Source of the DNA: Octopus vulgaris
Lineage: Eukaryota
Direction: 5' to 3'
Length of the DNA: 64,000 bases
NCBI GenBank assembly: GCA_951406725.2
Contig: OX597824.1
Span: 50,034,001 to 50,098,000, forward strand
The position numbers and the translations under genes were made by a program. Below, in pieces: positions 1 to 64,000 of this stretch; position 1 is the first letter of the stretch, and the number at the start of each line of letters is the position of its first letter. The notes below the pieces were generated by a model. It was not told the DNA's origin, made no database searches, and saw only the letters and a program-made list of their open reading frames with translations.

Positions 1-124
1 TAATTTAATCGGTTATGCATGGTAGCTGTGATTTAAGATCCATGCGAATACATGAACAAGTTCCAAAGAACACGAATGCATACCAGCTTACATACAGACA
101 AACGAACACATACGCATATGCACA

Positions 125-195
<71 letters not shown>

Positions 196-246
196 ACATA
201 CACACACACGCACACATAAACAATATAAATATGTATATATATATAA

Positions 247-332
<86 letters not shown>
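125..332. repeat. Compound microsatellite (CA)n-(TA)n-(GA)n
   Basis: Direct reading. Representative of dozens of similar tracts in the window. Confidence 0.97.
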
Positions 333-333
<1 letters not shown>

Positions 334-730
334 AAATCTATATATATATATTTACATTACGTACATATATATTAATGTATATCACATGCACATACACACG
401 TATATGTGTGCGCGTGTGTTCTTGCGCGCGCGTGTGTTTTTGTGTGTGTATGTGTGTGCATCATTGTATATGTCTGCATACGTGGCAAACAACACACCTC
501 TAATTCTTTGTTTGCCAGGAGCACCGGTGTGTCGATCAAAGAGATAGAGTCAGTCTGCCATAAGAACATCCCTTCTTACCATATAATTTACTGCCCTGTT
601 CTTTACACCAAGTCTTGCTATGTAGCAGGCCCCATACTACAAGCCTCCCATTCCTTCTCCCCCTCTCTCACTACAGACATATATATATACATAAGCACGT
701 ACACATATAGATATATATATATATATGTAC

Positions 731-764
<34 letters not shown>

Positions 765-2226
765 TTACACATATACATATATACATAGATGATTGTGTGT
801 GCTTGTGTGATTCACAACATGCTGTTATTAGACAAATTATCACACATTGAGGAACGTGACACAACCACAAAATGAAGTACACACACATACACGGACACAC
901 TTGTAATCATATTCATATAGACAGACACATGTACACACAGAGGCCAAACCAAGACATTCGTTGTTCGACATGCACATTCGCACGTATGTGAGCACATAAA
1001 CACAAACACAAAAGACAGATGTGGTGAACACAGAGCTGCCACATATCTCTGCTACCTCCACGGGCATCTACATCTGTTGTTTGAGGAGATGGTATTAATG
1101 ATTGTGTACATGTGTACGTGTGTACACCTATGAACCAAATACATACAAACACTCAAACACACACAACCACACACAAACACATACGACACACATATGGCTG
1201 TTGGATGGCACAATCAGCAGAATGTCATACAGAATGCCTTTTGATAACCGGTAAGATTCTGCGTTCAAATCTATCTCCGGTCCAATTTAATTTTATTTTT
1301 CTGAGGTTGATAAAACGGGTACTGGCAGGCCAATAAAATCGACTATACTCTTAAATGTGGTTCAGTATGGCCACATTCTCATGAGTGAAATAGTATCATT
1401 TTTTATCTTTTGATCAGGAGGAAAGGCAGTTACCCATGGCCTGTTATACAAGATCCATAAAACTGATGGAAGCAAGTCTTATGACCTGACTGCTTGCGAC
1501 AGTGGATTCCAGTAAAGGCACCCAGAGTGCCGGGTGGTGGTGTTAGATTAGGAAATGAGTTACGTCTAACGACGAAATAGGCTATGGCAGGGTTTTAACT
1601 CAGATTGCAAAGAACCCTCCAAAATACCGTAATGCATCCGGTCCGATGTCATACGGCTTCGGATTTGTTCTAATTTTTTACATCGACCCCGGAAGGTTGA
1701 AAGTATACGACTGAAAGAATGAAATAATATTGTGGTGTGTGACGAAACAAGCATATATACGTAAGCATAAAATATATGACATTCGATGATATTCTTAACT
1801 ATTATAGATTGTATTACATTACACTACATTATATCATATTATATTATATTATATCATATTGTATTATATTATATACATATTAACTTCAATTCTAAAGTTT
1901 ATAATATCGCGATATATGTTATATGCAATTATTGATTGAATAACGTTTCCAAGCACACAGTATACACACACATATATATTAAAATTCCTCTCTCGTTTTC
2001 TCTCTCGTTCTTTTTCTGTATGAGACAAAAGCGCGCGCGCTCACACACATATGTATAAATGAATATTTAATGTTGTTAATATAAAAAAAATTATAGATAA
2101 CAAATGCATTTATCGATGCTGAGACTTCTGTCCGTACAGTGAAGTTTATTAATTATATTAGATTTGACTGGTCGCGCGCGTGTGTGTGCGTATGTGCGTG
2201 TGTGTGTGTGTATGTATATGTATATT

Positions 2227-2306
<80 letters not shown>

Positions 2307-2519
2307 TCTCTCTCGTCGATTTCGGTGTATGAGTGTTTGAAGGAGAGAGTTTATATGAAAAAAAGAGAAAAAGAAAATTGTTTTTTTAAAATAAAAGAAG
2401 TTGCATCTGTTTGTGATAGATGCGTGAATATATGTGTGTTTGTGTGTGTGCATGTGTGTGCGTGCGTGAGTGCGTATGTGTTTGTGTGATGTGGTGTGTG
2501 TGCGTGCGTGCGTGTGTGA

Positions 2520-3503
2520 AGGGATAACGTCTGGGAGTGCATCAACAGTAAAAGAAGAAACATGGCAGAATATATGGTTAACAGGAAAGAAGACCTGTTA
2601 CAGAAGGCTGCTAGTGCAGAAGGAGTTAGCAAAAATGGACTTGAGAGTGCTCATGAATTCCGAACAAGTACAGCAAACGAGAGAGAAGCCCTACTCCGTA
2701 TGGAATTACACGGTCAGTTCCACTGTGAAACCAACAAATTAAAAGACCAGAGAACATCATGGAATACTGACAGCTTAATCATCGCGGCCCAGGACCAGGC
2801 ATTGAATACTAACTCAGTGACAAAGAATATATACCACACAAGTGCATCGGATCTCTGTAGAATGCGTAGGAAGAGAGTCGAAATTGTGACTCACATTGTT
2901 AGTGCTTGTGAAAGTCTTGCGCAGAAAGAGTACAAGCGTAGACACGACAAAGTAGCCCCCAACCTCCACTTGTTGCAATGCCGTAAGTATGGATATGAGG
3001 TTACGGGTGCTTGGTACCAACATACACCGGAAAAGGTAATGGACGAAAAGGGGCAGGCAAAAATCCTATGGGACTTTGATTTCCAGATAGACAAAGTGTT
3101 AGAGCACCGAATGTCAGATATAGTAACCTTTAAGAGGGATAAACAAGAGTGCCTAATAATCGACGTAGCAGTGCCAGGAGATCAACACGTCATCATGAAA
3201 GAAAGAGAAAATGTTGATAAATATGGAGACCTGAGAATTGAGATCGCTAAGATGTGGCAGCTATGAGAGTCGAATATAAAGGTTATCCTTATTGTCATCG
3301 AAGCATTGGGTTCAATACCACCCAATCTAGATGTATTGAAAAAGTCAGCATTATTTGGAACTGCACGCATATTGTGTAAAGTACTATCTGTCTGAGGTCC
3401 TTGTAGTGACTTGACAAACAGTACAAACCTCCAGTGGATACAGTATCTTCAGTCAACAACCTCACGACATTGTATACTGTGCGACGTCTGTAATGATAAT
3501 AAT
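2520..3503 (+). mobile_element. 5'-truncated R4/Dong-clade non-LTR retrotransposon fragment (CCHC + restriction-like endonuclease, 3' UTR)
   Basis: ORF 2562-3266 has AAQDQAL, a degenerate C..(C)..E...HIVSAC knuckle, YKRRHD, LWDF and LIIDVAVP. The C-terminus KSALFGTARILCKVLSV* ends near 3395, followed by a short TAA-like tail. Confidence 0.88.
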
Positions 3504-3504
3504 C

Positions 3505-6340
3505 TTTTCTACTCTAGGCACAGGGTCCAAATTTTTACAATACAGACGAATATTCAGAGTAGGCCCATTGACACGAGCCATTTTCGCAACATTTACCCAC
3601 CTTTCAACAAACTTTCTGGGGCAGGGCAGCAGTACTTCCCTCTCTATCCTCACCTTTCTTTTCAAGTGGAACTTGTAAAAGTAAATGAGGGCTCGGCCGA
3701 AGAGGAAAGTGTCAGTTTTCAGCCCTTTCAACCTCATCCACCCACCAGGTAGAGGGAAACTGCCTTTCCCTCCCGGCCGAAAGAAGGCGGCGGGGCGATC
3801 CTCACAATGGACTCGGTTGATAACCGGATCTGTTCTACACGTGACAGCAGTTGTACGACAAAGCTCCACAAGGCAGTAATGCATGCAGGGCCAAGGTGCC
3901 CAGCACCCTTTCTTGGTCTCCGCTTAACCCAGGACTGTAGCTCAACCAATGAGACGAACTGCGGAAAGTCCCTTTTGACAAACGGCGACCACACTTGCTC
4001 ACCGTTAAGGAAATGCAAGAGATGTTGTAGCCTCAGCGCATGTCTGTGCATCATTAGCCACGACATGCCCAGTCCTCCACTCAGCAGCTGTTGACAGCAG
4101 ATGGACCATCTAACGAGCGGAATTCGTCCCTTCCATTGGAAGTGGAAGTGCAAGCACCCCAGCTTTATCAGGCATGAAATGTAGCAAGAGACAACGGTCA
4201 GGCGGTAGTAGATGAAGGAAGCGATGTACGTATTCGCTACCTTCGCCCGACTTTTCAGAGACAGCCTCCTCTCTACCCATTTCTGGGTGAGATTGGATAC
4301 CCTGCTCGTCACGTCTCCCCCGCCCCCAGTTCTCGCCCACCTGAAGGTCTGGAGCAAACCAGGTCTCTCACTGTCCTAGATTCCTCTAACGCTATTTCCT
4401 TACAAAAACCTATCACCTTTACTTTAATAGCTCTTTTCAGGACTATCCACCAACGGCTGTTGACTATTGTGCTCTCCAACTCTCGATAGACTAACTTGCT
4501 AACCGGTGTCTCTGAAACTTGGCGCACCGGGAAGGACTCGTTCAGCTTCCAATGTCTGGGGCTCTGCTTATGGATTCTATCTATGTCGACCATACAGATC
4601 ACAAATTTATGGTCCGTGTTGCCGACAACTTTGAAACATGATCAACTTATACTACTTCTATCTACAGGCCTACAAAATACTCTATCTAGATACAATCTGG
4701 AAGACCCGATGCGGTTCGTCCATTCGTGAAATCCAGTCAGTATCTGTCAGCCGACTGGAAGCGGCTGAGCAGGTTTGTGAGGCTTTTACTCCCCCTCTCC
4801 TATCAGCTAGCCCCACCCTATCCAGGCGTGCGTCCAAGATGGCGTTCAAGTCACCCAGTAACCTTAAAGAGCGTAACGTCCCAAGGAAAACCTCCAAACG
4901 TCTGAAGAAATCTGGCTGTCCCGCCCCTGTGGGGACGTCGCTCACGTCTAGGACCGCCAACTTACTCTCTTGGTCCAAGAAGATCGTCCGAACTTGTGGG
5001 CTCCGGATCTGGCTCCTCTGAGAAACTGGCTAATGTTAATGGCGCGGACGTTCGGCTTTCCCACCTCATGCGGGAAGTCTCTCTAAATTTCTTTGTATAC
5101 TCTGAGGGGTAACCGTATTAACATTAAATGATCCGGAACCCTAAGGGTGCTGATGTTACAAATTGCACCCGCTCTTTCAATTTGCTTGTTTTTGGCTTTG
5201 AGAGCCAGCAAAATTTTGTTGGCTTTCCATAATTCGGTGTTTCCGTATTGACTGTGAGCTTTGTTTTGGGGGCTATGCCTGGTTGTGGGTGCATTGGTGG
5301 ATTTGGTTGGGGTGGTGGTTGTGGGGTTGGTGGAGCTGCTGTTGTTTTTGTTGTGTCTGTGTTCAATGTGTAGGGGATTTCTGTGCTTTCAGTATGTGAG
5401 CCACATCTATTAAAATTTCGCTAAGGGCCTTCTCAACATGACTGATGGAAGTTATTTTGGATCTCTTAATTTTCCGTGATATGCATTTGAAATATACTAT
5501 CTTTTTTTCTTTTGCCTCTATTATTTCGGGAGGTACGAACTCTGATGCCTTACCCCCGTCAACTTTGATGAGGTCTATTGCTTTTGAAAGTTCTCGAATT
5601 TTGTCCTCGAGAGAGATTGTAAACATTTATTTCTTTGTGTTTGGTACATCAGCAAACCCCTTGTTTTTGTTGTTGATGTCGTCGACGTTGCTGTTGTTGG
5701 TATTTTTACGGATGTTGCTGCTGTTGCGGTTGGTGGTGATGGGGTGGAGTTGTGGCCACTTCGACCGTTTCCACTCCCCACACCGCCTTCAATTGTAGCA
5801 TAATTGTCTTCGCTAAAATCCATTGTGTTCAGAATTGCGTTGCTGTTGCTAAGAGTACTACTACTACAGCAGCCGCTGTCTCCGCTTCCACCGCTGCTGT
5901 GACCACCGCCACCATCGCTATTATTGCCCTCACTACTGTTGCCAATGTTTTCACTTTTGCTACTACTTTGAACCTTTTCGCCCTTCCATTTTTCTTCCTT
6001 CTCTCTTGTAATGTTGTCAATAACGGAGGGAAGAGGAAGGAAATCTTCAGCATGCAAAAAGGCTTTCAGGAAGGGCATTTTTTTCCATAACTCTTCCAAA
6101 ATGCGTTCCACCATTTTGCTTATTTATATTGGCCTAAAACACTTACCAAATTAATCTGGAGCCGAATAAAGCCACGCTAGTGGCTAAACAAGCACAAGAA
6201 CCCAATGCCAGGTTCCTAGTGTTTCTGTTAACAGACTGAAACAATGCTTAATCGAAAAAAAAACAAAAACAGCAGCAAACGGGTGTAAACAAGTTTTGAA
6301 CAAGACTTATTTCAGGCGTTCGAAAATGCGTCTGTCGTGT
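3505..6340 (-). mobile_element. Decayed Tx1/L1-clade LINE with the RT domain deleted (ORF1 remnant, APE endonuclease part, C-terminal part)
   Basis: Peptides LLGDLNAILD, WKLNESF, LSLKSRAKVANTYIAS, GGLGMSWL and KRKVRIERE match ORF2 of the 36-43 kb copy. The 5' end shares GACAGACGCA with position 35703. Confidence 0.88.
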
Positions 6341-6469
6341 TCAGCAGTAAATATAGATGATGATGATGATAATAATAATAATAAATTAATAATAATAAGA
6401 AGGAGGAGGAGGAAGAGAAGAAGAAAAAGAAGAAGAATGTACGTAGGTGTATATGCGTTGTTTCTTTAA

Positions 6470-6654
6470 CTCACACTAGTCATTGGACCTCGGCCATGCT
6501 GGAACACCTCATTGAAGAGTTTTAGTCGAACAAATCGACCCCAGTACATTAGTTTCTTTCATTTCAAAATCTGGTTCTTATTCTATCGGCTTCTTTTGCT
6601 GCCCCGCTAAGTTTCGGGGATGTAAAGAAACTCCCACCAGTTGTCAAGCGGTGT

Positions 6655-6741
<87 letters not shown>

Positions 6742-6863
6742 ACGGGCTTCGGTTTCCGTCTATCAAATCCATTCAGAAGGTATTGGTGGATCTGGTGCTA
6801 CCGTAGAAAACACGAGCCAACGTGTCACGCAGTGAAAGAGAACCTGGAACCACGTGGTTGGGA
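6470..6863 (-). mobile_element. tRNA-derived SINE whose head is cut off at the mariner boundary
   Basis: Homologous to the 20824-21246 SINE, with an internal (CA)n. It stops at ...ccacgtggttggga where the mariner begins. Confidence 0.75.
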
Positions 6864-6867
6864 TATA

Positions 6868-8163
6868 TCAGTAAGCAACGTTTTGAAACACGAACTTCAT
6901 CACAATATATTTCAACAATGCGGGAATTTTATTCATCAAAGTAAGTACCATTAGAATCAATACATTTTTGCCAACGAATTATAAGTTTGTTTATTCTGGT
7001 AACATAAAAATCTGGAATTCTGAAGCTGATGAACTCTTTGAACGCACTTTCAGAATCGGATTGATTTTTGAACTCCTTCTATCGCAGGAAACCATCAAGG
7101 AGCTTGAAAGAGTGGGAGACAGTAGGAGAAAGGTCTGGGGAATGTGGTGGGTGGGGACGAACTTCGTAGCCAAGTTCCATCAACTTCTGGAGCGTCATTA
7201 GTGAAACATGTGGTCGAGCATTGTCATGAAGAATCATTGGCTCTCTTATGTTGACTAGTCTGAAACGGAGGAGTAGTAGTTTTTCGTTCATTCTGGCAAT
7301 TTCATGGCAATATGTTTCTGCAGTTATGGTTTTTCCGGTTTTAAGAATTTTTAATGAGTGAGTCCAGCAGTACACCACCAAGCAGTCACCATAACCTTCA
7401 TTTTGAAGAGCTCAGATTTAGAGAAGGTTTTCGGTGCTTCATTTTGGTCCAACCACTACGAAGAACGTTTTTATTATTGTACAGAATTCACTTTTAATCG
7501 TGAGTTACAATACGGTCGAGAAATGGATCGATCTGGTTACGGAAAAGAAGCAACGAACAAATTTCATATCTGCGCATTTTCTGATTCTCATTCAAATCGT
7601 GTGGTACCCATTTTCGAGCCTTTTTGATTTTCCGATCGCATGCGATTGGTTGCAGGCAATTTTCTGGCTAACTTCAAGTTCTTTGCCAGTTCTCCTGTGG
7701 TTTTACGTGGATCTTTCTGAATGACGGTCATCAATTGACCGTCATCGACGATAGTTCGGCGTTCACTACGCTCACGATCTTGAAGTCTCAGGTCTCCACT
7801 GCGAAATCGTCTAAACCATTTTCCAGCTGACCACTCACTGGTCATTTTCGTTGATATCGCAAGCAGTTTCAGCTGCTTTACGTTCGTTTTTGAAGTTGAA
7901 TAGCAAAATTGCTCGAATATCGCGTATTGAGAGTTCTATTTCAAATGATTGTAACAACGGTGAAAAAAATGACCATGTTAATTTATTGATGTACTTGGGC
8001 AATTTATCAGTCAAATGCAAAATGACCATGTTAATTTATTGACGTACTTGGGCAATTTATCAGTCAAATGCAAAAAAAGTGTTTAAAAAAATTAAAAACT
8101 CTGCAAAAATCCGGTACAAATTCTTCATGGTTCAAAACGTTGCTTACTTTTTACTCAACCTGA
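6868..8163 (-). mobile_element. Mariner (Tc1/mariner) DNA transposon, about 1.3 kb, with a pseudogenised transposase
   Basis: Motifs WVPHDL, LHDNARPH and HPPHSPDLSPT. TIRs TCAG(gttgagtaaaaag)TAAGCAACGTTTTGAA, with 13 bp missing from the left copy. TA on both flanks. A 53-bp tandem duplication lies at 7970-8075. Confidence 0.92.
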
Positions 8164-8172
8164 TATATATGC

Positions 8173-8209
<37 letters not shown>

Positions 8210-8397
8210 TGTTTATATATGTATATATATGTTATATGTTATATATATATGTATATATGTTTATATATGTATATATATGTTATATGTTATATATATATGT
8301 ATATATGTTATGCTTTATATATATATATGTGTATATATATATGTATATATATATGCATATATATATATATATGTATATATGTATATATATATATACT

Positions 8398-8454
<57 letters not shown>

Positions 8455-8457
8455 ATA

Positions 8458-8602
8458 TCGAGACAAAACCACTATTTTGCAAAACAAACAAGGAAAGAAT
8501 TAATCAATACATAAACAATTTTTAATATAAAGAAATAAACATTTTTTATGTATTGATTAAGTCTTTCCTTGTTTGTTTTGCAAAATAGTGGTTTTGTCTC
8601 GA
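8458..8602. repeat. Foldback with 58-bp inverted arms between (TA)n tracts, probably a PLE terminal remnant
   Basis: 8458-8515 is the reverse complement of 8545-8602 with one mismatch. Confidence 0.9.
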
Positions 8603-8690
8603 ATTATATTATATAATATTTTACTATAAAATTGGATTTAATCCTAAATCTGATTTTTCCCTGTAAATTTGGATTTATTCCCTAATATTT

Positions 8691-8778
<88 letters not shown>

Positions 8779-8807
8779 AGTGAGTAGACAAGCGAAAGGA
8801 GGGCATT

Positions 8808-9025
8808 AGGCGCATGGCCTAGTTGTTAAGATGTTGGACTCATGATCGTAAGATTGTGATCTCTATTCCTGGACCGGGCGACGCATTGTGTTCTTGAGCA
8901 AAACATTTCATTTCACTTTGCTTCAGTCCACTCAGCTGCTAAAAATAAGAAATCCTGCGACGGACCGGAGTCCCGTCCAGGTGGGTGAAACCCTTATGAG
9001 CGTGGCATAGCTCGAGAAGGAAACA
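8808..9025 (+). mobile_element. tRNA-derived SINE, degenerate
   Basis: Degenerate A-box tggcctagttgttaag and B-box-like tctattcctgg, followed by gtgttcttgagcaaaac. Confidence 0.6.
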
Positions 9026-9069
9026 TTATATACATGCATATATTTTTTCTTTTATATGTATTTTTCTTA

Positions 9070-9279
9070 ATTGTTTCAGTCATTTGACTGCGGCCATGAT
9101 AGAGCACAGCCTTTTGTCGAACAAATCGACCCTAGTACATATTTTTTGTGAGCCCACTATCGCTCTCTTTGTCTGAACCACTAAATTACGGGAACGTATA
9201 CACTCCAACATCGGTTGTTAAGCAATGGTGGGTGGGTGGGACAAAAACAGACATGCAAATACATACATACATACATACA

Positions 9280-9311
<32 letters not shown>

Positions 9312-9495
9312 GACATATATATATATATATATACGACGAGCTTCTTTCAGTTTCCTTTTACCAAATGCACTCACAAGGCTTTGGTCGGCCCGAGGTTATA
9401 GTAGAAGACACTTGCCTAAGGTCCCATGCAGTGGGGCTGAACCCAGAATCATGTGGTTGGGAAACCAGCTTCTTACCACACAGCTATACCTGCGC

Positions 9496-9497
<2 letters not shown>
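9070..9497 (-). mobile_element. tRNA-derived SINE (20824-21246 family)
   Basis: Reverse complement of the family head and of the gactgaaacaa tail, with internal (TACA)n. Confidence 0.85.
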
Positions 9498-9548
<51 letters not shown>

Positions 9549-9549
<1 letters not shown>

Positions 9550-9850
9550 GGAGGCGCAGTGGTTAGGGCAGCAGTCTCGCGGTCGTAGGATCGTGGTTTC
9601 GGTTCCAAGACCGGGCGTTGTAAGTGTTTATTAAGCGAAAACACCTAAAGGTCCACGAGGCTCCGGCAGGAGGTGGTGGCGATTCCTGCTGTACTCTTTC
9701 GCCACAACTTTCTCTCACTCTTTCTTCTGTTGGCCTGATCGCTTAGCCAGCAGGATGGCGTCATTTGAAGGTTAAAACAATGCGAAGCGCATTGTGACGA
9801 GCGATGTGTAGCAACATCTGAAAGCATGGTCGGTCAGGTGATCACGTGAT
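9549..9850 (+). mobile_element. tRNA-derived SINE, second family
   Basis: Head ggaggcgcagtggttaggg...ggtttcggttcc. A close copy lies at 43824-44127. Confidence 0.85.
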
Positions 9851-9931
9851 ATATATCATTTCATTTTTTTTTCATTTTTCTTGTTTCAGCTCAGAGCTGC
9901 GGCCATGCTGATGCACCGCCGTTATATATAG

Positions 9932-9984
<53 letters not shown>

Positions 9985-10030
9985 TAGATATGTAGATGAC
10001 CGATTGATGTACTTGGTACAGACATGGTTG

Positions 10031-10110
<80 letters not shown>

Positions 10111-10449
10111 AGTAATTTTTATTGACTTTTATAGGTTTATAATTTTATGAACTGAACTGTGTGTTTTTTTTATTATTTTTTATGTATAGGTCTGATTTAA
10201 ATTTAAATGTGAGTGTGCATATATTTTCCTGTAGGTTAGTTTTTGGAACTAGTAGCCCAATATGTAGAATAACTGTGTTTGTTAATATATATTGATATAT
10301 TTTGTTTTGTTGATTTTGTATTATTGTATTAATGAGTATATATATATATATATGTGTAGTATTATGAGTGTCTATGCACACGTTTTTATATTTTATATTT
10401 ATATTTATATGTATAAAAAAAATTTTTTCACACTTATAATATATTAAAT

Positions 10450-10560
10450 TCTCTGAAGAGTCCGTGGGGCATCCTTGTTAATGTCTCATTTATACCTGCC
10501 TTATATGGCTTATAGGTTAAATGAGGCATACTTGCCCTTACGGACGAAACAGCTGTCAGA
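10450..10560 (+). ncRNA. Type I hammerhead ribozyme motif (PLE-type) with long stem II and palindromic stem III
   Basis: tct-CTGAAGA-gtccgt...acggac-GAA-ACAGCTGT-C-aga. The core is intact and predicted cleavage is after C10557. Confidence 0.8.
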
Positions 10561-11779
10561 TATGATATAATTATATATTATATTTTATATTTTATATTTC
10601 TATTTCCTTGTCTAATTATATTTACAATATATTTTGTATAATGCCTTTACTGTTATGTAATGGTGTAATAAAGTATTGATTGGGTATCATCTGATGGTTG
10701 ATGCTTGATTGATTTAAGTATGTTTTCTCCATTTTCTAATTTTGTAATATATATATATATATATATTGCATATTAGAAATACATAGTACTCTGCAAATTA
10801 GCCTCTAGTTCTCTTTTATTAAATATTGCTTTTAAATTTCTGTTTACCGTCTTTCCCTCTCACCTCTTTCCTTCTCTATGACCGTGAATGAGTGTATGTG
10901 TGTATGTGTGTGTGTTTGAGTATGTGAGTGTGTATGTATGTATTTATTAAATACATATGTATAAATAAAAACATATATAAATATTTTTGTTATATGCGTG
11001 TGTGTGTGCACAATATTTTAAGAGTAAGGGATGTCGCTTGCATAGACCTCACTGCAAAGGTGGTACTTATTTTATCGACACCGAAAGAATGAAATACATA
11101 ATCGACCTCGACGTCATTGGAACTCAAAACGTAAAGAGCCAGAAGAAATGCCACTAAGCAACGTTTTGAGGTCGATTATGCATTTTATCCTTGTGTCTTG
11201 GTTGTTGTATATGCTTGAATTGTATTTTACTTTGTAATTAGATTTCTATACATGCGTGTATGTGAGTAATTCGCTAATTTGTAAAGTACTATTTGAAACC
11301 AGTCTATAACGCATATATAGAGTGACAAACTGTTTATCATACCGATCTACCTTTTTCGGAAAGTAGTAAAAACAAAGGTGGCTGATATTCCACCAGCAGT
11401 AGGCACTGGCTAGCAGGGGATGCATTATTTGCCGGAGAGGACAAAGCCAACAAATTGTAGGTTCACACGCAGCAGAAAAATCGTTGGTCGAGCACATGGA
11501 TTGATCCAAACGCATAAAGCAAGTATAGAAGTTATTCGCGACCTGATCAATCTGTCCGGTAGCTTACAATTACTTGTGGTGATCATTACTTAACTTTTAT
11601 CTATTTTTGCTTATTTACACACTTCTGCCAATATACATAATTTCAAAGCTCCTTTCCGGTTATCGGTTACCATATGCCATCATACAGCAGGATTACTCTT
11701 TTACTGGATATGCAAGTGGTAATGTGTTGGCATACGCTGAATTCATATAAAAATGCACTGTTTTCACTGTACATTTATA

Positions 11780-12135
11780 TGTAACAATATATATAAATGT
11801 ACTGTAGAAAACAAGTACACGTACATATGCATATATAGGTACAACTATCGAAACCTTCAAGAACCGCTGGAGGAACCATGCTACAACATTTTCCAAAGGC
11901 TGCAGGAGGCAATGTGCATCACTCGAAGACCTGATATGGGACCTCAAAAGGGGAAAAATTAATTACAGCACTACTTGGTCGGTACTACGAAATGCAAAAA
12001 CCATAAACACACACTCAAAAGCATGTGACCTTTGCCTGGAGGAGATACTTGAAATAACATTGTGCAATGATAAAATAATAAACAAACACTTGGTGATTAT
12101 CTGAATGTGTAGCCATAGACTAAAAAGCTCATTTC
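11780..12135 (+). pseudogene. Penelope-like element GIY-YIG endonuclease remnant
   Basis: Frameshifted translation NNIYKCTVEN / AYIGTTIETFKNRWRNHATTF / KACDLCLEEILEI / IINK...CSHR. Confidence 0.78.
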
Positions 12136-12578
12136 TAGAATTTAGAAAGAATATAAAATATACATTATGTTATCAATCCTTTATTTACTTCAAAATGTAC
12201 TTAATTTTGGTGATTACTTATAACGACAAGATTTTATTGTTGTTCACCTGAATTATGTGATAACTGTAATAATTTGTATGTTCCTATGATCATGTAGTAC
12301 ACCAATCTGTTATTTACTCGAAAATGATATTTTAATATTTCACTATCATTACTAGTGTATTTAGATATATAAAATTTTGTGTGAAACAAAAGACTCTGTA
12401 AACGTCTAGAAGAAATGCGTGGGAGGCAAAACTATGGATTTAATCTAAATCTATAAAGCGAGAGGAATCGTCAATAGTACGTATATAAGTGTGTGTGTAA
12501 ATGAGTATGAAAGTGTGTAAGTATGTTTCTAAAGAATTTTGGGATATAAATGTAAAAATACGTTATACCAGTGACAGC

Positions 12579-12657
<79 letters not shown>

Positions 12658-12729
12658 TGTATGTATGTATGTATGAATGTATACATACATACATACATAC
12701 ATACATACATACATACATACATACATACA

Positions 12730-12763
<34 letters not shown>

Positions 12764-13326
12764 CACACATATGTATATATAAAGAAAATAAGACAACAGA
12801 AAAAATCCAAGCTTCAGAATTTTTCCCCTCTACCAATTCAAGGACGATAGAACCTCTAGCCAACGAATTAGTAAAGAGATTCTCTTTATTACAAAATACA
12901 GACCCCTTTTGAACGCGTCTACAACAAACGACATATCCACCACAGCCTGAGAATAATACAAACACACACGCAAATATTAAAAATGATACACTCAAGAGAT
13001 TCCCAAGAGTTCATTAGAAAACTGTCCCAATCACTACTATAATCCATAACGAGAGTCTTTTAGGTCACTTGACCCTACTACTATCATACTACCTACATTC
13101 TTTCTTATTCTCCATTCTCTTTCTTTTTCTTCTTCTTCGTCTTCTTCCTCACCGCCACCTCCTTCCTAACTTTACCACTATTACTGTTTAGAAAAAACAC
13201 CTACGCATATTTTATAAACAAAACATTCAAAAGAGGTCTCAAGAATTCAATTACTACTACCATCCACGATGGATCACTTTCAGGGCACTTGAACATTTAA
13301 CACACTACTATCATGGCATTCCCGCA

Positions 13327-13510
13327 ATCATCATCATCATCATCATCATCATCTTCTTCTTCTTCTTCTCCTCCTCCTCCTCCTCCTCCTCCTTCTCCTT
13401 CTCCTTCTCCTTCTTCTTCTTCTTCTTCTTCTTCTTCTTCTTCTTCTTCTTCTTCTTCTTCTTCTTCTTCTTCTTCTTCTTCTTCTTCTTCTTCTTCTTC
13501 TTCTTCTTCT
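13327..13510. repeat. (CAT)n-(CCT)n-(CTT)n trinucleotide tract
   Basis: Direct reading. Confidence 0.95.
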
Positions 13511-13865
13511 TTCCTACCAAGAATTCACAACGATCTCGAATCCACAAGAGTAAACATGAGAGACAGAGACAGGCAGAAACAAGGAAAATGCCCCCTGTAT
13601 TTGAATACTATGCAAATATTCTTAAAAAAAAATTTTTTCTTTTACTTTTTCTAAAATCTAATTGTCTTCCATACTTACAGTTGAAAAAGTCTCAATGACT
13701 GAAACCGGTACTGAAATGTTATTTATAAAATTATATTAGAATTTTCTACCTTGACTCTTTCTTCCATATATATATATAAAATGACCATTCCAAAATATAA
13801 CAATATATATATACGGGAACAACGAAACAAAATGGAAAACATGACAAGTTAACACAGAGAAACGA

Positions 13866-13927
13866 CCCTTTATCAGTTGTCAGCTGTCTATTTACTCCTT
13901 ATTTCGAGCATTCAAAGACAATATGAG
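13866..13927 (-). ncRNA. Candidate non-circularly permuted hammerhead motif (copy with G8A)
   Basis: Minus strand reads ctcat-A-ttgtc...ctc-GAA-ataag...gacaa-CTGATAA-aggg. Confidence 0.5.
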
Positions 13928-14521
13928 ACTTCAAAGACAGTTGCTCCCATAAATTCTAAATTAAAATTTAGAATTTATGGAGTGTAAAAGTTAGGAGCAA
14001 AAAGAAAATGATGGTTGAAGTATACAAGGAAACCGAAGGAAAACAAACATGGAGGGTCGTTAGACCAGAAAGAAAGGAAAATAGTGAACGGTGGGAGAAA
14101 CGTTTTTTGAAAAGAGAAATTAGAGAGAGAAAAACACGTTCGTTCATTTTGTATCTGTCTGTGTCTGTCTCTATTTTACCCCTCGTTCTTTTTTCTAACT
14201 CTGTCTCGTTGCTGACACTTGACCATCGTCCATCTTTCTTTTCCTCACGTGACCATCTTTTTCTGCACGGAAGTTCAAACGAGCGGACGTGTTTTGTTCT
14301 CTCCCTTCTATCTTTTTTCTCTCTCTCTCCTATCTTTTCTCTTCAAAAAATGTTTCTCTTAGCGTTCACTATTTTCCTCTCGTCCTGGTTTAACGACCCT
14401 CCATATTTTTTTTCGTTCGATTTCCTTGTATGTCTCCACCATCATTTTTTGTTCTCAGCTTTGACCCTCCATAAATCCTGAATTTTATTTTAGAATTTAT
14501 GGGAGCAACTGTATTTGAAGT

Positions 14522-14583
14522 CTCATATTGTGGTTGGATGCTTGAAATGAGGAGTAGATAGACAGCCGACAACTGCTGAAGGA
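14522..14583 (+). ncRNA. Candidate non-circularly permuted hammerhead motif (copy with A6C)
   Basis: ctcat-A-ttgtgg...ctt-GAA-atgag...ccgacaa-CTGCTGA-agg. Confidence 0.5.
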
Positions 14584-14721
14584 TCGTTTCTCTGTGTTAA
14601 CTTGTTCTGTTGTCCATTTTTTCTCGTTGTTCTCGTATTTCACTCGCTTTCCCTCCTTTATTTACGTGTTTTATGTTGTTTGCACCGTTGGTGAACACCA
14701 TTCCTATATATGCATGCATAT

Positions 14722-14783
<62 letters not shown>

Positions 14784-14789
<6 letters not shown>

Positions 14790-14930
14790 TAGGACAATCA
14801 GTAAGTTGTCATAATAGTACTCGGAGTTTCAAATGCCGGAGCTAAAGGCTACGATGCATTCTCATCGGGTATTAATGGCATTTGAAACTCCGAGTACTGC
14901 TATGACAACTTACTGGTTGTACTAAACTAT
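14784..14930. repeat. Foldback with 54-bp arms next to (TA)n; the right arm contains a hammerhead 3' half
   Basis: Arms 14784-14837 and 14877-14930. GAA-ACTC-c-GAGT-A at 14884-14896. The upstream core is degenerate (ctacga). Confidence 0.85.
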
Positions 14931-14987
14931 ACATATATAAATATCCTCTATTTACCTAATATCGAGGTCTCATTCTTTTGTTGTCGC

Positions 14988-15036
<49 letters not shown>

Positions 15037-15664
15037 GTTATTTTTATTATTATATATGTATGTGTGTGTCTGTTGGTATGTGGTCGTCTCTTTGTACCCC
15101 CATCACCGCTTGATAACCGGTGTTGGTCTGTTTAGCGGTTCGACAGAACACCCCAATAGAATGAGTACTAGGCTTAAAAGATATATGTGAAGGAACTAGA
15201 TGCAAGTCACTGTGTGTATCTGCGTAGAAGAGTAACTGAAATACAAGAATGTTTGTGTGTGTGTTTGTGTGCGTGGACATGTGCGTGTTTATGCAGATAT
15301 AGAAGATTGAGTGCACTGTGGATCTTTAGTATAGTGTAGTTGTTTAGTATAGCGTCCGTGTGTGTATGCCAGCGTTCGTACACATGCATGCATGTGAATG
15401 AGAGTTTGTGTTTTGAGTACATCATTCGTGTACTCTAGTGCTTTTCCTATTATCTTTCACCGTCTCAATGTATTTATGGTGCATGCATACAGACGTGTAT
15501 GCATACATCTGTACAGATATACACTCATATATACATACATATACACATACAAATACACACACAATTACACACACATATGTGTGTGTATGTATGTGTACGT
15601 ACGTATGTATGTATATGTCTCTCTGTACAAATGTATGCATACACGTATGTATATACTTGTTCGT

Positions 15665-15689
15665 GTATCTATCTTCTATCTATCTATCT

Positions 15690-15774
<85 letters not shown>

Positions 15775-15830
15775 GTATCTATCTATCTATGTATCTATCT
15801 ATCTATGTATCTATAGATCTATCTATCTAT
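15665..15830. repeat. (TATC)n tetranucleotide array
   Basis: Direct reading. Confidence 0.95.
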
Positions 15831-16439
15831 CAATTTATTTATTTATCTCCACACGCACACACACACAGACACACACACACACATATATATATATACAAGC
15901 ATTCATACATTCATTAGTACATACATCAAGCATACATGTATATACACAAACATATATATGTATATGCAAATATCCATCCATCTATCAATATACACATAGA
16001 TATTCACACACATACAACCCTCACACTCACACACACACGTATCCATACTTGCACACACATCCATATACATATATTCATAGACAGATAGATACGTATGCCA
16101 AAATACTCTTTGCATTTATTCGTAGACACAGTCAGACAGAGATAAATCAAGCCGAGAGACAGGCAGAAAAACAGACTGAGAGACAGTTGGACAAACAGAC
16201 AGACAGAAGGCAGGCAACAGAAGTAAAGGGTCCTGAGAGAGTGTCAGCTGTAAGTGTAAAGTTAAGGTCTGAAATAAGGAACGTTTCACGCTCAAGGGGG
16301 CCCAAGGTGCTGCTGTTCAAATCAGCAGAAAGGTTGATGGTAAGCGGGGATTTTTACACAGAATAACAAGCAAACGGGCATACATGTCACTCTTGCCTCA
16401 GCACTGTGTCGTCATCGCTTAACTTTCCGTAGAAGAGGT

Positions 16440-16674
16440 GATGGCGGTGGTGGTGGTGGGGGTGATACTGGGTGTTGTGGTGACGGTGATGGTGGTTAGA
16501 TGGTGTTGGTAGTAGTGATGGTAGTGGTGGTAGTGGTGGTGGTGTTGCTGGGTGATCTGGTGATGATGATAGTATAGCATAGTGGTGCTAGCGTTATTAT
16601 TATTATTATTATTATTATTGTTGTTGTTGTTGTTGTTGTTGTCATCATCAACATCATCATTATTATTATTATTA

Positions 16675-16737
<63 letters not shown>

Positions 16738-18258
16738 GCAGCAGCAGCAGTAGTAGTAGTAGTAGTAGTAGTGGTAATAGTAAGATCTTGCAGTGGTAAT
16801 TGTAATTTTCATACTCTCTTCATTTCTCCTTCTTGCAGCTGCTGCTGTTGTTACTACTACTACTACTACAAGTTTTAGTTGTCATGGTGGTGGTAGTAAT
16901 TGTTAGTGTTATCATCAAGTTCGTTCTTGTCATCTTCGTCCTCCTCCTCTCATCATCACCATCATCATCATCATCATCATCATCATTATCATCGTTATTA
17001 TCGTCGTCATCATCATCGTCATTACAACCATTACCACCACCACCACCACTATCACCACCACCATCACCACCACCATCATTATCATCATCATGATCATCAC
17101 CACCACCGCCATCATCATCATCATCCCCATCACCACCAGCACCATTACCAACATCACCACCACCATCACCACCACCACCATCATCATCATCATCATTTCC
17201 ACCACCACCACCAGCACCGCCGCCGCCGCCACCGTCATCATCATCATCACTGCAGTCTCGTCGTTGTTACGAAGCATATTATTTGTCATGAACCTCTCTC
17301 TCGTCTTCTATCTCCAACTATACCTCCTCCACTTTTACTCCTCTCCAAACTATACCTCTACTTCTTGGTGTTTCATGTCGTCATTGTTCCACTATTATTA
17401 TCGACATAACCACCACTATGTCGCTGCCACTATGACTGCTCCACCACCACCACCACCACCACCATCACAACAACCATCGCAAACACCATCACAACCACCA
17501 TCATCACCATCACCACCACAATAAAAAACAACAGCAACTCCTCCGCCTCCTCCTCCTACAACTACTACTACTACAACTACTACTACTACAACTACTACTA
17601 CTACAACTACTACTACTACTACTAGTAGTATTACTACTGCTACCATTATCAACTTCATCTTGTACGACTTCTTCATTTCCTTAGTCATCACCACCACCAC
17701 CGCCACCACCACCACCACCATCATCATCACTACCACCACCGTCGTCGTCAAAACCATCATCATCATCATTTTTTTCTTCGACGTCGTCCTCATCGGCGTC
17801 ATTTTTTCTTCCCTTCCGCCTCACTTATCTCTCTCCCTCTCCCTCTCCCTCCCTCCACTTCTCTCCTTCCTCTCGTCATCCTGTCCTTGAACATCATCTC
17901 TACGTATGGTGCCAAGCTCATTATAGAAACACAACATCGTGTCTGATTTAACTGGCTACTGCTTTACTGACCGGCAAAAATCGATCAATTAGATACGTCA
18001 AAATGAAAGATTATGCCTTTATTTAACTTTTATTTGATTTTTGTTTATTTACACAATATCGTCTGCATTTCCGGCAGAAAAAAAAAAGGGATATTAAAAA
18101 AGTCATCTTTCCTAATTTTTTTTTGCACCGAACGAAGTCTTAATACAGTGTAGGGAAAGCATTTTTGTAGGAAATTAACAGATGTTTTTGCCTTGGAGGA
18201 GGTACTGTCGAATCCAAAGACACAATCTTCGCTGAAGCGACAGTGTTAATAAAATAAC

Positions 18259-18311
<53 letters not shown>

Positions 18312-18358
18312 TAATAATAATAATAATAATAATGATGATGATGATGATGATGATGATG

Positions 18359-18436
<78 letters not shown>

Positions 18437-18660
18437 GCAGTGCCACCTCTGTCGCCGCCGCCGACGCCACCACCACCACAAACAGCAACAGCAACAACAA
18501 CAACAACAAAAACAACAGTAGCAGAAACGAGAACAACAATATAGTTACATCTACCTTGTATAACCTTAGGGTCATGATCTGGACTCCTTGATATGAGATA
18601 GAAACGATAGTCAAAGATGCTGCTACTGTTGCTGCTGCTGCTGTTGATGCTGATAATGCT
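16440..18660. repeat. Extended compound trinucleotide region (GGT/TTA/CAT/CAC/CTA/TAA)n with short unique islands
   Basis: Direct reading. It is the source of the spurious poly-H/L/I/V ORFs. Confidence 0.92.
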
Positions 18661-19699
18661 GGTGATAACTGTTTCTTTTATTTGCCTCGAGAGCTCGCAT
18701 TACAAACGGTAAACGTTACATAAAAGTTACAACTCATATAAAACTAGATAAACAAAGTTAAATAAAATTAATGAGGAGAAGGATTAGGACTGTTTGAATT
18801 TAATACAAACATGAAATGAATAAAAGTAATATAAAATGCTCAGTAAATAAAGCAAGAGATAATATTTTACATATAGTAAAGCTGTCGGTCACGCTGGTAG
18901 AAGGAAATGAAAAAAAAAAAAAAAAGAGCGGGGTGTGATTACTAGTAGGAAGTGCTAAATGCGGGAGAACTGTAGTGAGAAGTCTCTATTCTGCTGTAAG
19001 TCGCTGGTATTTTAATCAAAATAAAACTGCAAATTTTTATTATAAATTATATTTAACAATATCACACACACATGAAATTAAATAATGAAACTTTTCTTTG
19101 CAAAACATTGTTCACATGATGGAGTGGGGGTGCAAACACAGACAGACAGACACACACACGCATATATATATATACGACGGGCTTCTTTCAGTTTCCATCT
19201 ACCACATCCACTCACAAGGCTTTGTTTGGCCCAAGGTGCCACGCAGTTTGGATTAATATTACTTGAGATATATAGAAATATATTTCGACAGATGTAGATT
19301 ACACTTAGTTAATTATTTTGTCCGATAAAATTTTTTGTTGTTTTATAATTGCACTTGATATGTAATTGAATAGTTAAAGGTTACGCTCATAATACATAGG
19401 CATTTGAATTAATTTTTTTACAATCTCGCTATCCTTTCACCCGGAATCTCGTCTATCTTTAAACACTGACTCTGACGAGGCTTATATAAAAGGGAATTGT
19501 TTATATATAAAGATATATATATATATCAAAACAAATTGTTGGCTTTTTGATGTTTCAATAATTGTTTATGTTATCTTATATTATGTTATATTATATTCCT
19601 AGTTTATTATGTTATGTTATAATATAAATAAATTATTGGGTTGTCAATTGTATCTCTTTATTTAATTTATATATATATATATACTCTTTACTCTCTACT

Positions 19700-20102
19700 C
19701 TTTTATTTGTTTCAGTCATTTGACTGCGGCCATGCTGGAGCACCGCCTTTTTAGTCGAGCAAATCGACCCCGGGACTTATTCTTTGTAAGCCCAGCCCAG
19801 TACTTATTCTATCGGACTCTTTTTGCCGAACCGCTAAGTGTCGGTGATGTAAACACACCAGCATCGGTTGTCAAACAATGCTAGGGGGACAAACACAGAC
19901 TCACAAACACACACACATACATATATATATATGTATATACGACAGGCTTCTTTCAGTTTCCGTCTACCAAATCCACTCACAAGGCATTGGTCAGCCCGAG
20001 GCTATAGCAGAAGACACTTGCCCAAGATGCCATGCAGTGGGACTGAACCCGGAACCATGTGGTTGGTTAGCAAACTACTTACCACACAGCCACTCCTGCG
20101 CC
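19700..20102 (-). mobile_element. tRNA-derived SINE, young full-length copy
   Basis: Near-identical reverse complement of 20824-21246. Confidence 0.92.
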
Positions 20103-20183
20103 TATATATATATATATAAAGATTTTTCCTCCGTCTGGCTGTTTTTCTCTCTACAAAACGGAAAGTTACATTGTGTAACAGTC

Positions 20184-20285
20184 CACCCGACGAGATACAT
20201 CTGCACTACCGGAAGCTCCTCAACCAGCTGTTGAGCGTCCCACCCAGGAGAAATCGATGCTAGATGTGTCGAAACAATTGTCGTG
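20184..20285 (+). ncRNA. Type I hammerhead motif (U4C) with long stem II and palindromic stem III
   Basis: cac-CCGACGA-gatacatct...agatgtgtc-GAA-ACAATTGT-C-gtg. Predicted cleavage is after C20282. Confidence 0.72.
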
Positions 20286-20340
20286 ATTAATCATAAATTC
20301 TCGTATTTTCCATCTTCTGTCTTTCATTTGTTATATATAC

Positions 20341-20373
<33 letters not shown>

Positions 20374-20413
20374 TGTATGTATGTATGTATGTATGTATGT
20401 ATGTATGTATGTA

Positions 20414-20504
<91 letters not shown>

Positions 20505-20690
20505 CTATATATTGATATTTTCTTACGAAAACGCATAGGTAGCGTAGAAGTGCTCAAATAAAAACTGAGGTGTTAGATAATTATAGTGGATAGAATGGGA
20601 AAAAGTTCAAGTCAGCCAGACTACGATTAACACATACATATAGTGGTTTAGTTAATATACAATAAGGATTGCCCGAACATAAATATATAT

Positions 20691-20777
20691 TGATATATTA
20701 GAGATATAAAAATATATAGCGTTATAAAAAAACTATTTTTTTTTATTTCTATATATTTTTATATCTCTAATATATCA
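20691..20777. repeat. Foldback with perfect 29-bp arms
   Basis: Arms 20691-20719 and 20749-20777. Confidence 0.85.
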
Positions 20778-20823
20778 CTATATGTTTCAGATTGGACAAT
20801 TCTTATTTTATCTTAAATAAACC

Positions 20824-20983
20824 CGTAGTGGCTGTGTGGTAAGTAGCTTGCTAACCAACCACATGGTTCCGGGTACAGTCCCACTGCGTGGCATCTTGGG
20901 CAAGTGTCTTCTGCTATAGCCCCGGGCCGACCAATGCCTTGTGAGTGGATTTGGTAGACGGAAACTGAAAGAAGCCTGTCGTA

Positions 20984-21034
<51 letters not shown>

Positions 21035-21246
21035 GTGTGTGTGTGTTTGTGTGTCCGTGTTTGTCCCCCTAGCATTGCTTGACAACCGATGCTGGTGTGT
21101 TTACGTCACCGTCACTTAGCGGTTCGGCAAAAGAGACCGATAGAATAAGTACTGGGCTTACAAAGAATAAGTCCCGGGGTCGATTTGCTCGACTAAAGGC
21201 GGTGCTCCAGCATGGCCGCAGTCAAATGACTGAAACAAGTAAAAGT
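20824..21246 (+). mobile_element. tRNA-derived SINE, young full-length copy
   Basis: A-box tggctgtgtggtaag and B-box-like gggtacagtccc. Body cttgggcaagtgtcttct, internal (TA)n(TG)n, tail gactgaaacaagtaaaag. Confidence 0.92.
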
Positions 21247-21320
21247 GAGAAAAGAGAAAGAGATGTATGAGTTAATCTTTTTCTGCCTGATTTCAATTTT
21301 TTCCCATTCTATCCACTACA

Positions 21321-21414
<94 letters not shown>

Positions 21415-21612
21415 GGTGTCATTGAGACCCAAAGGTGTCAGGTAAAGCTGAATAAGTGCTATACACAGACCATAGTTAAGTTCCAGATTCGCTAATTTTG
21501 CGAAAAAGAGCTTCAACGTTGGTTCTATGTCAGCGTGCGTATATAAGAATTTTTTGCGTAATAAGATAAAAAACCAAGGTCGTGTAGATCTTAGAGCATT
21601 TATAGATAGACG

Positions 21613-21664
21613 GTCTTACAGCTGTTTCTAGGATATTTATTAATTATATCCCTCCATCGGAGAC
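21613..21664 (-). ncRNA. Degenerate type I hammerhead motif
   Basis: Minus strand reads gtct-CCGATGG-agggatat...atatcct-a-GAA-ACAGCTGT-A-agac, with two core substitutions. Confidence 0.6.
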
Positions 21665-21769
21665 GGTGTGAGAGGATGGTTAAGTCATAGTTAGTTTAGA
21701 TGTGACACGCACGCGCACACACACAAGCACATCGACATGCATAGATGTATCTATAAGTCTAGTCAACAG

Positions 21770-23030
21770 GTTAACGCCGTTTGCAGGAGAGATTGCTGAC
21801 GTTTAATAACGGCTTCTCTCTGTCTTGATGTGCCACAAAATACTATTAGTAAAACTATCGGCATTTTTGATGAGACGCTAGTTTTAATATAAAACTTGCA
21901 AAACATTTACGATCCGCTAGCCAGACCACCTCGCCACCATGTTTCTCCTCTGCTGACCATACCTAACTTTGATGAACAAAAAAGCACCGACGCCATTTGA
22001 AATGAATCACTGAGAAAAAAGCCAGTTTGCTCAGATTAAAATTCATATCAAGCTGGTGAGCATTTTACTAACAATCCGTAATCAAAATGGTGGAACGTCT
22101 TTTTTCCCAAACGCCGTTTTGATAAATACCTCGTCCTCAAAGCTCACATTAAGACCTACACCAGTTAATCAATTCATTATATCTTTGTTATTAACTATTG
22201 TAAATCTTATAATATTGTCCAAAGGAGAGGACGTCACTGGAATTTCTTTTGGTTGCTTTTCGCTTTGGTTGATTTTTCTCCTTTTGGGACATTTTCATTT
22301 CTTCCTTAGTACTTTCTCCGGTAGTTTGTCATTCTTGATCTTCTTCTATCATCTGCCCATCGTAATACAATGGGGTAATGCAGCTGGGAGGATGAGCTTA
22401 GTCATCTTTATCTTCTGAGGAAGCTTTTTGGCCCCACACTCAGAACTGCCAACGATGGCACGCTTGACAGTGCGATTAGGATTCCACTATCCAAATCTAT
22501 GAGCGATGGAATTCTGGAAACTAGAGATTATTGCTCTCTACCGATTTGCATCCTCTTTCCATTCTCTAGCTCGTCATGGCTAACAACCCCCAAGTGACTG
22601 GCTTCCACAGTTGTAGAAGACGTGTCTTTTGTCCTGCAGCCACTGTCTCATGTCCTTCGTCGCAGCGCTCTCAATGAGGTATGGCTCCTGCATCATCTGC
22701 AATACATATGTCAACAACCCTAACCGTTACTCTTGGGGCAAAACTGTATCAGCCCTCACAGTCAGTCCGTAAACTTTACCATGCTCAAACGAGAAAATTT
22801 CTTTCGTTACATCGCAAAGGGATCTTCCAGCTGCTGTTCTAAGTGTAACTGGAAGCTCACGCCATTTAAAAAAAATCTACAAAGAATTGCTTGAGTAAAG
22901 GAATGCCGTTTCACACAACATGGTATTTCCAAACTGTCCATTTTCAAAGAAATTTCCTATGTCCAGTGCTCCCATTTGATTTGACACAACAGCAAATCTG
23001 ACCTGGCCCTTCTATACTGGTTTTATCGCT
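21770..23030 (-). pseudogene. Highly decayed coding-like segment, possibly LINE ORF1 with a degenerate zinc knuckle
   Basis: Manual translation with several stops: ...WLQDKRHVFYNCGSQSLGGC*... followed by a Lys-rich tail. GC content is higher than in the flanks. Confidence 0.3.
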
Positions 23031-23211
23031 TTTAGAACTTTTGCTTGTAAAACTGTATGCTACTCTTATTCTTTGGCGTATCAATATAATATATTCATAT
23101 TGTGTTGTTAGATCTTCGTTGACCGAATCTACATCTTTTTTATGTTTTTGTGTTTTGTGACTGCATGTTGTGTTTATTTTAATAAAACAATGCCTCAATA
23201 TTGTATATATC

Positions 23212-23276
<65 letters not shown>

Positions 23277-26019
23277 ATATATATACGTGCATATATATAT
23301 GCATGGTGTTTAGGTATGTTCGTATGTATGTATATATACATACGTGTATGTATTTGTGTATGCATATATATTTGTGTGTGTATGTGTGTATGTGTGTTAG
23401 TATATACATACAATTACGTACACACGTATACAATACGAACCATGAAGAAGCATTGAGTAACAGAAAAACTGAGAAAAACTAACAAAAAACACAAAGAACA
23501 TGGGAAAAAGGAAATATAAAAGAAAAGATAAAGAATATTATCTGAACAGAGATAAATATTGAAAGAAAGATTGATAGATTTACAAAGCATCTTCTATTGA
23601 ATAGCAGCAACAACAATAAGAACAAGAACAACCACAAGAAAAACAACAGCAGCAAGACAACAACAACAACATTAATTACAACAACTGCAACAAATCTATG
23701 CGAAGATGTGTAATAAATACAATAACAATATAATATATATTCTCGGCCTTGCCATGCTTCTGTTAGCTACCATGATCACATGGGTGAAATCGTGATAAAC
23801 GTCTTCAGGGAAATTCTTAGAGAGAATAAGATATCTTGATTACTGCTATTATATAGACGCTGATCTATGGCAGCTGAATATTTGCGAAAGCGATGGAAAA
23901 CCCGAACTATTTATCTCTCCCTCGAAGTATAAGATTAAATACAAAATGAAATCAAACAACAATATCTCAAAATGATGAAAACTTTAGTTGGATTTGAGCT
24001 TTAAGTATTGATGATGTAAATAAATTTTGTTATTGAAAAATTTGACGCAGTAAAAGCTTCGATAGAAAAATATTTGAAAGAATTGATAAACGAAATAACT
24101 CGATGTTAACATCGATTTTAAATCTTGAAATATGTTTCAGCTAGTTTACACACGACAACTTTCATAAAAATTCTACAGTAGCTATGTTACAGTAGACACC
24201 AAGATCATATAGATATGTCTGGAGTTGTATGGAGAGTAAAAGATGATATTAAAAGAGAGGAGTATGTATAAATATATATCCGTATATAAACTTTTATATT
24301 TCAGTTGATATTTACAATATCAACTGAAAAACGAGACAAAGATATACAAATATATTACTGGAATGTTCAAAATATCCAAATATGGTGTTCATGGATGTTG
24401 TAAACTTATATGATGTCAGGAATTCTGATAATGATGTACGTGAGGATAGGAATTCGTTTTACACGATATTTTATCAAGAGACTTTTTCTATCTAAAGTTA
24501 ACGCCTCCATTTATTAAACTGGATTGTATGTTTTTTTGTTGTATGTATTGGAATTGTTTCGTTCTATTTGTTATTCATTTTTGACAACATATGTGGGTTT
24601 ATTGTTACATTTTGAGAAATGGATACATATTCACTTACACGCTGGTTTTTAATGCAGAGAATAACAGACTAGAATACATTGCATACTAAGCAACGATATT
24701 GTGGTTAATTTCTTTAAGGAAAACAAATTGTCAAATGAATAGGATGGGGAAATTTATAAAGAGGTCATAATTTACAATAATGTATCTCCTTCACCAAGAA
24801 CTTGGATGCTAGGAAGGGGTCAGCATCATATTCACTAACATATACACCGAGCAATGGAGCTATGGTTCAGCTCTATATTTATTTGTTTAACGTAAGCATT
24901 TCAGAAAGTGTTTCATTTGATTTTTTAAAACTGTAAGGCTGAAACCTGGTGTCAAAAGCTGGATGTTTTGTCTATTGTTTTAACAAACTACGTTGATTAA
25001 ATCCTTTGATAACAAATATTGATTTCGAATTATACTATCCTTAGTCTTTTACACTGAATCATATGAAAATTTCAACTCGAACTTATGCCAGAGCAAGATT
25101 CCTAATCTAAGCAGCATATTGTAATAAGTGTACAATGTATTAAGCATTTTTGTGTCTTTCTATCTGAATTTGTGGATAATAACCTCTGATTTATCTTTAT
25201 TGAGTTATACGTAAAGCTTAAGTGTTTTTAATATACACAAGGTAAATAATTAACTCTTACCATTATTTGTTAGAGTTTTTTACATTTTCATTTCACGCTA
25301 ATTTTCAAATTTCATGGCAGCTACTATGTTCATTTGATCTCAACTTCGGGCCACTTTCTTTACTGACTAGTACCAACACGTCAAGAATGAAAAAGAACAC
25401 AAACAGGAGTGCAAAATAATAAATTTCATAATGTAAAAAAAAAAAAAGTAAAGGAAAGAAAATTTCGGACTGTGGACCATCGTCAAAAAACAATATAAAG
25501 TAGTATATCGATAATGGTTATCGGAAGTATTAGAGCTGATTCCGACAGTAGCTATTCGTGAAGAAACATAATATAAAAGGAAGGGTGAAAAATAACAATC
25601 AACAAATAGCTAAGATCGAATTTATACAAGGTTGTATCAACTGGACACTATGTCTTGTATCTGGGTTGGCGATAAATACAAATAGAGAAAACCAATTTGA
25701 CTGAGTGAACATGAAGTTATAAAGAACGTAAACAATTTTGACATAAGGAACCCCACACAATTCTCAATAACTGTTGTCAACATAATTTAAAACAAGTACT
25801 AGCATAAATGAATTATCACATAAACGCAATTAAGTTGGTTTTTACCAGTAGATGTTTAAACCTGATCTAGAAGATTTTTGCTTTGAGGTATTTCAGCAGT
25901 CACCGTACCGTTTAGTTACGAACATACATCTATATATATAATACACATTTATATTTCAGGGGCCGGTTTATAAGTAGCACCAATTTAGGCAGTTCGTAAA
26001 AGATATCCTCTATTAAAAA

Positions 26020-26188
26020 CGGTATTTCGTCTGTCTTTACATTCTGAGCTCAAATTCCACCGAGGTCAACTTTGCCTTTCATCCTTTCGAAATCGATAAA
26101 CTAAGTATCAGTTGAATACTGGATCGATGTAATCGACTTGCTCCCTTCCAACACATTTCAGGTTTTGTGCTTATAGTAGAAAGGAATA
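26020..26188 (+). mobile_element. SINE fragment (ggcggcgagctggcagaatcgttag family)
   Basis: ttctgagctcaaattccaccgaggtcaactttgcctttcatcctttcg matches the 32879 and 57300 copies. Confidence 0.8.
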
Positions 26189-26258
26189 ATTACGTACACG
26201 GATGCACATCCGAGCATACATATATTCATATATTTTTCTATTTCTCTCTGTCGATATA

Positions 26259-26583
26259 CACTTTCTCCTCGACATACGACCGAGTTACATTCCGACTGAC
26301 AAGTTGTAAGTCGATCTGGTCGTATGTCGGATTGATATTTTTCAATACTATTTTCATTCATGCTACTGATGCTTGAAAGTGATTGAGTGAGAGACATTGG
26401 CAGGCAGTAGATGCTCGGGTCTGAGGGAAGCCTGTGTTGCCAGATGCAACCATAATTATCGTACGCGCACCTGCACAACATCCGAAAATCGATTATTTAT
26501 TTATTTTTATATTTATTTATTTATTGTGGTCGTAAGTTGTGGATGGTCGTAAGTCGCATAGGTCCGAAGTCGAGGAGAAGGTG
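26259..26583. mobile_element. pogo/Tigger-like MITE, 325 bp, TA target duplication
   Basis: TIRs cactttctcctcgacatacgacc / ggtccgaagtcgaggagaaggtg, flanked by TA. Subterminal ggtcgta(a/t)gt(c/t)g repeats. Confidence 0.75.
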
Positions 26584-27402
26584 TATTTTAATATTTATAT
26601 CCACATCCATATACTTTTGTCTCAATATCTTTTTAGAGATATCATTAACCATGGTCAGAGAGCCGGGATTTTGACAGAAATCGAAAGAGTGACACTTCGT
26701 CCGATTTTTCTGTACTCTATAAATTCAACCACTTATCTCTTCTATTGAAGAATATATTAAAATAATGAATATCGAAGGAAGGAAGAAAAATTTTCGAGTA
26801 GCAAATTGTGTGAAATGCTTAATTGGGTATTGAAACCGTGTCACAATTGCAGCATTTTTGGTGAGATTAACATCACTCTACAGAGAAAGCACATTCGGAA
26901 ATATAAAGTTAGAGAAAATGTATTATTAAGAAAATATTTCATCAAAGATACACTCGCACACCCATAGACCAACACATGGACTCGCACATTCACTTATACA
27001 CAAATACATAGAGACACACATAAGCACGAACGCTCATTATGTCAACCGACCAGCACATACATACATACATACATACATACATACATACATACATACATAC
27101 ATACATAAACACATGAACGTACATAAATAAACACACAGATGCATAAACATAAACACATATAACCACACACACAGAAACAAACATTCAGCAATAAATCTAT
27201 CAGTTTATATTCAGGGATAATTATGAATTTGATAATGGTGAATATAAGAATGGAAAAAGATTCGCCAGTTTTCTCTCTTTCTGTTCCTCTCTTTCCCATT
27301 CGGTATATGTCTGTCTATGAACGTTATATATAAATATATATGTATGTATGTCTGTATGTATGTATGTATGTATGTATGTATGTATGTATGTCTGTATGTC
27401 TG

Positions 27403-27493
<91 letters not shown>

Positions 27494-27678
27494 ATATGTA
27501 TATATGTATATATGTATGTATGTAAGTTTGATAAATACAAAGATACGTGCACACAAAAATACACACACAAACAGAACAAATTCAACTACAAAGATATACA
27601 TAAAATAAATATACAAACAAGAAAATATCTAAAGAAAAATATCTGAAATTACACACACACCCGCGCGCGCGCAGACAC

Positions 27679-27716
<38 letters not shown>

Positions 27717-28116
27717 GGCCCAGTATTGTTCAGTGTATTCAAAAAATATCAAAATATTAATAAATACATAAATTAAAATGTTTTAATGGCTTTAAGTAAA
27801 GTATTTTATTCTTAGGAATATTTTCGTTAAATATGCCTCATCCTCTCAAATATGTGGGTGTATATGTGTATGTATATACATATATGTGTGTGTATATGTG
27901 TATGTGTATGTATATATATATATATATATATATACACACGCAAATGTACATACACATATATTCACTCATAATACGGATACACATACAATACACACACATT
28001 TATATATTTGTATACATACATACATACATACATAGATATATATATAAATATATATATGTATATATATATATACATATATATATACATATATATATACATA
28101 TATATATATATAAATG

Positions 28117-28147
<31 letters not shown>

Positions 28148-28218
28148 TTATATATTTATGCATGTATACATCAGTATACACATGCATTTATATGTATATA
28201 TATGTATGTATATACATG

Positions 28219-28278
<60 letters not shown>

Positions 28279-28588
28279 ATGTTTAACAACTGCATTTATA
28301 TGCATATTTATTTTGAATATTCGTTAAATGTCTCTTTCTCTCTCTTTCTTTTTATTTTACTCTCCCTCTTCCTCTCTCTAAGTCTCACTCTTTCTCTTTA
28401 ATTATCTCCCTCCTCCCCTAACACTCATTCTTTCTTTCTTTCCTTATTTCTTTCTCACTTTTTTTTCACTCCTAGACATCCCTTTCTCTCATTTCCTTGT
28501 TCCACCATCTTTATCTAATTTTCATTCTATGAATCCTCCTCTCTATCTGCTTCTGTTTATTTCTACGTCTGTTGTACACACATTTTTC

Positions 28589-28620
<32 letters not shown>

Positions 28621-28669
28621 TTTATGTTTCACTATATCTCTTTGTCTCTCTCGCTTTCTCTCCCCCTCT

Positions 28670-28712
<43 letters not shown>

Positions 28713-29549
28713 TCCTTCTGCTTTTAGATATTTATCCCTTCTCACATTTTTTTTATCAATATTCAATTCTTCAACAATTTAGCAATAATAAAGACACATT
28801 TTAGTACTATCATATCATCATCATCATCATCATCATCATCGTCGTCGTCGTCGTCATCATCATCACCGCCACGATCGTCGACGTCGCCGTAATCATCATT
28901 ATCATCATCATCACCACCACGATCATCATCAACATCATCATCATCATCATTACTATTATTATTATTTATGTATCTACATTATTTATTTTTATTATTATTA
29001 TCATTATTATATATATATATATATATATTTTTTTTTTTTAATAACATTGATAGATTTATCCTTGTAAATTTAAAATGGAATATCCAGTGCTCCGCGAAAT
29101 ATTGAAGCCTTAATTCTAAAGCTGAAACGAAACAAATTACCAATGAAAGTGTTTCGATAGGATGTTAAAGCGAAAACAGAGAAACGCAACTTAAAAGTTT
29201 CCACCACGAATTTTTGTTGAAGTGATCCTTGTTCTTGTTGTTATTGCAGTTGTTATTCTTCTTGTCGTAATTCTTCCTTTTATTTCATATTCTTCATATT
29301 CTTCAATTTTCTGTTTAATTGTTTGTCTATTCGTTGTTGTTGCTATTGTTGCTGTTGTTGTTGTTGTTTTACTCTTCCTCGTTTTATTTTCTTTAAATTT
29401 AAATTTTATGTTTTGATTTTAAAACTTTTTTCCTATTTTTGTATTCGTTTTCTTCCTGTATGTGTGTCTGCGAACGTGTCTATGTAGATATGTATATATG
29501 GGAGCATACACACACTCACACACACGCACAAGCATATATATTTATACAT

Positions 29550-29589
<40 letters not shown>

Positions 29590-29655
29590 CACACACACAA
29601 ATATATAAGTATAAATAAATATATATACATATATGTACGAGTATATGTGCATGTG

Positions 29656-29705
<50 letters not shown>

Positions 29706-30168
29706 TACAGATACATACATAACTGTTTATACATACACACATACGCACACACACGCACTCACGTACACACATTTACGCATCACTTAAGTATTTCATGTTT
29801 CATGTTTTGTTTTGTTTTGGTTGAATTTTCTGCCTCTTTTTCTATTTTCATTTCTTTTCGCCATTTTTAAAGTTTTCATATCATTGTAGTGTGTGTTTTG
29901 GTTTTCTCTTTAGGTGTTCGCTTTTCCTTTTGTTGTTATTATCGTTGTTGAATATTTGTAATGGAAGTCGATTGGCGATATTGGGAGAAATACTTTCTTA
30001 ATAATCTTTTATCGGTCACTTGAAGGATTTAAGTTTTGAAATTTAAAAGTGGTGCAAGGTTGGTCCGACCAGAGGGTGGAGGCAGAGGGTTTGAGAGGGT
30101 AGTTGGGGCGGGTAAGGATCATTTGTATGCGTCTGTGCAAAATGGAAATATTCGTTGTGGTGATGATG

Positions 30169-30199
<31 letters not shown>

Positions 30200-31389
30200 T
30201 GATGGCAATAATGGTTGGTGGGGGTGCTGGTAGTGGTGTTGGTGGGGATGCCTCTGATGCTGATGGTGATGTTGACGATAACGATAGCGGTAACGGCGAC
30301 GATGATCGTGTTTACCGATAACGATGGAACTGATGACAGTGGTGAAGATGAAAACGATTGCTTAAATAGGCATGAAGCCTTAGGCAAGTGGCGCAATCCA
30401 AAAGATGATGATGGTAATAATAATAATGATGATGACGATGATAACGACGACGACGATGATGATGATAATGATGATGACGATGATGATGGTGACGACGATG
30501 ATGATGATGGTGGTGATGATGATGTTGGTGATGATGATGGTGATAATGATGATGATGATGATGATAATGATGATGATGATGGCGATGAGGAGAATGATAA
30601 CACGGTTGATGATTATGATGATGATGATCACGAATCTCTTTTGTATACTTTCGGATTGTTGAAATATAAAATTAACAAAAAATACGAAAGCAAACACGAA
30701 AATCTAACCCCACTCCTCGGCCACCCTCCAAAATAAGAAAATAGAACAAAAACTAGAAACAAAAACATGAAGGACAAGAAAAACGAATCAAACGAGAAAC
30801 AATAATTAAGTAACCAATATAAATAAATAAATAAATAACAAAGATTTAAACAAATCAACAATATTTTTTTTTACCCACTTTCCTGCACAACAAATTAGAT
30901 TGTAATAGCAATATCTGAAATGGAAAATGTCACTTGAGAAAGGAAGAAATTTTGTGGAGTTATGTGTGTTTTAAGAGAAATAGTTGTAACTGTGATCTTT
31001 AGCAAGTGGTAGAAACCTCAACTACTTCAAGTAGAGTAGGTTACTATTTTTTTCCTCTTTAAAACCAAACATCCATTATGGTATTTCACCGTGGGATAAT
31101 GGATTACATAGATATCTCTATATTTTGAGATATGTTGTTGCTGCGGTGTAAAATCTCGTCGCCGGTGGCCGAGTAATGTCAGCGAAGAATTAATAACCAA
31201 AATATTGATGGTTCGTTTCCCATCACTGGTGGTGATCAAGCCATTTCTTTTAACTGCTTTGTATTCAAGATTGGTGGAATATTTATGAATTTAGTTTTTG
31301 TCTCTCTCCCTTTTCTGACGAGTTTAATTTTTTATCGTTAAAGTCTACGGCAAAGAAATCATCTGCTCGACAAATACCCGTAGGCATAG

Positions 31390-31557
31390 GGCGGGAGGCA
31401 GAATCGGTAGCACGGCGGGCAAAATGCTTAACAGTTCAAATTCTACCGAGGCCGATTTTACCTTTCATCCTTTCGGGTTCGATAAAATAAGTACCAGTTG
31501 AGTACAGGGGTTGTTGTAATCGAACTTGCTGGCCTTGTGACAAAATTTGAAACCAAT
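31390..31557 (+). mobile_element. SINE (ggcggcgagctggcagaatcgttag family)
   Basis: Family head and the cctttcatcctttcgggttcgataaaataagtacc core. Confidence 0.8.
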
Positions 31558-31824
31558 ATTCAAAGATTCTGGATTACCTTAAACACTATTCATTAACCCA
31601 TTACTGAATTCTACGTCAAAAATTTCTTCTTCCAAACACAACCTTCTCATCCTTAAAATCTATCAACTACCTCTGCTTTCCAGGTGATACACTTTACTTC
31701 AACATCTGTCAAATGGATGTCGTTTCCACTCGGAGTTCTCTTTGCTTTCAATAACTCTCTCTTACCCGGAGGTAACTTCTATGTTAGCGTAATGTCTTTC
31801 CTTTCTCTTCAACGACTTTAATAC

Positions 31825-32246
31825 TTCTCTTATTTCTTTATTAGCCCACAAGGGGCTAAACATACAGGGGACGAACAAGGACAGACAAAGGGATTAAGTC
31901 GATTATATCGACCCCAGTGCGTAACTGGTACTTATTTAATCGACCCCGAAAGGATGAAAGGCAAAGTCGACCTCGGCGGAAATTGATCTCAGAACGTAAC
32001 GGCAGACGAAATGTCTATTTTTCTACTGCCCACAAGGGGCTAAGCACAGAGGAGACGAACAAGGACAAAGAGATTAAGTCGATTATATCGACCCCCAGTG
32101 CGGAACTGGTACTTATTTAATCGACCCTGAAAGGATGAAAGGTAAAGTCGACCTCGGCGGAATTTGAACTCAGAACGTAACGGCAGACGAAATACCGCTA
32201 AGCATTTCGCCCGGCGTGCTAACGCCTCTACCAGCTTGCCGCCTTC
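31825..32246 (-). mobile_element. SINE with a tandemly duplicated body
   Basis: Two units of about 175 bp (cccacaaggggctaa...cagaacgtaacggcagacgaaat) plus the head at about 32245. Confidence 0.85.
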
Positions 32247-32878
32247 TTTAATAATTCTCTTGTCATACAAACAATCGTTGTCTCTTGTTTTATTACTTCC
32301 AAATCGTTTCTCTTTCCGTGACATTTGTTGAACACAACTTCTACCTCCTCCACTCACTACTCACACAATCGACATAGATATCATAAAGAAAAAATGCTTG
32401 ATGCCCTGACCTTTCTTAACTGTAGCTGCAGTACCGAGCCATTTCCTTGATTAATAGAACCATTTTACAAACATCTTTGATTTTTTACTTACACTCGTTA
32501 ATATAGTCTCACCGTGAGATCTATGCAATCCACACAATTTCAATCTACAATAATCTTTTCTAGAATACTCATATTTTAAGGCAGCTAACCAGTCAGGACT
32601 CCGAAAGTTCTAGATGGATACCCTTAGCAAAAAAACTGTCATTTAGTTATAAACCATCTAAGACATCCTTATAAATATATCTTTCTCCATTCTTCAATCA
32701 ATCAACCCACACAAACCAAAAACAATCCGATATTTCATATACAACAGTAATTCAGCTCTAGTGGCGAAGAACTGAGATGATCACCATGAAAGTAAATAGC
32801 AGCATCATTTTCAGAATACCTGCAAAATCGATATACCTTAAACCATACGAACACAAAATAATTAATTGCACGCATTAA

Positions 32879-33477
32879 GGCGGCGAGCTGGGAGAAACGT
32901 TAGCACGCCGGACGGAATGCTTAGCAGTATTTCGCCTGCCATTACGTTCTGAGTTCAAATTCCGCTGAGGTCGACTTTGCCTATCATTCTTTCGAGGTGG
33001 ATAAATTAAGTACCAGTTACGCACTGGGGTTGATGTAATCAACTTAAACCGTTTGTCTGTCCTTGTTTGTCCCCTGTATGTGTAGCCCTTTGTGGGTAGT
33101 AAAGAAATAGGTATTTCGTCCGTCTTTACGTTCTGAGTTCAAATACCACCGAGGTCGACTTTGCTTTTCATCCTTTTGGGGTCGATAAATAAGTACCAGT
33201 TACGCACCGGGGTTGCTGTAATCAACTTAAACCGTTTGTCTGTCCTTGTTTGTCCCCTGTATGTGTAGCCCTTTGTGGGCAATAAAGAAATAAGAATCGT
33301 TAGCACGCTTGACATTTCGTCCGTCTTCACGTTCTAAGTTCAAATTCCGCAAAGGTCGGTTTTGCCTTTAATAATTTCGGGGTGGATGAAATAAGTACCT
33401 ATTGAGTGCTGGAGTCAATGTAACCGACGTAAACTCTCTCATAAAATTGCTGGCCTTGTGCCAAAGTTTGAAACAAA
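32879..33477 (+). mobile_element. SINE multimer (head plus three body units)
   Basis: Head ggcggcgagctgg, followed by repeated atttcg..cgttctgagttcaaat...aagtacc units. Confidence 0.85.
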
Positions 33478-34361
33478 TTTGTTGAGCACATTCCATCTTA
33501 TCACCCCAAACAGCAACACTTATTTTCATTACCTTCAGTAACTTTACCTTATCGCTATAGTTTTCTTATTGAGATCCTCTTAATAACTCCCCACCATTTC
33601 CTAGATCTTGGATCTGAGGTTTCTTTTCAAAATGCATATTCACAGCATACGTCGGTGACGTGCTCTCATTGTATCAACTTGGATGTGCATCTATCTTTTA
33701 CACTATTTATTTTGTACATTAATCAGCTCAGTGTTGCTTTTACCCAAACATAGCTATAAGCACTTCTAAATGACTGCTCTTCTATCTGTAAACTTCAAGA
33801 CAGCCATACGCAACCTAAACACATCCATAGGTAGACTAGATATACAATATTAGATTTGTACTACTTCCACAAACAGAACCTTAGAATAACCTAGTGACCA
33901 CAAAAGCAACATGACACAATCATAAAATAAACATTACCAACAGTACTTGTGAAGAGGACACAACTAAATCTTACAACCGTTACAAACTGATGGTGATTGA
34001 TATAACGATCACTGTTCTCGTCGCAACCCCTACTGTTTTTTTAACTAAAAGAAGCATGACGGAAGATGTTACAATCATGGCCAATAAAAGTCCATCCAGG
34101 TGTACATTATCCTGATTTAGAGGTAGATTTAGCTGCTTTTCTATCAGATGCTCTCAGAGAAGATGAAAGTTAATATAAAAATAAGAAAGGTGTATGTGTG
34201 TGTGGGTGGGTGGGTAGGAAACAAAAAGAAGCTTAGAAGAGAACAAAGGAAAGGTAGAATTAGAAAAGAAAACAAGAAGATGTAGAAGAAAACCACATAA
34301 AAAATAGGCAAAAAGAAGGGAAAGAAAACATCTTGAAGTTTGCGGACGAAGAAGAAACAAG

Positions 34362-34553
34362 GCCAGCAATTTTTAGAGAGGGGTTAAGTCGATTACATCC
34401 ATCTCAGTGAGTAACTGGTATTTATTTTATCGATTTCGAAAGGATGAAAGGCAAAGTCGACCTCGGCAGAATTTGATCACAGAACGTGAAGTCATACGAA
34501 ATTACGCAAAGCATTTTGTCCGGTGTGCTAACGAATCTTCCAGCTCACCGCCT
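34362..34553 (-). mobile_element. SINE (same family)
   Basis: aggatgaaaggcaaagtcgacctcggc core and head ccagctcaccgcc. Confidence 0.8.
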
Positions 34554-34554
34554 C

Positions 34555-34639
<85 letters not shown>

Positions 34640-34640
34640 A

Positions 34641-34716
<76 letters not shown>

Positions 34717-34728
34717 TAATAATAATAA

Positions 34729-35286
34729 ATGCCCTGATGCAGTACCAGGCAGTGGCTCTCATGGCTTCTGATCTTAACTGATTGGAAGTGTCATCATGTA
34801 CATTGTTTTGTCTTGGTATAAAAGATGGGCTACAGCAAATATTCTGCTCAATACCAGAGATTTGCTTGTCAGTTGTTTGACCTTAACCAGTTGAGCATGT
34901 CCCTTAGTGGCTGACAATACGTGCATCTCTGATCACGAGCAGAAGTAGTGGGGGAGCATCATAGCCATGTGTTGAGAGGGATTCTTTGGAGTTTGAATAA
35001 TTCACCTCTGGAAACATAGGTGTTTCGTTCAACATCCTAAAGCAACCCTTATTCAGGGACCTTTTGAGCAGGATGGGCTACTCGACCCGAAGAAAATTCT
35101 AACTGGGCCCCACCTGCAAGGTCATGTGCTGTTTATCTTGATATGAGATCACCATGTCGCGCACATATGGTTGTGATGCATGCGCCTGGTGTACCTTTAT
35201 CAGACGGGTAGTCATGATGGGTATGCTGGGCTTCGTATATTTTACCCCAGTGTCACTTTGATGGCATGAACTGCTCTCTCACTCAA
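34729..35286 (+). mobile_element. Non-coding interspersed element of about 555 bp flanked on both sides by (TAA)n
   Basis: Sharp borders with the TAA arrays. A partial second copy lies at about 55750-55865. No ORF. Strand is inferred from the TAA tail. Confidence 0.7.
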
Positions 35287-35309
35287 TAATAATAATAGTA
35301 ATAATAATA

Positions 35310-35394
<85 letters not shown>

Positions 35395-35600
35395 GAAGTA
35401 TAATGTGCAGTAAGTTAGCATCGGCACCAGCAGCATTGACAGTATTAGCAGCTTCAACAAACGGCAACAGCGACGAGATTCGCTGCATCTGGAAAGATAC
35501 AAATTAATGACGCCTCCAAGTTACGGTGTCAAAAAAGAAATATATAAAAGCAACATTTTGCTAGTTAGGAATCGATGAATGAATGAAAATAGAGGAAATA

Positions 35601-35700
<100 letters not shown>

Positions 35701-35810
35701 ATGACAGACGCAAGTCAAATGGGCTCCAAATAAGTTGGTAGTTTTCTACGTATAAAATTGTTGATTGTCAAACATTTTATGTCTAAAAGGTGTACAACAA
35801 CACCCAACCC

Positions 35811-36174
35811 GGATCTTTTCATTTGTGAAGCCAGTTTTTTCAAATTTTTCCTACTGAACCAAACAATTTGAAACTTCGTATACTGGTAGAATGTGTCAAA
35901 AGTAAACTTAATTGTAAACCAGAATGAAAACGGAATTGTAACTTCTAAGTTTAACATTGTTTAATAATTAGAATTTTAACCAATGGTATTCCGTCTTTCG
36001 GCTTCATATTATTTACTCCGTCTCGACCACCAATTTGGTGACGTAGTAAACATATGGTATGTAAACAAATGTAAACAAAACAATAACGATGAAATTTTTT
36101 ACTCGGTGTATGTGTATATGTATGAATGTATGTATGTATGAATGTATGTATGTATGTGTGTATGTGTATATGTA

Positions 36175-36206
<32 letters not shown>

Positions 36207-36792
36207 TGTATGTATGTGTGTGTATGTATGTATGTATGTATGGCCGATTCGGTGTTTAGTTTTTTCGAGTGAATACTCGGTGTATGTGTATCTGTATGTA
36301 TGTGTGTATGTGTGTATGTATCTATGTATGTATGTGTGTGTATGTATGTGTGTGTGTGTGTATGTATCTATGTATGTATGTGTGTGTGTGTATCTATGTG
36401 TGTGTGTGTGTGTGTCACACATGTATGTATGGCCGATTCAGTGTTTAGTTTTTTCGAGTGAATACTCGGTGTATGTGTATCTGTATGTATGTGTGTGTGT
36501 GTGTATGTATCTATATATGTTAGCCTCAAATGTGCACAGTTGCCTATGTCACAAAACTGCTTTCTACGTCACACTAACAGAATGCAGTAACGTATTAAAT
36601 ATGAAAACAAGCAATCTCATTGGTTAAAATTCGCAGTTTTAATCTACGATTAAAGTCATAAAATAGATTTTTCTCAAATAAACTAGTTCCAACCTGTGTC
36701 TTGTTTTGAAACACTGTACCAGCATACGAAGTTTCAAATTATTTAGTTAAGTAGAAAGATCTGGGCTCCTGACCACACAATTGAAAAGATCC
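35811..36792. mobile_element. Non-autonomous DNA transposon with about 90-bp imperfect TIRs (GGATCTTTTCA...) and an 8-bp TSD, nested in the LINE 5' UTR
   Basis: TSD cccaaccc at 35803-35810 and 36793-36800. TIR arms at about 35811-35901 and 36704-36792. Confidence 0.88.
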
Positions 36793-36904
36793 CCCAACCC
36801 ATACTTTAATTAACATCCACACAAAATTTCGCCCTTTGTGGGCAAAATTTAAAAAAATTCTCGAAGGCTTCGTTGTTTTATTTTAGCCATTTTTATTTTC
36901 AAAA

Positions 36905-39068
36905 ATGGCTACTGGTCACCACGTGGCCAATGCGCAAGTCAAGCGTGACGCCGAAACAAAAGAGCAAGATTCTCTGTCACTATACGTTGAATCTGACAGT
37001 TTGAACGCTACTAACACCACCACCATCACCATCAGCATCAACAACAGCAACAACTACAAAACAAAGGTCGTAAGGCCAAGCACCGTCACCGCCATCAATA
37101 ATTTCACCATCAACACCGATACCACCACCATGGCGGCTTCTGCTACTACAACTGCTTCCTCTGCTAACGATACCACTACCAACAACAACAACAAAATCAA
37201 GGTCACCAAACCAATCACCATCACCGCCACCAAAGATCGTGCCGTCAATACGAATGCCACCGCTTCAATATCTGCTGCTACGGCTACCTCCCTTGCCACT
37301 AACACCACCGCCTCCACCAAGAACGACAATAACAACAATAACAACAAGAACAACAATTCTCTTCAGCCCTTGCTCCCTCCACCACAAACAACTGAAGGAG
37401 AGAAAGAAAAAGCCGCGACCACCAAACGAATTGCCGAAATTTGCTCAAACGCAGGGGCAAATTATGCAAACAATTTTCCACCCCTTGCTAGTTGCATAAT
37501 CAGCAACCATACGCCTAACATACCCACAACATTCACCCCTGCCATCAGCACCAACACCACCAGCAGCAACAACAATAACAAAACAACAACAAACTTCGCC
37601 GAGGCGATAAAAGAAAAAAAGACAATAGTATCGTTTACTGCACAGCAGACAAAAGATACAAAAGCCCTAATCACCAAAGAAAATGGCAAAGTGCAATTAC
37701 ACATACCACAACATCTACTGGATAACGTAAAAAAGAAAACAATTATATATAAAATAATAAACAGCTCAACTAAAAGTCCAGAAAAAGCAAACACAGACAA
37801 AATCGAAAATTGCCTACGCCCCATCTAGGGATACAAAGAGTATGTAACTTGGTCGAACAAGTTTGCCCACGTACAAGTAGTTTTTCAAAATGAAGAGTTA
37901 GCAAAACAATTCTCAACGCTAACTCTTCATTCAGATGAGCTAATAATGATACTCAGCTACCTTGGCCCGAGGGTAACAAAAGTCATTATCAATAATGTTC
38001 CTCAAATAGCAGACACACTATGGATAACATCGCCCATATACGTCGGAATGGAGGACATAAATATCCTGCAAATCGCTGTTTCTGAACATAAGAACTGGGT
38101 GGGAAAGAGACTGGAGATTCTCCTCCACATAAACCAAGACGCCATTAACAAAATACCCACCCATATACATCTTGCGGAAGACCACAAATTGTATGTAGTA
38201 GTCGAGGGCAGAAGACCACGCTGCTATATATGCGGCAGTGAAGCACACCTCAATAAGGATTGCAAATCTGCCGCGAAACAACGGCAACAACAACAACAGC
38301 CGCAGGAAAAAACAAAAAAAGCCAGCATTATTACCTACACCACAGTATGGACGGCTGATCAAGCAGCTATACGCGGAAATGCAAGAAAAGCAACAAAGAA
38401 CCAACCAACCCAACCAAACACCACCACCTGCGCCAAGAACAGAATCACCACCACCAATAACAACTAAACCAATTCTAACACCAAGAACAACTACGAAGAA
38501 GACAAGCACCGAGGATGTAGAAGAGACAATTACCACTCCCAATCCCCCAGCAACACACACCCCACACACCACAACAATATCTACAATCGCACAACGATGA
38601 AAGCGCAACAGAATGGCAAATAGCAACTCGGAGTAAAAGAAATAGATAAAAAAGAGACAAACAAACAAATGCAACCAAAGCAGGGAGATATCTGAACCCT
38701 GAAACCAAACCAGCACCAACACCACAAAAACACACACAATGCTATCAGCGATAAACCCCAAAGACTCAAAACTAATGGAGTATATCACAGCCCACACAAA
38801 CATCTGTGAAGATGACTTCAAAACTAACAACCATCCACGCACTACATTACCCAAACACATCAAAATACTATACATCACACAAACACAACACCACACACTC
38901 AAAGCCCTCTTTGCAAATGCGGTTGGGGGTTCCAAAAGTATCTATCGAAAAAACTCTATAAAAACCTCCTCCAAGACACATCAAAGGACGAGGAAACCAA
39001 AACTTTCGACACAAGTAAGTAGCTCTCTGTACCTTCCTTTTTGTGTTTTAAAGCACACACCACAATAG
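36905..39068 (+). pseudogene. Tx1 ORF1 (gag-like, CCHC knuckle), disrupted
   Basis: T/N-rich N-terminus, an in-frame stop at 37826-37828, VVVEGRRPRCYICGSEAHLNKDC, then frameshifts. The 3' end is approximate. Confidence 0.8.
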
Positions 39069-39072
39069 GATC

Positions 39073-42000
39073 ATGGTCAAGATTGGTTGTGTGAATGCGC
39101 ATGGCTTGGGGTTCTCCCTGGAAACAAGGGTACCTCCTAAATGACATCAAGTCACACGATTTGGGAATCATAGCCATAAGTGAGACCAGACTCCACGAGC
39201 CACGGGACCTAAAGTCCATGTTTGGCGGACAGTTTAACATTTATTTTTCTCCGTCTGCCGAGGATGGGCGGTAGTGGCACCGCGGTACATTTTCACAAGA
39301 GCCTCGATCTCGAAGTCAAGACGATATTCGTAGACCCGGAGGGTAGACTGGTCGTCCTGGATGTCGACGGTATCAATGGGTGCGCTTTTCGACTCGTATC
39401 AGTCTACGCACCGCCTTTAACAGGTCGGCCAGATTTCTTTCGACGTCTAAAAGTATTCCTGGGAACGTCTCGTCCTTTACTTTTAGTGGGAGGTTGGAAT
39501 GCTACCTTGGACACGCATCTAGACTATGTGGGGAGAGACAAAAACAGAAGGGGATGCAAATGCCTCAGGGACCTGCTCAGACGATTCAAACTGTCTGACA
39601 GGTACCGTCGACCACCCAAATGCACCAAAGTGGACATGGAGCAACCGCAGTGGGACGTCGAGATCGTATCTAGATAGGATACTGTGTAGGACAGTAGACA
39701 GAGATAATTTAGGATGTCCACAATTCCACACTGTCAGGTAGACGGATCACAAATTCGTGACGTGTACGCTAGACTTAGATAAGGAACATAGACGGGGTCC
39801 CGGTTACTGGAAACTAAACGCATCTTTCCCGTCCAGACATATTTTCAGAGACAGAATCAGCACGTTAGTAAAGAGGGCTTTAACGGGAGCCATCGTCAAC
39901 AAATGGTGGTTCGCCCTCAAGACAGCAGTAAAAGCGGAAGCAATTAGATATAGCAAGGCACTAGCCGTAGATAGAAATAGATATAGCAAGGCACTAGCCG
40001 TAGATAGAGGGTGAGTTAGTTAAGAAGTTAGAAGAGGCAATAAGAAGCGGCATCACGCCGACGTTTTGGCGGCGAGGTTGGCGCTCGACCAACACTTCAA
40101 CGCCAAATACGAAGGGTGTTCTGTCAAGGCTAGGATGCGTGCTCTAAGGATGAAAGATGTTGGAGCCGTGACAGAGGTCCGGGTGCCGGAGGCGCATCAG
40201 GTCAACAAAGCCACCATTCGGTCTCTGGTAGACGAACAAGGGCGCGAATTGCTCGAGCCCAGCAGGTGTGCGAGGCATTTCAGCGGCACTTTGCCCGACT
40301 GTACGGGACGAGTGGCGAGCGTGAACGCAGGGTGGACTTCAGTGCCTACCTGCACAGCCTGCCACGACTCTCGGCAGGAGGGCAAAGTGCTGTGAAGGTG
40401 CCATCACGGCGGCGGATGTGCGGGACGCAATGTCAGAATGCTCGAGAGACAAATCGCCGGGTTTGGATGGTCTTCCTTACGAGTTTTACAATTGTATGCC
40501 AGACTTGTTTGGAGACGTCTTGCCAGCGGTATGCTGCAACTGACAGCAAAACGGAAGCATGCCCTGTTTTGTGAGTCGAGGAGCCGTAACGCTACTGAAG
40601 AAAGATCCAAACAAGGGGGACATTATAAATAACTTTAGGCCCATCACTCTACTCAATGCAGACCTGAAAATTTTGACCAAGGTGTTAGCCAAGAGGTTGG
40701 CACTTGTCATCGAGAAACTGGTCGACAGGGCGCAAACGTGCGCCGTGCCGGGCTGGAGCATCCATGACAACCTCCATCTGATGCTCTACATCATAGACAT
40801 AGTAGTTAAGGAACATGGCATGGGTGGGGCCCTGATCAACTTGGATCAATCGAAAGCTTTCGATAGGGTAGACCATCGATACTTGGAGGCAGTCCTGAGA
40901 GCGGCTGGTTTCGGTCCCGTCTTCCGCGGCTGAATAACTGCTTTGTACAGAGGTATCCGTTCGGTAATTCGCGTAAATGGACATCTATCGAGACCTTTCG
41001 ACATTGCACGTTCGGTCCGTCAGGGATGCCCCCTCTCGTCGCTTCTATACATATTGACTCTCGAGCCACTACTGCGGAAACTGGCGACTCTGAGGGGCAT
41101 CCCGCGAGAACTGGGATGCAGGATGAGCGCGTCTGCATACGCGGACGACGTCACCGTCATAGTGTCAAGCCACGAGCAAATCGAGCTGGTCGGCGAGACA
41201 CTGAAAGACTACGAAGCGGTGACTGGAGCGAAAATCAACCGGGAAAAGTGAGTGGGCTTGCGGCTCGGCACCTGGAGAAGCAAGCCCATGCCGTCCACCA
41301 GCGCCTCCGTCGTGGGACGCTGGACCGACGGCCCGGTCGAGTTGCTCGGGGTCTGGTTCAGTCCGGACCTCCAAATGGAGAACTGGAACGAGATAACGAG
41401 TAGGGTGATCACTCTCGCCCGGCAATGGGCCGAAAGGAAACTGTCCCTAAAAGGTCGGGCGGAGGTGACGAACACGTACATCGCGTCCATCATCTACTAC
41501 CGCCTGACCGTCGTACCTTGCCCCGACCCTACCATCACCAAACTAGAACGCATTCTCTTCCGCTTCTTGTGGAAAGGATGCGTCACGATGGTCAGGCGAA
41601 CCATTTGCTGTCAACACCAGTTAAAAGGAGGGATGGGCATGCCGTGGTTGACGATGCGCAGACACGCGCTGAGACTGCGACATCTCCAGCACTATGTAGA
41701 CGACGGTGATCAGGTGTGGTCGCCGTTTGTGAGGCACGCGTTCCAGCAGCTCGTCTCCATGACCGAACTGCAGTCGTGGATCAAAAAAAGGCCGAGGAAG
41801 GGTGAATGGCACCGCGAGTGTCGCGTTGCTCTCAATCAACTATGCAGTTCCGGATCGACGTTGAGTGACTTCAGCACAACCAAAGCATTCTATAGGGAAT
41901 TAGTGGAGGGGAGGTACGACAACGATCTCGGGGCGAACCTGGGCGTCGACGAGGAATACCTGACTCGCCTGTTTGAGATGACTTTCGGGCCGGGACCTAT

Positions 42001-42520
42001 GGATAACCTCCAGAGATCCCTAGCCTGGCAGTGCTACCGAGAAGCGCTACCCGTTCGGGATAAGCTCTATAGGCATGGCTCGAGAAACACGGGGCCGACC
42101 TGCCCGAGATGCGGTCAGAGCGACGAAACCGTTCTGCACGCAATCGTGCAGTGTCCAACAATCTCAGACCTGTGGGCTTATGTCGAACGACTGCTGTCAC
42201 GTGTGGGACGTGTCGGTTTATCAGCCGAGTCTATCGTTAATATCGTCACGCCTCCTTCCTTCAAACGGGAAGGAAGAGCTATTTTTATCATACTTGTGGC
42301 TATGGCGAAAGAATGTATCTGGTGGACGCGTCTGAAAGGATTAGAGACAAACACTTTCCTCTCTGGTCAATCTCTCATCAATTTCTTCAAGTATCACTTG
42401 AAAAGGAAAGTGAGAGTAGAGAGGCAAGTTTTGTCTAGTGAATGTTTTAAAAAAAGATGGGTGAATGTAGCAAGGATGGCACGTATGAATGACGAAGCCA
42501 CCTTGACTATGATTCTATGA
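39073..42520 (+). pseudogene. Tx1 ORF2 (AP endonuclease, reverse transcriptase, C-terminal Zn finger), disrupted
   Basis: MVKIGCVNAHGL, ISETRL, TDH, YWKLN, FRPITLLNADLKIL, LDQSKAFDRVDH, VRQGCPLS, AYADDV, CPRCGQSDETVLHAIVQC. Several stops and frameshifts, and a 33-bp tandem duplication at about 39945-40008. Confidence 0.95.
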
Positions 42521-42908
42521 ACCGTAAAAATTAATACAGAGAGTTGCTTATTTGCAAAAAAAAAAATAAAAGAAAGAAATATAACATGTGACTTCATTGA
42601 CCGAGGTTACCGTGGTCTTTTCCGTAGGCTTTTCTTTCCACGGGTAAACCTCACCTGTCCTCCCCTTTACACTTCATATTGACATTTCTGTGATTACGAT
42701 CCCTATTGATCAATTTTTTTTCCTCTCCCCATTTCATTTTTTTTTCCCTCTGCCCCCTTTTTTTAAAATCCTCCCCTTTTTGTCCTCTTTCTTTCCTTTT
42801 ACGATCCCTTTTGATCGAACCCCCCCTTTTTTTTTACCTTCAAAAGAAAAGCTCTACCTTGTAATTTGTTCTGTCTGTGTACAGCCCTGTGTGGCTAATA
42901 AAGAAACA

Positions 42909-42988
<80 letters not shown>

Positions 42989-43174
42989 GAGCGTAAATGG
43001 AAACAGTTTGGATAATGAGTATAGATTAATGATGGTTGTTGTTAATGATTGATGGAGATTGTGGCTGTCGTGGTTGTGGGGCTTGTGGTGGCTGTGGTTG
43101 ATGGTTATGATACTGTTTGTGCTATTGTTTTTGTCGAAGTGATGTTGTACTTATGAAAAATGACGTACTTTATG

Positions 43175-43345
43175 CTTAGCGGTATATCTTCCGTCTTTAC
43201 ATACTGTGTTCAAATTCTGCTGAGGTCGACTTTCTCTTTTATGTCAAAGTCGGGCTAAAATAAGTACCAGTTGAACCCTGGGGTCGATTTAACCGACTTA
43301 CCACCACTCCGAAATTGCCGGCCATGTGCCAAAGTTTGAAACCAT
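43175..43345 (+). mobile_element. SINE fragment
   Basis: gttcaaattctgctgaggtcgacttt...aagtaccagttgaaccctggggtcg. Confidence 0.72.
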
Positions 43346-43366
43346 TATTAGGAATATACATACATG

Positions 43367-43403
<37 letters not shown>

Positions 43404-43823
43404 TCTTCATTTCGATATATATATCTTTTTTATCTTTTTCATTCTTATAATTTTATATTTTCTTCTCATTAGTATATATTTTTTCCGCATTCGTATATAG
43501 TTTTCATTTATATATATGTTTTTAGGCGTAATTCACATTTAATTCTTAAATTAATTATGGCTTAAACTGCAGGGATCAATGAATTTATTTACACATCTAC
43601 ATGTTTTGACACACCAGGAATTTATTTATACATCTGTATAGTTTGATATGCCTGTAAGTTGAAATATATAATGATAGATAAAATTATAAATGGGTGATAG
43701 GTGGACCCGAAGATTGGGGTTGTATATAAGGAGAGGTTCTGTAAGAGACTGGATATCTCAATAAACTAGCATACAACCTCATGAAATACGTGTAGTCGAC
43801 AACTTTGGACATATATATATGTG

Positions 43824-44127
43824 TGGAGGCGCAATGACCCAGTGGTTAAGGCAGTGGACTCGCGGTTTCGATTCCCAGACCGGGGGGGGGGGGCGTTGTG
43901 AGTGTTTATTGAGCGAAAACACCTAAAACCTCCACGCGGCTCCGGCAGGGGGTAGTGGCGATGTCTGCTGTACTCTTTCGCCACAACTTTCTCTCACTCT
44001 TTCTTCTGTTGGCCCGCTCGCTTAGCCAGTGGGGTGGCATCATTTGGAGGCTAAAGAACAATGCGAAGCGCATTGTGACCAGCGATGTGTAGCAACATCT
44101 GATAGCCTGATCGGTCACGGTGATCAC
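43824..44127 (+). mobile_element. tRNA-derived SINE, second family
   Basis: Close match to 9549-9850. Confidence 0.85.
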
Positions 44128-44286
44128 GATGATATATATATATATATATATATATATACACGTTCAGCAACAATTTAGATTCAGATGAATATTAAGTTAA
44201 AGGCACCAGAATTTGGTATGGTATTATCCATATAAATCAAATGGGGTGATTATAATCAAAATAAATAACAAGGATATTCAAAGATA

Positions 44287-44351
<65 letters not shown>

Positions 44352-44813
44352 TATATATGAGCAAAAATACTGGAGATTCAGTATACACCATGCGGAAAAA
44401 TTATTAGTTGAAAATATGTGGAAAACGTATAAAAAGTGGAAGAGAAATGCCTTCGTTTCACATAGTTTAATATCTTTTTTATAAAGAAATGTTTTTTTAA
44501 TTATATGGATATTTTATGGATGTAGTAATAGCCAACATTATTTAAATTAGCTTTTCAAGGGATATTGTGAAGTAATCAAATTTTGTGACAAAGGGGTCTC
44601 GCTATTTTGGATGCTTGAAAAATAAGAATGAGTCTAGAGAGTGGACCAAGGGAGGTGGCAAGGAGGACAGCTAACTTCTCAATATACTTTGTGAAGTGGT
44701 CAAGTTTGTATATTACTTTCAGTTTCATTTGTGTATGTATGTGTGTGTACTTGCCTGTCCGTATTACCTACGAACCTATCTGTTTATCTGTTTACTTACT
44801 TATCCATTTGCCT

Positions 44814-44845
<32 letters not shown>

Positions 44846-45339
44846 ACATACACACACACACTCACACACACACACACACATACACACACACACACACTCA
44901 CACACATACACACACACACACTCACACACACACACACATACACACACACACACACACGCGCGCATCAGGCTTTCAAGTAGTCTCTGCTTACCAAATCCGT
45001 CCACAAGGCTTTGGTAGGCCCGGGAGATACGCCTGTGCCTATATATACAGATTTATAATCTGGTCGATATGTATGTATATATCGCTCTTAGAATCTTTCC
45101 TCGTGTAGGCCAGCATTAAGGCCCTCATTGTCTGTTTTTTTGTTTGTTTTATTTCTTGTACTGTATTTTTCGTACTTGTAATTTTATTCTGTATTTTAAT
45201 TTTTTGTATTTTTATTTTGTGTTTTATTTTGTAATTTTATTTGTATCGTTTTTTTGTCACATGTTTAACTTTCCTTGTTTTTACCCCTCTGCGAAGTAAT
45301 TTTATTTATTCCTTCGCAGGAAGGATTGGTTCCACGAGT

Positions 45340-45400
45340 CGTGTTCTGTCCTCACCTTCGAAACACGCTGGAGTTGAACTAGGGACAGCTGATGAAGGGG
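45340..45400 (+). ncRNA. Candidate non-circularly permuted hammerhead ribozyme with an intact core
   Basis: cgtgt-T-ctgtcct / caccttc-GAA-acacg / gggacag-CTGATGA-agggg. Stems I and III are fully pairable. Confidence 0.62.
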
Positions 45401-45613
45401 ATTTTTCCTTGTGTAGTTTGTCTTGTACTCTGTTTTTTTTTTCTTTTAGGTCCGTTTCCACGTTTGTTTTTACGTTTTCGTTTCTCGTTGAGTTCTACGT
45501 CTATTAGTGGTGTCCTGCACTCACGTATATATATTTATATATGCATGTATATATACATGTAGATGTAGATACGTACATATATGTATGTATGTATGCATAT
45601 ATTTTATTTATTA

Positions 45614-45650
<37 letters not shown>

Positions 45651-45913
45651 CCTTGCGGATAACGTATTCGCTCTTATCGGTTATCAATGCTGGCTAATCA
45701 CAGTGCATATAGATAAACTCCAGTTAGTTAAAATTTAGTATACTCGGTTAATCATCACATGGTAAATCCAAATGTCCTTCTAAGTATAGCATAGTGTCTG
45801 TGGAGAAAAATGATGAAATTAAAATCAGGAGAACAGAGATTTGCACATCCAAGTTTTATCTTAGTTATTAATCATATCTTTCTTTGTCAAGACCTACGCA
45901 CGTTTTTCTGCTA

Positions 45914-46728
45914 CAAGCCGATGCACACTGTTAAATGTGAATCTTGATGTTAATTATCGGTGTCATTATTAGGGTCTATATTAACTGTTGGTCGGATATC
46001 ATTTGAAGAGCGTACAAGCTTGACCAAACTTATTCTGCAATTTGGTGTTAGCGTTACTAAAAATAGTCACATATTTCGTGAACTTTATGTTACCCTGGAC
46101 ACTTCGGAATTTATTGCTACCTTCTGTCTTAAATTAGGTCAATGCTCAAGAATTTTCGTAGGATTCTTAATTCATATTGTAGTTTACCATTTCATTTATG
46201 TAGAATAGTATTCTTATCTTTCCAAATGTATTAAGTCATTTTTTGGTTTGTGGATGTCAATGTATACCCTGATGAAGTTGCACCGATAATTAACATCAAG
46301 ATGCACATTTAACAATGTGCACCGACTTGGATTAGAGCATTTTAGCTCTTATTTCTAGCAATGTAGGTGTTCTAACATCCATAATCACATTTAGCGACAT
46401 TTATAGATTTCTTTTATGGTAAGACATTGCGCATCATTATTTATATTAATTTTTGTATAAACTTTAGTGCTTTGTTAAATCGTCCATAAATTTTTATGGT
46501 GAATACATATATGCCGAAAGAGGATTAATGCCAGAACCAGCCGAGCGAGCGGTCCTTGCTGATGACGCGACGGAATAGCCGAGTCTGATCTGTTAGTATA
46601 AGGAATTCCCGATCGGTGTTTTGGGCGATTACAGACCTCTTCAGCATACATGTATGCAATTATGTGCTTTAACTACAACATTAGAGATCTTTAGCACTTA
46701 TTTCTAGCAATGTAGGTATTCTAACACT
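45914..46728. mobile_element. PLE-like remnant with inverted and direct partial terminal repeats and decayed hammerhead cores
   Basis: About 45914-45985 is inverted at about 46256-46330. A direct repeat lies at about 46333-46378 and 46682-46727. CTGATGA at 46269 and 46559; the latter has stem I tccttg/taagga but a mutated GAAA. Confidence 0.55.
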
Positions 46729-46771
46729 CTTAGTGACGTTTATGTGTGTGTGCATATATATATATACATAC

Positions 46772-46844
<73 letters not shown>

Positions 46845-46974
46845 TGTATGTATGTATGTATGTGTGTGTGTATGTATGTGTGTACGTATGTAACTATATA
46901 TCTGTGCGTATATACACAAATTTGTGTGCGTGTGCGTGTATACATGCATACGTACATACAAACACACACATACG

Positions 46975-47016
<42 letters not shown>

Positions 47017-47168
47017 CAAACACACACGATTATCTTAAATGTATACGGCTAAATAAATATAAATATACAATGAAACTACAAATATATATACACGTGTGAA
47101 TGTGTGCATCACTGATTGTTGGTGTATATATGCTTGAGAGTAATTATAATAAAGCGCTTGTATGTGTG

Positions 47169-47222
<54 letters not shown>

Positions 47223-47859
47223 TGTGTATATATGTATAGTAGAAAAAAAATATATGTATTAGAAATATATGTAGCATTTATGATGTAGAAAAAAGGAAAA
47301 TACGCTTTACACACATACACACACACAGTCACAGACAATCAGACAGATACACACACACAAACAAACACCCATTCATACATACACATGTATGAGTCTATGT
47401 GTCCGTATATATTTGTGTATTTGCGGTTCCGTTACTGCAACAGCGGTTGGAGTATATTCCCAATGTAAATTCTGTGTCTGCAATGTGAAGAGTTTCCTGT
47501 GTCCATTAATTGAATCCTGAACTTCTTGTAGACACATTAAGCAAAAACAGTAGAGTTTTCACTGAAGACATCGTTGTAAGCACAGGAAGCCTCTCGCCTG
47601 CTGCTTGTTGTTGTTACTATTGTGAGCTTTATTGTTGAGGTCGTTCTTATTGTTGTTGCTGTTGTAATGATTGTCGTTGTAATTATTGTTGCTGCTACTG
47701 TTGTAATGGTCGTCGTTGTGGTGTTTGTAGTTGGCTTAGGCTCTATAGTGCTTTCTATTTTTCATTTTCTTTTTTACCTCTTCGTCCACCTACTTGCTCC
47801 ACTTTTTCTATCTTTCTCCTCCTCCTCCCACCCTCCTCCCCTCTATCCACCTTCCTCCA

Positions 47860-49440
47860 GCTCTTTAGTTCTAGCAGGGGATTGGAATGGTATTTTGGAC
47901 GCATGATCGGATTGTGTCGGTTTAACTCATACAGGGGACACAAAAGCTTCAAAAACATTCTGAGACGTTTTCAGCTGTCTGACGGGTACCGACTGGATCT
48001 CCTAAATGTGCTGATGTGGACTTGGAGCAACAACGAAGGGCCTTCCAAATCATGCTTAGTGTATTAGTTAGTCTGACTGGCAAAGGTATGTTTAGGTGTC
48101 CACAGTTCAAACTGGTCGGCTACACAGATCACAAATTTGTGATTTTCTCAGTCGTATTGGATAGGACTCATAGGCAGGGACCCGGTTGCTGGAAATATAA
48201 CACGCCTTTCCCGGTGCGAAAAGACTTAGCCAGCTTGTTAAGAGACATCTGACGCGGGCAATAGTCAATAACGGGTGGTGGGGAAACCCTGAAAAAGGCA
48301 ATTAAATATGAGTTAAATATCAATCAGCAAAGAGCAAGTGATAAAGAGAAATAGATTAGTGGAAGATCTAGTTAGTAAACGAGAAGTACCAACGTGTTAG
48401 TGGCTAGGATGGCCCTCAACTATTTCTTCATTGCGAAATACGAAGGCTGCGTTGTCAGGGCTAGAGCTCGTGCACTAAAACAAAATGGAACGAAATCTGT
48501 CTGATGGGCTCGGATGGTGGAGGCGCGATGTGGTAACAAAGCCACAATTCAGTCTTTGATAGATCAGAATGGGCGCGTACTGTATAGTTCCAAGCAAATG
48601 TGTACAGCCTTCCGGCAGTACTTTGCCCGCCTCTTGAGAGAAAGCGACAGGTCACAGAGAATTACGGACTTTAGCACCTACCTCGACGGCCTGTCGTTAC
48701 TCTAGGAAGAAGAGGCTAAACACTTGAAAAGTCAATAACAGCAACTGAAATACAAGAAGTACTGAATGGCTGCTTAAGGGACGAATCGCCCGGTTTGGAT
48801 GGTCTGGTCTGCCCTATGGTTTTCATGGTTATACACCAGAGCTGATTGGTGACCCCTTGGCAAACGTCTATCTTAAGTGCTAGCACAACGGGAGAATTCC
48901 CAGGTCTATGACCCGTGATGTATTAACTTTACAGAGAAGGGACGGCAATACAGGGGATACTATAGATACTTTCCGGTCCATAACTTTGTCCGAATTGAGC
49001 GCAGAGCGACGAAACTGTTTTGCATGCACTCATGCAGTGTCCAAGTATTGCTGGCTTGTGGAGTTATGTCAAACAGCTGTTATCGCATGTAGGACGAATA
49101 TGACTATCGACCGAATCCTTCTTGAGGATCGCTCCACCTCCCACCTTTAACAAAGTAGGGCAAACTGTGTTCCTCTGTCTAGTGGCTATAGAGAAAACTG
49201 TTTTGTGGTGGACAAGGCTGAAAGGATTGAAGAAAGACACCTTCCTCTTCGGCCAAGCTTTTATCAACTTTCAAGGCGGAGAGGGAAGTGCTACATTCCA
49301 GTGAATTTGTGAAAAGATAGGTGGCTGTGGCAAATACGGTTAGAGTGAATGGCCTTAAACGAAGTATTCGCCAGTAGATCGGAGAGCAGGAGAGAGGGTC
49401 CGTACCTTTGGTGGTTATCTGTAGCTTGATTGACCCTAGT
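47860..49440 (+). mobile_element. Old Tx1-clade ORF2 fragment with most of the RT deleted
   Basis: LVLAGDWNGILD, YTDHKFV, GPGCWKYN, SPGLDGL and FRSITL, then a jump to QSDETVLHALMQCP and WWTRLKGL. Confidence 0.85.
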
Positions 49441-49559
49441 TCCGGTTTCTTCAGTATCAAGAGGATTGCTTCATTCATGTTATGACATACTTTGTATACT
49501 ATGTATACTTTTATCGCATTTCCATGCCTTTTCCATTTCTTTATCCCCATCCTTTATGA

Positions 49560-49790
49560 TACTGATTGAAGTGTGCTTCCCGAGGGTCTGTACTGTCTAT
49601 CATGTCATAACAAGCACCTCAGACTGACAGTACCTTACGCAATATGCGTGCGGTTCCATGTAATGCCAATTTTTGAATTACTTGTAGGGTATTTCTGAAG
49701 TTTCCAGATGTTTCTTCAACTTGGGGGGTATTGACAGGGACAACCATTATGTTCGACTCTCGTACCTGCCATATCTTGTAGCTGCCACAT
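49560..49790 (-). mobile_element. R4/Dong 3' end fragment
   Basis: Minus strand IQKLALHGTARILRKVLSV*, plus a 3' UTR similar to 3395-3455. Confidence 0.75.
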
Positions 49791-49801
49791 TATTATTATC
49801 C

Positions 49802-49883
<82 letters not shown>

Positions 49884-49952
49884 CATTATTATTATTATTA
49901 TTATTATAATTATTATCATCATTATCATCATCATTATTATTATTATTATTAC

Positions 49953-52900
49953 TTTTTTTTTTCTTCTTTCAAATTTGCTTCCATTTCTTGCCGAGTGTCT
50001 TCCCGACTCCTAGGGCAAAGAAACTCATAGTTTACAATGGTAGGCCATTAAACCAAACTCAGTAGTTCGTTCATTTTTTTTTTATTATTATTTTTTTTTT
50101 TAAGTTAAATTAAAATACATGAGCAGCAACAGTTCTCACATCGACAATGCTCTTCTCAATACGTGTGATGTACCAGTTAAGACAATCTTTTGCACCTCTT
50201 GCAGGGATGGTAAGCCAGGGATCATCTCATATAATTTTCGGTTCCCTTCTTGATCATTCCTAGTGCTCCTACGATCGCTGGTATTGTAACCGCCTTGAGA
50301 TGCCACATTTTCTCAATTTCAATGAGTAGGTCTTTATATTTTCTGAACTTGTCAAACTCTTTCGCTGAGATATTATGATCACAGGGGATGCTCATGTCGA
50401 TCAATAAGCAAACTTTATTGTTTTGGTCTTTCACAACAATATCTGGTTTATTGGCCTTGATGGTTCGGTCTGTATGTACTGGAAAGTCCCACAGAATGGT
50501 TACATTTTCTCCTTCAGTTACAGCCTCAGGGTGGTGATTATACCACTTGTCGGCAGTTTTGATATTGTAATGCCGACTTATTAGCCAGTGGAGATATTGG
50601 CCAACTCTGTCATGTCTTAATTTATACTCCACTGGTGCTAAGACTTTACATCCAGAGATTAGGTGGTCCACTGTTTCAATCATGTCGTTGCAGAATCGGC
50701 ATTTTGGGTCTGCTCCATTTTTCATCACATTGGCCTGGTAGTTCCGGGTTAATAGGCTTTGATCTTGAGCAGCCAGGATGGAACCTTTGCTCTCTGCTTT
50801 TAGCCCTGAGCTCCGTAGCCACTGATGGGTTTGCTTCTGGTCAACATCAGCTTGTTTGCTGCGGGTCACATATTTGCCGTGCAGAGGTTTCTCCTCCCAC
50901 CTATCAGCCAATTGCTCGTGCGCTTTTTTCATTGCCATCATTTTCACCTTCTTTGCAACAATAGTTGCCGTACTTCCCTCGGGTTGTTCAGTTTGGGTAT
51001 CCTGCACGAGATCAATAGCAAATTTTTTGCTTTCCTTTATGATAGAATGAAGCTTCTTTCGTCTCTCGTGATTTTCCACGAGCTTTAGCATCCAGTCATT
51101 CGATATTTCGAGATATTTGGCCAGTCCAATTGTGGTTGTTTTGTAAGCTAGTTCAAATTGGATCAGGCCTCGACCTCCTTGGGCTCTGGGAAGGTAAAGG
51201 CGATCTACGCCTGCCTTTGGGTGGTGCATCCTATTACAACTCAGCAGCTTGCGTATTTTTCTATCTATATTCTTTACTTCACTCATATTCCAGTTCAACA
51301 CATTGTAGCTATAAGTAACAACTGGAACTGCTAAGGAATTTATAGCTAACACCTTGTTACGTGCATTTAGTTCAGATTTCAGGACTGCACGAACTCTCCT
51401 ATAACATTCCTTCCTGATTTTCTATTTCATGCTTGCATGCTGAATACCAGAGCCTTCATTTATCCCTAAATATTTGTATGTTTGTTCTTGCTCAAGCTCT
51501 CTTATGACTGTGTCAACATCTAACACGACTGAATTTGTGGTCTTCACTTTCCTTTTCTGGAAAGTGGCCTTGGCACACTTCTCAAGTCCAAACTGCATCC
51601 CGATGTCATCGCTGAATGCTTTCACGGTGCGCAATAGGCCTTCAAGTTCATTATTGTCTTTACCATAAAGTTTTAAGTCATCCATATAAAATAGGTGGCT
51701 TATTTTTTTATTGGCAATTTTATACCCATACCCTGTTCTGTGTAATTCACTTGTAAGGGGTATTAGGGCTATGCAGAATATTAAAGGTGAAAGTGAGTCA
51801 CCTTGAAAAATTCCACAGTTGATGTTTATATTTTCTGAGGCAAGTACTCCATTAGAGTGGTATAATTGGAGATTCGTATTCCACAACGACATATTGTGCT
51901 TCAGGAAGTTTGAAATCACAGGGGAAATTTTGAAGATGTCCAGCGATCTCAAGATCCATGGATGCGGTATACTGTCGAAGGCCTTTTTGTAGTCAATCCA
52001 TGCGGTGCTGAGATTTCTGCGCTTGTTGTGACAGTTCTCAAGGATCATACGATTGATTAGCAGTTGATCTTTGCATCCGTAAGAGCCTCGGCGGCACCCT
52101 TTTTGTTCAATGGGGAAAATATCGTTCTTCTCCATGAATGCATATGTTTTCTCCGCCAGGATAGATGTTAGGATTTTATACGTGGTGGATAGACAGGTTA
52201 TAGGCCGATAGTTTTTTGGAAGGTTGGTTTCGTTATTCTTTGGGAGTAGGTAAGTAATGCCACTTGCTAACCATTCAGGTGTTTTCTTTGGGTCTCTCAT
52301 AATTCCATTGAGCAGCTGAACTAGCTTACCGTGTGCGCATGGGAGCGATGCGAGCCAGAAATTCGGCACCCTATCTTTACCAGGGGATTTCCAATTATGG
52401 GCCTTCGTGAGTGCCTTTCTTAGGTCTGCTATTGTGATGTCTTCCCATGCTTGTTGTTGTAAATTTTGGTAGGATCCTTCAGTTTGTATAATCCAGTCTG
52501 CATTTATGTTGTACGTCTTCTTGTCACTCCAAATCCTTTTCCAAAAGTTTTGAACTTCTTCCATGGGAGGGGGGTCTTTAACGGTTACTTTCTCCTTCCC
52601 TATTTCTCTGTAGAATTTTTTGGCATTGGATGTGAACAGCTTATTTTGCTTGTAAAACTTATTTCTCTTCTCAAATCTTCGTATTCTTTGGGCTTTTGCT
52701 TGGACTTTTTGTTTCAGCGTTTCTTTTATTGATATCAGTTCTTCTCTTGGTGAGGATCCAAATTTTCTCTTCATCTTTCTTCCTGTTCTGGATCTTACAT
52801 CATTTCCACATATTAGTTCATTTAATATTGATATTTCCCCTCTCATAAATTCAATCTCTTTTTCAATTTTACTTCTCCAGGTTTGATTTCTTCCCAGGTT

Positions 52901-53838
52901 TTGTTTTCTTTGTTTTTTCGGGGGCATACAGCTGGTTTCAATTGCCCTAGCAGAAGCGTAAATAATTTCAATTAACTCAGTAAAATCAGGTTTTAATTCT
53001 CGTATTATTTCATTTGTTACATAGTTGCCAATTTGGATTTGTTTTTTATTTTGGTTTGTATTTGAGAGTTTATGAAGTGGTTCTCTATCATTCATACTTG
53101 TATGTTTTACAACTTCAAGCGTATTCAGGATTTTCTGCCTCATTTCTGCCATAGACTCTCTGTGTTCTTCAGCAAATGCGAGATCTTCAATTACTGTTGT
53201 TTTTTCGTTTTCCTGGCTATCTTTAACAGGTACAATAGAATTTCTTGTATCTTCAGGCCTTTGCGTACTTTGGTCAGATGGCAGTCTTTCAATTAAGCCT
53301 CGTGGCGGGCTATACTGTTCATCTGATTCTTCATTTCCTTTGTGTCTTATATTTATGTCATTTTCCGTTGCGTGCTTGATTGCACTTATTTCACTGTCTG
53401 TGAGTCTGTTATTTCTAAGGATATCCCTCCTCACATTTGCTAATTTGTTCTCGTCCAAATAGGGCCTACTGTCTTGATTCCGTGTTCTCCATATACTGTA
53501 AGAGTTTGCGGTGTTTCTCTCTTGAGATGGCCTACCTAATGCATAGTAATAAGCGTATATTACTTCTTTATACTCTTCTCGGGTCCATTTGTTCCGCTTA
53601 CATTTTTCTTTCTGTGGTAGTTGTGGTGGTGAACTTGGAGGGCTCGAGTTGGGGGATTTCCCGTTCAAGTGACCATCCATGTCCGTATTCGGAGAAGAGT
53701 TTGTACCAGTTGATGACTTTTCGATCCCAGGCTGGCTCTTCCCTGGGGGACGCGCTTCCAGATTAACCATAGGACAAGCGATTTGGTATACTATACTGAT
53801 TTAGTTTTCCTTTTAGTTTCCAAAAACATTTTGGAATA
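49953..53838 (-). mobile_element. Near-intact full-length R4/Dong-clade non-LTR retrotransposon in a (TAA)n array
   Basis: Single-ORF RT plus RLE. (TTA)n on both flanks, A-rich 3' end. Confidence 0.95.
50136..53770 (-). pseudogene. R4/Dong polyprotein (RT, CCHC, PD-(D/E)xK restriction-like endonuclease) with one premature stop and one terminal frameshift
   Basis: KSPGKD, YRPITCL, WIDYKKAFDS, GIFQGDSLSP, FYMDDLK, YKYLG, CRFC..ETVDHLISGC, KPDIVV..LIDMS..K. The two listed ORFs are in frame across TAG at 51422-51424. A frameshift near 50225 precedes QKIVLTGTSHVLRRALSM*. Confidence 0.95.
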
Positions 53839-53920
<82 letters not shown>

Positions 53921-53921
<1 letters not shown>

Positions 53922-54500
53922 CTTTGCACGGCTTCTAACGCTGGAGATGTACTACAGTGTCAGCTGTTCACTACCAGTGAACTAAGGTAACACCTTATTT
54001 TTCGAGAACCTTCCGGAGTATTCGAGCAGTTCCAAGCAGTGCTGTTTTCTTCAAGTGTTCCACCCTTATTGCAGCCCCTATTTGTTCCACGTACTACTCG
54101 AGATTTTTGCTCACTGTTCCCAGGGCTCCGACAATTATTGATACTAATGCTACCTTTTTCATCGACCACAACTGCTTAACTTCCCAAGGTAACCTGTCAT
54201 ATCTCTCGACCTTTCTTTCTTCCTTATTGCATACCTTGTTGTCAGCTGCGCATGCTATATCTATGATCCAGCATTGTTTGTTTTCTTTCTCAATTTAGAC
54301 TATGTCCTGCTTCCTATTATCTATCTCATGGTCCCACTGGATTATAAAATCCCATAGGATCTTTGCAATCTTTCATCTTACACAAGCCTGACCGTCTAAC
54401 TTCTAATAATAGCGGTTCTGTGGCATTTTTTACATACCATTCTATGTTGTTTTCTTCTGCTCTAATGCTGTGTTCGCATCCAATAAGTCCTCTTCCCCCC
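53921..54500 (-). mobile_element. Older R4/Dong 3' fragment (RLE domain plus 3' UTR)
   Basis: Minus strand KILWDF, IIDIACAAD and KTALLGTARILRKVLEK*, with a (CAA)n(TAA)n tail. Confidence 0.82.
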
Positions 54501-54890
54501 TAGACAATACAAAGAGTGCGATGCGATTGCAAGAGATGTTTTATTGGTTAAACGTTATTTCGACAGCTAGCCTGTCTTTGTCGAGTTCAAAATGAAAAGT
54601 GATACAAAGAAATTCAAAATTATAGAAAATCAAATCCAAAATCTGAACGAGGCAACCAGCGTTCCCACGTTGATGGAAGGACATCAGTCTTCAATTTCCA
54701 AGTTTATAACTGGCAAAATGAAAAAGAAAAGAGGAAAAAGAAAAGGAAAGAAAAAGGAACAGGAAAAAGAATATCTAATCAAACAGTATCACTTTTCATT
54801 TTGAACTCGACAAAGACAGACTAGCTGTCGAAATATCGTTCAACCAATAAAACATCTATTGCAATCGCATCGAGCTTTTCGTATTTTCTA
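54501..54890. mobile_element. PLE-like foldback with about 105-bp inverted arms, each with a minimal hammerhead motif
   Basis: 54501-54605 is the reverse complement of 54786-54890 with few mismatches. Confidence 0.85.
54801..54843 (+). ncRNA. Minimal type I hammerhead variant (U3-A8, C4, stem III AUAU)
   Basis: ttgaac-TCGACAA-a-gacag-actag-ctgtc-GAA-ATAT-C-gttcaa. The antisense copy is at 54548-54590. Confidence 0.6.
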
Positions 54891-54942
54891 TTTACCTTTG
54901 CGAGGAGTTACGTCAATACTTTTAAAATATCATCATTCCCTC

Positions 54943-55020
<78 letters not shown>

Positions 55021-55021
<1 letters not shown>

Positions 55022-55232
55022 GGCAATGAACTGGTAGAATCGTTAGCACGCCGGAGAAAATACTTAGCGAAATTTCGCCCAACAATACGTTCTGAGCTCA
55101 AGTTCCGCCACGGTCGGCTTTGACTTTGATCCTTTCGGGGTCGATAAATTAAGAACCAATCAAGTACTGAGGTCGATGTAATCAACTATCCCCTTCCCCA
55201 CAAATTCCAGGCCTTGTGCTTATGGTAGAAAT
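55021..55232 (+). mobile_element. SINE
   Basis: Family head gaactggtagaatcgttagcacgccgg and core. Confidence 0.82.
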
Positions 55233-56969
55233 GATTATTATTATTATTATTATTATTATTATCAATTTTATGGAAAAATATTATAATGGCGGAGTTGTTA
55301 GAGCACTGAACAAACTATCTTATAACATTAATTTACGTTTATTTATGGTGTGTGTTCAATGATTGCCAGGTTAGACTTTGCCTTTCATCATTCCTCTGCA
55401 ATAAAAACTAATAATATACTGTTGTAGCATTGGATACATGATTGTGCGATTCTGGGAAGGTCTATTTAAGTGCTTGGCTCTGTGTCAGTCTCAATTTTGA
55501 TAGAAAGTGGACAATGTAGTCAATCTTAATTACACTGTGTAATGAATTTTTTTTTGTCTTTGGTTAGTAAGTGTTATTTCCAATTTGTTTCTATATAGAA
55601 ATCAAAGGAAATGACTACTATTCCCTTCAAACTTTACTTTTGTGACCTGGACATCAATGTTTTGAAATTGACTTATTTTTCATTACTTTCAGACAGATTC
55701 AGCGCTGAGTTGCTGAAGCAGAACAATCGTTTTAACAAATATTCTGCTCAGTGGGCTACAGCAAATATTCTGCTCAATATCACAGATTTGTTTGTCAGTT
55801 GCTTGACCTTAACCACTTGAGCATGTTCCTTAGGGGCTGCCTATATGTGCATTTCTGATCATGAGTTTATAGTTATTCTTTGGGGGTCTGAATTAATGTA
55901 ACAAAAGCAAAGTTTGAAGGAAATATTAGCCATTTTTCATATTTTCTACAGGTAAGCAAATAGGTAATAGCAATAACTTTTCATGGTTAAGAGGAATGGT
56001 TATGTGGAAGTAAAACAAATCAACAAGTTTTCTGGGTTTTTTTTATCTCCATTAGTTGTCATAAAGTATATACGACTAGATTGAAACATCTGTTTTGTAT
56101 CTTGTGGAGGGGACAGGTTCCTTTGACTTAATGTCTATCTGTTACTATTATCCATTCCAGAAACAAAGGGGCCATTGAATGCTGTAGCTCATTATGCGAA
56201 AATATTCCCCGAGGCTGCGAAAATCTACAGAGATTCACGAAAAGTTCGCAGTTTTAGGTGTTGTTTGTTACACAGGTGTTTCCATAGATCATCTCTTTAA
56301 TTGCAATCCTTGAGGAAACAGTCTTAAGATAGGTGTTTCGCATCTACAGTGTTTCGCATCAACAGTGTTTCGCAGTTCTCTCATAGTTGGTCAATGCAGT
56401 CATTCGAACGATGAGCCTTGCGTTCTATCAAAGGTTGGTGATGGTAATGGACAATTATTATTTCAATGAAGTGTAACTTTTTTGTTTTTGGCTAATCCCT
56501 AAACGCTTTTCAACACTTAGGCATAAATACTTGTTATGAAGTTACAATCAATGGGTGTAATTTAGCCACACAAGGTTCCTTGTCACTCTCACCTTTCAGT
56601 TAATTTACTGGCTGGGGAAGCGCTTCTCCTATTATTCTCATCTTACTTTTCATATGATCGCTGTAAAACTTCATGAGGGTTTCACCGAAGTAGAAAGTGT
56701 CTGTCTTCAATTTTCGTACTCTCACTCACCGTACGTGTTATGCTATACACATGAAGTAGAGGAAACTTGTTCGCTCTTTGTTACGAAACGAAGGCAGTCA
56801 GAATCTTTACCATTGACTTCTTGGCAGCTAGATATATCCAACACGTAATAACAAGACATATATATTTTGCCGGACCAGCAATTTAGATTAAATACGCGTG
56901 TGCGTGTGTTGCAAGTCTGACGTGTCAGCTTTCTTAATATTTATTAATAATATGTTAGATATATATATA

Positions 56970-57712
56970 TTGGTTTCAAATTTCGGCACAAGGCCAGCAA
57001 TTTCAGGACTATGTCGATTACATCGAGCTAAGTGCTCAGCTAGTACTTATTTTATCGACCCCGAAAAGATGAAAGGCAAAGTCGACCTGGGTAGAATTTG
57101 AATTCAAAACGTAAAGACGGACGAAATGCCAATAAGAATTTTGCAAGGCGTGCTAACGACTCTGCCAGCTTGCAGCTTTATGTTAGGTATACATATTATT
57201 TTCAAATATGTATGTAGTTTGTGTTATTTCCTGGTCGGGCCTCATTGTCAGGATCATATATTAACGAAGACATTGCAACTGTTTCAATCTTAATTTTATA
57301 CTGCTGGCAGAATCGTTAGCATACCGGGCAAAATGCTTTTTCGGTATTTCGCCCGTTTTCACGTTCTGAGTTCAAATTCCGCCGAGATCGACTTCCCCTT
57401 TCATCCTTTCGGGGTCGATAAATTAAGCACCAGTCGAGTACTGGGGTCGATGTAATCGACTAGTCTCCTCCCTCCAAATTTCAAGGATTTTTATTAAGGC
57501 GGCGAACTGGCAGAATCGTTAACGCGCCAAGTAAAATGTTTAGCAGTACCTTTTTTGTAAAGACTTCCTGAATTTAAATATTGCCGGGGTCGACTTTATC
57601 TTTCATCCTTTCGGGGTCGATAAAATAAATCCATCAAGCACTGGGGTCAATGTAATCGACTTAGCCACTCCCAACCCTAGTTTCAGGTCTCGTGCCTAAA
57701 GTAGAAAGAATA
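56970..57712. mobile_element. SINE cluster: one minus copy (about 56970-57175) and two plus copies (about 57300-57485 and 57497-57712)
   Basis: The family core cctttcatcctttcggggtcgataaa appears in each. Confidence 0.82.
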
Positions 57713-57719
57713 ATCTATA

Positions 57720-57760
57720 CTAGCTGAAAGACCACCCTCCGGGCGGTTTTCTGCTGGCCC
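57720..57760 (-). mobile_element. Helitron-like 3' terminus (extent of the element unresolved)
   Basis: Minus strand hairpin accgccc-gga-gggtggt, then CTAG|T. Confidence 0.5.
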
Positions 57761-58006
57761 CTTGATAATAATTTCACATTTGATTCCCAATTCTAATGAT
57801 TTTTATATTTTGTGTCCAATTATTTCTTTGTATAATAGTGCTCACTTGCTTTGTAAATATTGCTTTCATTATCTTATCACTGTCATAATCCCTATTTTTT
57901 AAACAAACATTACGGTAGTCCAACAACAAGGGAAGCAGTTTGTCAAATTTTACCTTCCCCTCAAAGCAAAATTTCAATTCAGCAGCCCTTCTGTAAGCTT
58001 TGCAAT

Positions 58007-58056
<50 letters not shown>

Positions 58057-58991
58057 GAGGGAGAGAGAGAGAGAGGTGGGGGAGAGAACATCGCAAACAA
58101 TGAATAAAATAAACATGAAATGAAAAAACGTATAAATATAATGACATAACTACAGATGTATACACCCCCGACTTTGTTGCCTCATGACATCCAGAAAAAT
58201 GGATACTTTTTAACAAAATTTTCTACAAATACCGTTTAGATGTTGTGGCTTCAGAGTATGTAGGGATTTATGGGAAATAATTTTTCCGAGGGGGTGGAGA
58301 GAGGAGTTTTGAAAAATACACACAATCTGACTTTTTTCCCTCATAACTTTCAGGAAGATGGGTATCTTTTAATGAAAATTTATACAAATCCCTTTCAAAC
58401 AGCACCGAGTCCTCATTATTAAAAAAAAACAACCTTCGAAATGATGGGTTGGGGGCTTCTTTGTAGGAAAAAAAATTTGTAAACTCTTTTCTTTTCACAC
58501 CTCACTCCCTCATCATGCCACTCCGGATCTATTTTGGCCAATTTTTTTTGCATTTCAAAACCATGGGAAGAGCATTTTCGTTGAAAAATTTTTTTAATTG
58601 TTAATATTTTCAGAGAGAAAAGTGAGTGGTTTAAGGGGACTTGGCTGTTGTTTCTAGCCTATGCGAAGACAACCCTCCTCGTTTCTTTATCACTTTCGCA
58701 TGTATTGATGGTTTTCATTATTTTCCCCCATAAATATATTTATATGCAATAAAAAAGAAAATTTGAGAAGTTATGAATTTTTTGCAACCCCACTCCCTGC
58801 TCCCGATTGTTTCTGTTTAATATTGGAGAGCCTGAGAAGGTCATTGTTGACATCCACAGTGATTTTTAAAAAGTACGCAGATGTACTTGCATAGCAAGTG
58901 ACTTGATCTGAGATCGTGTGCTGAAACAAAATCAATTGCCGCGTAAATGTTTGTAAGCTATTAAAGAACACACAGAAACTGTTAGTTTCAT

Positions 58992-60190
58992 GGCACTACT
59001 TAAATATACAGAGGTTCCTAGGCATCTACGTAACGATATGAAGGGGAGGGTTAGTTTTAGGTTTAGTTTCAGGGTTAGGGCTAGTTTTAGGGTTAGTTAG
59101 GGTTAGGGTGTCATTACACGACCACACAGCGTACATGAACATTTTTTTGTACGTATCACCTGTATTTAAGTAGTACATCTATATTTAAGTAGTACCGTTA
59201 AGGGACCCCTGTATTAAGTATTAGGTCGTCAAGTATGACATTTGCAGTAAAGAAAAAAGTTTGCTAATGTTTCATAAATAAAAGGAATTGTTTTATTCAT
59301 CCAAGTATGTACCCATATTGTCAATACACTTTTGCCATTTCAGCGGTAGCTTGTCCACCCCGGAACTGTAAAAGTCAGGCAATCTAGAGTCAATAAAATC
59401 TTGGAAGGCTTGTTTTATAGCATTGTCGGAATTAAATTTTTTCCCATCAAAAAGTTATCCAAATTCTGGAAGAAGTGGTAGTCAGTGGGGGAAAGATCAG
59501 GTGAGTATGGTGGATGATGGAGAACTTCCAACTCCAGATCCAGTAGTTTCGCCAATGTCATTGTTGCGATGTGTGGTCTGGCGTTGTCCTACAATAGAAT
59601 AGGAGTGGATCTGTTGACTAATCTATGCTGTTTTATTGTAATTTTCTGCATCATTTGGTCCAGTTGGCTGCAGTATACTTCGGCCGTGATCGATGAGCTA
59701 GGTTTAATGAAATCATAATGGATCACACATGCGCCAGATCACCAAACACACACCACCAGCCTCTTTTGATGAATTTTGCTTTTTGGTGGCTCGTCTTTAT
59801 CCAACGATTGTATTGAACGTTTACGGTTATTGTATTGGATCCATTTCTCATCACATGTTACAGTTCGATTCAAAAATGATTAATTTTTGTGACGAGAAAG
59901 TAGCATAATGCAGGCTTCAAACGTTGCTGTTTTTGATTTTCATTGAGTTCGTGTGGAGCCCACTTATCCAACTTTTACACTTTGCCGATTTGATCTAGGT
60001 GAGTCGATAATTCACGGGCACTTTGAGATGGATCTAACTCGACGGTAGCTTTCTTTTCTTCATTATTCACCACTAAAAAAAAAATTGTAAAAAATGATTT
60101 ATAAATACTTTATAAAGCGCAAAATGAGTAGCTGTCAAAGTTTACTATATACCTTAGTATAAATTTCATACTTGACGACCTAATAGTACC
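58992..60190. mobile_element. Merlin-like MITE (about 235 bp net) with TTAGGG-like internal repeats; its right TIR is split by a mariner
   Basis: 8-bp TSD agtttcat at 58984-58991 and 60191-60198. Termini GGCAC.../...GTACC. TIR ggcactacttaaatatacag versus ctgtattaagTA|TAgtacc. Confidence 0.8.
59221..60183 (-). mobile_element. Mariner transposon, internally deleted (963 bp)
   Basis: TIRs ttaggtcgtcaagtatga / tcatacttgacgacctaa with TA duplication. Motifs WAPHEL, TCDEKW, DNARPH and HPPYSPDLSPTDYHF. Confidence 0.93.
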
Positions 60191-61000
60191 AGTTTCATTC
60201 AACATTAAAATTTTACTTGTACAAAATATTTTCTTCTTTTAGAAACCGCAACCTGTTCTCTGACAAAACTTCGCAAAAGTAATGCGGCACGAAGTTTTGT
60301 CAGCGAACAGCAAACTCACACACACTCGCACACACGCATTTATTGCCTTTCATTTGTGTGTATGTGTATCTATGTGTGTGTGTGCGAGTGTGTCACTGTT
60401 GAAGTCGCTCGTGCAACTTGTTTGTGTATATATTGACTTTGTGGTACAAAGTGTTTGGAAACTGTGAATAAAGTGTAAGTTTCGAGTACTTGGTAACTTT
60501 TTTCTCCTCGTCTTCTAATAATAATTACCCAACTTTCTAGGCTTTTCTCACAGCTGTCCTGTGTTTAAAAATTATACGGGTATTTTAAAAGTTTTCATTA
60601 AATAAATAATAAATTACGTATACATTAATAGAATAAACTGTCGGTTTTCCAAATTGCAAATTAAAACTTAAAAGAGAAAGTGAGAGACTTTGCAAATGAG
60701 AATGGAATACTCCGCAGTGAATGCAATGAATATTTAAATTTGTGAATTGGACGCAGTGAATGCAATGAATATTTAGATTTGCGAGAAACTGGAGACAAAA
60801 AAATTTGAGAAGCTTGAGAAATCGAAATTATAGGAAATTTCTTAGTACATGAATTTATAAAAATATTTCCAGACAGTCAACCCTTTTAATAATACTTTTA
60901 ATAATAGTACTTTTAGTAATTGTTACATACTTAATTTATAAGCAGCTTTTTTATATCCCCTGAGAGGATATAAAATTACATCTAAAGTTTTATTACACAA

Positions 61001-61506
61001 CTAGCAGTATCGCCCGGCGTTGCTCGGGTTTGTAAGGGAAATAACTATATAAGCATTTTTAGAGAGTTACTTCCCTTATAAATTCGGGCTTTCTTAGCCA
61101 TTTTTGTTTTGGTGTCTTCAAGCCATGAAATCGTTGTTCTAAAAGAACGCTGGTCTCCTTGACAACGCATTACGACGTTGATTTCTTTACACTCCCTTCC
61201 CCACAGCTTCACGAGGGAGGGAAGGGGGAGAAGCAAACAGGTGCAGCTGTGAGCGTGGACGCCAACTCCGCCGCCATCGACACACGATGTATTTTATGCA
61301 TTAAAATGGAATAAAAAATGATGTTAAATTATTTTTAAAATCGTAGACTCATCGTTGACGCGCGCTAATACTCAGACGGGCTCGATATGAATCACGACTA
61401 TAAGATACCCGAATTTGGTTAAACTGCACCGCAAAATGTGGGAGGAGTTAGGAATCTAAATCGAAGGGGACAGACACTCACACAACTAGAGTTTTATATA
61501 TATAGA
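61001..61506 (-). mobile_element. Non-autonomous Helitron, 506 bp
   Basis: Minus strand starts A|TCTATATATATAAAA and ends with hairpin cccg-agcaacgc-cggg, then CTAG|T. Confidence 0.88.
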
Positions 61507-61719
61507 TGTACCTTCTCTGTTTAGAAGCAGGTCCTGTCTGATTTAACAACAATTTGTCTGCTCTTTAATGGCAGAATAAGCCACCACCTTTTCTTGGATT
61601 GATATTTGTCCGCAGTAGCGGGAGAGTGAGTTCGATTTGATCTCTCTCCATCTCAATCCCTCCCACACTCAGTGAATCTGTCTGGTTGTCTGCCTGTCTG
61701 CCTGCCTGCCTGCCTCTCA

Positions 61720-61783
<64 letters not shown>

Positions 61784-62649
61784 TTCCATCTCTCTCTCTC
61801 TCTCTCTATTGTATTTGAATTCTCTCGTGCTTTCCTCGTAGATCTCTACAGTATTACCTCTGTCACGATCTGTTTCTCGCTTTATTGTTTTGAAACGGGT
61901 GTGGGGAGAAGTAGATGTGTGATAAAATTGGGTATGGAGAGGAAAATCACGTTCACGCTTTAAATCTGCTCCCCCACAACACGCCCGGCCCCACTGAACT
62001 AGTTACGAACCATTAATATATTATCTACTCGCTCAATTAGTGAACTACAGTTTGATGGGGGCACTAACAGAGATGAACAAGGCAAGAGCTAACGTGGAGG
62101 TGGTGGACAGAGATAAGAAGAGAGACATAGAATTGGATTAAAGGAACATTAGATAGAAAGACACAGAGAGAGTTTCTTTTTACTTCTGGTATTAAAAAGC
62201 TCATGTAAACCTTCATTTGAATTAATTTTCAATGAAAAAAAAAGTAAATAAAAGCGTTATATGGTCATGGGGTTAAATAAAACCTGTGAATGCTAGATAT
62301 TAGATATTATAGGTAAAGATCACATTTCGTAGCCTTTTGACCCTTTGTGACTTTTTAACAGAATAAATTTGCTTATCATTTGCATGAACGTGTAAGTCTT
62401 AACTGGGCAATCATTTAAAGCGGTCATTTGAAATATTTTGGTGAAAAGTTGCGAAGTTAGAGTAGTTTGATTTTTCCGCACCCCTAATTTTCTGCCGCCA
62501 GCTGTAAAAGTGGGCGTGGTCAAAAAGTCCATGGTGAGTATCTTCCATCCCAGTTTTTTTTGCAACATCAATTTTCTGACTTGTTGGACCCAAGGCTACA
62601 TGAAAATGCTCATTAAAGTAAATCAAAAGGGTGGTGAACCATGGCCTCC

Positions 62650-63179
62650 ACTAGCTCATGGCCTAATGCACTGCGGTTATCCTGGAACATCGCCTTAAAG
62701 GGTTATAATCGAGGAAATCGACCCCAGGACTTATTCTTTGCAAGCCAAATTCTTATTCTATCGGTGTCTTTGGCCGAACTGCAAAGTTACGGGGACATAA
62801 ACATACTAGCATCAGTTGTCAAGCCATGGCAGACACATACATACACGCACACACGGCGGGCTTATTTCAATTTCCGACTACCCAATCCATTCTCAGGGCT
62901 TTGGTCGGCCCAAAGTGTCACGTAGTGGGACTGAGCCTGGGACCAGTTGGTTGGGGAGCAAACTTCTCACCACAAAGCAAATTTTGCGCCTCAATATATA
63001 TATATATTCTTTTGTTTCAGTCTTTAGACTGCAGCCATACTGGGGCACCGACTTGAAGAAATTTAATCAAACGAATCAACCCCCAGCACTTATTTTCTAA
63101 ATCCGGGTACTTATTCTATCGGTTTCTTTTGCTGGTCCACTAGGCTACGGGGACCATAACCGGTTGTTTACAAACACAG

Positions 63180-63222
<43 letters not shown>

Positions 63223-63375
63223 CATGCATACACATGCACACACACATATTTATATACACGACGGCTTTCTTTTTTAATTTCCGTCTGTCAAATCCATTCA
63301 CAAGGCTTTGGTTGGCCCGTGGATAGAGAAAAGACTTGTCCAAAGTTACACGCCGTGGAACTGAACTCGGAACCA
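62650..63375 (-). mobile_element. Two tandem degenerate SINEs of the 20824-21246 family
   Basis: aaatcgaccccaggacttattc / aatcaacccccagcac tails and cacaaggctttggt bodies. Confidence 0.75.
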
Positions 63376-63921
63376 CAAACACACACACAGGCACAAAGAC
63401 GCCTTTACACGTATGTATAAATGAGCAGAGAGGAACAATTGAGAGTGACAATTGATATGTATTTGAGCAACATAAACAAATACAGGTATACCAGATACCA
63501 TACAACATAGATTCCTGTTTATTAAAATTATCTCCGCCTCCATAGGACGTATTTCAATTATTAATTGTAAACTGAAAATCAGTTCTATATGAAATGGAGA
63601 GATACCCTATAGAATCAAGAATTAACCAAAGTTGACAAGCTATTAAGGAAAGGACACATACATATATTTACACATAGAGATGAACATACAGACATATTCA
63701 TATATTGCGTACAGATACACATAAATACATATGCATAATCACATACACAGACACACACGCATATATACTCATTTATACATTCCTACATACTAATATGCAT
63801 TTGAATACATGCAGTCGTACGTATATACATATGCACTCACATGCACACACATACATATATATATATACAAACAAACACGTTTATATATATGTATATATAT
63901 ATATATGTATGTATGTATATG

Positions 63922-63954
<33 letters not shown>

Positions 63955-64000
63955 GAATATAGTTGAAAAATTTCGTTATAGGTATAAATATACCATAAAC

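Follow-up and report, generated by a model that had tools for sequence, protein, structure and literature searches.

A putative hammerhead ribozyme with its core split between A9 and G10.1 in a foldback repeat and in Naiad elements

A foldback at 13.8–14.6 kb of the window (the whole 64-kb stretch of DNA that was analysed, an animal sequence rich in microsatellites with GC = 37%) is best explained as two decayed, 5′-truncated tail copies of a repeat, likely of the Naiad type, which carry a hammerhead-like motif with its core split between A9 and G10.1 and whose intact copies would likely cut themselves; we assign this reading, which is drawn from sequence comparison, a probability of about 0.7. 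The modelled fold of five helices is very probably correct, and intact members of the family are predicted with good confidence to cleave their own RNA. The two foldback copies, each with one change in the core, are probably dead, and it is very unlikely that either is still active. The copy at 45.4 kb is the best natural test case. The motif is predicted to work like a hammerhead and lies outside types I–III and outside type SGC as defined.

Repeat setting and layout of the motif

The foldback was confirmed as two arms (13811–14130 and 14322–14638) that share 84% identity across 321 nt and belong to copies of one repeat family (family 2). Another family (family 1) is represented by the 45.4 kb copy, which also terminates at a TA run, starting at 45526; the two families are alignable over their final ~300 nt, with a similarity that is not significant (nhmmer E 0.11). 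The features are as follows.

13811..14130, minus strand: left-arm inverted copy of family 2, 5′-truncated, 3′ end in a short TA run; 84% identical to 14322–14638
13864..13986, minus strand: left-arm motif of the same layout, altered in the core, in stem III and in P0
14131..14704, plus strand: right-arm copy of family 2, 5′-truncated, 5′ boundary approximate, 3′ end at a TA-rich run
14463..14468, plus strand: 5′ strand of P0, partner 14580–14585 (6/6 pairs with the majority letter at 14583)
14469..14502, plus strand: hairpin H, fourth arm of the predicted junction; 8 pairs, 100% paired, 5 two-sided changes
14503..14507, plus strand: upstream strand of stem II, first base G10.1; 100% paired, 3 two-sided changes
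14522..14533, plus strand: block S, with stem III strand 14522–14526, predicted cleavage base A14527 and stem I strand 14528–14533
14539..14551, plus strand: block G, with stem II strand 14539–14543, GAAA 14544–14547 and stem III strand 14547–14551
14567..14585, plus strand: stem I strand 14567–14572, core 14573–14579 (one change) and P0 3′ strand 14580–14585
14705..14786, no strand: TA-rich microsatellite adjoining the 3′ end of the right-arm copy
45284..45400, plus strand: family 1 motif, with all core letters and all helices intact; the sole strict-descriptor match in the window
Family 1 helices, plus strand, 45.4 kb copy: P0 45284–88/45396–400; H 45289–319; stem II 45320–24/45355–59; stem III 45340–44/45363–67; stem I 45346–51/45383–88
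Family 1 core, plus strand, 45.4 kb copy: 45389–95, with predicted cleavage base U45345

From 5′ to 3′, the motif consists of a P0 strand, hairpin H, a stem II strand beginning with G10.1, a stem III strand, the cleavage base, a stem I strand, a second stem II strand followed by GAAA and a stem III strand, a stem I strand followed by CUGAnGA, and the second P0 strand. The initial annotation had read the same strand order, [III, cleavage base, I]-[GAAA, III]-[I, core], in both foldback arms, and the sequence bears this out. It was also right that stems III and I have changed relative to 45340–45400, each single copy having further mismatches, and that the linker is kept, at 15 nt in both families. 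The hairpin-GUGU that it had described as conserved downstream is clear in the 45.4 kb copy only, and it competes with P0. Stem II is complementary in different letters in the two families (GAAGG/CCUUC in family 1, GAGCA/UGCUC in family 2), with the upstream strand ~35 nt before its GAAA-side partner, and the same is true of the letters of P0 (CCCCU/AGGGG and GACCCU/AGGGUC). One mismatch adjoins the 8-pair base of hairpin H. In the window copies the upstream strand of stem II lies directly 3′ of H, and H directly 3′ of the P0 strand, with zero spacer at every joint. Because the G10.1 strand follows H, H follows the P0 strand and P0 pairs after CUGAUGA, A9 and G10.1 are not linked in the chain, and a four-way junction is predicted between them.

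The cores of the foldback copies read CUGAUAA in the left arm (13876–13870, minus strand) and CUGCUGA in the right arm (14573–14579). Contigs from four public runs were aligned along about 14131–14720, and the numbers recovered (4998, 6310, 5678 and 1219), which say nothing on expression and for which the RNA nature of one run (X20) is a guess, indicate a high copy number for family 2, in organisms A, B and D at the least. The majority letters, taken among the substitutions listed (16 further rows exist), mend the motif. The C at 14576 is replaced by A in 98.7–99.7% of depth in 4/4 runs, which restores the core, as expected from the earlier proposal that the ancestral core was intact. Position 14543 (T in the right arm) is C, corresponding to C11.1, in 87–92% of family depth; position 14532 (G in the right arm) is C in 87–95%, which mends stem I; and position 14583 is G in 94–99%, with which P0 has 6/6 pairs.

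Judged against the definition of a hammerhead, the core elements CUGAnGA, GAAA and UH with A15.1-U16.1 are intact at 45340–45400 and have one change per foldback arm, and stems I, II and III together with a purine-pyrimidine pair at 10.1-11.1 are present when the upstream stem II strand is used. The circular order C-G-S of types I–III is not found, since the order of the blocks differs. No Rfam hammerhead occurs among the matches listed for the window (150 of 162), nor was one obtained at E 10 for 45200–45480 or for five metagenomic loci; the Rfam matches in these scans were dismissed as microsatellite-driven miRNA and weak chance matches.

Permuted hammerheads have been classified into six possible block orders on the premise that CUGAnGA and the stem strands flanking it form an indivisible unit (Eckert 2023; PMC10085705). 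According to that study, type SGC cleaves and its examples are restricted to metatranscriptomes, type CSG is represented by two metagenomic sequences, and no non-circular permutation is reported from the genome of a known organism except one weak GCS candidate. The present motif resembles types SGC and CSG (HRIMA-1) in its S-G-C handedness, its short linker between stems I and II, its complete set of core letters and its pseudoknotted connectivity, and the window copies have the block order S, G, C. Unlike in the types of Eckert 2023, CUGAnGA and the stem II strand are separated, P0 and H being inserted, and no stem II strand directly follows CUGAnGA. By eye, the window copies show no consistent equivalent of the extra helix that in type SGC connects stem I to stem II on their free sides. 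The pseudo-LTRs of Penelope, Neptune and Hydra elements contain type I hammerheads with the order C-G-S and a short palindromic stem III, which are thought to be dimeric (PMC8557442 File S2; PMC6765202). The motif is like these in its core and in its likely location close to the 3′ terminus of a Penelope-like element, and unlike them in that their order is canonical and their stem III short and palindromic.

Relatives in Naiad consensus sequences and metagenomes

Naiads are described as lacking canonical hammerheads, with 10 rows flagged “HHR_core” and 8 flagged “HHR_half_core” (Craig 2021; PMC8557442). A sense-strand text search of the Naiad file in the supplement of that study was performed with four spellings of CUGAnGA, missing motifs split by line ends, and matches were judged by eye. 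The split layout was recognized in the 3′ UTRs of 10 of the 54 Naiad consensus sequences (Beroe, one Clytia-block record, three from Acropora, Naiad-2_Movir, a single record in each of parts 12 and 19, and a pair from Octopus), which form 7 sequence families with different stem letters and joints of 0–2 nt. Stem II is written as GGCCCA/UGGGCC, GGCC/GGCC, GGCUCC/GGAGCC, GGGGA/UCCCC, GGCCCC/GGGGCC, GACGCC/GGCGUC and GACACC/GGUGUC. The core, G10.1-C11.1 and A15.1-U16.1 are invariant, N17 varies among A, C and U but is never G, and N7 is either U or G, all in keeping with the rules for hammerheads. Individual records deviate: stem I of the Beroe Naiad has only 2 pairs adjoining the cut, the Octopus Naiad consensus has one mismatch in P0 and one in H, the record before Naiad_Adux is without stem II pairing, and one additional cephalopod record fits the layout in part. 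In this line-end-blind sense-strand search, about 37 of the 54 Naiads showed either other layouts or no clear permuted hammerhead.

Six Naiad records (inside the nematode block and beside it) were judged by eye to be intact type-CSG hammerheads; these 3′ UTRs, in supplement parts 13–16, are those of Naiad-1, -2 and -3_Nbra, named from the header that follows, and of three neighbouring records, and in most of them an extra helix is evident. Other arrangements were also seen. A spider Naiad (the record before Naiad_Sdum) has a site block, a local stem II hairpin, GAA and a distant CUGAAGA. The 3′ UTR of Naiad-1_Movir has, by eye, a twister-like motif at the hammerhead position. Where the ribozyme would lie, the 3′ UTRs of Naiad-1_Chem, Naiad-2_Chem and Naiad-1_Skow have another conserved motif in common (CGGGUG ... 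GCUyACUC ... CACCUGA), which may be a structured or self-cleaving RNA of a kind not yet described.

A pattern built from the Naiad motifs was used to scan metagenome contigs (8 of 64 parts), which yielded 120 loci; given the origin of the pattern, Naiads are expected among the matches. Twenty-four of these loci belong to one Acropora-type family in two samples, and a possible extra member (L090) failed the family filter and is counted among the 96 others. Nineteen of the 24 were aligned; in the five set aside (L013, L054, L067, L116 and L120) the upstream flank was short or had been replaced. In the 19 copies, 94.5% of the cells are paired under the split model, and two subfamilies differ by two-sided changes, one in P0 and one in stem I, a number of two-sided pairs (2) no better than that of shuffles (380/500). 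A strict descriptor of the split motif passes 7 of the 24 family loci, 0 of the 96 other metagenome loci and 0 of the 120 viral loci from an IMG/VR pattern scan, none of which fits either the split or the SGC model. Intact copies of the motif are present at L041 and L077. The metagenome scan also picked up a type II hammerhead of canonical form, in one contig (L021:1405–1471). A covariance model (R1) built from the three window copies found no further full copy in the window, its weak match at 57857–57971 (E 0.016) being without the motif, and gave no match to the metagenomic motif family.

At one locus of the metagenomic family (L024), an RT-thumb fragment has its stop codon ~330 nt upstream of the motif, and the shared sequence runs to ~65 nt past the core. 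A relative of this RT fragment, the 858-aa protein P0017, has an N-terminal nuclease-like part, CxC, DKA, a weak RVT_1 match and nothing after the thumb, features that match the Naiad diagnostics as defined in Craig 2021 (PMC8557442). The host suggested in the initial annotation, a Penelope-like element, is supported by the relatives of the same layout and by this metagenomic RT. In the window itself, no significant Naiad coding remnant was found by tblastn with five Naiad-type proteins (best E 0.082), and the window family is assigned by its architecture (the layout, the inverted truncated copy and the TA-run ends). Naiads are characterized by 5′-truncated copies, an adjacent inverted copy and (TA)n targets (PMC8557442), and the window family is like them in all three traits, which are not unique to Naiads, and in having the motif layout found in 10/54 Naiad consensuses. 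Unlike Naiads, the window families have no sequence match to the motif regions compared and no ORF alongside; absence of the Naiad ORF (GIY-YIG, CxC, DKA, RT) is as expected for 5′-truncated copies. A word of 11 nt, upstream of H, is shared by a loose-end consensus of the contigs and the Octopus Naiad; it is suggestive, although too short to count. On these comparisons, the window family is probably derived from a Naiad.

The split fold weighed against other explanations

On the three window copies, the split model paired 86.7% of 90 cells and contained 11 pairs with two-sided change, a result matched by 0/500 shuffles and favoured by the fact that the model was drawn from the same three rows (two families) that score it; slid controls paired 40–47%. 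The model of the initial annotation gave 75% of 48 cells and 3 two-sided pairs on the same copies, with 96/500 shuffles doing as well. Chance complementarity in a decayed repeat gains something from the less demanding patterns: stems I and III alone occurred 119 times in 1522 shuffled windows, and a relaxed descriptor, which finds exactly the three copies in the window, gave 475 matches in 1358 shuffled windows (0.35 per window), 8 of which had at least three, and is therefore weak evidence by itself. With the strict descriptor there was one match in the window, the 45.4 kb copy; 1522 shuffled windows gave 4, and 262,180 shuffles that kept the core fixed gave 80. The case against chance rests on recurrence with covariation in independent families, together with majority letters that mend the core and stems, and chance is considered extremely improbable. 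A plain type-SGC hammerhead would build stem II from the strand preceding GAAA and the AGGG that follows the core, with one bulged A. Such a form agrees with the S-G-C order and, in the 45.4 kb copy, with the 3-nt linker; two of the window copies can make 3–4 of its stem II pairs, roughly half being G-U. This stem II, as drawn in the initial annotation, never exceeds 4 contiguous pairs, again with G-U making up about half, and in the window 73% of its cells are paired, versus 100% with three two-sided changes for the upstream partner; in the 19 metagenomic copies it is 31.6% paired and lacks the 10.1-11.1 pair in 19/19, and it cannot form in most of the published Naiad examples. We hold the plain type-SGC form to be very unlikely. 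What stands of the earlier claim is a selected hammerhead-like RNA with covarying stems, permuted non-circularly; the simple “reversed” form does not, the core being split between A9 and G10.1. The fold is not plain type SGC because of helices H and P0 and the true partner of stem II, which the first reading had overlooked.

The five helices might also be real and serve as a non-cleaving, or protein-dependent, 3′-end recognition element that retains hammerhead letters by descent, a role that we regard as unlikely. Single-sequence MFE folds, in which pseudoknots cannot be drawn, give structures other than the split model, the 45.4 kb copy folding into a rod that buries both stem II strands, although hairpin H is present in the MFE fold of all three window copies. 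Such competing folds favour a recognition element, as do the very slow cleavage of Penelope-like element hammerheads described in vitro and the spread of many Naiads without the motif (PMC8557442). Against it, the stems have been rewritten in nine families while the catalytic letters and the rule that N17 is not G were kept, and Naiad-1_Movir appears by eye to have a twister-like motif in the same place. It is improbable to a greater degree that the helices form between two copies, in tandem pseudo-LTRs or in a dimer, as in the minimal hammerheads of Penelope elements. Penelope-like elements are indeed found as partial tandems (PMC8557442), their minimal hammerheads are believed to cleave in dimeric form, and nested pseudoknots may fold poorly in cis; however, stem III has at least 5 pairs and is not palindromic, all partners lie within ~120 nt, and the type-SGC relatives cleave during transcription (PMC10085705).

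Proposed action, origin and genomic surroundings

In the split fold, P0 would stack on H, stem II would stack against the core at its G12-A9 face, and the resulting four-way junction would hold A9 beside G10.1 without a covalent link. Such a meeting of unlinked bases is plausible because an extra base is tolerated at this link. A viroid hammerhead has an extra A after A9. Hammerhead cores are reported to tolerate insertions of one or two bases (Perreault 2011; PMC3088659), and known type-SGC ribozymes tolerate an extra base between A9 and G10.1, their descriptor permitting one extra U after the core (Eckert 2023; PMC10085705). Hammerhead variants with additional helices are credited to Weinberg 2015 among others (cited in PMC13725137), and these may provide a partial precedent for an extra helix. 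Neither a hammerhead split between A9 and G10.1 nor a permuted hammerhead in Naiads was found in the literature open without subscription, and a split hammerhead is not described in the available sections of a 2026 retrozyme preprint and of Forgia 2023.

Intact copies would cut after N17 (U45345, or the equivalent of A14527, the site already predicted in the initial annotation), and the two products would remain joined by P0, II and III. Penelope-like element hammerheads have been proposed to release unit-length RNA from tandem or read-through transcripts (PMC8557442), and by analogy the cut may free unit-length element RNA in the same manner. The split form could have arisen from the Naiad type-CSG ribozyme by a single circular permutation, in which the stem I strand and core at the front were moved to the back via a tandem or circular intermediate and the new ends were clamped by P0. 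We cautiously favour the broader proposal that a seventh hammerhead connectivity serves the Naiads found in comb jellies, cnidarians, arthropods and cephalopods to cut their RNA. Its catalytic core would be open between A9 and G10.1, rebuilt as a four-way junction, and derived by circular permutation from a CSG ancestor that other Naiads still carry; these would be the first non-circularly permuted ribozymes in animal genomes, in thousands of copies.

If this is true, the motif is a natural and widespread exception to the stated rule that CUGAnGA and stem II adjoin, and non-circular RNA permutations, instead of being confined to rare metatranscriptome contigs, become a feature of animal genomes. 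The apparent absence of hammerheads in Naiads compared with other Penelope-like clades, an open point in Craig 2021, would also be explained, since searches that assumed the canonical order would have overlooked them. Such a ribozyme, with ends that exit from a new helix, would offer a different scaffold for RNA switches.

The window also contains other repeats. A palindromic, MITE-like element of 175 nt (14770–14944) lies next to the TA run, and more foldbacks are located at 8280–8777 and 57007–57465. A near-intact non-LTR retrotransposon on the minus strand (50222–53800) has two frames, one of 792 aa with RVT_1 (E 9e-30) and after it one of 399 aa, with related fragments at 2520–3266, and a broken LINE on the plus strand (37829–42520) has a zinc-knuckle-like first ORF, RT pieces and zf-RVT, with related remnants at 3335–4916 and 47933–49678. 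A SINE-like family of ~430 bp, which resembles octopus repeats, is found at 6478–6861, 9038–9498, 19675–20104, 20827–21262 and 62670–63376, and a second short repeat family of ~120–180 bp has more than 12 copies between 11.0 and 57.7 kb.
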